54,985 nt of DNA from an uncultured virus (IMG/VR IMGVR_UViG_3300025626_002437) (lineage: Duplodnaviria; Heunggongvirae; Uroviricota; Caudoviricetes): the IMG/VR virus record IMGVR_UViG_3300025626_002437. One strand, given 5' to 3'. The number at the start of each line of letters is the position of its first letter. The first letter of the stretch is position 1. The translations under genes were made by a program, and so were the position numbers. The notes under the pieces were generated by a model. The model ran no database searches. It was not told the origin of the DNA and worked only from the letters and a program-made list of their open reading frames with translations. Positions 1-54,985 of the stretch are shown one piece after another.

Positions 1-281
1 TCAAATGCAAACTTGAATACCCAACCTGCACCTGTTAATGTTGGTGCACCGTAGTCATCTAATCCTGCCGAAACTCCGTCAACTACAATTGGTGTGTTCA
101 TAAGCATTGGTTGTGCTCTCAAACTTATTACCTGTACTAAACTTTCAAAATCTTTTTGTGTATCGTCTGTAAAATCGTCTGTGGCAGTTATGTCTAATGT
201 GGTGAACAATGTAAAAAATTCTACGTCTCCTGTGAGTACTTCACTTGACGTTAATAATCCACCTGATCTTGTTTGTGCCAT
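1..281 (-). CDS. hypothetical (probable virion) protein, 3'-truncated by window edge
   Basis: Not in ORF track. Read manually as MAQTRSGGLLTSSEVLTGDVEFFTLFTTLDITATDDF..., open to position 1. AGGAG RBS and GATAAATA motif (309-316) upstream. Confidence 0.8.
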   Translation of the reverse strand, partial: MAQTRSGGLLTSSEVLTGDVEFFTLFTTLDITATDDFTDDTQKDFESLVQVISLRAQPMLMNTPIVVDGVSAGLDDYGAPTLTGAGWVFKFAF

Positions 282-350
282 ATGTGTCTCCTGTCACTGT
301 TATAAGCATATTTATCATTTTCTCAGTATATTATGACACTATTTCAATAG

Positions 351-380
351 CCAAAAAAAACCCCCTTAAAAAAGGGGGTT
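351..380 (-). terminator. intrinsic terminator
   Basis: AACCCCCT/AGGGGGTT stem followed by a T tract on the minus strand, just downstream of the 404..646 stop. Confidence 0.85.
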
Positions 381-403
381 AAAATTTCTAAATTTTATAG
401 TTA

Positions 404-646
404 TTAACTTGAGAAAGTTGCCACTACTGCTGTTACGTTAGCGAATGCTAATACTTCCGCCGCTGTAAGTGTAGTTTGAACTGCTATGTTAGTTGTTGAA
501 ACGTCAACACCTGCAATTGAACCACCTGCTGAACACTGAGCGATCGCTAAATCTAAATCGTCATATGTTGCTATATGTGTTTGTGAACCTAATCCGTTAC
601 CTTCACCTGCTGTTGCTGAGTTTGCCTCTAATCTTACTAATGCCAT
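404..646 (-). CDS. small Ala/Thr-rich hypothetical protein, likely late/structural
   Basis: 80-aa ORF with AGGAG RBS, its own GATAAATA motif (711-718) and its own terminator. Confidence 0.7.
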   Translation of the reverse strand: MALVRLEANSATAGEGNGLGSQTHIATYDDLDLAIAQCSAGGSIAGVDVSTTNIAVQTTLTAAEVLAFANVTAVVATFSS

Positions 647-767
647 TATTGGTCTCCTAATTCTGTGTAATAGACTATTTTGTTTAACTATTCTATTACT
701 TGGTTACTTTTATTTATCCAAAATAGTAAGATTTTTGGGGTTTTGATTTTGAAATATATTGAGATTT

Positions 768-1355
768 TTACTTTCCAGACAGTAAATCTTTGAATTTATA
801 CCTTAAATTAGCCATTGTATCACTTGGATTTCTCATATAAGATGCTACTGTATTTCTTACTTTTTTAATACCTTTTTTAACACCAAAATTTGGTAGTATT
901 GTATCGTATTCTGCATCGGGATCAAATGCAGGGTTACCATAGTATTTTTGATGTTTTAATTTTCTACCATCGCTACCAGTTCTAACACCATCGCTGTCGC
1001 CGTCTTTAGTGTTTAATCCTCTACGTGATGTACCTTTTAGTGCGTCTGCTCTTGCTTTGCTTCTTAACTCAGCATCACTAGGACCTTCTTTTTTACGAGG
1101 CTCTTCCCTTTTATTAATTTGAGATTGTTGTGACTTGTTTCTTACATCAACATCAGTACTACCAACATTAGGTACATTTTTTAAATCTCCTACCTCTACA
1201 TCTGTTCCAATTGACTGCCCCATATCGCGACCATATGTAGATGTATCAGTACCAACACCCTGTATTCTTCGCTGAGTATGGATATCTCGCATCTGTTTCA
1301 TTGCATCTTTTTGTGCTTTACTGATTTCTTTGATTATTACTTCGTCGATTCTCAT
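768..1355 (-). CDS. hypothetical protein (possible head-internal protein)
   Basis: 195-aa charged ORF with N-terminal MRIDEV motif. CATAAATA lies 5 nt upstream of the ATG. Confidence 0.65.
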   Translation of the reverse strand: MRIDEVIIKEISKAQKDAMKQMRDIHTQRRIQGVGTDTSTYGRDMGQSIGTDVEVGDLKNVPNVGSTDVDVRNKSQQSQINKREEPRKKEGPSDAELRSKARADALKGTSRRGLNTKDGDSDGVRTGSDGRKLKHQKYYGNPAFDPDAEYDTILPNFGVKKGIKKVRNTVASYMRNPSDTMANLRYKFKDLLSGK

Positions 1356-1363
1356 ATTACTAT

Positions 1364-2131
1364 TTATGACCTTTTTCTACTTTGCCAGTATGCGGCAATG
1401 CCTGCCAACCCAGCCGCGGATTTAGGTCCTAACCTTCCGCCTGTTATTCTTGGGCCAAATTCTGCACCAACGTATGCCGATGCACCTGCTACTGCTAAAC
1501 GTTTTAGTGTTGTTTGATCGGTTGCTTTGTCTAATTCTGTGTTAGTTGCATTAACTAATTTATAATTTCTTTCTTTAGCAAATTTATTTAATGTTTTATA
1601 CAGGTCACTTCTTACTGCTTTGGCTCGCATTATGTGTAACATTTTTGTGACTGCTAATTGCTTTTGCCTATATTTTAATCTGCTCCAATCAGATACCAAT
1701 CTTCTGACATTTTGTATGACCATGTCATTAATTTTAAGTTGTCTTTGCAATCTCAAGAAGTAAATTGAATTTGGAATTTGTCCTTTTGCTATGCTGGTCA
1801 TAAACTGATGCATCAGTTGTTCGTTAAATTTATAATCTTTTTTATACTTAGAATTAATTGTGTATGCAATCATGTAATGATCGTTAGCACCTAATCTACT
1901 TGCACGATATTTTCCGTGTCTTACATTTGCATTTGCATATTGTATTGCAAATGGTCTATATTTTTTATCTTGTGCAAACACATACACCAACATGGTTGTT
2001 ACCATTAGTAATTCTGCCATATCATCTTTGGTATATGGCTTGAATCCATCAGTTGTTCTGTATAATCTACTTTCCTGTAGATCGCCTAAAAATTGATATT
2101 GTGCTTGTTTTTGTTCTTTAGGTGTTTCCAT
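1364..2131 (-). CDS. hypothetical phage protein
   Basis: 255-aa ORF coupled (TAATG) to the upstream gene. Confidence 0.7.
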   Translation of the reverse strand: METPKEQKQAQYQFLGDLQESRLYRTTDGFKPYTKDDMAELLMVTTMLVYVFAQDKKYRPFAIQYANANVRHGKYRASRLGANDHYMIAYTINSKYKKDYKFNEQLMHQFMTSIAKGQIPNSIYFLRLQRQLKINDMVIQNVRRLVSDWSRLKYRQKQLAVTKMLHIMRAKAVRSDLYKTLNKFAKERNYKLVNATNTELDKATDQTTLKRLAVAGASAYVGAEFGPRITGGRLGPKSAAGLAGIAAYWQSRKRS

Positions 2132-3399
2132 TATGCGCCTGGTCTCCCTGTGCCAAAGTTTTTAACACTAAAGTCTAATCTGTCGACTAATTTAATTGCG
2201 TTTCCAATATGATCAACAGCAACAAAGCCTTCTTCACCTGTGACATCATAGTCGCCTTCTTGGTTTTGTACAAACGTGTCTATTTGTTTTATGTTTGCTA
2301 ATTTTTTAATTATCATTTCTTTTGCTTTGATTAAATCTAAATACACAACGTATGCTTTTTCTATTTCTTCTTGATTGCTTTCTAAAAATTTAATGCCGTC
2401 TATCATCAATTTTGTTTTTCTTACTTTACCGTCATCGCTTTTTAGTTTTTCAACTGCTGATTTCAGTGTGCCTTTGTACTCTGCAATAAATCTTTGAGCA
2501 AATACTTTTGGATCTTGTTCAAAGCCTACTAATTCTCTAATAATTTTATTTACACTTGCCTTAATTCTTATTCTCAAGTCATCTCCAAATTCATTATTTT
2601 TAAGAAAGTCTAAATCTGTAACTGCTTTTAAGTTTTGATCTGCATTGTTAATGAGTTCGGCCATCTCTCGTGATTCATCTTCAGTGAAAGTTACTTGCCC
2701 TGAGTAGTCTCTTATGATTGCATCTCTGTGCCAAACATCTGGATGACTGCCTAAACTACTTGCATCAAACCCAAACTTTGCTGACATGTCTGCTAATTCG
2801 CCGCCTCCAACATATTCTGTGTGAAACACTATGCCTATTTTAGAACGTAAAATATCTTTTGCAAGATTACTGTTTTTTGGAATTGCATATATAATTGTAT
2901 TTGGTTTAAATACTATAAATTCTTCGCCTTTGATATTTGCATCTGATATGCTGTCGTCTGTGTATAGTAAATCTCCTTGTACAATTTTTCCTTTAAAATT
3001 TAATTTTTGTAAATGCATAAATGCACTAATTAATTTTTCTTGTAAGCCTTCTGCTTCGTGATTTGCTTTGATGTCTTGTATGCTTTTGTTTACTAACGGA
3101 TTTCTTTTGTTGAATACACTTTTAGTACCTACAAAAAATTTACCGTCTGCTGGATCAGTGCCTACAAATACTGCTGGAGCACCGTCCCATTTTGTTGTTA
3201 AGTTGAATTTGGTTTTTGCACTACCCTTCAGCATCTCATGAAAACTGTAAAGATATTGTATTGCTTGTTTACCACCAGGTAACCCGTCATTAAAAATTAA
3301 ATCTTCTAAATGTTCAAGGTGAGTGTTTTTGCTTTCATCTAGTCTGTGATGAATTACACATTCAGTTAAGTACCCTTTAGTAAGATCAACTGCTCTCAT
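2131..3399 (-). CDS. DUF6267-like protein with ligase/nucleotidyltransferase-type motifs
   Basis: KNTHLEHLED, TTKWDGAPA (KxDG), VQGDLLY, EEGFV and IKLVDR motifs, as recalled from T4-like marine phage proteins. Confidence 0.65.
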   Translation of the reverse strand: MRAVDLTKGYLTECVIHHRLDESKNTHLEHLEDLIFNDGLPGGKQAIQYLYSFHEMLKGSAKTKFNLTTKWDGAPAVFVGTDPADGKFFVGTKSVFNKRNPLVNKSIQDIKANHEAEGLQEKLISAFMHLQKLNFKGKIVQGDLLYTDDSISDANIKGEEFIVFKPNTIIYAIPKNSNLAKDILRSKIGIVFHTEYVGGGELADMSAKFGFDASSLGSHPDVWHRDAIIRDYSGQVTFTEDESREMAELINNADQNLKAVTDLDFLKNNEFGDDLRIRIKASVNKIIRELVGFEQDPKVFAQRFIAEYKGTLKSAVEKLKSDDGKVRKTKLMIDGIKFLESNQEEIEKAYVVYLDLIKAKEMIIKKLANIKQIDTFVQNQEGDYDVTGEEGFVAVDHIGNAIKLVDRLDFSVKNFGTGRPGA

Positions 3400-4193
3400 T
3401 AATAACTCGTGTCTATTTTTTCTATTCCTGAATCTGCAGGATCTAGTGTAGTTAATTTTTGCTTTTGTTTGCCTGATAGTTTTTGTGGTACAAGTTTAAC
3501 ACCGTTAATAGAAATAATTTTTTTACTAGGAATACCTGTTGTAGTTGATTGTTTTGGATTTTCTGGATTAAAGAATCCTTTTATTTGTACATCTGGTACT
3601 CCGTCGCCGTCTGAATCTGCTGTAAATTGTATAAATTCACCAGTTCTTAATACATTATCACTAGTGGTCCATTGTATTTTGTCACCGGGTTTTGGAGGTT
3701 GGACGCCATACACTTGTTCCCATGTAGTGCCCTGTTGTTTATTAGTTCTTTTATTTTTAATAATATTGTCTAGTTTACCACCTGCTCTGGCTCCGAGTGT
3801 TGCCATTCCTTTTACAAACCAGTTATCATCTTTATATCTAGCGGCAACTCCTGCTCCCGCTTTGGCTTGATTAGTAGGATCCCACCATGCTTTAACATCA
3901 TCCCATCTTTTTAAGTTTAATAGATTTTTTATTCTTGCTGATGTATTTTTTTGAAACGCTCTTCTAGTAAAAGAAGGATCTGCCGGGATAAAATCTTGTG
4001 CCCTGTCATCGTATACATAGAATATATTTTGTGCATTATCTATATATCCTTTATACTCGTAACCATCAACTTCAAATTCTACATGAGAATATTTAGGATC
4101 ACTAACAATGCTTTTCCATTTTTTAGCAGGTGCTTTTTTTTGATAGTCTGATAAACTATCATCTTCGCGTAATATGACTTCGTTAATCTTCAT
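3399..4193 (-). CDS. hypothetical protein (possible head-internal protein)
   Basis: Track ORF is 3399..4238. More plausible start is the ATG at 4193 (MKINEVILRE), overlapping the end of the upstream gene. Confidence 0.65.
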   Translation of the reverse strand: MKINEVILREDDSLSDYQKKAPAKKWKSIVSDPKYSHVEFEVDGYEYKGYIDNAQNIFYVYDDRAQDFIPADPSFTRRAFQKNTSARIKNLLNLKRWDDVKAWWDPTNQAKAGAGVAARYKDDNWFVKGMATLGARAGGKLDNIIKNKRTNKQQGTTWEQVYGVQPPKPGDKIQWTTSDNVLRTGEFIQFTADSDGDGVPDVQIKGFFNPENPKQSTTTGIPSKKIISINGVKLVPQKLSGKQKQKLTTLDPADSGIEKIDTSY

Positions 4194-4449
4194 TTGTATT
4201 AGACCTTGATTCTTTGATAATCTGTACACCCTTAACAAATCTTTCAGGCCTATTGCCTTTAATTGAATTAATTAAACGTCTTTGCAAGTCTAATGCTTCA
4301 TTTTCATCAAAATTTTCTTGAATTAATTCAATTAAATTTAAGGCACTTTTAATAATATGGTTGCCTCTAGACTCAATTACATTGAGTTTGTCTCTTTCTG
4401 AAACAATTGAATTTAATTCGTCTAGAATTGATCTGTGATTTAAGGACAT
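4183..4449 (-). CDS. hypothetical protein
   Basis: 88 aa, GGAG RBS, GATAAATA at 4468-4475. Confidence 0.7.
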   Translation of the reverse strand: MSLNHRSILDELNSIVSERDKLNVIESRGNHIIKSALNLIELIQENFDENEALDLQRRLINSIKGNRPERFVKGVQIIKESRSNTNED

Positions 4450-4479
4450 CTTATCTCCGTTTAAGCATATTTATCTATT

Positions 4480-5865
4480 TTACTTCTTCTTGAGGAGATT
4501 CCTAAGTGCCAAACCTTGTTGTACTATGTCAACATTGTCCTCTGTTGCATCTTCATCGCTTCTTATTACTGAAGATCTTTTCATAGCATCTGTCATTGTT
4601 ATCGTATTAATAGTATCGTAAGTATCTTCGTCCTCATCTAAGTCTTCAATTCTCAGTGTTTCTGGGTTGAATTTTAAGTCTACTTTACTGCCAACACCAC
4701 TACTAGAACGTGTTTTCATAAACTGTATTTGATATCTACCACGTTCTCGCATGGCGTTACTTGTAAATATGCCTATAACATTGTCTGCTGTTTGTATTTT
4801 ACTAATACCACCTGCAATATGACTGTGATCAAACTCTATTTCTTCTACTGCACCTCTGTTTAACTGTGATGCTGTTACTAATAGTATGTTTAATTCTACT
4901 GCTAAGTTACGCAACTCCTCTGATACATACTTGTCTTTAATAAACAAGTCACTTGCTGATACTTTTCCACTTATTGGCATCATTAAATCAAGATAGTCAA
5001 CTAATAAACAGTCTACTTTTACACCTGTCTGTATTTCATACTCTCTCAAAAACGATCTAATATCACTAGCATTAATACCATTGCTCATCTGTTTTATGCG
5101 GAATTTACCTGCACCTTTGCCTTTCATTACTACTTTTAGATGGACATCGTCCATATTTTTCATAACATCTCTGGTTGCATACTCACTAACCATAGCATCA
5201 ATACGCATACTTGACAGTTGCTCACTTAACTCTAAACTCAAATATACTGTGTTAAGTCCTGCTTGACTCCAGTTTACACCTAAGTTTTGTAGGAACAAAC
5301 TTTTACCAGCACCTGATCCTCCGGCAAATACAGTTAATTCACCTCTATTCAGTCCACCATATAGTTTTTGATCAAAGTTTTTCCAACCTGTACTAATTGC
5401 ACCTGCTTGATCTTTGATCCATTGTAACCTTTCTTTGGGATTTTCATAATAATCTAAACCAAAGTCACTTACTAGGCCAACACTGGTTGCTTCTTTAATA
5501 AGTGCTTCTACACTTCCATAGTCTTTATTTTCTAATAAGTCTGTGCTGTCTAGTATTGCTTTTTCTAATGCCTTATGTCTGCAGAATGTTTCGAACTCAT
5601 CCATAAACCAACTCATATGACTGTCATGTGCGTCTTCAACCGGTTTTAAATTAATGCCGTTTACTGCTTCTAACTGTTCTAGTGTTGGAATACTGTTATA
5701 ATTGTTAGCATGTTCTTTTAAAAACTCTACTGCTTCTCTATATTTTCTATTAAACATATAAGGTTGAACAATATTGTTTACCCTTACAAATACATCAGGA
5801 TCTGTAACTAAAAATCTTAGAAACAATTCTTGTATATCTTCACCGTATTCTTTTATATCACTCAT
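4480..5865 (-). CDS. 41: DnaB-like replicative helicase (T4 gp41-like)
   Basis: Walker A GGSGAGKS, SLELS, VDYLDLM, TASQLNR, and gp41-type N-terminus. Confidence 0.93.
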   Translation of the reverse strand: MSDIKEYGEDIQELFLRFLVTDPDVFVRVNNIVQPYMFNRKYREAVEFLKEHANNYNSIPTLEQLEAVNGINLKPVEDAHDSHMSWFMDEFETFCRHKALEKAILDSTDLLENKDYGSVEALIKEATSVGLVSDFGLDYYENPKERLQWIKDQAGAISTGWKNFDQKLYGGLNRGELTVFAGGSGAGKSLFLQNLGVNWSQAGLNTVYLSLELSEQLSSMRIDAMVSEYATRDVMKNMDDVHLKVVMKGKGAGKFRIKQMSNGINASDIRSFLREYEIQTGVKVDCLLVDYLDLMMPISGKVSASDLFIKDKYVSEELRNLAVELNILLVTASQLNRGAVEEIEFDHSHIAGGISKIQTADNVIGIFTSNAMRERGRYQIQFMKTRSSSGVGSKVDLKFNPETLRIEDLDEDEDTYDTINTITMTDAMKRSSVIRSDEDATEDNVDIVQQGLALRNLLKKK

Positions 5866-6851
5866 AACATTTTGCTCTGTACTTCAATTTTAATTTTATT
5901 TGCTACAGCATACTTAATTATACTAGATAATGTTAATAGTCTGCCATATTTGAGCACCGCATCACCTACATCTTTTATATCTGTGTGCCAAGGTGGGAAA
6001 CTTACTTCCCACCCTAGTTCAGCGGCCTGCCTTATCAAGTCCTTGCCTGGTGCATCTCTGTCAGGGCAAAGGATTACTCTTTTATTTAATGAATTTATCT
6101 GCTGTATCTGTCTTTCGTTTATGGTATTACCCAACACACTAACGCCATCTATTAGAATAGCATCAATTACACCTTCTGTTACTACCACTATATCTCTATC
6201 TGAGTATATGTACTTGTCTATGTTAAACACATACCCTGCTTGACTGTTGTTGATATACTTAGGCGTTTCCTTTGTAGGTGGATTTATGTGCCTTCCTACA
6301 TAGCCTACTATTTCTTGGTTATAGTAAAACGGTATTATCAGTCTATTCTTTAACATAAAGTCGTCACAAATAAACAAATCATAATCTGTTTCTAACAGTT
6401 TTCTTTCTTCTGCATACAACATTATTTTTTCATGTGCTTCGTTATATGGAAGTTTAGGAATATCTCTAACATTTATAACACTTGGCAATTCTACAGGTTT
6501 AAATTTTTCATAATTTATTACAATATCGTCAACTTCGTTATCAAACTCTTCTATCTTCATTAGTTCTAGAACAAGTTTCTTGACACTTTCGTTAGTTGCG
6601 CCTAACTTTACTGCAAGGTCTTTGTATTTTTTACCAATTTTTTTACTTGGCGACCATCCAGTTGAAAAGCCACAATTAAAACAGTTGTATGCAATTTTAG
6701 GACCTGTAGCAATAATACCTGCTCTGCCTCTTTTATCATTGCACATAGGACAACTAAAAGTTACCCAGCCGGCTGGTGTCTTTTTGTGTTTGTGAGGCAA
6801 GTGAGATGTTAGTAACTCGTGTACCTGTTGTATTGCGTCAGAGTGCTCCAT
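5862..6851 (-). CDS. 61: DNA primase (T4 gp61-like)
   Basis: Zn finger CPMC...CFNC, TOPRIM motifs TEGVIDA and DRDAPG, adjacent to helicase. Confidence 0.92.
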   Translation of the reverse strand: MEHSDAIQQVHELLTSHLPHKHKKTPAGWVTFSCPMCNDKRGRAGIIATGPKIAYNCFNCGFSTGWSPSKKIGKKYKDLAVKLGATNESVKKLVLELMKIEEFDNEVDDIVINYEKFKPVELPSVINVRDIPKLPYNEAHEKIMLYAEERKLLETDYDLFICDDFMLKNRLIIPFYYNQEIVGYVGRHINPPTKETPKYINNSQAGYVFNIDKYIYSDRDIVVVTEGVIDAILIDGVSVLGNTINERQIQQINSLNKRVILCPDRDAPGKDLIRQAAELGWEVSFPPWHTDIKDVGDAVLKYGRLLTLSSIIKYAVANKIKIEVQSKML

Positions 6852-6858
6852 TGCTGTT

Positions 6859-6887
6859 ATTATACTGGATTATATATATGAAGTCAA
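6859..6887 (-). promoter_or_regulatory. sigma70-type promoter of primase-helicase
   Basis: TTGACT-N17-TATAAT, 7 nt before the ATG at 6851. Confidence 0.8.
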
Positions 6888-7400
6888 GTCAAAATTTATC
6901 AGTTTTATGTCTTCATCATATTTTTCTAATACACGATCTTTTGATTTATTTGTATATGCATTTATATCGTCTAGATCATCTGCTGGTACATGATAATCTA
7001 ATATGTAATTAGCATCAATATCAAATACCTTTTTTAAAAAAATGTTTATATCTTCGAGATGTATAAATTTGTCTATTAATTTAATTTTTTCTTGATAAGT
7101 GCCTACAAAAGAAGGTTCATGATAAAACAGATCACTGTGTACATACTCATCAAAATCTATCTTTTCGTATAAATCTTTTTCAATTATTTTTTTCCAACGA
7201 AATATGCTTCTTTCTCTAATAAACGGATTTCTGACAAACATGATATTTTGTAAATTTTTATCGTATTGTGAATCATCAAAAAAATGATTTGGTGCAATAT
7301 AATCTAATAAGTCATTTTGAAAAAATTTCTGTGCTATCCACCTAGTTCCGCATCGGGTAGGAAACACACAGGCGTGAATGCCGTTGTTTAATTTGTGCAT
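6870..7400 (-). CDS. sulfotransferase family 2-like protein
   Basis: PTRCGTRW (5'-PSB-like), FVRNPFIRERS (3'-PB-like), FIHLED and YDEDIKL motifs. Confidence 0.65.
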   Translation of the reverse strand: MHKLNNGIHACVFPTRCGTRWIAQKFFQNDLLDYIAPNHFFDDSQYDKNLQNIMFVRNPFIRERSIFRWKKIIEKDLYEKIDFDEYVHSDLFYHEPSFVGTYQEKIKLIDKFIHLEDINIFLKKVFDIDANYILDYHVPADDLDDINAYTNKSKDRVLEKYDEDIKLINFDLTSYI

Positions 7401-7408
7401 ATTATTAT

Positions 7409-8227
7409 TTAATTTCTTAAAAGAATTTTATCGAATGATCCTGAATTAGATGGACCAGGAGAATATTTAAATCTTAAGTAATTGAAGTTGCCTGTGAAAC
7501 TGTAATAAGTTACACCAGACACATTTGCCATTGGTATTCTTTCTAAATTGTTTACTACAGGTACACTTGCCCAATTTGAATCATCGCTTGAAGGTGCTTG
7601 TAGACCTAAACTGGCTTCAACATAAACGTTACCTGTAAATGTTGTTGAGTATAATCCTATTGTGTGAGTAGCATCTCTAAAGTTTTTATGCTGATTACCA
7701 GTAAAGGAACCACTTGTAAATACGTTTGCAGGATCACCGTTGTGAGTATTTTTTGTTTGATTCCAGACGTTTGCAATCTGTGTTGCAACTGGCGAAGGAT
7801 TTGCATCGTTTTTAACTATTAATGTACAAAGTATTCCGTTGTTGTAATCAGAATAAATAGGTGTTTTGGTTCCGTCTTCGGCTACATTCTTGAATGAAAC
7901 TTTGTATTGGCCTTCCACCAAAGAATTCATATCTTCTTCAGATAGTTTAAGTTCTGCTGTGCCTTTATTAAGTCCAGGTACTGCATAACGTGTTAAAACT
8001 TTTTCATTAGTTGAGTACTTAATAATATCTGCTTGTATATCATTATTGTACACATTTTGTTTTTTTCTATCTTGATTTGTGATATTGATGTACACAATAT
8101 TGTCCATGCCTTTGTGTACTATAAATTCTTTTCTGTTCATACTTCTGTTATCCACATAATAATTCTCCTGTTTTCTTACAAGATTTATTGTATTTGATTG
8201 ATACATTAATAGTGTTAAATTGCTCAT
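7409..8227 (-). CDS. hypothetical protein, probable virion beta-rich protein
   Basis: 272-aa ORF, AAGGA RBS, GATAAATA at 8249-8256. Confidence 0.6.
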   Translation of the reverse strand: MSNLTLLMYQSNTINLVRKQENYYVDNRSMNRKEFIVHKGMDNIVYINITNQDRKKQNVYNNDIQADIIKYSTNEKVLTRYAVPGLNKGTAELKLSEEDMNSLVEGQYKVSFKNVAEDGTKTPIYSDYNNGILCTLIVKNDANPSPVATQIANVWNQTKNTHNGDPANVFTSGSFTGNQHKNFRDATHTIGLYSTTFTGNVYVEASLGLQAPSSDDSNWASVPVVNNLERIPMANVSGVTYYSFTGNFNYLRFKYSPGPSNSGSFDKILLRN

Positions 8228-8248
8228 ACATGTTCATTCCTTATAATG

Positions 8249-8272
8249 TATTTATCTACAAAGGTATAAATA
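8249..8272. promoter_or_regulatory. divergent pair of T4-type late promoters
   Basis: GATAAATA on the minus strand (8249-8256) and perfect TATAAATA on the plus strand (8265-8272), between divergent genes. Confidence 0.75.
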
Positions 8273-8277
8273 AAAAT

Positions 8278-8649
8278 ATGCAGGACCAACAGGAAATACA
8301 AGAAAAGTTTCCTTTCTTTACTATGCTTACTTATGGTGAGAAAGAATACTTTGGTATAATTCAAAACCAAGATAATGCAGTTACATCATTTTATGATTAT
8401 AATGTGCTAGTAGCACCTGAAGATAAAAAACAATTTGTAGAACTTGCCGAAATATGGTGGTGGGAAAGTAATCGACAAATTCCAATTGACGTGTTTTTAT
8501 TTAATGAAATGAGAGAATTTAGGAATTGTTTAAAAACATTCAATAACAAAGATATAGATGTTATATTTGGTCCAGTGACCAGTACACATAATCTAGTTAA
8601 GAAACGAATTAAAAGAAGAACAATTCAATTAGTCAAGAAGACTGACTAA
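8278..8649 (+). CDS. conserved hypothetical phage protein
   Basis: Track ORF is 8188..8649. Likely start is ATG 8278 (MQDQQEIQEKFPFF), 5 nt after TATAAATA. Confidence 0.7.
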   Translation: MQDQQEIQEKFPFFTMLTYGEKEYFGIIQNQDNAVTSFYDYNVLVAPEDKKQFVELAEIWWWESNRQIPIDVFLFNEMREFRNCLKTFNNKDIDVIFGPVTSTHNLVKKRIKRRTIQLVKKTD

Positions 8650-9204
8650 TTTATTTAATTGAACAATTATAGCCATTGCGTAACTATATGCGTGAGACTT
8701 CTTAAAGGAGTACGTTTCATTGTCACTTTTAATCCACACTTCCTTCTCAATGTCACTCCAACTTTTACCTACTAAGTATCTCTTACCGGGTCTTATCATT
8801 GCAAGTATCATTGCTAGTTGATCTATGTTTGTGGGTCTGTGTTGACTAACAATGTCATAATGATTGCTTATGTGGAATAATTGTTCTACTATCTCCTTGG
8901 CGCCAAATAATTCCCAAACAGGTTCTTGATTACACAACCTATCTAACTCTTGTTCTGACTCTATATTGTTGTAAACACTATTGTTAAGTATATCTAGTTT
9001 GAAATATCCTAAATCGTCTGCTTCCTTATGATCAATATTACTTAACCCAGTCACTGGATCATGGGGTATAGGCTGTATATAAACGCCTGTGTTGTGTTTT
9101 TCCATGCCACCAGGACGTTTGATACTGCCCGTGATATTATCTAACACACAAAGCAGTTTATCGCGGTTAGCCATATCAATATCTACATCAAAATCAATCT
9201 TCAC
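8629..9204 (-). CDS. miniature DNA polymerase III alpha (DnaE/family C)-like protein
   Basis: DFDVDID, KHNTGVY, FKLDILN, AMIRPG and FKKSHAYSYA motifs in only 191 aa. Confidence 0.8.
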   Translation of the reverse strand: MKIDFDVDIDMANRDKLLCVLDNITGSIKRPGGMEKHNTGVYIQPIPHDPVTGLSNIDHKEADDLGYFKLDILNNSVYNNIESEQELDRLCNQEPVWELFGAKEIVEQLFHISNHYDIVSQHRPTNIDQLAMILAMIRPGKRYLVGKSWSDIEKEVWIKSDNETYSFKKSHAYSYAMAIIVQLNKLVSLLD

Positions 9205-9445
9205 TAAACAATAAACTCCACTTCATTAGTTTTTCTTTTTTAACTGCCATACGTTTTTGTATTTGTTCATCTGTAACAAGACCGCCATCTTTAAGTATTT
9301 CTATCATACACATAACATCGCCAATTTCATCTTGTAACTGTGTTGTATCACATGGTTCATCGAACCTTATCATTTTGCTACATGCCTGAATAAGTTCTCC
9401 ACATTCTTCCATTGTGATTACTAACATTTCTTCTTTCTTTTTCAT
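9194..9445 (-). CDS. MazG-like NTP pyrophosphohydrolase
   Basis: EECGEL...DEIGDV acidic helical motifs. Confidence 0.75.
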   Translation of the reverse strand: MKKKEEMLVITMEECGELIQACSKMIRFDEPCDTTQLQDEIGDVMCMIEILKDGGLVTDEQIQKRMAVKKEKLMKWSLLFSED

Positions 9446-10113
9446 ATTTCTTTATCCTTAAATTCTTCTGCAAGTGGAAATATGTTTGCTATAACATCTG
9501 CTACTGCATGAGCAATATCAATATGTTCTTTTTGTGTACCATTAGCACCACGTAATTCAATGTAATGAATCCAACTACGCAACGTACCATTTACATACAA
9601 CCTGCTTAACGTGTTTCCTTCAGGCAGTACTGCTCTGGCCTGCTCTTTGGCAATACCGTTGCTTATAGCCCACGTGTATGCGTCTGTGGCGGCTTTAATT
9701 ACCTCTCTTTGGCGTTTATGCCACTCTATTTCTAAACCATCATTGTCTGCTTCTATGCTGTTCTGCCTGTTCTTAGGATCTTGCAGTCTTGCTTGTCTAG
9801 TTTCAAAACTTAAATCCTGTGTAGGGTCAGCATAACGTTGACTGAACTCTTGGAAACTAAAACTTCTATGCCTTAGTATTTGACGTGCAATGTCTCTGGT
9901 TGTTTCTATTTCCAAACATGCTGATACCATTTCAAGTGGTGACCAATGTTTGTGTTTCATCAAATACTTCACAAGTTTTTCATTTGTTTCTATATTATTT
10001 TGATTGTTTGGGTTACTTACCCTGGCGCAATAGGCTATTAAGTCTAATGCTGAATGTTTGTGCAAAGCATCATTATATGGTGCTTGGCTGTGACTTACTA
10101 TTTTTACGTTCAT
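9442..10113 (-). CDS. thyX: flavin-dependent thymidylate synthase
   Basis: HWSPLE, RQILRHRSFSFQEFSQRY, ARAVLP, TQKEH. Confidence 0.96.
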   Translation of the reverse strand: MNVKIVSHSQAPYNDALHKHSALDLIAYCARVSNPNNQNNIETNEKLVKYLMKHKHWSPLEMVSACLEIETTRDIARQILRHRSFSFQEFSQRYADPTQDLSFETRQARLQDPKNRQNSIEADNDGLEIEWHKRQREVIKAATDAYTWAISNGIAKEQARAVLPEGNTLSRLYVNGTLRSWIHYIELRGANGTQKEHIDIAHAVADVIANIFPLAEEFKDKEI

Positions 10114-10784
10114 AATCCTGACGCCTCCGCTATGTCTTGTACTAGATTAACTTCTTCTGTGTTTTTTAAAAATATTCTTTTCCAAAAGCCTGGATCTGCA
10201 ATATCCTTAATTAGTTCAACATGTTCGCTGTTAAACTTTCCCCATAAATCTTGTCCGCTTTCACTTAAGAACAAAAACCATGGAGAAATTTTACCACCTC
10301 TTATGTGATAGACTGCAAGTTGCGGAGATACTTTTCTAAAGTAATCCGACCAGTCTTCGCCTTTCTCTACGCCCCATGCCTGCATACATTTTACACTTCT
10401 TTCAATGCCTCTTTGAGCCGGTTCCTTTTTAATTAATTCTTTCAAATAGATATCATATGTTGAATCTTTTGTCCAGTCTGCTAATTTTACACTTTCTCTA
10501 ATTAGCCATTCTGCATAATTGTTAGGTTCTAATAAATCTTCTTTAACCATCTTTCTACCAAACTTAACAAATCCTTGATAATATTTACTGTCTGCAAATT
10601 CTTCATATGATTTTGTCTTTGAATTATGCATGTTTATTTCATAAAACTTTTGATAAGTTCTAAATGCTAATCGTACATGTGTAAGATCTTTATCAGTGTG
10701 TCTTCTTTTATTCACGCACATATGAGCACTTAGAGTTCTTTCACTCATAAATGTCTTTTTACAATATGTGCATGTTAAACTCAC
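10110..10784 (-). CDS. Zn-finger (C2H2/C2HC-like) hypothetical protein
   Basis: N-terminal CTYCKKTF...LSAHMC. Confidence 0.65.
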   Translation of the reverse strand: MSLTCTYCKKTFMSERTLSAHMCVNKRRHTDKDLTHVRLAFRTYQKFYEINMHNSKTKSYEEFADSKYYQGFVKFGRKMVKEDLLEPNNYAEWLIRESVKLADWTKDSTYDIYLKELIKKEPAQRGIERSVKCMQAWGVEKGEDWSDYFRKVSPQLAVYHIRGGKISPWFLFLSESGQDLWGKFNSEHVELIKDIADPGFWKRIFLKNTEEVNLVQDIAEASGL

Positions 10785-11248
10785 TTAAATATTTCCTTTA
10801 TTTCTTTTTCATCAACACCACTTGTTTCTGCTAAGTCTTTTAACTCTTCTTTGGTGTTAATACTTAGCAACAATTCTACTTCATCGTTTTTTGCTAACGG
10901 AAATATTTGTCTAATTAATTCTTCGACTTTATCTTTTTTACGTTTTGCTTTGGGTACCTTAACAAATGGATGAAATTGACTTTTGCCTACACCTGCTAGA
11001 CACATTAGTTTCCATTGCAATTCTGGGTGTTTACTTACGTCACTCCAGTTTGTATTCATAAACTCATTAATCATTACTAGATAATGTCCAGCAAATTTGC
11101 CTTGTACACTACTTGCATATCGCTGAGTCATCCACAAATTCATACTCTTGCGTTGCTCGTCTGTAAGATTAATATAATAGTTGTAGTCCTTACGGTCTAC
11201 AGCCGCCATGATATCTTTAATTTGCAGTAATGGTTTCTTTGCCATCAT
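10781..11248 (-). CDS. putative clamp-loader small subunit (T4 gp62-like)
   Basis: WMTQRYAS...INEFMN...HPELQWKLM pattern and size resemble the gp62 family. Confidence 0.55.
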   Translation of the reverse strand: MMAKKPLLQIKDIMAAVDRKDYNYYINLTDEQRKSMNLWMTQRYASSVQGKFAGHYLVMINEFMNTNWSDVSKHPELQWKLMCLAGVGKSQFHPFVKVPKAKRKKDKVEELIRQIFPLAKNDEVELLLSINTKEELKDLAETSGVDEKEIKEIFK

Positions 11249-11793
11249 TCACCTTCATATTCTATAAGTGCCCCGGCATTATATCCTTTCTCAGTTATTT
11301 TAGCAAATCCACCTAAGTCTGTCAAGTCAATTACTGCCAATACTGTTATTTGATTTTTTGGTACATTGAAATTTTCATGTATTAAATCTGCACAGGCAAT
11401 TGCTGTACCGCCTGTTGCGATTAAGTCGTCTATGATTACAACTTTATCTTCTGGAACTATATGTGTATTTTTTTGTATTTCTAAACTAGTGCTACCATAT
11501 TCTAAATCAAAATCTCTCTTGTGTGTTTCGTTAGGTAGTTTACCAGGCTTTCTTGCCATTATAAAAGGTAAGTCTAGGTCTCTGGCAATTGGTGCTCCAA
11601 ACACAAAACCTCTGCTTTCAACACCCACAATCTTAGTTGCCTTAAATGAAAGACTGGTTAAGTCTACAAGTGCTTTATTAAATGCTAATGGATTTTCTAT
11701 TAGGCTGGTTATATCTCTAAATTGTATTCCTGGTATTGGAAAGTCAGGTACAGTTCTTATGGCATTTTTTAGGTCTTGATAAAATTCTTTCAT
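11245..11793 (-). CDS. apt: adenine phosphoribosyltransferase
   Basis: PDFPIPGIQFRDIT, ESRGF, RKPGKLP, LEYG, IIDDLIATGGT. Confidence 0.96.
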   Translation of the reverse strand: MKEFYQDLKNAIRTVPDFPIPGIQFRDITSLIENPLAFNKALVDLTSLSFKATKIVGVESRGFVFGAPIARDLDLPFIMARKPGKLPNETHKRDFDLEYGSTSLEIQKNTHIVPEDKVVIIDDLIATGGTAIACADLIHENFNVPKNQITVLAVIDLTDLGGFAKITEKGYNAGALIEYEGE

Positions 11794-12884
11794 TAAAATA
11801 AATCAATGTGTTCCCATGGAAGTTCATCTTTACCAAAATGCCCATATAATGTTGTAGTGGTTAAGTCTAACTTAAATAAGTCAAATTTGTCAATAATGCC
11901 TTTTGGTGTTAAGTCAACATTTTTGCTAATCCATTCTACTAAGTCTGGTCTAACTTTGCCGTCTGCATATACATAAACACTAGTAGGCTCTACTACACCG
12001 ATTGCATAACTTAGTTGTACTGTACAGTTATCTGCTTTACCAAATGCAACAATATTCTTTGCTAAGTAACGTGCCATGTATGCCGCACTTCTATCAACTT
12101 TGGTACAGTCTTTACCACTAAATGCTCCGCCACCGTGTGGTGCATAACCACCGTATGTATCAACAATAATTTTTCTGCCTGTTAATCCTGTGTCTCCATC
12201 TGGTCCACCAATTACAAATCTGCCTGTTGGATTTATTAAAAATTCAGTTTCACTTAAATCCCAATCTGTTATTTCATCTCTAATAATTTGCTCAATTCTA
12301 TCACGTACCATTTGAATACTTACATCATCGCTGTGTTGCGTACTACATACAATTTTAGTAATACCAGTTGGTTTGTTTACATTGTCATACGTCATAGTTA
12401 CCTGACTTTTACTATCAGGACCTAACCAAGTTTCATTGCCTTCTCTTTCTGCTTGTAGTCTTTTTAAAATTTTATGACTGTAGTAAATAGCACTTGGCAT
12501 ATAATTAGGAGTTTCATTGCAGGCGTACCCAAACATAAGTCCTTGGTCACCAGCACCAAAGTCATCTGTGCCTAATGCAATGTCAGGTGATTGACCATGT
12601 AGTTCGTTATATACTTTTAATTTTTCCCAATGGAAGCCATCTTGTTCATAACCAATATCTTGTACAACTGCTCTAACAATGTCCTCAATGACATCCTTGT
12701 CAAACTTGTCACTTTTGTATTCACCTGCAAGTGTAACCATGTTAGTAGTTACCAATGTTTCTACAGCCGCTCTGTGATTTTCTTTGCCGTCTATTAAATA
12801 TGTTGCTACTGCATCCGAAATCAAATCTGCGATTTTATCTGGATGTCCTATGCTAACACTTTCGCTTGTAAATTCATAAGTCAT
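11793..12884 (-). CDS. metK: S-adenosylmethionine synthetase
   Basis: FTSESVSIGHPDK, GAGDQG, GLTGRKIIVDTYGG, GGGAFSGKD. Confidence 0.97.
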   Translation of the reverse strand: MTYEFTSESVSIGHPDKIADLISDAVATYLIDGKENHRAAVETLVTTNMVTLAGEYKSDKFDKDVIEDIVRAVVQDIGYEQDGFHWEKLKVYNELHGQSPDIALGTDDFGAGDQGLMFGYACNETPNYMPSAIYYSHKILKRLQAEREGNETWLGPDSKSQVTMTYDNVNKPTGITKIVCSTQHSDDVSIQMVRDRIEQIIRDEITDWDLSETEFLINPTGRFVIGGPDGDTGLTGRKIIVDTYGGYAPHGGGAFSGKDCTKVDRSAAYMARYLAKNIVAFGKADNCTVQLSYAIGVVEPTSVYVYADGKVRPDLVEWISKNVDLTPKGIIDKFDLFKLDLTTTTLYGHFGKDELPWEHIDLF

Positions 12885-13177
12885 TATTGCTCCTCTTTTA
12901 TAAAGATACCATCAACCATTTTTCCTTTACGGTCTTTGATATCTTCGTATGCTACTTCTAAACATTCTTCTAATGTTAATTTGTTTCTGGCAAGTATGTT
13001 AATCATTACAACTAATATATCACCGATGTCGTCCCTTATGTCATTGCCCTTACACACATTATCACTGAGTTCTCCGAGTTCTTGTAATAATTTAAGAACT
13101 TGATCTTTGTCAGTGGCTCCGTCGATAAGGTTTCTATCGTAATGCCATTGTTCAACTTTTTTGACTAATTCGTCCAT
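12884..13177 (-). CDS. MazG-like NTP pyrophosphohydrolase
   Basis: QVLKLLQELGEL, DDIGDILV, AYEDIKDRKG. Confidence 0.85.
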   Translation of the reverse strand: MDELVKKVEQWHYDRNLIDGATDKDQVLKLLQELGELSDNVCKGNDIRDDIGDILVVMINILARNKLTLEECLEVAYEDIKDRKGKMVDGIFIKEEQ

Positions 13178-13953
13178 TATAGTTTGCCTTCTTCTCTCAT
13201 TTGTTCACGTATTTTAGTAGCACTGATATCGTGTGTAGCATCGTCAAAAACTTCTTGCTCAATCTTATACCCAACATCTCTACCATACGTTATGTTTAAC
13301 AAGTTTGGTACAACTTGTATTTTTACTTTACCAGCAAATTTGTATAAACTTTGTTGTAAGTTTTCTACAACTTCATATGCTGGAAAAGGATTCTTGTCAT
13401 CTGTTGGCATATCTCTAACCATTAAAAACACTTGATTGTGTTTAGCCAATGCTCTATCGAACAATGCTTGGTGCCCAGGATGCCAAGGCTGAAATCTACC
13501 AAGCATTTGTGTTGTGGGTGCCTGGTTATCCCAAATAAATTTTTGACCAATTTCATAAGCAATTATTTTAGCATCTACATCACCACGTTGTTCTAGTACG
13601 TTGTAATCTGTTGCTACTGGTCTTTGAAATACTTTGTTAGTATCTTCAAATCTGCCTTCTTCTATTGTGTCTACAAAAATTTCATAGTCAGCAAAGAATT
13701 TATTCCTAGCATTTTCAAAAGGTGCTACAAAGTCTGCTATGGCAATCTTGCCTTCTAATTCAGCATTTACACATAAATCAATCATTCGTTGATTTTGTCT
13801 TAATCTACCTTCTTCAGAAAAGTCCCAGTCGTCTGCTTCTTCTCTGACTTTATCTGCGTTGAACCAGGCTACTTTATCGCCTAAGTATTCAACTAGTCGT
13901 TCTGCTAAATATGTCTTACCACTTCCTGGTAATCCAAATATTAATACTCTCAT
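13177..13953 (-). CDS. APS-kinase (CysC)-like P-loop domain fused to HxGH nucleotidyltransferase
   Basis: GLPGSGKT and DFSEEGRLRQ in the N-terminal half. GRFQPWHPGH and ISATKIR in the C-terminal half. Confidence 0.8.
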   Translation of the reverse strand: MRVLIFGLPGSGKTYLAERLVEYLGDKVAWFNADKVREEADDWDFSEEGRLRQNQRMIDLCVNAELEGKIAIADFVAPFENARNKFFADYEIFVDTIEEGRFEDTNKVFQRPVATDYNVLEQRGDVDAKIIAYEIGQKFIWDNQAPTTQMLGRFQPWHPGHQALFDRALAKHNQVFLMVRDMPTDDKNPFPAYEVVENLQQSLYKFAGKVKIQVVPNLLNITYGRDVGYKIEQEVFDDATHDISATKIREQMREEGKL

Positions 13954-14724
13954 TTATTCTCCGTTTTGTTCACGTTCCCATTCTGCGTTATCGTCGAAGT
14001 CTTGTAAATAAACTTCATCAAGTTCATTATACTTGTCATCTGAGTCGTGCCACTTTTTATTTAACCAGCCAACTTCTGCATGATAACTTTTACCGGTGCT
14101 GTCATTTTGCTCGTATTCTGCGTCTAATTCAACCTTGTTGTAATACACTCTATCAATGAATTCACCTAAATTAGTTTCTACAATGCCCATGCCTAATTTG
14201 TATTGATCAAAGTCTTCACCATCTGTTTCTACAAAGTAACTGGCAAACGTACCTTTCTCACAACTATGAAATGCTAACACTGGTACATAATGATTACCTT
14301 CGTCGTCGTCTTCGTTTACAACATTAGGTTCTTCATTACTAAAGTAACCGCCTTCTCTTCCATACATGTGAATAGCACTAAAACTTCCAACTTCATTCTC
14401 ATAATCATAATCATTTTCGCCATCTGATGGAACTTCGAAAACTGTTAGTTCTGAATCACCGTATGCACTATTGATATGTTCGATATCATCACATTCCCAC
14501 ATATAGTAATCTTCTCTTGGTGCAGGAATTTGTTCAGGATCATCGTGTTCCGCATTTTCGTCAAGATCGTCGTTGCCACCCCAGTCATCAAATGATAAAA
14601 CTGTGTCTACTAACTCACCTTCGTCCATGCCTATAGTTTTTGCAACGAACTCATTTGCTACTTCTCCAATAACTAATTCGCCGCCATAATAACCGCTATC
14701 GATTCTAAATCTTCTTTTTGCCAT
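13954..14724 (-). CDS. highly acidic hypothetical protein
   Basis: 256-aa D/E-rich ORF with AGGAG RBS. Confidence 0.7.
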   Translation of the reverse strand: MAKRRFRIDSGYYGGELVIGEVANEFVAKTIGMDEGELVDTVLSFDDWGGNDDLDENAEHDDPEQIPAPREDYYMWECDDIEHINSAYGDSELTVFEVPSDGENDYDYENEVGSFSAIHMYGREGGYFSNEEPNVVNEDDDEGNHYVPVLAFHSCEKGTFASYFVETDGEDFDQYKLGMGIVETNLGEFIDRVYYNKVELDAEYEQNDSTGKSYHAEVGWLNKKWHDSDDKYNELDEVYLQDFDDNAEWEREQNGE

Positions 14725-14734
14725 ATTTTTCTCC

Positions 14735-15238
14735 TTACATTACGTCGCTTAAATTTACCACCTCTGGTATTTTGTTTGCCTCTTTTACAAATAACACACT
14801 TTTAGGAACAGATTTTTGCTCTATTGGGGTTACTAGTAAATGCCCTGGTTTTAACTTTGGAAAAAACCATTTAATATCCTGATAATAATTAGTGATAAAC
14901 ACTTCTTCTATCTCTGGAATCTTGTTATTCATAGGATTAAACACTGGTGTTTTAAAACCTCTATTATTTAAACTTGTAAGTGGCACTATTTCTATTTCTG
15001 TGTGATATTCGTCATCGCAAATTGCTATACTCCAATCCATTGGCATCTTTACTTCGTGCCCGCCAATGTTTAGTACAACTGCTGGTGAATAAAAACTTTC
15101 TAGGAAGATCAGTTCTAACCAATAATAATCATAGAATTCTGGGTCGCTAACATCTAAGACGCAATACCGTAAGTCATTAATTTGATCTGGTACACTATCT
15201 AAATCATAAACGTTGTTTTCAATTGTTAAAATATTCAT
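14735..15238 (-). CDS. conserved hypothetical phage protein
   Basis: 167 aa, GGAG RBS, first gene after a sigma70-type promoter. Confidence 0.7.
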   Translation of the reverse strand: MNILTIENNVYDLDSVPDQINDLRYCVLDVSDPEFYDYYWLELIFLESFYSPAVVLNIGGHEVKMPMDWSIAICDDEYHTEIEIVPLTSLNNRGFKTPVFNPMNNKIPEIEEVFITNYYQDIKWFFPKLKPGHLLVTPIEQKSVPKSVLFVKEANKIPEVVNLSDVM

Positions 15239-15256
15239 ATCTTCTCCGTAAACATA

Positions 15257-15284
15257 ATTATAGCACCTTTATTTTAAAAGTCAA
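15257..15284 (-). promoter_or_regulatory. sigma70-type promoter of the metabolic operon
   Basis: TTGACT-N16-TATAAT with TG extension. Confidence 0.75.
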
Positions 15285-15291
15285 TCTATAT

Positions 15292-16755
15292 TTAAATATA
15301 TTCTATTTTTGTAACCTTAAACGGATACTCTGCTTCTCTGTAAAATTTCTTTCTTTCTGTTAAATGCTTTTTACTGTATTTTAGTGTGCTAGTAATATCG
15401 AACACATTTACAAAGTCTTTGTCTTTGGCTTTCCTTATACCCCTGCCAATACTTTGTATTACCCTAACAAAACTTTTGCCAGGTTCGATTAATACCAAAT
15501 TAAATATCCTTGGTATGTTAATACCAACTGATGCCACTCCATAAGTAGCAACAATTACTTTGCCTTCTGCTTCACTAATTTCGTCATAGTTTTCTTTTCT
15601 TTCTGATGCTTTCATTCCACCACTTACAAATACCCAGTCTGGGTTTTGTTCTATAAGTAATTCGCCTGTTTTTATTCGGTCTACTAGTATTAACGTATTA
15701 CCGTTATCAGTCATGCCATTGATAAGTTGACTTATGAATTTTATTCTTTCAGGATTAGTTGTTATCCATTTTAGTTCTTGTGCATAGTTACTAAATCCTA
15801 CATGAGTGTCTACTAACTGTAATACATTTACTTCTAAGTTAGATAGTACGCCTTTGTCTTGTAATTCTTTTGCACTTAATTGTCCTATTACAGGTCCTAT
15901 AGTGCTAGTCATTGCAACTGCTTCGTGTTGGTCTTTTGGTATTGTACCTGTTAGTCCCCAGCGAATAGGAACATTAGAAAATACACTACTTAATAATTGT
16001 TTTAAAATATCTGCTTTTGCTTTGTGTACTTCGTCAATCATTATGCACACTACACCATCAATAAATTCACTGATATCAAAGTCTACTGCTTCCTTGGCTT
16101 TAGATTTTTTGTGTAGTATTTCTAAACTTTGCCAAGTGCAAATTGTGTGCGTTTTATTGTATTCTTTTCTGTCCCCGTAGAAAACACCAACATCAAGTCC
16201 TAAATGCTTGTAGTCCGCTTCTGTTTGCGTTACAAGGTCCTTATTAGGCACTATCACTATTGTTCTACCGTACTTCTCACATTGGTGACTAAGTGCGGCC
16301 GTTACTAGAGTTTTACCAGCACCTGTGGCAATCTCTTGTATGCATTGTGGGTTTGCTAAAAACTTGTTAATTATTTCTACTTGATAATCTCTAAGTATAA
16401 TAGGCAAACCTTCTGCAGGATGTTTCTTAGGCCAACTAAACTCTTCATATGTGTCTTGTTTTACTTCCTCAAACTCAAAATCCCATTTTTCTCTTTTGTC
16501 ATCTAACACTACTTCGTAACCCAAACTAGTTACTACTGGAATAAGTTGGTCTAATAAATTCAAATAACTCCTACCACCGACATCACAAAATCTCATAAAG
16601 CCGTCCCAACGACCTAACTTGTAAGCCGGCATATGATATGCATATGGTAAAAAGTATTTGCAAGTATCAGAAAGTTTTCTGCGTGTGGCTACATCTAAGT
16701 CGTGAAACTTAATGTTTACTTCGTCTCTTATTTCTAATCTTGTTTGTCTAGCCAT
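15292..16755 (-). CDS. uvsW: UvsW-like SF2 helicase
   Basis: LRDYQ, ATGAGKT, DEVH, GLTGT, QSIGRGIR. Confidence 0.92.
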   Translation of the reverse strand: MARQTRLEIRDEVNIKFHDLDVATRRKLSDTCKYFLPYAYHMPAYKLGRWDGFMRFCDVGGRSYLNLLDQLIPVVTSLGYEVVLDDKREKWDFEFEEVKQDTYEEFSWPKKHPAEGLPIILRDYQVEIINKFLANPQCIQEIATGAGKTLVTAALSHQCEKYGRTIVIVPNKDLVTQTEADYKHLGLDVGVFYGDRKEYNKTHTICTWQSLEILHKKSKAKEAVDFDISEFIDGVVCIMIDEVHKAKADILKQLLSSVFSNVPIRWGLTGTIPKDQHEAVAMTSTIGPVIGQLSAKELQDKGVLSNLEVNVLQLVDTHVGFSNYAQELKWITTNPERIKFISQLINGMTDNGNTLILVDRIKTGELLIEQNPDWVFVSGGMKASERKENYDEISEAEGKVIVATYGVASVGINIPRIFNLVLIEPGKSFVRVIQSIGRGIRKAKDKDFVNVFDITSTLKYSKKHLTERKKFYREAEYPFKVTKIEYI

Positions 16756-16762
16756 AAAGTTT

Positions 16763-16790
16763 ATTATACATTAAATGTGTGTGATGTCAA
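16763..16790 (-). promoter_or_regulatory. sigma70-type promoter of uvsW
   Basis: TTGACA-N16-TATAAT, 7 nt before the ATG. Confidence 0.75.
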
Positions 16791-16796
16791 TCTTAT

Positions 16797-17708
16797 TCAT
16801 ATGATACTTTTACAGATTTCAATACTTCTTCTGTTGTATCCTGATTGCGATACAGTACCAAACCCCAAAGAAAAACCGGTATTGTCTTGCTTATGATATG
16901 GCAAGTAGTAATGCAACTTTTCTATAGTTGCAACAGGTCCAAATGCAATTATATCGACGCCATTGTTATACAGTTCTTTACCACGTAAAAAATCTTCGTA
17001 TGATGCAATTTTAATTACAAATATATTGTAATCTTTTACAACGTCACATATATCTTTTATGTTCTCAACTTCATCTGGTAATATAATACAAGATATAAAT
17101 TCTGCTGATTCTTTGCAATGAGATTTTAATGTGTCAATATCAATTTTATTATCTGTATATCCTACAGCAAGTCCTGTGGAGTTAGAGTTTGATAATGCAT
17201 TTATTGTGTGCATGTCAGCATTATTAACTGTTATAACACAATCCTTATGTGCTAACATGTTGTGTCTAAAATACTCTCTCGCGGTCATAATTGATGTAAA
17301 AATATCATTGCCGTTATTAGTTGATTGGAACGTTATATCAAAAAAACCTGTTAATGATAATATACTTTTTTTAACATTAGACACGTCGATATCTTTTTCT
17401 AAGTTGTCGTAAAAATATGAAAAAGATTTCTTTTCGTCTGATTCTAGTATTAGTCTACTAGGTGATTGATGTAATGTAGCAAAGACATTTTTACCTTTTG
17501 CATTAGGTATTACTTTTACTTGGTGCCATTTGAGATAAGATTTTAATACATCTTCTAATGTTGACTCGACAGATTCGTCTAACGATAGTACGAATTTTTC
17601 TTCTTCTTTAATTTCGTGTATTGATTCAAGCAGTTCATCTAATATATCTAAATTGATATATCTTCCATACCTGCTGTCCTCAATTTCACTATGTGTCCTA
17701 TCTGCCAT
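16797..17708 (-). CDS. degenerate glycine decarboxylase (GcvP C-half)-like protein, probably inactive
   Basis: Colinear resemblance to GcvP segments but no HKT PLP-lysine motif. Start uncertain (61-nt overlap with uvsY). Confidence 0.55.
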   Translation of the reverse strand: MADRTHSEIEDSRYGRYINLDILDELLESIHEIKEEEKFVLSLDESVESTLEDVLKSYLKWHQVKVIPNAKGKNVFATLHQSPSRLILESDEKKSFSYFYDNLEKDIDVSNVKKSILSLTGFFDITFQSTNNGNDIFTSIMTAREYFRHNMLAHKDCVITVNNADMHTINALSNSNSTGLAVGYTDNKIDIDTLKSHCKESAEFISCIILPDEVENIKDICDVVKDYNIFVIKIASYEDFLRGKELYNNGVDIIAFGPVATIEKLHYYLPYHKQDNTGFSLGFGTVSQSGYNRRSIEICKSII

Positions 17709-18106
17709 TGTTTGGTGTCTAATCCTTTCATTATACCGAGATACTTGTTTCTTAATAAGCCAAACTGATTTGTCAATGATGTTAGTGTTACTACTTCGTC
17801 ATCGCCATCTACATATTTGTCAGCATCTCTTGAGGTTAACTGTCTGTTATAACTTTCTAAAAAGTTTCTAAATACTTTACTGCGTGTTTTACGCAATTGA
17901 ATGTTTATGTGTTCTAGAATTGCTTCTATTTCTTGTAATTGATTGAACCTGTGTTCTGTAATGCCAGGCAATGAGGCACTATTACGTTCCACATTGCCCT
18001 TGATATAACATTCTTTTTTTGCCTCTAGTAATTCTTCTTCAAAATAATCTATTGCATCTACAATGTTACTTAAATTACCAGATACTTTGTTATACCATCC
18101 TGCCAT
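17648..18106 (-). CDS. uvsY: recombination mediator UvsY
   Basis: Coiled-coil, DADKYVDGD, KQWQIGHIVKLRTAG C-terminus, located between uvsX and uvsW. Confidence 0.85.
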   Translation of the reverse strand: MAGWYNKVSGNLSNIVDAIDYFEEELLEAKKECYIKGNVERNSASLPGITEHRFNQLQEIEAILEHINIQLRKTRSKVFRNFLESYNRQLTSRDADKYVDGDDEVVTLTSLTNQFGLLRNKYLGIMKGLDTKQWQIGHIVKLRTAGMEDISI

Positions 18107-18108
18107 TA

Positions 18109-18336
18109 CTAATCCCAGTCCTCTTCGTCTTCTTCATGATCTTCTACTTCAAAGTATTCTTCAATTGCTTGACGTAAATGTTTATCACAGTCATTGATAC
18201 TTACTTTGTCATAGTCTACCATTCCTTGATCATCAAATACTCTAACCAAGTTAGCACAAACTTCGTCACGTTCTTTAACGTTTACCGAAGGTTTAACACA
18301 TTCCCAAGATTCTATTATTAAAGTTAAATCTATCAT
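18109..18336 (-). CDS. small acidic hypothetical protein
   Basis: 75 aa, ATGA-coupled to uvsX. Confidence 0.7.
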   Translation of the reverse strand: MIDLTLIIESWECVKPSVNVKERDEVCANLVRVFDDQGMVDYDKVSINDCDKHLRQAIEEYFEVEDHEEDEEDWD

Positions 18337-19442
18337 TCAACATTCTCCTCGTATACTGAAGGGTCGTCAATTTCATTTTCATCAAAGTCATCTTCTACTA
18401 CTTCTGCAATTACTTTAGGATTTTGACCCCATTCATCAATAATTACCTGAAGTTTATCTCCTGTCCAGCCTTTTCTGAACTCTTTAATCTCTTCACCTGT
18501 TACTGGTGAAACATAAGAGAGTTTGTTACCAACTTTATCTACAATACCTTTTGCTTCTAACATTTCTAACATACCACTGTATGGGTCCATGCCGGTCTCA
18601 TAAGGAATCTTAATTTGTACACCTTCAAAAGGTTTGCTGTATCTTGACTTCATTACTTTACATGCCGCTCTAATACCTTGCACAGTAGACACTTTGTTTC
18701 CGTCTGCATCTTCTTTTAGTTTTAGTTTCTTGATAGCAACCACTATGCTACTTGCGTACACAAAGCCTTGTCCGCCACTGATTTTATCATCTGGGTCAAA
18801 CATATCTTGTGATGCGTATGTGTGGTTAGTACAAACTAATCCAATTGGATAAGGTGCTAGTTGGTTAACTGTATTCCTAACTAAGGCTGTTAATGCCTTT
18901 GGTTTTCTACCCATGTCACCTTTCATGTCACCTTTTTCAAATTGAGCAACATCGGTTGGTGTAAGTAGCATACCTAAACTATCAACAACAAATAACAACT
19001 TAGGCATTTCTTCATACTCTAAATCACCGTAGTTACTTTTATAGTCTTTCATAAACTCTGAAATAGCCTTTGCTACATCGTCAATCATTGATACACTAAT
19101 TTTTAATAGTTTAGATGGATCTGTGTCAACGTTTAGTGCTTTTAGCCAATCTTCGTCTAACGCATTCTCTGAGTCAAATAACACTACCTGACATCCTTGT
19201 TCCTGTGCGTTTCTTACTAAATTACCCGAACAGATAAAACTTTTACCCGATCCGGACTCGCCGGCGAACACACTAACTTTTCCTAGTGGTACGCCTCTGT
19301 TAAAGTCACCACTGATCAAATAGTTGAGTGTGTGGTTACCTGTGCTGATCCAATCTACTGGATCATGGAAGCCGGCACTAATACCACTAATACTTTTAGT
19401 GATGCCGGTTCTAAATTTACTTAAATCAAATGGTTTTTGCAT
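18333..19442 (-). CDS. uvsX: RecA-like recombinase UvsX
   Basis: AGESGSGKS, DSENA, VDSLGML, NHTY, SGGQG. Confidence 0.93.
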   Translation of the reverse strand: MQKPFDLSKFRTGITKSISGISAGFHDPVDWISTGNHTLNYLISGDFNRGVPLGKVSVFAGESGSGKSFICSGNLVRNAQEQGCQVVLFDSENALDEDWLKALNVDTDPSKLLKISVSMIDDVAKAISEFMKDYKSNYGDLEYEEMPKLLFVVDSLGMLLTPTDVAQFEKGDMKGDMGRKPKALTALVRNTVNQLAPYPIGLVCTNHTYASQDMFDPDDKISGGQGFVYASSIVVAIKKLKLKEDADGNKVSTVQGIRAACKVMKSRYSKPFEGVQIKIPYETGMDPYSGMLEMLEAKGIVDKVGNKLSYVSPVTGEEIKEFRKGWTGDKLQVIIDEWGQNPKVIAEVVEDDFDENEIDDPSVYEENVE

Positions 19443-19443
19443 T

Positions 19444-20178
19444 TTATACTCCGTATATATTTCTTTCTTTTAATTCTTCGACTAGTTTCTGTGCCCATCT
19501 TTCGTGTCCTGCCTCATTGGCATGGCCTCCGTTAATTCTAACTTCTGGAAATTGTCCACTCATTATCCAGTCCCAATAACTTGTTTCCATGTAATGGATT
19601 TTATCTATTGCATTATGTAATGATTTATCTACTGGGTGATCACCAGACCAAAATTTTACGTCTTCGTCTTCTAGTGGTGCTTGATCCTTTGTGTTTGTCA
19701 TTACATCAAACATTAGATATGGAATGTTATTGTTTTTGCATATATTTTCACATATATACATTGTCCTATATTTTTGTGCTAATAAGTCATCTGCTAAACA
19801 GATAGGCAAAAACTGTTTGTACGTTTCATATCTTTCTGAGCCTTCTGTCATTTCTGGTGCTCTCCAACTGTTCACTAAATTGTAATGATACGAACCATCT
19901 TCGTCAAATCCGTCTGCATATTCAAATCTGCCTAAACAAGTCCAACCTAGTATAACTAAGTCTGGTTTAGGGTTACCTGCAATGTATTCAACTAACAATC
20001 TTTCAGTTCGCATAATACTAGCACCAGGTTGCCCTAGATTAATACATTCATCTATTTCTAAAAGTTGTCTTAATTTTTCTGGGTAAGCCTTGTATATTGA
20101 TTCAGGACGATTGTCACCTTCGCCGTATATTTCTGCACCAAATGTGTGGCTATCACCTATTGCTAATAATGTACTCAT
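19444..20178 (-). CDS. SGNH/GDSL-hydrolase-like protein
   Basis: GDSHTFG, NLGQPGAS and C-terminal HANEAGH. Confidence 0.7.
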   Translation of the reverse strand: MSTLLAIGDSHTFGAEIYGEGDNRPESIYKAYPEKLRQLLEIDECINLGQPGASIMRTERLLVEYIAGNPKPDLVILGWTCLGRFEYADGFDEDGSYHYNLVNSWRAPEMTEGSERYETYKQFLPICLADDLLAQKYRTMYICENICKNNNIPYLMFDVMTNTKDQAPLEDEDVKFWSGDHPVDKSLHNAIDKIHYMETSYWDWIMSGQFPEVRINGGHANEAGHERWAQKLVEELKERNIYGV

Positions 20179-20267
20179 TTTTATTCCTTAAAAATGTAGC
20201 CATACTAGTTCTCTGAAGTAAACAGGACCAAGTATTCAAATCCCTAAGTATGGCTACTAGTCGTCAA

Positions 20268-21275
20268 CTACTGCTGACGATTCCTAATCATCTGCAGGAT
20301 GTCATCTGCAGATGCTTTACCAGTTTCATTAGAAGTGTTTTCGGCAGAAGCACTTACTGTTTCTGTTACTGGTTCAACTACCGGTGCAGGTGCTACAGGC
20401 TCAGCCGCTGGTGCTGGTGCCGGAGTAGTTTCTGCTACTGGAGTCACTGGAGCCTGAGCCGGTGCTGAAGGTGTTTGTACCTTAGCAGGTGCGGCCTGGC
20501 CAATAGGTCTAAAAAAGTTACCGTACTTATCGCTGTCATAAAGTTCGCCATTTACAGAATCTTGGAACATGTTGTAAATAACATCTACTTCCTCTGCTGT
20601 TGGCTTCTTAGGTAAGAAATCTTTAAGATCAAATAAACCATGTGTATCAACACTGGCAAGTTCATTTTCATCTAATGATCTTTCTTTCCTTGCCCACTTA
20701 CTTGTTGAATAGTCAGCATACTGACCTTTTGTGGTTTTTGTTAATCTAAAGTCTGTGCCATTTACATAATCTGTTGGAATGTTTTCCATGTCTGGGTCCA
20801 TTAATGCACCCTTGATTATATTAAAGATTTGAGGTCCAATAATGAATCGTCTAATTGGATTCTCTGGAGTTGTATCCTCTTGAAGTGGACTATCTACCAC
20901 AAATCCTTGGAATATATAACTTCTTTTTTTCCAGTACTTGCGACCCATATCTTCTAATGAAGGATCTTTGAACCAAGGTCTGATTTCATTATGAACCGGA
21001 CATTGTTCTCCCCACATTTCCATACAAGGTACTTGTACAGTTGTAGGTTTCATGTCACCACCCTTTATGCCAGGGAACTGTAAACGAATCATTTGTCGTT
21101 CAGTCCAAAAGAATGTGTTGTTGGGGTCTCCGTCTGGTAAGAATCTCATTGTAGCACTAGTGCCCTCTGAGATGTTCCAAAATGGGAAGATAGCATTATC
21201 GCCACCTGTTTGTGAACCGCCTGGTTTAGTATCCATTGCGGCTAGTTTTGCTCGTATTTCAGCCAATGTTGCCAT
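20268..21275 (-). CDS. 32: single-stranded DNA-binding protein (T4 gp32-like)
   Basis: RFLPDG, CxEMWGEQCP, DF-x-L-T-K and YADYSTSKW. Pro/Ala-rich linker before the C-terminal tail. Confidence 0.88.
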   Translation of the reverse strand: MATLAEIRAKLAAMDTKPGGSQTGGDNAIFPFWNISEGTSATMRFLPDGDPNNTFFWTERQMIRLQFPGIKGGDMKPTTVQVPCMEMWGEQCPVHNEIRPWFKDPSLEDMGRKYWKKRSYIFQGFVVDSPLQEDTTPENPIRRFIIGPQIFNIIKGALMDPDMENIPTDYVNGTDFRLTKTTKGQYADYSTSKWARKERSLDENELASVDTHGLFDLKDFLPKKPTAEEVDVIYNMFQDSVNGELYDSDKYGNFFRPIGQAAPAKVQTPSAPAQAPVTPVAETTPAPAPAAEPVAPAPVVEPVTETVSASAENTSNETGKASADDILQMIRNRQQ

Positions 21276-21331
21276 GTTTTTTCTCCTTGTTTGCCATGTT
21301 GTGTAATATTAATTCTTACACTTGTTTGCCT

Positions 21332-21360
21332 ATTATAATGCCTTTTGAAGTTGAAGTCAA
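21332..21360 (-). promoter_or_regulatory. sigma70-type promoter of gp32-uvsX operon
   Basis: TTGACT-N17-TATAAT. Confidence 0.8.
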
Positions 21361-21433
21361 CCTCTTTTTGCCATGTTATGTAATCTAATTTAAAATTTCT
21401 TTTAAACTAACTTTACTATATTATATATCAAAA

Positions 21434-22669
21434 TTAGCAGATTTTGTTTAATTTTTCGGTAAAATCAACAAATTCTACTAAATCTTGGTCTATATTACTT
21501 TCTACTCTTTCATTTACTTTACTGATTAATTTCTTAACCATGTTTACAGTAAATTCGTCAAGTTTCTGATCTTTCAGAATCTTAACTGTTGTGTTGTTGA
21601 TAAATTCTTTTAAAATTTTGTCATCAATGCTTTCACTAATTGTATTTAATTTGTATGCAATTTCTGATTTTTTATTAGGAAATTCAACAGCATCTTCGTT
21701 AATTGCTGGTACACTAAATCTATTATTTTCAATAGAATGCTCAATATACTCTGCAACTGAACGTTGAATATTAACTAATCTATTAATGCTAGGAAATGCA
21801 GATTGTACAGTATTGTCAACATGCTTTTCTGTGAATAAACCTGATAAATCGTGTTCGTCTTCACTTAATGTCAATGTATTCATTGCGTCAATTGTATCTA
21901 CTGCTTTAGCATAAGACTTTGCTCCACTTAATTGTTTTAAGTTTTGCCTCATTGTAGATATAGATTCTTTTGCTATTTGTACATACTCGTTATTTTGTTC
22001 ATTCACTAATCCTTTTTTGTCTACATATCTAACAAATTGTGACAATTCGGAAATGTTTTGTACCATTTCATTAATTGAATTGCCTACTTGATCAAAAGGA
22101 TTGCCACCATTATGTACGTGGCGTGCCATTGCTCTGGCACCTGCTAAACTTTTATGAGGTAATGCAAATCTTTCATCTGCACGTTGTATAAAGATCTTTG
22201 ATATTTGTCTACTTCTTGATCCTCTGACTTCTTCGTTAACTGGTTTGTTGTGTCTTACAACTATTTTTACTGCGTCTAGAGGTTGGTAACTTGTTTTGGT
22301 GCTACCATACATTTTTCCTAGACTTGCTTCTGTTACTTCTGCTTTCACTTTATACTCATCGTGTTTTGGCGTAATGTTCTTGCCATAGATTTTATACTTA
22401 AAACTGTATAAACCATTATGTGCAATTTCTTTTATACCTTTATGTATTTTATTTATGATGTCTTCATCGACAACCTTCGATCTGCTTAACTTAACTTCTT
22501 TTTCTGCTGAATCTACAGTGACCATTACATTTGGATCACTGCTAAAAAATCTTTCAGCAATATCAACATCTAATGTATCGTTGCCTTGATCGTCTTTTAA
22601 AGTCAGTTTTAATCCATTACCTTTTAGGAAATCAAAGATTTTGGTATTAATTTCTGCTTTATTATTCAT
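21434..22669 (-). CDS. conserved hypothetical (probable head-associated) protein
   Basis: Track ORF ends at 22684. Start reassigned to ATG 22669, 5 nt after GATAAATA. Contains GARAMARHV motif. Confidence 0.7.
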   Translation of the reverse strand: MNNKAEINTKIFDFLKGNGLKLTLKDDQGNDTLDVDIAERFFSSDPNVMVTVDSAEKEVKLSRSKVVDEDIINKIHKGIKEIAHNGLYSFKYKIYGKNITPKHDEYKVKAEVTEASLGKMYGSTKTSYQPLDAVKIVVRHNKPVNEEVRGSRSRQISKIFIQRADERFALPHKSLAGARAMARHVHNGGNPFDQVGNSINEMVQNISELSQFVRYVDKKGLVNEQNNEYVQIAKESISTMRQNLKQLSGAKSYAKAVDTIDAMNTLTLSEDEHDLSGLFTEKHVDNTVQSAFPSINRLVNIQRSVAEYIEHSIENNRFSVPAINEDAVEFPNKKSEIAYKLNTISESIDDKILKEFINNTTVKILKDQKLDEFTVNMVKKLISKVNERVESNIDQDLVEFVDFTEKLNKIC

Positions 22670-22693
22670 ACTTATATTTATCAAAAAAACTAA

Positions 22694-24265
22694 TTATAAA
22701 ACACCTATTGGCATAGGACCGCTATAATCGTCGTCGTCCCCGCCGACACTGGTTTCTATTTCGTCGTATATAGCATCTTCGTATTGTGCTATGTATGTGA
22801 TCATTCTTACTGTAACTAAAGTAGCCATAACTAAGTCATCACTACCTCCTGGTTTTGCGGCAAATGTTGTACCACGTGCTACAAATTCTTTTAATTCTCT
22901 AATTATATTTTTACTGCGTAATGATAATTTACCGTTTTCAATTAAACGTTTCATTGCCAACGCACCTTCCATTTTATTTTTATGATGGGTGTGATATCCT
23001 TTGCGACCTTTCTTGCCCTGTACTTTGTTAGGTTCATGCAGGAATGTTCCAGGGAAACTTTCTTCACCAGTGTCTCTAATAACCACAAGTGCCGCTTCAC
23101 CGATAGCATTGTTTTCTACTGTCCAGTATATTTCATTAGCACCGTAACTCTGTATTTCTAATGCTATGTCTCGCAGTAGTTTTACTTGCCCTTCAATTGG
23201 TGTTTTGTTGTGTTGCCATTCACATACTTGATTCATACTAGGTAAGTCGTAACACACTATGGCGGCATTGTCTCCCCCTGTTCCTGTGCTAGGATCTAAT
23301 GTAATTGTATATATTTTGTTTGGGTTAATGTTTTCATACCAACGTATTTGACCGCTACGTCTAATTGGGTCAACTCCTTTCATATCAACTAGTTTAAGTG
23401 AATCAATAAGTGTTTCATCGTATATGATAAATTCGCATTCGTGTTCGCGTCTAAATCTTTCTTCGCCAATCCTACTACGTTCTGCTTTTGCCCACAGTTC
23501 GTCTCTGTCCGGGTGCTCTTGCCAATTTACCCGGAATGCTTTGAATCCATTTGTGCCTACATCGCTTTCATTACCGTGATCATCTACTTCTCTGATTGCT
23601 TGATGCCAGATATTAGCAAATGTATCATCGTCACTGTTAGGTGTAGATGTTACTATACATTTACCACCTGTACTTAATGTTGGTGATAATGATGTCCAAA
23701 ATTCAGCCGCTATCCTTGGTGGCACAAACGCAAACTCGTCTAAGTAGACTAACGAAAGTGACATACCCCTACCAGTATTTTCAGTTGTTGTAGCACTTAC
23801 TATTCTGCTACCGTTATCAAAACTCAAACTACCTTTATTATATTCTGTTACACCTGCTCTAATATGATCTGGAACACTTTCATACGCATAACGTATACGT
23901 TGCATAATTTCCTGTGCGCCTGTGTGCTTATGTGCCGCTACAAGTATTGTGCTGTCAGCGACAAACATAGCATACCAAAGTAAGTATGCGGCCGCACACG
24001 TTGTTTTACCTGTCTGTCTAGGTAACATGTTTATACTATATCGATATTGCGAGTAAGTGTGTATTAACCTTTCTTGGAATTCAAAAGGTTGAAAATCTAT
24101 ACCACCTTTTGTAGGATGTTGTATTTTTACAAATTTTCCCATAAAGAATGCTGGTCCACTTATTGGATCCATGCAATTTTGTAATTCCACGATTTGATCT
24201 TCAGTGAAGTTTTGCTTTGCAAATGCTCGTTTGGTTAAACTATAATCCTGCGTTCCTTTAGGCAT
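22694..24265 (-). CDS. 17: terminase large subunit (T4 gp17-like)
   Basis: PRQTGKTT, YLDEFAF, TSTPN, LDPSTG, DDLVMA. Confidence 0.96.
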   Translation of the reverse strand: MPKGTQDYSLTKRAFAKQNFTEDQIVELQNCMDPISGPAFFMGKFVKIQHPTKGGIDFQPFEFQERLIHTYSQYRYSINMLPRQTGKTTCAAAYLLWYAMFVADSTILVAAHKHTGAQEIMQRIRYAYESVPDHIRAGVTEYNKGSLSFDNGSRIVSATTTENTGRGMSLSLVYLDEFAFVPPRIAAEFWTSLSPTLSTGGKCIVTSTPNSDDDTFANIWHQAIREVDDHGNESDVGTNGFKAFRVNWQEHPDRDELWAKAERSRIGEERFRREHECEFIIYDETLIDSLKLVDMKGVDPIRRSGQIRWYENINPNKIYTITLDPSTGTGGDNAAIVCYDLPSMNQVCEWQHNKTPIEGQVKLLRDIALEIQSYGANEIYWTVENNAIGEAALVVIRDTGEESFPGTFLHEPNKVQGKKGRKGYHTHHKNKMEGALAMKRLIENGKLSLRSKNIIRELKEFVARGTTFAAKPGGSDDLVMATLVTVRMITYIAQYEDAIYDEIETSVGGDDDDYSGPMPIGVL

Positions 24266-24302
24266 ACAGTTATTTATGTGGGTTTTTGGTTAAGAAAAGT
24301 GT

Positions 24303-24776
24303 TTACAGGCTTTTGTAACGATTCATTAATGCGTTAAGAATCTCTTTTTTATCACCAGCAACTGGGTCGTAACCTGTTGCTTTTGGTTTGAGACTTATAA
24401 CTTTCATTTTCATTTTTGATTCTTCGTCATCGCCGTGTTGATCGCAGTCTGAACATTCGCACTCATCACCAGGCTTTCCACAACCATCACAAACATCTGC
24501 GTACTCGCCTTGTTTTGGTTCTTCATCGTGATCATGTTCTTCTTCTGAATCTTTGCCTTTAGGTAATGTGATACCTGCAAGTTTTAAAATGTCGTGTAGT
24601 TCGTCCATGCTGTCAGCATTAGCACTAACAGTAACAGTATTATCGCCTTGCTTCTTAGTCTTGCTATAAGTTACTGTTTCTTTGTCATCTTGGTCGTCTG
24701 CACCTTGCATTCCATAAGGTGATGAAGTATAAAATGACTCCATCAGTGACATATATTTTCTAATTTCTTCTGACAT
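24303..24776 (-). CDS. acidic hypothetical protein with Cys cluster
   Basis: 157 aa, CDGC...CECSDC, ILKLAGI motif. Confidence 0.65.
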   Translation of the reverse strand: MSEEIRKYMSLMESFYTSSPYGMQGADDQDDKETVTYSKTKKQGDNTVTVSANADSMDELHDILKLAGITLPKGKDSEEEHDHDEEPKQGEYADVCDGCGKPGDECECSDCDQHGDDEESKMKMKVISLKPKATGYDPVAGDKKEILNALMNRYKSL

Positions 24777-25465
24777 TATTGTACCACTGGTCCTTGATTA
24801 ATGTGATATTCGTTACCTTGTACACTTGGATCGTGTGCTAAACCTACTGCGTCTGCTAAAGGTTTTAGGTCGTCTCCCATCATCATGCTTTTGCTTGGAT
24901 AGTTACGGAAATAGTCTGCACCTTTTTCGTTTTTAACTTTTTGTAATTCATCTAAAAACTTAGAATTGAACTCTTCGCCGTACATGCCTAATTCTGCAAA
25001 ATCTAAATCTTTGTTTTCAATTTCGTAATGTGCTTGTTCTTCATTAGTTAATTCGGCATTTTCCATGTCTGCATATCTATCCTTGTCATTTTCGATTCTG
25101 TTTTTAGTAACTTCATCTTCTAATGTTCTTGGACTTTCTACTGGTTGAATAACAACATGCTCTGACATCATTTGCATATTTACTGCTACCCAAACTTCTA
25201 ATAATCTTTCATTAATTGGATATTGTAATACAACGTCTACACTTGTTACTTCTGTTGGTCCTTTAAGTTTTTTGTTTTTAAAATCTAAAGGTTCTTCTTG
25301 AATAGGAGTTCTTTTAGCACTACTAACACTTTGTACACCGTATTTACCTAGAATATTTTCCAACTGCTTTATACCTTCGTTAGATATATCTCCAGCGAAT
25401 TTAATTCTATAGTTAAAAGTTTTTTCAAAACTTTCTGTTATAAATTGTTTAAAAGGTGTTTTCAT
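24776..25465 (-). CDS. conserved hypothetical late protein
   Basis: 229 aa, AGGAG RBS, GATAAATA at 25483-25490, N-terminal FKQFITES. Confidence 0.7.
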   Translation of the reverse strand: MKTPFKQFITESFEKTFNYRIKFAGDISNEGIKQLENILGKYGVQSVSSAKRTPIQEEPLDFKNKKLKGPTEVTSVDVVLQYPINERLLEVWVAVNMQMMSEHVVIQPVESPRTLEDEVTKNRIENDKDRYADMENAELTNEEQAHYEIENKDLDFAELGMYGEEFNSKFLDELQKVKNEKGADYFRNYPSKSMMMGDDLKPLADAVGLAHDPSVQGNEYHINQGPVVQ

Positions 25466-25481
25466 AATCTCTCCTATGTAG

Positions 25482-25946
25482 TTATTTATCTTTTTTGTTT
25501 AAAATTTGAAGGATGTGGTTTCTGTCCATAACTCCTCCTTCGCTTTTAGATTCCGAACCTTCTGTTTGATCTAGTCTCATTTTGCGTATTTGTAAGTCAA
25601 TCATTTTTAATTTTTTGTCAACTTTAGCATTTTTGCTGTCCATTGCTATTTGTAACATCTTACTTGCTGTTTCAAAAACTCTACCGGCATGAGCATCTTG
25701 CACATTCATACCTAAGTTCATAAGTTCGTCATAACTGTCTAGTGCCTTTTGTGCAATGTCTTCCATTTCATTGTCATGTGCTGTTAAATCTTTAACCTTA
25801 GGTAGTGCCGAATCTATTTTTTCAGCATTTGTAAGTGCCTCTTTAACTTCTACTTCTGTGATTTCTTTGCTTTGTTCTTTTGTATCAGCAGGTAACACGT
25901 CTTCTATAGGCGGTAAATTAAATTCTTCTTCCAGTTTGCGTGTCAT
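25482..25946 (-). CDS. putative terminase small subunit (gp16-like)
   Basis: Helical AGRVFETASKML segment and DRNHIL C-terminus, upstream of gp17. Confidence 0.65.
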   Translation of the reverse strand: MTRKLEEEFNLPPIEDVLPADTKEQSKEITEVEVKEALTNAEKIDSALPKVKDLTAHDNEMEDIAQKALDSYDELMNLGMNVQDAHAGRVFETASKMLQIAMDSKNAKVDKKLKMIDLQIRKMRLDQTEGSESKSEGGVMDRNHILQILNKKDK

Positions 25947-25954
25947 AGTTGTAT

Positions 25955-26395
25955 TTAGTTCTTTCTCTTCTTGGTGTTCATGTATATGTGATTCTCATTC
26001 AACACTCTAAAACGTACACCTTTGCGTTGACACCATTCATTTGCGGCTGTCCATTTTGCTAAATTAATAGCAACTTGTATTTTTTCTGCACTACTTCTTG
26101 CACTTTCCATTGTACTTTGACTGCCAGGTTTGATCTCAATTACTTCCATATGATTCTTGCCATTTTTATCAGTGTAAATTACTGTGAAGTCAGGCACATA
26201 AACTGTGTGCTTACCTGTCACAGGGTGTCTATATGGTATTTTGATATTTTCACTTGCCCATTGTGTAATGTTTGGATGGCTATCACACATGTTCATAAAT
26301 GCTAATTCCCAACTGCTACGATAGTAAGGAGATTTTGCACCTGCATACTTATTTGGGTTTTGTGGTTCGAATGTGCCTTTGGCGTATTTTGCCAT
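25955..26395 (-). CDS. 4: head completion nuclease (T4 gp4-like, TnsA-type)
   Basis: YRSSWE, WASE, YVPDF, IEIKP, KWTAA. Confidence 0.9.
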   Translation of the reverse strand: MAKYAKGTFEPQNPNKYAGAKSPYYRSSWELAFMNMCDSHPNITQWASENIKIPYRHPVTGKHTVYVPDFTVIYTDKNGKNHMEVIEIKPGSQSTMESARSSAEKIQVAINLAKWTAANEWCQRKGVRFRVLNENHIYMNTKKRKN

Positions 26396-26396
26396 G

Positions 26397-26828
26397 TTAC
26401 GCCCCTATAAGTAGGCGAACGTATTTGTCTGATGTAGTATTTACAGAATTTTGAAATCTTACTGAATTTGGTAAAGTATTATTGATAAGATTTAGTACAT
26501 CATTGCTTATTGATATCTTGTTATCTTCTTTTGTATAAAGTGATAGTACATTAACTTCTGTGCTATCTGCGATTTCTTTTAATGTGATTGTATAAAAGTT
26601 TGCTAATTTGTCTGTCAAACCAGCACTTTTAAAATCTGCAAATACCTGTTCGATTTTATATCCGTCTAGGCCGTTTTTAACTGTGTTTGCCTGTGTTGTT
26701 AATTGTTTTATTTGCAGTACTTCAGGATTAATATTTAATTCTTCACCTGTTTTAGATATAATTTTGTAGGAGTTATTAGACTTATTTGTATCAAAATCTA
26801 CTCCAAAATTTTTGTATATATTACTCAT
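26397..26828 (-). CDS. hypothetical protein
   Basis: 143 aa, TAATG-coupled within the tail operon. Confidence 0.65.
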   Translation of the reverse strand: MSNIYKNFGVDFDTNKSNNSYKIISKTGEELNINPEVLQIKQLTTQANTVKNGLDGYKIEQVFADFKSAGLTDKLANFYTITLKEIADSTEVNVLSLYTKEDNKISISNDVLNLINNTLPNSVRFQNSVNTTSDKYVRLLIGA

Positions 26829-27895
26829 TAGTTTATATTAAACTTGTTAAGATTTTTATTGTTTTTCTTTAATAAGCCATCTGTGAGTTCATTTGCTTTT
26901 TTTCTTACAGCATTACGCACTAAATTACCAAAGAATCCAATTTCCTCTGGATCGTCCCCTGCTGTTTTAATTGATTCTAAACTGCCGCCATAGTCTTGTC
27001 TTTTTGCTGTATTTACATCACTTAAATCTTTGGCTCTATTGCCGGCACGTTGAGTTAACCCAAATAACCCTTTTACAATTCCTCTAAGTCTATCCCCTCC
27101 TGGATTAAATGGCGTTGACTTAGTATAATCCTCTATAGCCCCTTGTAAGAATGTACTTTCTTCGTCATAATCAAAATTTATAACAGGAGAATAGTGTAAC
27201 TTTTCGTATTCGAATGAAAAGGTTATTTCTTGTGAACTTCCTGAGCCTGCATAATCTAGAGGCGTAAACGAGACGTCACCAATCATTGGATTGACTGCTG
27301 TTGTACGTTGTACTGTTTGGCCGTGCATTTGATATACATGAATATTATTAAAAAATTGTGAATTTTTTGCATCATGCATGTCTATGCCATCAAATTGACT
27401 CATGTGGTCGCCTTCGTGTCTTATTAATTTACTATTATGTACGACACTATTCCAGTCTTGTATTTGACCACTTGCAATACCTGGTGTTGTTTGAGTATGT
27501 CTACCGTCGGTAAAATGATAGTTATAATATACTTGCCATAGTTCTTGCCATGTGCTTGATACATCATCATGTACCGTTACATTAAACGGCTTGAACTCTT
27601 TTGTTAGAATTACTGGAACATTTTTATTATATTTTGGTCTTTTTTCAATAGTCACAGCCATAGTTGGTATGTCTATTGTTTTAACCATTTGTGCTAAATC
27701 AAAAGGCCCAGTCGTGTTTAAGAACAATGCCTGCAATGTGGGGTTTAGTTCAAAATGAACTATATATTGAAACGGCAAGCGAGGGGGGTTACCGGAACTA
27801 AAACTACCAAGTTTACTACTTGCGTGTCTAGGTCCGGCTACATAAATCCCGTTTTTAACTTGTCCGCCGATTAACTCTTTCCAGAATTTTGCCAT
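26828..27895 (-). CDS. tail-tube-like baseplate protein (gp54/gp48-like)
   Basis: VKTIDIP, VTVHDD, PLDYA and FSFEYE motifs of the gp19 fold. Follows the tail tube gene. Confidence 0.7.
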   Translation of the reverse strand: MAKFWKELIGGQVKNGIYVAGPRHASSKLGSFSSGNPPRLPFQYIVHFELNPTLQALFLNTTGPFDLAQMVKTIDIPTMAVTIEKRPKYNKNVPVILTKEFKPFNVTVHDDVSSTWQELWQVYYNYHFTDGRHTQTTPGIASGQIQDWNSVVHNSKLIRHEGDHMSQFDGIDMHDAKNSQFFNNIHVYQMHGQTVQRTTAVNPMIGDVSFTPLDYAGSGSSQEITFSFEYEKLHYSPVINFDYDEESTFLQGAIEDYTKSTPFNPGGDRLRGIVKGLFGLTQRAGNRAKDLSDVNTAKRQDYGGSLESIKTAGDDPEEIGFFGNLVRNAVRKKANELTDGLLKKNNKNLNKFNIN

Positions 27896-27922
27896 CGGTT
27901 CTCCCTATAGAATAGGCCTAAA

Positions 27923-28543
27923 TTATACTCCAGTGCCTGGTGTTGCTGGTAGTGGTGATACTAATGGGAATGGATCACCTGCGGCAACTTTACCACCGAG
28001 TGTATTAGGTCCAGCCACATGTACCGCGTTATCGTATCTGACGGTCAAGTCTAATTGAACAATTTCGCTGGCATCATATGAATGATCACTATAGTTAACC
28101 TGTTGTAGCATACATCCTTCTAGTTCCCATTGCTCTGTTGGCTCAGCATTTGTACCATCTAAGACTTGGATAAGCATATCAAACTTGTAGTCTCCACCAC
28201 TAACTGCGGTAGTTTGTTCGAAATGGTTAAATTGTCTTTGGATTTGCTGACCGACTAAAGCGGAAACTTGGTTAGTAATATCATCCCTTAAACTGAGATT
28301 AATCGCTTCCCATTGATGTTTACCTGATATATATGCACGAGAGTTATAACTGTGAACTTCAACTTCGTCAACATTAAATGTTGGTCTAGTTACACTCACG
28401 ATGTTACTTGTGAACTCATCGGTTCTACCACCTGCTCCAAATCCAGTTACGAGTACACGGAATCTGTATTTGAGTTTAGGTTGTAAGATACCTAATCGAG
28501 CACCTTCAATAGGTACACCAAATTTATCTTTTGTTACTGCCAT
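27923..28543 (-). CDS. 19: tail tube protein (T4 gp19-like)
   Basis: YISGKHQW, LSLRDD, WELEGC, LTVRYD. Immediately downstream of sheath. Confidence 0.88.
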   Translation of the reverse strand: MAVTKDKFGVPIEGARLGILQPKLKYRFRVLVTGFGAGGRTDEFTSNIVSVTRPTFNVDEVEVHSYNSRAYISGKHQWEAINLSLRDDITNQVSALVGQQIQRQFNHFEQTTAVSGGDYKFDMLIQVLDGTNAEPTEQWELEGCMLQQVNYSDHSYDASEIVQLDLTVRYDNAVHVAGPNTLGGKVAAGDPFPLVSPLPATPGTGV

Positions 28544-28602
28544 CTTTCGATCTCCTAATCACATGTTATACATGCTATTGCATTTATTTATCTCTTTTCG
28601 GC

Positions 28603-28632
28603 CAAAAATAAAGGGTGGAAAAATCCACCCTT
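28603..28632 (-). terminator. intrinsic terminator after tail sheath
   Basis: AAGGGTGGA/TCCACCCTT stem followed by TATTTTT. Confidence 0.85.
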
Positions 28633-28651
28633 CATAATTTTTAGAATAATC

Positions 28652-31528
28652 TTATTCTGAGCCTGTTTGACCAAGTGTTGACTGAATTCTAATCGGAATG
28701 TATATAAATTCAACTGCTTTAGTTGGCTGAATTGCTATATCCAAGTATAATTCGTTTTTATCAATCCTTGCAGGTGTGTTATTTGTGGTATCACAAACAC
28801 TAATGAAGTCAAATAAACCTCTTAGTGTAACTAGTTCTGATAATAATTGATCAGCAACTCGTTTTACACCGGATCTTGTTATTCCATCGTTTGGTTCAAA
28901 TAAGAAAGGCTTAACTGCGATATCTAATTGATATCTAATATAGTTTACAAGCCTTGCTACGTTGATTCTATCTAATGCACTTGCAGTTGGGTTAAGAGTT
29001 TTCTGCCCAAATACAACTAAGCCTCTTCCTGGGAAGTTTGCTATTGGATTAACTTTATTTGCATAAAGTGTATCTCTTTGTCCATTGTTAAGTGAAACTG
29101 GAACAAACTCGCCTGCTGTTCCGTCTACATAACCGACACTAGTTGCGTTTTGTACGATACCTCTTTGATACCCTGCTGGTGCAAACCATTGATATGCCAC
29201 ATTGTCATTGAATGCAAATGTTCTTAATGCAATATGTGAAGCCGGTACAGCCACACTAGCACCATCTAAGTTTGTTGTTAAACCTGATGGATAGTGTACT
29301 GAAACGTATGGATTACTTGTAATAAGTCCATCTTCACCGTTTTCACTTGCGTTATTGGCATTGGTTGCCCAATTTTTCATGCTTGTTGCATCTGATTTCA
29401 ATCTCATTGGACTATCAGCAACAATAAATGCGACTTCTTTCTTATCTGTATTAAGAGTAACCATCTCATCTATTAATTCTGGATATCCAGGAGAGGAAAT
29501 CAAGTTATAGAAATTAACTTCACTTCTTATTTCGCTATTGTTTGCTATTGCGGCCTGCAATGATTGTACAATAACTTTTCTCTGTGCTTTTCTACCCATG
29601 TAAGGTGAACCGTCTGCTTTATTGCCTGACTCACTTACCCATACATTAGTTAATGTTCCACCGCTGTATGCATATGATGTGTAGTATTTCTTAACGTTTT
29701 TACCACTGGCTCTAAAGTTCCATGCTAAAATACCAAATGGTACTGTTGCTGGTGCTATTGCGTCTGCATCAACAGATGCTGAACCATATGATGCTAAATC
29801 TAAGAACTGAATACCGTCTGCAGACACTTGGTCTGTGTTATCAACTAGTATCCATGCACTTGATTTTCTTTTGTAAATTTTTGGATAGTTTTCCAAATCA
29901 TCTGAATCAACCCAAAGGTCGCCGTCCACTAAAGAACCGCCATCGCTTTGTGTTGTAGGCTCACTCGCCGCTACGTTTACATCGTAGTCTGAAGAGTATT
30001 TTGTCCATGTTGCAGTTCCGCCAACATTTTTGTTGTACCAAATGTCAACTGCTGAACTACTGTCATACCAAAGTTTACCTGTTATTAAGTCACCTACTGG
30101 TGCTGAAGTACCAAATTCATAGTTTTTACTATCAATTGATGCAACTGTTCCAGATACGTCTGCAACTTTAAAGTTACTGTAATTACCAGTAGCAATGTTT
30201 AAGTTTGTGAACACGTTAAATGCTACACCACCTACACTACCATTGAAAACATCAATGTCTTTACCGTCACTAGCAACGATTGTGATTTTACCAGATACAT
30301 TTGATGCTACAACATTTGTAGCACTTCCTGATGCTAATGCATCATTTATATCTTGAACCATGTCGTCAACACTTACATTACCGTCGCCACTTGTATCAGT
30401 ATTAAATTTAACATCAATGTTTGATGCACTATTATTAATTTTCAATCTGATGCCGTAATCTGACCCACCAGTTTGTTGTGATATTGTTGTGTCGCTTAAA
30501 GCGGATGAACTTTGTATTTGTAAACTGCTTTGACCGTTATGTCTTCTTAAAGCAAACCTTCCGTGTACATCTGAATCAAGTTTATTACCTGAATCGTACT
30601 CTACAAAGAAAGTACCTGCATTTGGTGTAGCACCAATACTTGTACTTGCATAAGCACTTGCTGAATTGGCATAACCTTCTGCTGTTGTACTGACCCATGA
30701 AGCAGTAGATGTGTTATAAACTTTAAGTCCATATTTTAATCCACTTGCGGCTGATGTTGTTTGTACAATTAAATCACCACTTTGAAGAGCACTACTATCT
30801 TTTCGTGCAGTTGGTCTGTTTAAATGTGTAACAAACTGACAGTCTTTACCAGTGTTTGCTTCGAATGTACTTGCATCTGTGAACTCATGCCATACAGATG
30901 ATGCTTTGTAGAAATATACTACTTCTGCTGTTGCTTTACCGTTTTGATCTATACCTAAGATTCCAATGTCTCCAGTTTTACCTACTGATGGTTTTGGTAC
31001 GCCACCGGCAGTAATTTCATCTTTTGAAAAAATCTTAGGGTCTGTTTTTTCTACATACTTGGGAATAGTCCCAGATGTGTCATATGTAAAGATACCCCAC
31101 TTAGTAGCACTTGAGTCTACCCATATTGTTGCATTTGCCGGGGATTCCGACGGTGCACTTGACAATGGTTTTAATTCATCTAAGTCTACATCTGATCTAA
31201 GAACGTATGCTCTTGAAGCCAGACCTAGAAAACTGTGTGCGGCTAATAAACCGTACTCGTTTAATTCGTAACCATGTTGTGGAGTTCCTCCTGTGCTGTA
31301 GAATTGTGGATTTCCGTATTGCTGTAACAATTCTCTTTGACTTGTAATTAAGTAAAGTTGGTTATCTGACTCTGCTTTAGAATAAGGTGCTAGACCTGAT
31401 CCATCGGGGTTAGATTTGTTCTTTGCTGTTGCGATTACAATCAAAGGTACTGTTCCAGGACCTCCAGGCGAATAAAACGATTCGTCTGATACTGAAATGT
31501 CTACACCAGGTGATACTAATGTTGCCAT
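28652..31528 (-). CDS. 18: contractile tail sheath protein (T4 gp18-like, with large insertions)
   Basis: LVSPGV N-terminus, WFAPAG..RG, VNPIANFPG, GQKTL, RINVARL, FEPND. Confidence 0.95.
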   Translation of the reverse strand: MATLVSPGVDISVSDESFYSPGGPGTVPLIVIATAKNKSNPDGSGLAPYSKAESDNQLYLITSQRELLQQYGNPQFYSTGGTPQHGYELNEYGLLAAHSFLGLASRAYVLRSDVDLDELKPLSSAPSESPANATIWVDSSATKWGIFTYDTSGTIPKYVEKTDPKIFSKDEITAGGVPKPSVGKTGDIGILGIDQNGKATAEVVYFYKASSVWHEFTDASTFEANTGKDCQFVTHLNRPTARKDSSALQSGDLIVQTTSAASGLKYGLKVYNTSTASWVSTTAEGYANSASAYASTSIGATPNAGTFFVEYDSGNKLDSDVHGRFALRRHNGQSSLQIQSSSALSDTTISQQTGGSDYGIRLKINNSASNIDVKFNTDTSGDGNVSVDDMVQDINDALASGSATNVVASNVSGKITIVASDGKDIDVFNGSVGGVAFNVFTNLNIATGNYSNFKVADVSGTVASIDSKNYEFGTSAPVGDLITGKLWYDSSSAVDIWYNKNVGGTATWTKYSSDYDVNVAASEPTTQSDGGSLVDGDLWVDSDDLENYPKIYKRKSSAWILVDNTDQVSADGIQFLDLASYGSASVDADAIAPATVPFGILAWNFRASGKNVKKYYTSYAYSGGTLTNVWVSESGNKADGSPYMGRKAQRKVIVQSLQAAIANNSEIRSEVNFYNLISSPGYPELIDEMVTLNTDKKEVAFIVADSPMRLKSDATSMKNWATNANNASENGEDGLITSNPYVSVHYPSGLTTNLDGASVAVPASHIALRTFAFNDNVAYQWFAPAGYQRGIVQNATSVGYVDGTAGEFVPVSLNNGQRDTLYANKVNPIANFPGRGLVVFGQKTLNPTASALDRINVARLVNYIRYQLDIAVKPFLFEPNDGITRSGVKRVADQLLSELVTLRGLFDFISVCDTTNNTPARIDKNELYLDIAIQPTKAVEFIYIPIRIQSTLGQTGSE

Positions 31529-31642
31529 ATTTTTCTCCTATAATACCTTGTTTGGTTACATGTATTTATTAAAAAATGCAATAATCATGGTATTATAAAA
31601 ATAACTATTCAGTAATTTTTAGGAAAAATGATAAATAAGACC

Positions 31643-32323
31643 TTAAATTATCTCTATGGTATTTTCAGTGAATATTTCTGGTTTTGTTGGAAGTTTTTCT
31701 AATATTTGATCTATTTGTTCAAAAAGTTCTTCTTTTGTGCTATTATTTTTTACAGTAAAGTCAATGTGACAGCCGATCCAATCCCATTCACTGGCGTGAA
31801 TCTGTTTGAAATCTCTGTTCATTATATGCCTTGCTACTGCATCGCCTTGATTGGCCTTTAGAGCAATTTCATACCATTCTGGTTTTTCTTCTCTTTCAAC
31901 AAGAATAATTGTGCCATTCATAGCCTGTATAATTTTTACTTCGTTTTGAAATCTACAATCACTGATAACAACACACTCGTTTTGATGATGTAGTTTTTTA
32001 ACTCTGTATTCTAAACTGCTGATCCAGATGTTTTCATTGAAATGATTACGCATTACATCTGTGCCTATTAATTGTAATGCTAATCTAGGTGTAAAATTAG
32101 ATATGCTTAATTTTTTGCTCCAAAACATATCAACAGTTTCTCTAAACTGTCTGCTTTCGTCTGTTTCACCTTCTAGTAAATCTCTATCCCAGCCAAATAC
32201 ATTTGCACATAAGTCTTTTAGTGGGCCTGCGAATGAAGTTGGAATGCAATCTTTAGTTGCCAAGTATTGTGCTACGGTGTTTTTACCTGATCCTATATTA
32301 CCTAATAATCCTATTGTGTTCAT
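31643..32323 (-). CDS. deoxynucleoside monophosphate kinase (T4 gp1-like)
   Basis: GNIGSGKNT, SFAGPLK, PRLALQLIGTD, ISDCRFQNE, HASE. Confidence 0.9.
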   Translation of the reverse strand: MNTIGLLGNIGSGKNTVAQYLATKDCIPTSFAGPLKDLCANVFGWDRDLLEGETDESRQFRETVDMFWSKKLSISNFTPRLALQLIGTDVMRNHFNENIWISSLEYRVKKLHHQNECVVISDCRFQNEVKIIQAMNGTIILVEREEKPEWYEIALKANQGDAVARHIMNRDFKQIHASEWDWIGCHIDFTVKNNSTKEELFEQIDQILEKLPTKPEIFTENTIEII

Positions 32324-33079
32324 TTATCCTATAACAAAGCCGTAATTTTTATTTCCTTCTTCCATATTAATTATTGACGTTAGTAATCTTTCTTTCTCAG
32401 TCATGGCCTCTTGCTTTAAAGCCTCGCCATTTAATTGCACTGAACCTTGTGGCCCTGGTAAGCCTGAAGTATATTTACTTCTTGCTTCACCGAGCATCAT
32501 TTTTGCTTCTGCTAATGCCCAATCTGCCATCCAAGGTCTAGAATACTCATTCTCTAATAAATTTTGTTCTGGTACTAAATTAGAAATCTGTATCATTATG
32601 TCTTCTGTTATAGATATCTTACGCAATAGTTTTAACACTTTGGTATTTGTATTGAATGTGAAGTCATAATCTCCACCAAATATTCTGTTAAGTGTTTCTT
32701 TATATTGGGTAAATGCATCATAGTTGGCTAGACCGCCAACAACACCTGCATTGATTAGATATGTGTTTTGAAATGCTACATCAAACGGATCAAAGTTTGT
32801 GCCTGTTCCTATATTACCACCACCAACACCTCTACGATATACTTTTCTGATATTTAATACTTCACCTGGAAGTGTGTATTCTTGTACATCTGGTTGTGTT
32901 TGCAAAAAAGCATAACTTTCTTCAACAGCGGAATCACTTCTACTTCTTAAAGTCTGTATTGCTCTGTCTATTGCTAGATTGTAGTGTTCTGGATCTAATT
33001 CCACATCGATCATTCCGTCACCTAATCGTAACTTGATCTCTGTAATTAGTCTATCTCTAGGGGTTTCTGTTGCACTCAT
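32324..33079 (-). CDS. 13: neck protein (T4 gp13-like)
   Basis: RLG...IDVEL, LPGPQG...LNGE and FVIG end. Start reassigned to ATG 33079, 5 nt after GATAAATA. Confidence 0.85.
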   Translation of the reverse strand: MSATETPRDRLITEIKLRLGDGMIDVELDPEHYNLAIDRAIQTLRSRSDSAVEESYAFLQTQPDVQEYTLPGEVLNIRKVYRRGVGGGNIGTGTNFDPFDVAFQNTYLINAGVVGGLANYDAFTQYKETLNRIFGGDYDFTFNTNTKVLKLLRKISITEDIMIQISNLVPEQNLLENEYSRPWMADWALAEAKMMLGEARSKYTSGLPGPQGSVQLNGEALKQEAMTEKERLLTSIINMEEGNKNYGFVIG

Positions 33080-33090
33080 ACAACTATTTA

Positions 33091-34254
33091 TCAAAAAGTT
33101 CTTAGTATGATTGTGTGCTCATTAAATCTACCGTTCATTTTAGTAGGGGTTGTAGTAAGTTCTTCAAATGATTTTTTGCATTTCATTTTACCTGCATCAA
33201 ATCCTTTAATCATTTCTGCTGGTTTTCTCAAAGTTTTTTGTATGCTGGTATCTTCGTCATAGTCTTGTAATGTTGTTCCTTTTACCATAATGCCTGTACC
33301 AGGTCTTTGCATGTTCTTAGGGTCAATGTTTTTTGCACGATATACACCTATTTTTCTAGTTTTAGTGTTGTATATCCAAACTTCATTTGCGTACACAATG
33401 TCTGTTGGGTGCAAACTTGCTAGTCCTAGTTCAGGAAAGTTTACTGCATACTTTAATTTCTTCACGATAGCCTCTTTAGACCGTGCCTTAGGCTTACGAG
33501 CCTTGCGTGTAGTGGCTTTTGTTGCTATGATAGTATCACAAGCAGTATTAATCGTTTCGTAGTACTGTACGAAGGCTTTACGCATTTTAGCATCGAAGTG
33601 GCTGTATGCTTCTTTTAGTTCTTCGTCCTTCCATTCTAATACTTCTAGTGCTTCGGCATGTTGAGCCGCAAATTCTTCTTTTATAATTTTAGCATGTGGG
33701 CCTTTAATTTCAGGTTGATATGACATCATCATTTTATAAGGATCAAAATCTTTAATTGTTTTAGAACCGTCAACCATCTCGTCTAAGAAGCCTTCGATAT
33801 TACCGCATAAATCACTTACTTGTTCTTTCATTCGTTCTTGAATGCTGATTACAGGCTTTGCTAATTTTTGCTCAATTTTTTCAACCTTTTCTTCTAAAGC
33901 CTTTTTGCCACGTGGTAACCACTCTTCGTTTTTACGTTTTTCGTAGTGTTCTCTTAAATGGTCTGGCATATAACCTAATTTGTGCCATACAAAAATTGTG
34001 CTAATGCATGAACTAAATGTCCAGTCTGGATTTGCTAAAATAATCTTTACTTCTTCTGGCGTCCATCCTGTGTGGTTTTTAAGCCAATCTTTTACAATAG
34101 GCAGTCCTTTAGTTTTACTAACCTCTGTCCTGGCAAAATATTCGCAACTGCGAAATGCGTTTACCTGTTCTTCTTTATCCGTTACAAGTTTAAGAGTCTT
34201 CCAATCAGGCTCTGTTGTAACATATATAGATCTCTGTGTTTTCTTTCTAGCCAT
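33091..34254 (-). CDS. conserved hypothetical phage protein
   Basis: 387-aa basic ORF with WIYNTKTRK, VKGTTL, KTLRKP and NGRFNEH motifs. Confidence 0.75.
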   Translation of the reverse strand: MARKKTQRSIYVTTEPDWKTLKLVTDKEEQVNAFRSCEYFARTEVSKTKGLPIVKDWLKNHTGWTPEEVKIILANPDWTFSSCISTIFVWHKLGYMPDHLREHYEKRKNEEWLPRGKKALEEKVEKIEQKLAKPVISIQERMKEQVSDLCGNIEGFLDEMVDGSKTIKDFDPYKMMMSYQPEIKGPHAKIIKEEFAAQHAEALEVLEWKDEELKEAYSHFDAKMRKAFVQYYETINTACDTIIATKATTRKARKPKARSKEAIVKKLKYAVNFPELGLASLHPTDIVYANEVWIYNTKTRKIGVYRAKNIDPKNMQRPGTGIMVKGTTLQDYDEDTSIQKTLRKPAEMIKGFDAGKMKCKKSFEELTTTPTKMNGRFNEHTIILRTF

Positions 34255-34323
34255 ACCAATAATTACTCATTTTAAAAACTATATATAATTTTTCTGGCAA
34301 AAACGGTGTCAAATAAAGATTAA

Positions 34324-34533
34324 TTATAGTATAATCTCGTCTTTTGTCATTTCAACGTATCTTATTTGAGGGTCTCTTTTACGTGGTTTACCCATAATCC
34401 AAAACTTCTCAAACATAAAACCAGCACCTAGTTTGATGCCCACATCTATGCCATCTTTATGACCGATATTGTATGAAGTGTAGCCTACACCTATTATACA
34501 AATACCAAATATTATGTATTCTGTAATTTCCAT
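34324..34533 (-). CDS. small membrane protein
   Basis: 69 aa, N-terminal hydrophobic helix. TTGACA-N17-TATTAT (34540-34568) lies 6 nt upstream. Confidence 0.65.
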   Translation of the reverse strand: MEITEYIIFGICIIGVGYTSYNIGHKDGIDVGIKLGAGFMFEKFWIMGKPRKRDPQIRYVEMTKDEIIL

Positions 34534-34584
34534 GTTCTTATAATAGCAAAAAATTAAACCGTTGTCAATCTGATAAATACAGTT

Positions 34585-35658
34585 ATGCCTAAAATTAGTT
34601 TATGGAATCCGGTCAAAAGAAACGACTATAAGTTTGTCGGCGGTATTGTAGCGGAGAATATTTATGCTGGTGGTACTGGGGTAAATGTACACAAATATCT
34701 GGGTGTTCACGATCAAGGGGACACTAAAGACTTCACGCAACCACAACAAGGTAACAATTACGGTTCAGACGGCGATCAAAAAACTGGTGAAACATTCATA
34801 CAGGATGTATTATTTTTAGAAAATAGAGACAGAAAGTATGATGATGACATATATGAACTCAGAGGAACATATACTGTAAGTGATTCAGACTTTGATTTAA
34901 CACAATTTGGTATGTTCTTACAAAATGACACATTGTTCATCAATTTTCACATTGACACAATGGTATCAACATTAGGCAGAAAACTTATGGCAGGCGATGT
35001 TATAGAATTACCTCATATGAGAGATGATTTATTACTCGATGAACGCAAAGATGCCATAAACAGATTTTATGTAATTACAGATGCAAGTAGGCCTTCAGAA
35101 GGATTTGATCCAAATTGGTGGCCTCATATGTGGAGATGTAAATTAGGTCCAATAAGCGACAGTCAAGAATACAGAGATATTATTGGCTATGGTGATGAAG
35201 AAGACGATTTACGAAATATCATCAGTACATACAAAGATGAAATTGATATTTCAGATGCTATTATAAAACAAGCAGAAAATAATGTTCCACAGGATCCTTA
35301 TTATGCCGCAGGTACTCATTTATTTGTGGATGAAACTGCCAAAGGCAAACCATTTATAGGAACTATTGAAGGTGCACCAAATGGTGCTACACTATTGGGT
35401 AGTGGAATAACATTTCCATTAGCCGCAGTTGATGGTGATTATTTCTTAAGAACAGACTTTTCACCTAGTAGGATATTTAAGAAATCAGGTAATCGCTGGG
35501 TGAAAGTTGCAGATGACAGTAAGAGAGTGTTCTCTAGTGCAAACAGAATCCTTGATGGCTTTATAAATAACACGACAGAGACAACAAACACAGATGGTAC
35601 TGTAACTAATGAAAGAACAAACCTAAGTAAAGTTGTTAAACCTAAGACGGACAATTAA
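34585..35658 (+). CDS. 14: neck/head-closure protein (T4 gp14-like)
   Basis: DVLFLENRDRKY, LTQFGMFL, MAGDVIELP. Between the gp13 and gp15 homologues. GATAAATA 5 nt upstream. Confidence 0.75.
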   Translation: MPKISLWNPVKRNDYKFVGGIVAENIYAGGTGVNVHKYLGVHDQGDTKDFTQPQQGNNYGSDGDQKTGETFIQDVLFLENRDRKYDDDIYELRGTYTVSDSDFDLTQFGMFLQNDTLFINFHIDTMVSTLGRKLMAGDVIELPHMRDDLLLDERKDAINRFYVITDASRPSEGFDPNWWPHMWRCKLGPISDSQEYRDIIGYGDEEDDLRNIISTYKDEIDISDAIIKQAENNVPQDPYYAAGTHLFVDETAKGKPFIGTIEGAPNGATLLGSGITFPLAAVDGDYFLRTDFSPSRIFKKSGNRWVKVADDSKRVFSSANRILDGFINNTTETTNTDGTVTNERTNLSKVVKPKTDN

Positions 35659-35660
35659 AT

Positions 35661-37022
35661 ATGCAGTACTGGTATGATGAACAAATTAGAAGATATATTC
35701 TACAATTTATTAGAATATTTCATGCATTCAAAGTCAAAGAAGGTAGTAGAGACGGCGAAGACGAAAGATATAATACTGTGCCTATAAGATATGCAGATCC
35801 AAGTAGAATGGTTTCGCATATACTTAGACAAAATTCAGAAAATGTTATTAACAGCACACCTTTTATAGGTGTGAGTATCCAAAGTTTACAAATTGCCAGA
35901 GATAGGACACAAGATCCTTTCTTTACAGATACCAAAAGTATAACAGAGCGTAAATTTAACGAAGATACACAAAGTTATGAAAGTACGCAAGGCAACCAAT
36001 ATACTATTAACAGGTATATGCCAGTACCTTACAACTTAACAATGCAAGTTGATATATGGACACCTAATACTGATACAAAATTACAATTAATGGAACAGAT
36101 ATTAGTTCTATTTAATCCAACAATACAATTACAACAAAATTCTAATCCGTTTGATTGGACCTCAATTGTTGAAGTCGAATTAACAGATATACAGTTTACT
36201 AATAGAAGTATTCCGGCAGGAGTAGATGAGCAAATCGATGTAACAACATTAACATTTATATTGCCTATATGGATTAATCCTCCTGCAAAAGTTAAAAGAC
36301 AGAGTATTATACATGAGATTCACAGTAATATAATAACTGATTTTGGTGGACAATCATTGAGCGAAATTGGATATGATGAAGACATACATGATTTCTTTAG
36401 AAGTTTTGATATACAATCACGTTTAATTGTTTCGCCAGGTAATTACAAAGTTAGTATATTGGGCAACTCTGCAACTTTATATGACTCAGGAGGTATAGAG
36501 ACTAAGAGTTGGTCTGATTTACTAGCATTGTATGACAAGGAATTAAAAGATAACACCAGTATTTTAAAATTAAAAATCACTAATGATATGGAGGATGACT
36601 CACAGGATATTGCAGGTACTATTGCAAAACATCCATCAGATGATAGTCAACTTATATTTAATTTGGATACTGACACATTGCCTGCTTCTACAATAGATAA
36701 TATTGATAAAATTATTAACCCTCATAGTAATGTACCAGGCGATGGTACAATACCAAACCTTGTAATTGGACAACGATATTTAATAACAGAAGATCTTTCC
36801 AAAACAGGTTATCCAGAGTGGAATGTTGATGCATCAGAAAACGATATTATTGAATTTGATGGTGCAAAATGGACAGTATCATATGATGCAAGTGCCAACT
36901 TTGGTACTACAGCAATTACGAAGAACTTAAATACAAGTAAAGTATACAAATGGACAGGAACACAATGGCTGAGCATATACGAGGGAGAATACAATCCGGG
37001 ATATTGGACTCTAGTCCTGTAG
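35661..37022 (+). CDS. 15: tail terminator/sheath stabiliser (T4 gp15-like) with C-terminal extension
   Basis: YWYDEQIRRY, VPIRY, PVPYNL, QLMEQILVLFNP. Confidence 0.88.
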   Translation: MQYWYDEQIRRYILQFIRIFHAFKVKEGSRDGEDERYNTVPIRYADPSRMVSHILRQNSENVINSTPFIGVSIQSLQIARDRTQDPFFTDTKSITERKFNEDTQSYESTQGNQYTINRYMPVPYNLTMQVDIWTPNTDTKLQLMEQILVLFNPTIQLQQNSNPFDWTSIVEVELTDIQFTNRSIPAGVDEQIDVTTLTFILPIWINPPAKVKRQSIIHEIHSNIITDFGGQSLSEIGYDEDIHDFFRSFDIQSRLIVSPGNYKVSILGNSATLYDSGGIETKSWSDLLALYDKELKDNTSILKLKITNDMEDDSQDIAGTIAKHPSDDSQLIFNLDTDTLPASTIDNIDKIINPHSNVPGDGTIPNLVIGQRYLITEDLSKTGYPEWNVDASENDIIEFDGAKWTVSYDASANFGTTAITKNLNTSKVYKWTGTQWLSIYEGEYNPGYWTLVL

Positions 37023-37465
37023 AACCTTTCACAGGTGTTATAGGGGTAGGCACATTATTTCTTGCTCTTGATACCAACCGTGTACTTTTACAATTCAGAA
37101 ACAGCGACAAACGACATAAACACACTTGGGGATTTTGGGGAGGACTTGTTGAAAAAGGCGAGTCTCCATATGAAGCCTTAACACGTGAACTTGATGAGGA
37201 ATTAGGATTAGTTCCAGATATTAATAAACTAAATCCTATTGATGTTTATCAAAGCAAAGACAAGAACTTTATGTATTACAGTTTTGTTGCAGTCATAGAA
37301 CACGAATTTATGCCAAATTTAAATGGTGAAAGTTGTGGGTATGCTTGGGTAGACATCGGTACATGGCCAAAGCCATTACACGAGGGTGCCAGAGCAACCT
37401 TAAGTTACAATAAAGGTAACGAAAAACTTAATACTATATTAAATTTACATAAATGTCAGATATAA
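36950..37465 (+). CDS. Nudix hydrolase (start uncertain, possibly TTG near 37004)
   Basis: Nudix box GLVEKGESPYEALTRELDEELG. Confidence 0.88.
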   Translation: MDRNTMAEHIRGRIQSGILDSSPVEPFTGVIGVGTLFLALDTNRVLLQFRNSDKRHKHTWGFWGGLVEKGESPYEALTRELDEELGLVPDINKLNPIDVYQSKDKNFMYYSFVAVIEHEFMPNLNGESCGYAWVDIGTWPKPLHEGARATLSYNKGNEKLNTILNLHKCQI

Positions 37466-38076
37466 TAGATTTTAAAAAGATAAGATTAGAGAACTTACTA
37501 ATAAAGTTTGCAAAGTCTAACGAAATACCGCCCGAATTTATTGACGGCCGTATGAATCCTGATGATTTATTTAATGTTTATAATGAATCGTTATCTGAAT
37601 ATCACTTAAAACTATTAAGTAAACTAAGACGCATACTAGCAAGTAGAATGCGTAAAAGTCAAAAAAACATATATGAATCATTTATGGAAGAATACTTGTA
37701 CTTTTATAAGCATCAATGTACCAAAGAAGACAAGTGGAGATTTCCTGTTGTAAGTTCTAAATACAGAGATAATTTAAATCCTATCAGAGCATTATATTAT
37801 GAATTACTTAATATAATGAACAGTTATAATCCTGAAAGTCATGTACATACATTTGTTTTAGACTTGTTTACAGATGCAGAATGGCGTAACACTATAATTA
37901 ATTGTGTGCAAAAAGACATTAATGCAATAGATCATATAACATCAACATATCATTACCCATTAGAAAAAATTGGCGAGAAGCCTTTTGAATTTCTTTATTT
38001 AATGGAACTTAAAAAAGATCTAGTTACTGCAAGAAGTGTGTTCCGTTCCATGGGACACTGGTCACCAGACGAATAA
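37453..38076 (+). CDS. hypothetical protein
   Basis: 207-aa ORF overlapping the Nudix end. Confidence 0.65.
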   Translation: MSDIIDFKKIRLENLLIKFAKSNEIPPEFIDGRMNPDDLFNVYNESLSEYHLKLLSKLRRILASRMRKSQKNIYESFMEEYLYFYKHQCTKEDKWRFPVVSSKYRDNLNPIRALYYELLNIMNSYNPESHVHTFVLDLFTDAEWRNTIINCVQKDINAIDHITSTYHYPLEKIGEKPFEFLYLMELKKDLVTARSVFRSMGHWSPDE

Positions 38077-39942
38077 TTACTTGTAAAGTTTTCTTATTTC
38101 GCCGTCAAATAATGGGGCGTACATTTTTACAGGATCTACTTTACCTTTAACAGTAACTTCTCCTATATTACCAAATGCTATGTTAGGGCATTCCATATAA
38201 GTATATTCAGAAACAATAATTGGTGTGTCTTCTGCTCTTGTTTGTGCTTCTAATCTAGCACCTAAGTTTACAGCATCACCTACCACACTATAATCTAATC
38301 TAGTTTCAGCACCCATGTTGCCGACAATACATGTACCTGTGTTTACACCTGTACCAAATTTTACTCTTGGCAAGCCACGTTCTTCCATTTCTTTTTCTAA
38401 TTCGTCACCTAATAGTTCAATCTCTATTGCTGTTTTAACGGCCATCTCAGCATGATTCTCACATGGTAGTGGTGCATTCCAAAATGCCATTATACAGTCA
38501 CCCATGAACTTGTCTATTGTGCCACCGTTCTTTAAAACTATCTTAGTCATTTTATCTAAGAAACTGTTTATTAGTTCTACTAGTCCTTCTGGGTCATCTG
38601 CTTTCATATACTTTTCTGATATGGGTGTAAAGCCGACTATGTCAGCAAACATAAAACTCATTTCTTTTCTTTCGCCACCTAGTTTCATTAGACTAGGATC
38701 TTTAACTAACATATCAACATAGTCCGGGGATATATAAGTACCAAACTGTCCTTTGATTTGTTGACGTAATTTGTATTGTTTATAGAAGTTATTAAATGCT
38801 GATTGTGTAAACACTAAAAATCCACTTAACACAGGAAAAGTTGCATCTACTAATTGTAATTTATTTTGATATAACCACACACTACCATATGCTTCTCCAC
38901 CTAAAATCAGCAGTGAAATCGGTGCTGTCCACAGCAATGGTAACTTATACACCGCTAAGGCTATTAAAATCATACCACACAACGCACACAGAAGTTCTAT
39001 AAGCGACGATAACTGGCTCCGCTGTATATTTGATCCATCTATAAAGTTCTGTAGCATGTGTGCTTGTATATGCTGTGGATACATGTTGCCTCTTGGAGTA
39101 GGTACAGGGTTAGCAATACCTTCTGCTGTAACACCTACTATAACAAACTTTCCACCCATATTAGGTAAACTGTTTATGTCCGTATATTCTACTTCTTCAA
39201 ACGTATTATTGTAACGTATATATGCATCGCCTTTTGGCAATGTTACTATAGGATCAAAAGGCGGAACTGCAAATTCGTTTATGCCTATCTCTGTTGTTTT
39301 AATCATGTAACTGGGTTTGCCTGTTTGTACTCGTAACATTTCTATAGCAAAACTAGGATATATTTTTCCCTCTACTCCTATTGCTAATGGATACGTTCTT
39401 GTAACAAAATCAGGTTGTGGTGCTGATGCATTTACGCCTATGCCAAGTGCTTCTGCTTCTAGTTCAGGTATGTTTGTTACTAAATTTGGCCAAGTTAGGA
39501 GAAAGTCCTGTGCTGTTGTAGGACCGATTACTCCAGTGCCAATATGAGGTCCTGTGGTCTTGATTCCTCTTGTGCTTGGTGTCTGAGATAACACTATTCC
39601 GTTACCCTTTATCCATGAAGCAAAAACTTCGTCTCCTCCAAATCTATCTGCTTCAGGAAACATAAGAGTGAAGCCTACTATGCCTTGATTCTTTTGTCTA
39701 ATATCATATATGAGTTGAGCGTATGTAGTTCTAGGAAAAGGATACTGCCCTAATGTTTCTAGACTTTTTTCGCCTATGTTAATAATAACAACTTCGTTGC
39801 TTTGTTTAATTTCGTCTAGTTTTTGATATGCATCAAATGTTTGATTTCTTAAATTCTGTATTGGTGTAGGATCAACTACTTGGAGTGCTGTAAGTAATAA
39901 TATAGATACTATTACAGCATAACCACTATAAACCCATTTCAT
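38077..39942 (-). CDS. CHASE2-domain membrane adenylate cyclase (class III)
   Basis: N-terminal TM, CHASE2 motifs (GQYPFPR, FPEADR, YPSFAIE), 3 TM helices, catalytic FADIVGFT, DKFMGD, SVVGDAVNLGARLE. Start ATG 39942 forms an ATGA overlap. Confidence 0.92.
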   Translation of the reverse strand: MKWVYSGYAVIVSILLLTALQVVDPTPIQNLRNQTFDAYQKLDEIKQSNEVVIINIGEKSLETLGQYPFPRTTYAQLIYDIRQKNQGIVGFTLMFPEADRFGGDEVFASWIKGNGIVLSQTPSTRGIKTTGPHIGTGVIGPTTAQDFLLTWPNLVTNIPELEAEALGIGVNASAPQPDFVTRTYPLAIGVEGKIYPSFAIEMLRVQTGKPSYMIKTTEIGINEFAVPPFDPIVTLPKGDAYIRYNNTFEEVEYTDINSLPNMGGKFVIVGVTAEGIANPVPTPRGNMYPQHIQAHMLQNFIDGSNIQRSQLSSLIELLCALCGMILIALAVYKLPLLWTAPISLLILGGEAYGSVWLYQNKLQLVDATFPVLSGFLVFTQSAFNNFYKQYKLRQQIKGQFGTYISPDYVDMLVKDPSLMKLGGERKEMSFMFADIVGFTPISEKYMKADDPEGLVELINSFLDKMTKIVLKNGGTIDKFMGDCIMAFWNAPLPCENHAEMAVKTAIEIELLGDELEKEMEERGLPRVKFGTGVNTGTCIVGNMGAETRLDYSVVGDAVNLGARLEAQTRAEDTPIIVSEYTYMECPNIAFGNIGEVTVKGKVDPVKMYAPLFDGEIRKLYK

Positions 39943-40193
39943 TCTTTTGGATATCCTTCGTACCATTCTTTGATAGTATTGACTCTTACATCACGCCATG
40001 CTTTTTTATCTAATGCATACATAATAATTGTATCACTAGTAGTATCGTATTTTTTTATATCAATACTTTGTTTATGTATTTCTTGATTAAGAGTACACGG
40101 CATAGTTCGAATTTCTTTTGTGTCTATCTTTTCAAATACTACTGTTACTACTCCTTGCCTAAGAGCATCTATAATTTTGTTTGAATCCATCAA
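39939..40193 (-). CDS. small WYL_2/SH3-like phage protein
   Basis: GVVTVVFEK...RTMPCTL...DKKAWR pattern. Confidence 0.65.
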   Translation of the reverse strand: MMDSNKIIDALRQGVVTVVFEKIDTKEIRTMPCTLNQEIHKQSIDIKKYDTTSDTIIMYALDKKAWRDVRVNTIKEWYEGYPKE

Positions 40194-40930
40194 TCTACAA
40201 ATGCTCTTTCTAACATAAAGTCACCCATTTCGCCTGTATTACCTTCTTGCCAATTTAGTGTTTTAAACAAAGTACGACATTCCTTATTCATACCTGGAGA
40301 ACCGCACACCATTATGCCGTCTCTTTCTTTGAGGAAGCCACCTGGTAAAAATTCTTCAACATATTGCCAAAAGCGACCAGTTCTACCATAGTCTTCTCTA
40401 GTTACAGTTGGTATGTAAGTAAAAGGTAAATCTTCTTCTATACTATTTAGCGATTCTATGTATGCTAATTCGTTTACATTTCTTACTGTGTGAAACAAAT
40501 ATACTTTTTTAAATCTGCTGTATGTATCAGGGTCGTTGACAATACTAACAAATGGTGCTACTCCAGTGCCAGTTGCTAATAATACTAAATTATCTTTAGG
40601 GTTCAAATAATCACATACCAAACTACCTGTGACTTTTGGATTAATTAATATTTCATCACCAATTTGTAAATTCTTTAATTTGCTTGTTAGCGGACCATCT
40701 GGTACTATAATACTTAGAAACTCTAAATGGTCATCATAGTTTGTGCTTACAATACTGTATGCTCTCATTGTTTTCTTAGGTAGAGGACTGCCTTTTACAG
40801 TTGTGTCTACATCTAAACCAATCATAGCAAATTCACCATTTTTAAAACGGAATGTTTTATCGCGTGTGGTTTTAAAACTAAACAGCCTATCTGAGTAGTG
40901 TTTGATTTCTATTACTTTTTCTTTTAACAC
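40190..40930 (-). CDS. fpr: ferredoxin/flavodoxin-NADP+ reductase
   Basis: RAYSI, GPLTSKL, ATGTGVAPF, MVCGSPGM, ERAFVD C-terminus. GTG start. Confidence 0.93.
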   Translation of the reverse strand: MLKEKVIEIKHYSDRLFSFKTTRDKTFRFKNGEFAMIGLDVDTTVKGSPLPKKTMRAYSIVSTNYDDHLEFLSIIVPDGPLTSKLKNLQIGDEILINPKVTGSLVCDYLNPKDNLVLLATGTGVAPFVSIVNDPDTYSRFKKVYLFHTVRNVNELAYIESLNSIEEDLPFTYIPTVTREDYGRTGRFWQYVEEFLPGGFLKERDGIMVCGSPGMNKECRTLFKTLNWQEGNTGEMGDFMLERAFVD

Positions 40931-40944
40931 AGATATATTTATTG

Positions 40945-41418
40945 CTATCTTATTTTATTACAACTGTCTTTGGCTTGATTAAGCAATCTAAAGTTATTTG
41001 CAACTACCATAGAATATACAATATTAGTATCGTTTAATTCCTCTGGTGACACAGTTTTATAATAATCGTCATACAATAAGCCAGGCAGAAGCAATACACT
41101 TTTTGTTAATACTATTCTTGTGTTACTTGGATGTTCTGTATACAGTGGATTTACTTCTTTTACACAATCATACTTTACTGCCCGTGATGTTGAGTAAGCA
41201 TCTAATACTTGAAATGTCCAAAATGCTAACCATTGTTTTGTTGTTGCTGTTTCGTATAATTCAAATTTGGGTATTGATGATGGTAGGGGCCTACATTCTA
41301 CTGGATTGTTATCACAATAGTTGTAGTCTAGTGGGGGATTATAAGTAAGGTCTAAAACACGATCCTCTGCTATTGCTAACAGAGGAAGTGTTAATAAAAT
41401 TAAAAGTAACTTACTCAC
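40945..41418 (-). CDS. secreted/membrane hypothetical protein
   Basis: Signal peptide, YCDNNPVEC motif, LDAYST...EVNP. Confidence 0.7.
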   Translation of the reverse strand: MSKLLLILLTLPLLAIAEDRVLDLTYNPPLDYNYCDNNPVECRPLPSSIPKFELYETATTKQWLAFWTFQVLDAYSTSRAVKYDCVKEVNPLYTEHPSNTRIVLTKSVLLLPGLLYDDYYKTVSPEELNDTNIVYSMVVANNFRLLNQAKDSCNKIR

Positions 41419-41587
41419 ATTCTTTTGGATTTTTGGAACAGTACTCCATTAGTTTTTGATATAACTTAATCTGGCGTATAAACTCCTGTATCTCCTCATC
41501 TGAATATTGCTCATCCTCTTCTGAGGGTAAGTCTTCTTTTTTATTTCCTAAATTAAATTTAGGAATTTTAAAGAATGAGCGTTTTAC
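41411..41587 (-). CDS. -1 frameshift extension (58 aa) of the upstream lipoprotein
   Basis: Open -1 frame with no initiation codon at its 5' end, entered at A AAA AAG. Its TAA overlaps the next gene's GTG. Confidence 0.75.
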   Translation of the reverse strand, partial: VKRSFFKIPKFNLGNKKEDLPSEEDEQYSDEEIQEFIRQIKLYQKLMEYCSKNPKECE

Positions 41588-41593
41588 TTTTTT
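41509..41593 (-). other. programmed -1 frameshift signal: slippery heptamer plus stimulatory stem
   Basis: A AAA AAG (41593-41587), 6-nt spacer, GCTCATTCTTT (41580-41570) pairing with AGAGGATGAGC (41519-41509), enclosing a 9-bp hairpin. Confidence 0.75.
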
Positions 41594-41907
41594 GGTTCTT
41601 CTTTTGGTTCTTCTTTTTGTACTGCATCAGTAGATTCGTCAACAACTGTAGCGACTGTTTCGACTGTACCAGCAACTAAGTCTCCAGCAGTTTGACCAAC
41701 ACCGACAACAAGTTCTGCACCTGCTTGTCCGATTCTTGATCCTTCGTCTACTACTGTTGTAACTACATTGCTTGTAGTTCCTAGAACAACATCAACTGTT
41801 CCAGCAACACCTTGTTGTACGCCATCGGAAATAGCACCAACAGTGGCGCAACCTTGTGCGAACATTACAAAAAATATACCAAAGAACACGTTTTTTAATT
41901 CTTTCAT
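41584..41907 (-). CDS. lipoprotein (short form)
   Basis: Signal peptide with lipobox-like AQG-C, Val/Thr/Gly-rich helix, AGGAG RBS, GATAAATA at 41965-41972. Confidence 0.8.
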   Translation of the reverse strand: MKELKNVFFGIFFVMFAQGCATVGAISDGVQQGVAGTVDVVLGTTSNVVTTVVDEGSRIGQAGAELVVGVGQTAGDLVAGTVETVATVVDESTDAVQKEEPKEEPKK

Positions 41908-41978
41908 TTATTTTCTCCTTATATATAAGATTGTTATAAAACCATCTGTTATTATAACAGTATATATTTATCTAAAAT

Positions 41979-42287
41979 TTAGATGCCGTGACTGTTAAAC
42001 AGACTTTTACCTGACAAACTGTTTTCATCGTGTAAAAATAGTTCATACGTCAATAAGTCTTTGGTGTGCTGATTATTGGAGGTGTGTATTAAATGTAATA
42101 TTTGATTCCTGTTGTCTTCTTCTATTCTAACTATTAGTTCACACCAATGCCAAAATACCACAAATGTAAGTGGTATGAACACAACTTTTATTACAAACAC
42201 TGGAAAGAAGTATGCAAATATTAAAAAGTGTATACCTATAACAGATAGGGAATATATCCTAAGACTGTTTAACCATTTTGTAACCAT
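41979..42287 (-). CDS. membrane protein
   Basis: 102 aa with two hydrophobic segments. Confidence 0.6.
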   Translation of the reverse strand: MVTKWLNSLRIYSLSVIGIHFLIFAYFFPVFVIKVVFIPLTFVVFWHWCELIVRIEEDNRNQILHLIHTSNNQHTKDLLTYELFLHDENSLSGKSLFNSHGI

Positions 42288-42293
42288 AAGTGT

Positions 42294-42461
42294 TTATGAA
42301 TTAGGACTACCAATGCCTAATTGCTCTAGGTATGCGTTGCTGTGCCAATATGTGTCCAGCACAATATCAGTCACAAGAGCAATTAACACTAAAGTTAGTA
42401 TTACAGATAGATATAGATTTATACCGGCTGTTATCTTCAGCCACTTGATCATATGTTTCAT
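42294..42461 (-). CDS. small membrane protein (55 aa, not in ORF track)
   Basis: MKHMIKWLKITAGINLYLSVILTLVLIALVTDIVLDTYWHSNAYLEQLGIGSPNS, preceded by a consensus promoter. Confidence 0.7.
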   Translation of the reverse strand: MKHMIKWLKITAGINLYLSVILTLVLIALVTDIVLDTYWHSNAYLEQLGIGSPNS

Positions 42462-42469
42462 TACTTTGT

Positions 42470-42498
42470 ATTATAGTACAGAAATCGTACTATGTCAA
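42470..42498 (-). promoter_or_regulatory. consensus sigma70 promoter
   Basis: TTGACA-N17-TATAAT. Confidence 0.85.
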
Positions 42499-42502
42499 CC
42501 AA

Positions 42503-43612
42503 TTAGTTATCTTGATTTATTGAGACTGAACAGCCTCCTATAGTGTTACATACACCGGTGATGCTGTAACTTACAGCACTTGAACCCACGTTTTGAGATA
42601 AATCAAATGTGTAAGCACCAGTACCATATGTTAAATCAATCGCCGCTGTTGCGGAATTACTGCCTCGTTGATTAACATCTACAGTATGTCCGTTGCCGTC
42701 TAAAACGACATCTGCCCATTTAACACCACCGTTACCTCGTTGATATAAATCCACAGTATTACTATCACCGGCTATTTCTATAAAGCCATCGTGTCCTGCT
42801 TTTCCCATTTGTATATGCTCTACACTATTACTGTCACCACTAATAATATTTGTTAAATGGTGTCCTGCACCACCACTACTTCTGTTTGTGTCTGTTTGAT
42901 AACTTGCTAACATATTATTATCTCCAGTCACAGTCCAGTATGCTTCATGGTCGCCTACTTCATCTACATCAGTTGTGCCGTCTGAATGTTTGCCTTGCCA
43001 TATTCTGAGATCATTATTATCTGAACCTGAACCCATAAAAGCACTAATATAATTGTTATCCTGCCCTGCACCCTGGAAAGCATCGATACTATTATTAGTA
43101 CCAGTAAATACTTCGAGGTAAGCATAATGATCATCGCCTGCTTGCCAAAGTTGTATTTCATTATTAGTGTGAAGGTTGGAGCCACCTACTTCTAACCAAG
43201 CATAATTGTCATCACCCATTATGTCTGCTTTGAGTTGACCATAGTTACCATGGTTATCTAAAAATAATTTGTTGTTATTACCTTCTACATAGCCATCCAA
43301 TGATTGATCACTACCACTAGTCCATATACCTAAAACATTATTGTTGCCTCTTTGTTGTAGGCTTACTGTATTTGTAGCACCATTAAGATAGGCGTTACCT
43401 ACTCCGTTGTTTAAAGATCCAACTTTATTTCCGTATCCTTCTTGTAATATATCTAGTGTTAGATTATCACCTTGTTGATCTAATAATACTTCGTTATCTT
43501 GTGCCTGTGCTGATAAAGGTATCAATAAAAACATACCCAATATCACATAACCCAATACTAACAATGGGGTGTCTTTGGGTTCCATTTCGTTTAATCTTTC
43601 GTCTATGTTCAT
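42503..43612 (-). CDS. curlin-repeat secreted protein (CsgA/B-like)
   Basis: Signal peptide (AQA), many Q-x-G-x-x-N / G-D-x-N beta-solenoid repeats. Confidence 0.8.
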   Translation of the reverse strand: MNIDERLNEMEPKDTPLLVLGYVILGMFLLIPLSAQAQDNEVLLDQQGDNLTLDILQEGYGNKVGSLNNGVGNAYLNGATNTVSLQQRGNNNVLGIWTSGSDQSLDGYVEGNNNKLFLDNHGNYGQLKADIMGDDNYAWLEVGGSNLHTNNEIQLWQAGDDHYAYLEVFTGTNNSIDAFQGAGQDNNYISAFMGSGSDNNDLRIWQGKHSDGTTDVDEVGDHEAYWTVTGDNNMLASYQTDTNRSSGGAGHHLTNIISGDSNSVEHIQMGKAGHDGFIEIAGDSNTVDLYQRGNGGVKWADVVLDGNGHTVDVNQRGSNSATAAIDLTYGTGAYTFDLSQNVGSSAVSYSITGVCNTIGGCSVSINQDN

Positions 43613-43620
43613 AATACTAT

Positions 43621-44787
43621 TTATTCCTGTGTAATAGTTATCCTTATTCCGTCACAGTTATTTAGACACATCACAGTCTCACCTAAGTCTTTATCTCTTA
43701 CTTCTATAATTCCTGCTGAACCTCTTTTAATTTTTAATCCCACATAATTTGTACTGACTCTGAGAAAAAATACTTTACCGTCTACATCTGGTACTATGTT
43801 AAATTGGTTGTCTGGTTGCAATCCAAAACCTCTGTCTACTAGCCTATCACTACCACTGGCTTCTTCTTGTCCTGCTAATGCATCTGCTTCTTCAATTACT
43901 TCCAATAAATCTCTTAAAAAGTCTACATCTAGGAAATTAATATCTAATTCTGTAAATTGTAATTCACGTTCTGCTTGTTCGTCTAAACCTTCTATTTCCA
44001 GTAGGTCTACATCTAATCCGTTAAAGTCCAACAAGCCACCATCACCTTTTAATTGGTCTGCTTGTTCTTCTTCTGCCTGTACAATTTCCTCAGGCTTACT
44101 CACAATAAACATATTGTCAATCTGATTTAAATCCAAATCAACTAATGTCACAGGTTGCGTTGGTGATTGTTCAAACGTACTCACCATTACAGCCTGAAAG
44201 GCTTCTTCTAATGTCACTGTTCCGCCATCATTGGTAACTGTTATACTACCACTAGGCCTACAACCTTCCTCTAATTTTACTTTGTCATTACAATTTGCGT
44301 CTGGTAATAATATTACCAAACTTCTACCCAGTTCATCTACTGTGGTAGTAAAATCTGTTCCCCTAATACCTATACTTGCAGTAGGAGTCTGTATCTGTAT
44401 ATTTTCTTTTGGTACTAATCCTAAACCCCCGGTGGCAAATCTTGCTGTACCTGACACAAAATTCATTGCCATTTTACTTTTACTAGGGTTTGGATCATAC
44501 ACATACTCTGTAATTTCTATCAGTGTATGTTCTGTTAAACTGATTTGTGTATCGTCAACAAACTTAATTTTAAGTCTGCCATTTTCTGTTTCTACATTGT
44601 CGTAACTTTGTACATCTGTATCTAACTGTGCTGTTAATTCTTCGCCTGTGGTCCTAACAATACTGCCAGGTTTACCACTTTGTTCAAATACGCCGCCAAT
44701 TGGTTCGGCGGCGTATAAGTTTCCTATTGCAATTAGTAAAACTGCGACTACGAATTTAGTCGGTTTGTTTAATACTAACTGAAGCAT
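43621..44787 (-). CDS. FecR-domain secreted protein
   Basis: Signal peptide, FVDDTQISL, GTARF, IQTPTASIGIRGTDF. Confidence 0.85.
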   Translation of the reverse strand: MLQLVLNKPTKFVVAVLLIAIGNLYAAEPIGGVFEQSGKPGSIVRTTGEELTAQLDTDVQSYDNVETENGRLKIKFVDDTQISLTEHTLIEITEYVYDPNPSKSKMAMNFVSGTARFATGGLGLVPKENIQIQTPTASIGIRGTDFTTTVDELGRSLVILLPDANCNDKVKLEEGCRPSGSITVTNDGGTVTLEEAFQAVMVSTFEQSPTQPVTLVDLDLNQIDNMFIVSKPEEIVQAEEEQADQLKGDGGLLDFNGLDVDLLEIEGLDEQAERELQFTELDINFLDVDFLRDLLEVIEEADALAGQEEASGSDRLVDRGFGLQPDNQFNIVPDVDGKVFFLRVSTNYVGLKIKRGSAGIIEVRDKDLGETVMCLNNCDGIRITITQE

Positions 44788-45547
44788 TTTCGCTGTCTAT
44801 TTCGACGTTGATAGTACCTGTACAAGCAGGCGTACATGTTGTAGTCATATTCTGAGTGAACTGGAAATCTCCATCACTACCGTCTATGTCTGCTGTAAGA
44901 CTTGCACCACTATTTCCGCTCTGTGATGTTGCTAAAGCATTATCATCACCGGTAATGTCGAAGTTCCACACAACATTGTCTGCATCAACTAAGATACCTA
45001 CCATTGTGCTTGTTCCAGTGTTATTTGTGCCAACACCGGCCGCCCAAACATTACTGTTAGTAAAACTTGTATCAAAATCATTTCTGCTACCTAGTATTAC
45101 TAAATCAAAGTTTAAATATTCTGCACTAGCACTTTCGCCTATGCCTATGTCAAATATGTTACCGTCACCCTGTATGCTTGAAAGCATATCAGCATAGTCG
45201 GCACTACCTGTTGATCCTGCATCAATGTCAAAGATGTTACCACTACCTAAGTTGTAAAAATCTAAAACACTGGAGCCACTACCGTCTAAAACTATAGATC
45301 CAAAAAAGTCATTGTTATCACCGTCTTGTATGAGGTCTAGTATTATACTACCACCACTTAGTAATAAGTCAGAACTTTCTGTTGCGTCTCCCGACACAGT
45401 ATTACCTATACCAGCCTGCAAAATCGTAAGCACTAAGTTATCACCGTCTTGATCTAGTAAAACTTCGTTGTCATCTGCAAGTATTGGATAGGACATCAGT
45501 CCGATTAAAGCGAAGACACTAACCGCTAAGTTTTTAAATATCTTCAT
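44756..45547 (-). CDS. curlin-repeat secreted protein (CsgA/B-like)
   Basis: Signal peptide, DNEVLLDQDGDNL shared with 42503..43612, repeated QxGxxN/GDxN units. Confidence 0.75.
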   Translation of the reverse strand: MKIFKNLAVSVFALIGLMSYPILADDNEVLLDQDGDNLVLTILQAGIGNTVSGDATESSDLLLSGGSIILDLIQDGDNNDFFGSIVLDGSGSSVLDFYNLGSGNIFDIDAGSTGSADYADMLSSIQGDGNIFDIGIGESASAEYLNFDLVILGSRNDFDTSFTNSNVWAAGVGTNNTGTSTMVGILVDADNVVWNFDITGDDNALATSQSGNSGASLTADIDGSDGDFQFTQNMTTTCTPACTGTINVEIDSENASVSIKQTD

Positions 45548-46568
45548 TGTTATTCTCCATTAATGGTTTATTATTCTTTAGAAGAACCTTCTTCCAAAGT
45601 GGTAATGAGTTTGGGTCTTTTGAAAATTGTTTTTCATCCTCCTCGTCAGGAAGAACACCAGATTCTTTGAGACTCATCCAGTATGCCTGTTCTTGTTCGG
45701 CTACTTGTGAGTCCCAATCTTCTGGATACACTATCTTCCAGTATCCTCTTTCATCACCTTGCTTAATAAGTTCTAACACCGCGGCCTCAATCGCTGATCG
45801 GACTGCAAATGTTACACTTTCGTTTTGTGTCATTCCGCTCTCAAGTTCGAGGAGTTTAGTATCCATATCTAAAAATCTAAATACATCTCCTGCTTGACCT
45901 GAACTTAAAACGGTCTTCTGTGTTTGGACATTGAGTATTACTTCGCCTGTGAGTGTGCTTACAGCACGAAGTGATATTACTATACTGTCCCTTCGATATT
46001 GGTTTGTTGTACCAATACCCAAATATCTTGCCCCTGTACCTCCTGTTTCAATATTAGTGTCGTATCCTATAACACCACCTTCTAATATCATTCCAGCAAA
46101 TAACATTGGCTGTAGTTCTTGAAACTCATCTAATCCTGCCTGTTTGGCTGACTCTGAACGAGTTGCTCTTACTATTTGCCTTTCTCTAACTAAGTTATCT
46201 AAACCTAGTCCTCTTTCAACTACTCTAAACCAAGTTCCTTTTGGATTCTCTCCTGAACCTGCCGCCTTTAGAGCGTCTACTAATAAACTTTTTGCGTCTT
46301 GCGTAACTGCTGTACTAAAACTAGCAACTCCGTCTTGACTTTTTCTTTGTCCTGTTCCATCACCAAAATTGTATATGGCAACCACAGGCATAACTTCTGC
46401 CGGTGGCAAGTATCTTAATTTTCTATATGTAGGTAGTTCTACTTTGCTTGGTTCTTCAACACATTCAAGAAAGTCAGTTTGGCACATCTCGTCACCCGGG
46501 ATGGCGATACTTGCACAACCACTTAAATATAAAACACCTATTAATGCTGTTACTATACTTTTATTCAT
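45534..46568 (-). CDS. csgG: curli secretion channel lipoprotein CsgG
   Basis: Lipobox LSGC, VAIYNF.D.TGQ, FSTAVTQ, WFRVVER, LVRERQI, EGGVIGYD, GARYLGIG. Confidence 0.92.
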   Translation of the reverse strand: MNKSIVTALIGVLYLSGCASIAIPGDEMCQTDFLECVEEPSKVELPTYRKLRYLPPAEVMPVVAIYNFGDGTGQRKSQDGVASFSTAVTQDAKSLLVDALKAAGSGENPKGTWFRVVERGLGLDNLVRERQIVRATRSESAKQAGLDEFQELQPMLFAGMILEGGVIGYDTNIETGGTGARYLGIGTTNQYRRDSIVISLRAVSTLTGEVILNVQTQKTVLSSGQAGDVFRFLDMDTKLLELESGMTQNESVTFAVRSAIEAAVLELIKQGDERGYWKIVYPEDWDSQVAEQEQAYWMSLKESGVLPDEEDEKQFSKDPNSLPLWKKVLLKNNKPLMENNNEDI

Positions 46569-47080
46569 TAACCGCCTGCTATATTACCTATGCCAATTGG
46601 TATTTCTATTGTTGTTATTGTTCCATCTGGGTCAACGATAGTAAGTTGGATTACTTCTAATCCATCTGCGTTTGTGATTATTTGATATGAAACTGTATTA
46701 CCCTCAATATCAAATGCACCACTTGTTGAGCCTGTACAACTTATTACCGTTGCTGGGTCGCAAAACATACTGTCTACGAGGCCCTTAGAAATTTGACTGT
46801 AAATTCTGCTTTCCAAATTTCTAATGAACTTGTTAATTGTGCTGTTTTGATCTTCTCTTTCAGCCTGTTTTAAAGCCGCTTCAATGTCACTTTTAATTTT
46901 ATCTCTACGTGACTTTTCCTGATTCTCAATAGTTAAATAATGAGCACCTGTTCCTTGTCCACTAAAACTAGGACTTTTAAATTTAAATTTAATTTCGTCT
47001 GCTTGTAGATCGGCAGTTGTGGCTATTAAAAAATAACCTACTATAACTAGTAATCCTAAATGTGTTCCTGTAATTTTCAT
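46568..47080 (-). CDS. csgF: curli assembly component CsgF
   Basis: Mature N-terminus EIKFKFKSPSFSG (CsgF F-x-N/S-P-x-F-G-G type), C-terminal DGTITTIEIP, coupled to csgG. Confidence 0.85.
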   Translation of the reverse strand: MKITGTHLGLLVIVGYFLIATTADLQADEIKFKFKSPSFSGQGTGAHYLTIENQEKSRRDKIKSDIEAALKQAEREDQNSTINKFIRNLESRIYSQISKGLVDSMFCDPATVISCTGSTSGAFDIEGNTVSYQIITNADGLEVIQLTIVDPDGTITTIEIPIGIGNIAGG

Positions 47081-47081
47081 T

Positions 47082-47378
47082 CTATTCGTCTCCTGCCTTT
47101 TTCATTTTTTTAAATTCTTCTTTTTCCATGGCATCCGCTAAAAGTTTTTGCGTTGCTCTATATTCTAAAACAACATTAACTTTTTGTTGTAGACGTATTT
47201 GATCTTGGTCTAACATTCTCATTTGATCAATACATCTAATAAGTGCCATATGCATATCACCGAGTGCAGGTTTGATTTCTTGGTTCATAAAATTCCATAC
47301 ATAATATATGAAATAACCTAAACCTACTACTGCTACTACTGGAAATCCGTATTCGTTAATTAGTGCCGCAATATCCAT
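47082..47378 (-). CDS. single-TM + coiled-coil protein (YvrJ/BhlA holin-like)
   Basis: LINEYGFPVVAVVGLGYFIY followed by an amphipathic helix. Confidence 0.6.
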   Translation of the reverse strand: MDIAALINEYGFPVVAVVGLGYFIYYVWNFMNQEIKPALGDMHMALIRCIDQMRMLDQDQIRLQQKVNVVLEYRATQKLLADAMEKEEFKKMKKAGDE

Positions 47379-47674
47379 TAGTCTCTCCTACTATCCACTT
47401 TGCCATCTTCAACAAAATTTTCTGCTCTTGCTATTCTATCAATGTCTGGTCTTAATTCTAAAGCACTACTAACAAGCAGATCAATCTTAATCATCTCGTT
47501 ACTCATTACTCTTGCTCTAGTGGTTAGTGCTTCACAGAAACTTGTGAGCGTTTTGACTTGGCCAACAACGCCGGCCATCATTTGCTTTATTGTGAGGAAT
47601 ATGAAATACCCCATTGCCATACTTCCAGCAATAGGCATACCTACCTCCGCTATTAACTTAAATATTTCTTCCAT
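47378..47674 (-). CDS. single-TM + coiled-coil protein, paralogue of neighbour
   Basis: LIAEVGMPIAGSMAMGYFIF. Same length (98 aa) and layout as 47082..47378. Confidence 0.6.
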   Translation of the reverse strand: MEEIFKLIAEVGMPIAGSMAMGYFIFLTIKQMMAGVVGQVKTLTSFCEALTTRARVMSNEMIKIDLLVSSALELRPDIDRIARAENFVEDGKVDSRRD

Positions 47675-47742
47675 TTATGCACACTCAGTTTTGTTATATG
47701 TTATTATGTGGAGTGTGTGTGTTCTGTTACTCTCTACAAGTG

Positions 47743-47750
47743 TATTTATC
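47743..47750 (-). promoter_or_regulatory. late promoter of the curli-type operon
   Basis: GATAAATA just downstream of a terminator, 68 nt before the first gene. Confidence 0.7.
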
Positions 47751-47760
47751 AATATGCGGC

Positions 47761-47790
47761 CAAAAAGAAAGGGCCTAAAAAGACCCTTTC
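47761..47790 (-). terminator. intrinsic terminator after fibre gene
   Basis: GAAAGGGTCT/AGGCCCTTTC stem followed by TTTTT. Confidence 0.85.
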
Positions 47791-47805
47791 CTAAGTTTTG
47801 TAAAC

Positions 47806-50800
47806 TTACATTAAGTTAATTAATGCTTCAATGATATGTTCACCTACGTCAGTGTCTTCCATTGCTTTACCAAGTATTCTACCTGCTTTAGCATCGTTAT
47901 CTACTTTCGCATGTCCTTTAACATCGGAACTTACAAGTAAGTCACCTTTGTTTACAGGGCCAACAACTTTAACAGGTACTCTACCTGCTAATGCTATGGC
48001 TGGATGAGAATCGTTATCACCTGCGTCTGCGTTCATCAAATGAGCCGGATTAGTTGAAACTACTCCTGCAACACTATGACAACCGTCTGTTTCACATGCT
48101 ATAACTTCTTTCTCTCCACCAAACATAACAACTGTTCCTGGTTCTAGTACTTCTTCTGAAGCATACCTTTCTGCCAAGTCGGCGTACTGAGCCGATGTTG
48201 CTGTTCCACTAAATGTATTTGCATACATAGTACCGAACTTAACACTACTTGAACCTACATTGTAAGTTCCTGAAGGTCCAGTTGCAATAATGTGTCTAGT
48301 TGTTATATCACCACTGAATGTACCGCCTGGGAATGGATTACCTGATGGACCAGTTGGACCAGTCGCACCTTGTGGACCCTGAGCACCTGTGGCACCTTTC
48401 TGTCCTTGTGGTCCTTGAGCACCACCTGGGCCAGTTGGACCAGTTCCACCTTGAGCACCTAATTCACCCTTTTGTCCTTTAGCACCTTGAGGTCCTGTAG
48501 CACCTTGAGGTCCAGTTGCACCCTGAGGTCCGGTGGCACCTTGAGCACCTGTGGCTCCAATTTCGCCTTTTTGTCCTTTTGCACCAGTTGGTCCAGTTGA
48601 ACCCTGAGGTCCGACAGCACCAGTTGGTCCAGTTGCACCTTGTGGACCCTGGGCACCTTGAGCACCTGTAACACCTTTCTGTCCTTGTGGTCCTTGAGGT
48701 CCAACTTCACCTTTTAGTCCTGAATTAGGACCAACCCAGTTACCTGAGCCATCAACAATTTGTGTTGTATCTGCATAGAAACCATCACCTTGTAGAGGAG
48801 AATCTGATACCCATCTATCGGTTGTTTCATTCCACTGGAATTGTTTGTTAGTTGAGTCACCTCTTTCAACTTCGATACCTGCGTTTTCAGTTGGGGTACC
48901 TGTAACATCGCTGTTAAGAACAATAATGTTATCACCTGTTGAAACAGTAGTTGAGTTAATTGTTGTAGTTGTACCGTTAACTGTTAAGTCACCGTTAAAT
49001 ATAGCACTATCACTAAATGTTTTAGCACCTGCTATAGTTTGTGTACCAGTTGTTCTTACAACTGTGCTGTCTACATCGAGACTGTTAGCACTTGATGTTA
49101 GACCATCTCCGCCTACAACACCAATAATACCTGCACTTTCTGTTAAACCATCGCCTGCAACACTACTTTGAATATTAAATGTTAATGTTCCATTTGTATC
49201 ATTGTATACTGCACTAACACCAGCACCGTCTGTTACTAAAGCGGCGACTCTGTCGTCTACTCTTTCATCAGTATAATACTTGTTAGAACCTTCTGCTAAG
49301 TCTGATGTACTGAAAGCACCCATATTTACTGCAACATCGTTTGCATTTACAGTAATACCTGTACCTGCGCCTACGGCAAAGTCTCTTGTTGCGGCAATAG
49401 TACCACCACCAGTTAAACCTGCACCTGCTGTCATTGATACTGCTGAGTGATCAATATGTTCGTTTGCTACAAAGTTGTTTAAAGCATCATGATCAATTCC
49501 GCTATCATCAGTACTTATAGTACCACTAGATATAGATATACCTGTGCCACCACCAAAGTGTGCTCTTACTTCTGCGGCACTTGGGCCTGTGTAAGTAAAT
49601 ACACCAGTCGTACTGTTATATGCAAAACTTCCGTCTCCGCCTGCGTCTGTGACACTAACTGCACCTCTGGCTCTTGCATTTGTAAAAAACAAATTAGTAG
49701 AACCTTCTGTGATTTCGTCAGTGTTATCTTGTCCAGCCGCTACACTATCAACGTATGCTTTAACAGATTCTGCTGAAGGAACGTTAGTTGCTAACGCACC
49801 AGTCATTGAGTCTGAATCCAATATTGCATTTGCAATTCTGGCGTCTGCTCTAGCATTTGTAAAGTATAAGTTACTTGATCCTTCTGATACATCGTCTGTG
49901 TCATGGTTAGCAATACTGCTAACTGTACCTGTGACTGCACCTGTTACTGCGCCTTCAAAAGTACCTGCTTTAACAGTTTCGTTACCAAAAGACCATTCGC
50001 TTTCTGAAACGTCCCATACCAATGACTTGATTGATCCTGCAATGTTGGCTTCAAAACCAGCATCTTGTGATGTTCCGTCACTGTTTACACGGAAAATATT
50101 ATCAACAGTTTCAGTAGTAGTTGAATTAACAACTGTTTGTGTACCGTTAACTGTTAAGTTACCGCCAACAGTAACATCACTTGCTAATGCGGCCGCCACT
50201 CTGGCATCTGCTCTAGCATTTGTATAATACTGATTAGTTGAACCTTCACTTAAACTGTCAGTGTCTGCCAATACAGCATTTACTCTAGCATCTGCTCTGG
50301 CATTTGTGAAATACAAGTTTGTTGATCCTTCTGAAACATCATCAGTATCGCCACTTAATTCACTTAATGCATCTTTAGTTGCCAATTGAGCATCAACGTA
50401 TGCCTTAGTTGCACCGTCTTGTGCCGCAACTGGATCATCTAAGTTGTTGATGCTGTTGCTGTTCATGTTGATGTTACCACCTTGTGTAGTAGCACCACCG
50501 CCTGCTGTACTAATTGTTACACCTGCGGATAAAACAACATCTGATTTTAATTGTATACTTCCACCTGAGGTGATTTCAACATCACCTGATCCACTTGTTA
50601 CTAAACTCAAATTTTGGTTAGAGTCTGCACTAACTGTGATTGTTCCTGAGTTATCTGAAATAACTTGTTGTCCGTTAACATATAATGATCCTGGACCTAC
50701 ATATACATCTTTCCAGACGTTAGTAGCACTACCTAACTGGTATGTGTTATTAGCACTCGGTATTAAGTTACCTGAAAATGCTTCATGATCTATGTCAATT

Positions 50801-52011
50801 GATACTGTTCCTGATGTACCGCCACCAGTTAAACCAGAACCTGCTGTTACACCGGAAATGTCTGCTGTTGAACTTAATACACCATTTGTTGCTGTTATGT
50901 TTGTTCCTGCTATTGCTGATACAAAATCTGCAATCGCTTCTTTTTTACTGCTGTTATCACTTGCATCAATGATTGCAAAACTGTCGTTTGCTACATCAAT
51001 TGAAGCGGCTGTTAATTCGTTTAAGTCTAATGCTAATGAAACAGTACCTGTTGTACCGCCGCCGCTTAGACCATCACCTGCTGTAACACCTTCAATATCA
51101 CCTGCATCATTTGTAAAACTAATTACACCAGTACTACTGTTATAACTTAGGTCACCGCCTGCACTGATTGCCGCTCTGGCTCTTGCATCAGTATAATAAA
51201 GGTTAGTTGAACCTTCTGTGATTTCATCTGTGTTATCTTTGCCTGCTACTTGTGAATCAACGTATGCTTTAATTGATTGCTGTGAAGCGGCATGGGTTGC
51301 AGAGTCTGAAGCCATGTTATCTTCATCTTTAAGGTCAATGTTTAATGTAACATCACCTGAAGTTCCGCCACCAGTTAAACCAGTTCCAGCGACTACTGAT
51401 TCTATATCACCAGCATCGTTAGTAAAACTAATTACACCAGTACTACTGTCGTAACTTAAATCTCCGCCTGCACTAATTTTTCCTCTTATAACTGAATCAG
51501 CAATACCTAATGTACCTGATGTTGCAGTTAAGTTTGTTCCTGCCATTCCAGACGCCAAGTCTGCAATGCTTTCTTTCTTTGAACTGTTGTCTGTAGCATC
51601 AATAATTGCAATGCTGTCTGCACTTACATCTACTGTTGCCGCTGTTAGTTCGTTTAAGTCGAGTGCTAATGTAACATCTCCACTTGAGGCTCCGCCACTT
51701 AAACCGTCTCCTGCTGTAACACTCTCAATATCACCCGCTGAGGTTGTATTAGTAATTGTTAATGTGCCATTGACATCATCATATGCTAAACTAATACCCG
51801 AACCTGCTGTAAGTAAATTACCTACTGCATCTTCGATGTTTTCTTGGGTATTGATTTCTGAGTATTTTGCTAGTCTATGACCACCTGCTGTACTACCATC
51901 GTGTACGCGGATGGTATTATTAGTAGTATCGATCGTAATCTCACCTGCTAGACCAGTAAAGGAATTATGTTCTGTGGACGTACCTCTTCTTCTTTGAATC
52001 GCGTATGCCAT
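47806..52011 (-). CDS. long fibre protein: Mtd_N-like N-terminus, EGSxNLYxT repeats, collagen segment, C-terminal ADLAE chaperone/peptidase-like domain
   Basis: QRRRGT...GEITIDT...VHDGSTAGG, six TDxxxEGSxNxYxT-type repeats, Gly-X-Y run, YADLAERY...[10 protein letters not shown]. Confidence 0.85.
48335..48720 (-). repeat. collagen-like Gly-X-Y coding repeats
   Basis: [17 protein letters not shown] units, 9-nt periodic DNA. Boundaries approximate. Confidence 0.9.
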
Positions 52012-52159
52012 TTTTATATTCTCCTAAAATATTTTTTTAACGTTAAATTATATTGGTTGCTGAAATGATGTATGTGTTGTGTGCAACCTAGAAGATTTTG
52101 ACTGCGTTTTATGATGTATGCCCGAAATACATCCGCATGCCAATAGGGGCAAGTACTTG
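52012..52159 (-). ncRNA. candidate structured 5' leader of fibre gene
   Basis: 148 nt between GATAAATA (52160-52167) and the ATG, with three stems and a 10-nt direct repeat. Confidence 0.45.
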
Positions 52160-52166
52160 TATTTAT

Positions 52167-53237
52167 CTATTTGAGTGGTTTTGATAGTTCTTCCCAACTA
52201 GTTTCGAAGTCTGAATCACCGTCTGCATAACCCATTACACCTAACTTTTCATATTCAGGTATAAGTTCGTCTGTTAGTAGTCCTATTCTTTTTAAGTTGG
52301 GCATTATTCTGCTGAATAACACATCTTGAAATTGTGTTTGAAACACATTTGCTTTATTATATTCTTCTGTAAACTCTATATCCATACCATATTTTTCCCA
52401 AACATCGTATGCTCGTAATCTGTTTCTGCTCACAGTACATGCCTCAAAGGCAAATTGTGCTCTATCTTGGCGTTCTTCTTCTGTAAGTGTTTTAACATAT
52501 TCTTCCAAGTAGTTCACACCAAAAGTCACATGCCTTGCTTCGTCTCTGATAATGTAATCTAGCATTTGTTCATACACAGGATCATTAGTTGCAGTTTTGG
52601 CCGCATTAAAGGCCGCTAGTGCTAGTCCTTCTATAACAATTTGCATACCAATAAACTTTAAATCCCAACGTGGGTCTGTAAGTATTTTATCTAATAGTCC
52701 TTTTAGTGCTGTGCCTATAGGCCATGTACGTTTAATTCTGGTTTGTAAGTATTTGTTAAAGGCTTCTACGTGTCTTGCTTCGTCAAATGTCTGTGAAGCC
52801 GCATATAGTTTGGCATTAAATGTTGGTGCACAACTGGCCAACTGACTTGCTACAAGTAAAGCACCTTGCTCGCCATGTAAAAATTGACTCGTTGACCAAG
52901 CATTTAAATCTTTAAAGAAATTTAAACGTTTTTCTTTATCCCATGATTTGTAATCAGGATGATCTTTCCATTGATTATCTTCAAAGTCAAATTCTTCGCT
53001 ACCAATATCAGAAAATGCTGGAGTCCAATCTACATCAACTTCCACATTCCAATTAAGTTTTTTACCTAATTCGTACAGTTTTCTTATGCGATTGTCTTGT
53101 ACTGTATAATCCCAATTATAAGTACCTGTTAATGGAGTTTGAAATATTTCTACAACATCTGTGGGTTCTAAATTTGCTGGATATTCGTCTTGATGTAATA
53201 TAACATCGCGGGGCGTATTGGATTTAACTATTTTCAT
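52167..53237 (-). CDS. ferritin-like diiron enzyme (AurF/N-oxygenase-like family)
   Basis: FLHGEQGAL, DEARHVEAF, IEGLALAAF and DEARHVTFG diiron ligand pattern. Confidence 0.8.
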   Translation of the reverse strand: MKIVKSNTPRDVILHQDEYPANLEPTDVVEIFQTPLTGTYNWDYTVQDNRIRKLYELGKKLNWNVEVDVDWTPAFSDIGSEEFDFEDNQWKDHPDYKSWDKEKRLNFFKDLNAWSTSQFLHGEQGALLVASQLASCAPTFNAKLYAASQTFDEARHVEAFNKYLQTRIKRTWPIGTALKGLLDKILTDPRWDLKFIGMQIVIEGLALAAFNAAKTATNDPVYEQMLDYIIRDEARHVTFGVNYLEEYVKTLTEEERQDRAQFAFEACTVSRNRLRAYDVWEKYGMDIEFTEEYNKANVFQTQFQDVLFSRIMPNLKRIGLLTDELIPEYEKLGVMGYADGDSDFETSWEELSKPLK

Positions 53238-54985
53238 TAAACTAAAATTTCGATTATGCCATTACCGGCATCAGTTTTACTCTCTAATGCTCTACCAACT
53301 ATTTGTAATGGACTAAGATTATGTGACATTGTACCTACCATAGCATGTCCTGGTGTATTACTAGCAACAAGTACATCACCTTTGTTTACATTACCTGTAA
53401 CTTTACAAGGTACTCTTCCACGTAATGCTACTGCTACACCATCTGCTTCGCTGTTCATTAAGTATGCTGGATTTGTACTAACAACTCCTACTACTTTGTA
53501 ACTACCAGGTTCATCTGTTACTGTGACTTCTTTTTCACCACCTATAATTAAAACTGTGCCTGGTTCATAGTCAGCATCTGCTTTGTATACTTCTGCCAAA
53601 TCCGCATATTGAGCCGCTGTTGCTGTTCCGCTAAATGTATTTGCATACATTGTTCCAAATTTAACACTACTTGAACCAATATTGTATGTTCCTGTTGGTC
53701 CAGTTGCTAAAATATTTCTAGTTGTGATATCGCCACTAAACGTACCACCTGGGAATGGATTACCTGAAGGTCCTGTTGGTCCTACAACACCTTGTGGACC
53801 TTGAGCACCTGTGGCACCTTTCTGTCCTTGTGGTCCTTGTGGACCCTGGGCACCTTGAGCACCTTGTGTACCTTGAGCACCAACTTCACCTTTTTGTCCC
53901 TTGGCTCCAGTTGGTCCAGTTGCACCTTGAGGTCCTGTGGCACCTTGTGGTCCAGTTGCTCCTGTGGCTCCTTGCTGTCCTTTGGCTCCAGTTGGGCCAG
54001 TTGCACCTTGAAGGCCTTGTGTGCCTTGTGGTCCAGTTGCGCCAATTTCGCCTTTTTGTCCTTTTGCACCAGTTGGTCCAGTTGCACCAATTTCGCCTTT
54101 TTGTCCTTTTGCACCAGTTGGTCCAGTTGCTCCTTGTGGTCCGGTTGCACCTTGTGGGCCTGTTATACCCTGTGTGCCCTGTGGACCTGTTGGTCCTGTG
54201 GCTCCAATTTCGCCTTTTTGTCCTTTTGCACCAGTTGGTCCAGTTACACCAATTTCGCCTTTTTGTCCTTGTGGTCCTTGCAGTCCTGTTGCACCTTGTG
54301 GTCCGGTTGGGCCACTGTCTGCTGGAACCCAGTCATAGTCTGAACCGTTCCAACTTAATACTTCACCTGATGATGCTGTTGATTGATTAATATGACCATC
54401 TACTCTAGCATTGGTGTAATATAAATTTGTACCTTCACTTAAATCTGTTGTGCTTCTAGTACTTAGAGCACCTGCTTGTAATTTACCACTTGCATCAAAC
54501 AGTACTGTTGAACTAGGTCCTACAATGCTATCACTAAATGTTGTACTAGCACTAAATGTCTTAGCACCGCCAACTGTTTGTGTACCACTGGTTCTAACAA
54601 CTGTGCTGTCTACTGCTATATCATCTGCATTTGCAGTAATACCGTCTCCACCTATAACATTAAGTGTAACGGCTCCTGACGTTCCGCCACCTGTTAAACC
54701 TGTACCAGCACCGACACTTTCTATGTCGCCTGGGTCGTTTGTAAAACTAAATTGTCCTGAGGCACTATCGTAACTTAAATCACCACTTGCACTAAACAAG
54801 CCTCTTATTTCTGCTGAATCGGCTGTGATTGCACCTGTTGAACTATCGTAGTTTACGCCACTGCTACCGCTAAGTGCTGATCTGACTCTTGCGGTTGTAT
54901 GGTAAAGATTACTTGAACCTTCACTTAAACTGTCTGTGTTTGGCAATACAGCATTTACTCTAGCATCTGCTCTGGCATTACTAAA
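53237..54985 (-). CDS. second collagen-containing fibre protein, 5'-truncated by window edge
   Basis: Frame remains open to 54985. Same repeats, Gly-X-Y run and YADLAE...[11 protein letters not shown]-terminus as 47806..52011. Confidence 0.85.
53765..54315 (-). repeat. collagen-like Gly-X-Y coding repeats
   Basis: Tandem [15 protein letters not shown] units. Boundaries approximate. Confidence 0.9.

Follow-up and report, generated by a model that had tools for sequence, protein, structure and literature searches.

The window, that is the whole stretch of 54,985 nucleotides analysed here (an uncultured virus of the Caudoviricetes, IMG/VR record IMGVR_UViG_3300025626_002437), encodes terminase, tail sheath, gp32-like, RecA and T4 gp15-like proteins and, judged by this gene content, comes from a T4-like myophage. 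No tRNA genes were found in the window. A gene for a small predicted lipoprotein lies on its minus strand, with the following features in and around it:

38077..47674, minus strand: curli-like module with CsgF, CsgG, two curlin-repeat proteins, FecR and a CHASE2 adenylate cyclase
41979..42498, minus strand: upstream unit, a perfect sigma-70 promoter (42498..42470) followed by genes for 55-aa and 102-aa membrane proteins
41965..41972, minus strand: late-promoter-like motif GATAAATA
41932..41959, minus strand: leader hairpin (7-bp stem, one-base bulge, 3-bp stem, AGWUG loop), from covariation
41915..41920, minus strand: Shine-Dalgarno AAGGAG, from the sequence
41584..41907, minus strand: short-form lipoprotein ORF, 107 aa, ending CCA AAA AAG TAA, from the sequence
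41587..41593, minus strand: slippery heptamer A AAA AAG abutting the TAA stop, from the sequence
41581..41586, minus strand: spacer of 6 nt (5 nt in -2/+1 relatives), from the sequence
41509..41580, minus strand: stem 1, 11 bp, arms 41580..41570 and 41519..41509, from covariation
41565..41545, minus strand: inner hairpin, 9 bp, inside stem 1, from single-sequence folding
41494..41526, minus strand: probable pseudoknot stem 2, CCUC(A) at 41526..41522 with (U)GAGG at 41498..41494, from conservation
41411..41587, minus strand: -1 frame extension of 58 codons, from a pN/pS of 0.24 and stops in the other frames
41363..41386, minus strand: 3′ hairpin, 25 nt past the extension stop, in the signal-peptide codons of the next gene
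40945..41418, minus strand: downstream gene for a 157-aa secreted protein, matched weakly and below cut-off by DUF5658

From the heptamer onwards the -1 frame stays open up to a TAA (41413..41411) that overlaps the GTG of the next gene at 41418, and the conceptual -1 fusion has 165 aa. This frame is closed by a TGA at 41627, 13 codons upstream of the slip site; within the open -1 frame, ATG, GTG and TTG are absent before the slip site, and the sole ATG is codon 47 of the 58. A preliminary description of the locus had reported the lipoprotein ORF with its heptamer at the stop, the startless -1 frame with a single late ATG, its overlap with the next gene, and an 11-bp stem located 6 nt after the heptamer and enclosing a 9-bp hairpin; all were found in place. 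That reading did not include the late promoter, the leader hairpin, the pairing that probably forms a pseudoknot, or a -2 variant. Among the 52 other window genes, none ends with an X XXY YYZ heptamer within three codon positions of its end; the in-frame A AAA AAG occurs once in 15,721 codons.

Relatives were found mostly via the lipoprotein. Queries with it and with two relatives gave 47 viral and 19 metagenome loci, the best 80 of 124 loci (distant relative) and 7 loci (another relative); L110 came from a separate search, its contig being also matched by the lipoprotein query. Once loci at contig ends (L083, L085 and L099 run off theirs), false matches (L008-L010 and L101) and duplicates were removed, at least 87 distinct cassettes were available, which are related by descent, and their counts are not independent events. 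A canonical -1 heptamer occupies the last two codon positions in 80 of the 87 cassettes, as A AAA AAG (n=70), G GGA AAG (n=6) or G GGA AAC (n=4). A AAA AAG lies at the stop in 51 cases and one codon earlier in 19 (L157 counted by hand); where the stop is thus shifted, it is the heptamer and not the stop that keeps its distance to the stem. In all but one of the 80, the -1 frame leads to a helix and a two-cysteine motif, Y/H-C-x6-C; the exception is L204, where it stops before the cysteines. The seven other cassettes are two complete losses (L082 and L151), where heptamer and tail disappeared together and a terminator-like hairpin follows the stop, and five members of a -2/+1 group described below.

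The reverse approach consisted of choosing 52 loci by the tail motif alone, many of them on contigs shared with the lipoprotein-derived cassettes. The tail was in the -1 frame in 48, in the -2/+1 frame in 3, and cut by a contig end in 1; in-frame fusions or stand-alone tail genes were absent (0/52). The preliminary description had named single in-frame homologues and loss of the -1 ORF as evidence against frameshifting: the former appeared in neither the 87 cassettes nor the 52 motif loci, and the latter can be set beside the retention of the ORF in 80/87, 79 of them with both cysteines. By tblastn, no homologue of the lipoprotein, of a distant relative or of the downstream gene was found in GenBank phages, and a pattern-limited search of 185,579 prokaryote genomes gave none. 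Some observations on individual members can be added. L204 (1152-1260) has a G GGA AAC site and a -1 frame ending after 28 codons, possibly a decaying or truncated tail; the distant members L198-L202 have 62-70-codon tails running past the cysteines to a hydrophobic end (FFILF, ILDIFY); L047 and L087 share 96% identity in their bodies and only 76% in their frameshift cassettes, indicating that bodies and cassettes recombine.

We then considered whether the shifted frame is coding. In ungapped blocks of 21-28 codons ending at the two-cysteine motif, pN/pS was 0.24 (21 sequences), 0.25 (20) and 0.12 (19); the blocks leave aside 13 cassettes whose tails carry a 10-residue insert or are otherwise unaligned, the seven members furthest removed (L100, L198-L202 and L204) and the two losses. 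The other frames contain stops in 20-21 of the 21 sequences of the first group and in nearly all sequences overall. By these measures the tail is under purifying selection. The distance from the stop to the first cysteine takes 20 values between 50 and 194 nt, all in the -1 frame, and no start codon for the tail is conserved among the cassettes compared. Stop-codon readthrough was rejected, as it yields short unconserved peptides only.

Gene callers annotate the tail as a separate small gene, starting from its own GTG or TTG or from a non-standard codon. Databases hold 32 such calls of 35-83 aa, and a GTG preceded by a GAGGA-like sequence is present in 11 of 34 sequences. The GTG is however missing in the window and in 23/34, the called starts vary by genome, the would-be ribosome-binding site lies inside stem 1, the frame is kept back to the heptamer across the 20 linker lengths, and not one of the 52 motif loci stands alone, which makes an independent gene extremely improbable.

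As the slip site is a homopolymer run, one might suspect that a single in-frame gene was split by a sequencing or assembly indel, or that the locus is a pseudogene in decay; the preliminary description had proposed an A7 run in reads as a test. The main contigs, rather than raw reads, carry A6: the run is unchanged and without gap in RNA contigs of two studies (X17 record 19 and X20 record 26) and in the DNA contig X12. Moreover, five IMG/VR contigs share an identical protein and junction, none of the 87 cassettes or 52 motif loci is an in-frame fusion, selection on the tail is purifying, and the sole long database match (P0058, one contig) joins the tail to unrelated sequence. The probability of this explanation is next to nil. 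Transcriptional slippage, in which an A added by RNA polymerase within the A6 run would put the long form in frame, could call upon one minor X17 RNA contig with a seventh A (depth 4.35 of 159, about 3%). This contig has a depth below 5 and two other differences, and may represent an error, a relative or low-level slippage; X15, X20 and X12 are without A7. Relatives with G GGA AAG, G GGA AAC or AAG AAG have runs of 3-4 only, and the covarying stem is retained at ribosome spacing. We thus regard slippage as very unlikely. In RNA runs X17 and X20 contig depth is higher over the gene, a hint only, which cannot rank expression.

We examined the RNA structure downstream of the slip site. Folding of the 97 nt that follow the heptamer gave -20.8 kcal/mol (z -3.38, one of 200 shuffles as good). 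The RNAfold optimum is a three-way junction and not the 11-bp stem of the preliminary description. Conservation nevertheless favours the 11-bp stem: in 34 sequences of the window's group, 98.7% of stem 1 cells are paired, with two-sided changes at 4 pairs, while slid controls reach 47-60%. Relatives differ in the sequence of the inner hairpin, and L069 and L094 are without it. For stem 2, the four-pair core places GAGG about 10 nt after stem 1 and is kept in 33-34 of the 34 sequences with no compensatory change. Its C at a four-fold degenerate site is fixed in 34/34, against 5-11% C at such sites in 22 window genes, and its Glu codon is GAG in 33/34, against a window usage of 451 GAA and 92 GAG; shared ancestry weakens these counts. 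The second pairing probably forms a pseudoknot with stem 1. A local CCUC/GAGG hairpin given by RNAfold was discarded, one of its pairs being broken in 12/34. Distant groups carry unrelated simple hairpins at the same spacing after the slip site, some groups give little folding signal (L138, L165 and L194, z -0.6 to -1.1), and no Rfam family matched at gathering score.

Features of dnaX/IS3-type frameshift sites are found here: the window and 80/87 cassettes carry an X XXY YYZ heptamer in the zero frame, a 3′ RNA structure lies within 5-9 nt (6-nt spacer in the window, weak structure in the L138 group), and the shifted frame is startless and under coding selection. By eye, we saw no clear upstream Shine-Dalgarno stimulator, an optional element of the dnaX/IS3 type; the codons before the slip site show only a purine-rich GAAG/AGAG. 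The dnaX shift truncates its product. In the lipoprotein gene, unlike in dnaX, the shift would extend the product, and the stop abuts or nearly abuts the heptamer. E. coli dnaX and IS3 family elements (IS911, IS3) likewise combine A AAA AAG with a 3′ stem-loop, three-way junction or pseudoknot, and related IS3-type elements use different stimulators, as the lipoprotein family does (PMC5009743, in the part available).

A model of expression can thus be proposed. Most ribosomes translating the late mRNA of the lipoprotein would read AAA AAG and stop at UAA, giving the 107-aa product (mature, about 8.7 kDa without lipid). Some would be held by the 11-bp stem 6 nt downstream, probably pseudoknotted and carrying a hairpin in the first loop; both lysine tRNAs would slip back by one base onto AAA AAA and 58 more codons would be translated, resulting in a long product of 165 aa and about 15.8 kDa. 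On the sequence evidence, we infer with high confidence that the ribosome itself shifts at the heptamer, and the gene very probably uses programmed -1 frameshifting to produce proteins of 107 and 165 residues. Since slip sites and stimulators differ, the ratio of short to long form may vary between lineages.

Seven loci on separate contigs, corresponding to five distinct cassettes (L047, L048, L053, L072 and L093), read GAA AAG AAG UAR, and their spacer has 5 nt. In these loci the -1 frame ends 6 codons on, and a tail of 58-59 codons lies in the -2/+1 frame; L029/L034 are in this frame too, and do not shift by -1 at a tetramer. An upstream start in the +1 frame was rejected as well: there is none in L053, the ATG of L047/L048/L092 is without Shine-Dalgarno, and the same frame is open upstream in ordinary members. 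The group retained the stem, the pseudoknot pairing and a tail under purifying selection (pN/pS 0.13, 5 sequences). In trees of body and cassette (33 rows, midpoint root only), the -2/+1 cassette forms one side of a branch with support 100/98 and is found on three lipoprotein-body lineages, a single body clade being rejected (p-AU 1.7e-32).

By a -2 slip, the lysine tRNAs would re-pair with AAA AGA, the A site having one G-U; a +1 slip would give AGA AGU, and DNA alone cannot separate the two. Lin et al. described, for the HIV U6A site, an optimum of -2 shifting at a spacer shorter by 1-2 nt than that for -1 (PMC3458567, available in part), and a -2 reading of the 5-nt-spacer clade would fit this. 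We lean towards the view that, within one phage gene family, the ribosome was re-programmed from a -1 to a -2 slip by a spacer cut from 6 to 5 nt and a change of AAA AAG to AAG AAG, with later spread of the cassette by recombination to three different alleles of the lipoprotein. If true, this would be a natural bacterial case of spacer length setting the direction of the shift; it would also add an exported envelope protein to the prokaryotic -2 sites, which are rare beyond the Mu-type tail chaperones.

Expression of the gene was considered next. The motif GATAAATA, which we take to be a variant of the T4 late promoter TATAAATA, also precedes structural genes of the window (e.g. at 28592, 25490, 22682 and 34572). 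NATAARTA was present in 66 of 79 distinct leaders, in two of the 66 only at -7, and CAGWTKG in 55/79. The leader hairpin shows two-sided changes at all 10 of its pairs in 18 hand-picked leaders. Rfam freshwater-2 scored only 25.1 bits against it (cut-off 49.9), and no comparable leader hairpin was seen after the other late motifs of the window. With its fixed bulge and AGWUG loop it resembles a protein-binding operator in shape. The hairpin at 41363..41386 is probably the 3′ end of the mRNA or a stabiliser; a hairpin or terminator lies 3′ of the tail in most relatives, even where the next gene differs. As read from these signals and the strong ribosome-binding site, the lipoprotein gene is its own late transcription unit in T4-like marine phages.

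This unit adjoins curli, DNA polymerase, major capsid or gp32 genes. The 157-aa gene lies within 1.5 kb in 41/87 cassettes, the 55-aa gene is near 36/87, and 41 of 72 immediate upstream ORFs match the profile of the 102-aa family. The 55-aa and 102-aa genes accompany the lipoprotein across genomic contexts, often with an extra 102-aa paralogue. A motif of the 157-aa product, YCDNNPVEC, is similar to YCSKNPKEC of the tail, a unique match among ordinary ORFs of the window; shared origin or a shared partner is possible. Curli-like modules are already known from pelagiphages (PMC9599517, available in part), and the window CsgG shares about 43% identity with its counterpart in Pelagibacter phage HTVC008M. 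Accessory function in the phage curli/FecR/adenylate-cyclase module could be imagined, a curlin, FecR, CHASE2-cyclase or 157-aa neighbour being present within 1.5 kb in 55/87 cassettes. We find it rather unlikely: 32/87 are without such neighbours (several are short-flanked), some contexts are DNA polymerase, major capsid or gp32, the HTVC008M curli cluster has no annotated small gene at the corresponding place, and tblastn yields no homologue in GenBank phages.

The short form comprises a 19-aa signal, Cys20, an acidic amphipathic body of 11-residue repeats and a KK end. Cys20 is invariant in alignments A1 and A5, preceded by a leader of 15-22 residues which, by eye, is basic then hydrophobic, as in lipoproteins. 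The lipobox is AQGC in the window, a departure from the textbook consensus, and LPSC or LTGC in relatives. The hydrophobic period of the body is 3.67 residues (11/3), and in 37 sequences its length is 61 or 72, differing by exactly 11; such a period is known from lipid-surface helices and hendecad coiled coils. The tail consists of a disordered linker, then a single helix (residues 30-52, AlphaFold pLDDT 90-95) closed by YCSKNPKEC. Lipoprotein and tail were folded as two separate parts rather than as the whole fusion, and the lipoprotein model was uninformative (pLDDT 45.9). No Pfam, PHROG or NCBIfam family matched the lipoprotein above cut-off; for it the ESM Atlas offered only viral clusters without names and, at 0.86, a weak lead to DUF6726, for the tail nothing, and Foldseek of the tail model against viral structures gave 0 matches. 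Relationship to the HdeA/HdeB acid chaperones was rejected, only 13 residues matching (E 0.034) and the full four-helix domain being absent. A C-terminal lysine role is known from Braun lipoprotein; it was rejected here because the ends vary (KKD, KKG, GN).

Lipidation and outer-membrane sorting are predicted with good confidence, and both forms would therefore be exported and lipid-anchored by their shared signal peptide and amphipathic body. Only the long form would carry the tethered helix, whose two cysteines would form a disulfide in the periplasm. Tentatively, we picture a late envelope protein made in abundance, the short form coating the membrane and the minority long form docking on a partner via the capped helix, modifying the envelope of the infected cell; this might mask receptors against re-adsorption or superinfection. 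The long form could instead be an o-spanin-like lysis lipoprotein: it shares late timing, a lipoprotein signal plus a two-cysteine helix at the C-terminus with the T4 o-spanin PseT.2 (PMC6139136, in the part available). Against this, no i-spanin is adjacent, the upstream 102-aa protein reads as two-span and lies behind a sigma-70 promoter, inspection of neighbours and tails found no C-terminal membrane anchor, the tail is naturally lost in L151 and L082, and there is no profile match; such a role appears decidedly unlikely. Similarly to the lipoprotein, T5 Llp (bioRxiv 10.64898/2026.03.26.714494) and PseT.2 are small phage outer-membrane lipoproteins, but no homology to it was detected and no frameshift was seen for either in the available parts of these sources, and Llp is made shortly after infection, unlike the late-looking gene described here.

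Among phages, the known frameshifts are concentrated in tail-chaperone and virion genes. The CsoS2 frameshift of alpha-carboxysomes gives the short isoform as its shifted product. CsoS2A and CsoS2B are likewise frameshift isoforms, only one of which has the C-terminal attachment region, although CsoS2 is a cytoplasmic, cellular protein (PMC10484944, available in part). As far as PMC5009743 and PMC10885494 were accessible, the -1 shift of the lambda gpG/gpGT chaperone similarly lies near the first stop and gives short and C-terminally extended products, different phages reach one outcome by -1 or -2 (phage Mu by -2), and T4-like phages are cited as without a G-T frameshift. G GGA AAG and G GGA AAC, sites of the lambda-type chaperone shift in those accessible parts, are present in lipoprotein relatives. 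Unlike lambda G/GT, the present gene encodes an exported lipoprotein outside the tail operon, with no sequence likeness found; its identity as a tail assembly chaperone, a cytoplasmic protein whose gene sits between those for tail tube and tape measure, was rejected given the signal peptide with invariant Cys and the curli, cyclase, polymerase or capsid neighbours.

No published report of a frameshift in this lipoprotein family was found among the open-literature matches listed, subscription journals lying outside their scope. The words ‘frameshift’ and ‘lipoprotein’ are absent from the accessible main texts of the phage curli papers PMC9004378, PMC7029224 and PMC9599517, and ‘lipoprotein’ from the accessible part of the Atkins 2016 frameshift review and from the PRFect paper. 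We conclude that a classical frameshift mechanism operates, in all likelihood, in an unreported gene class. Widespread marine T4-like phages would, with this family, have a conserved frameshift in an envelope lipoprotein, the tail of which is overlooked or given a wrong start by gene callers. For the study of mechanism the family is a natural series, with three heptamers, two stop distances, the -2/+1 clade and complete losses, and spanning simple hairpins to a probable pseudoknot with a removable inner hairpin. Sequencing runs containing window DNA are labelled marine, estuarine or freshwater, or give no habitat. Elsewhere in the window (52167..53237, minus strand), a 356-aa ferritin-like diiron protein, with a weak AurF match below cut-off, is encoded between two collagen-repeat fibre genes.
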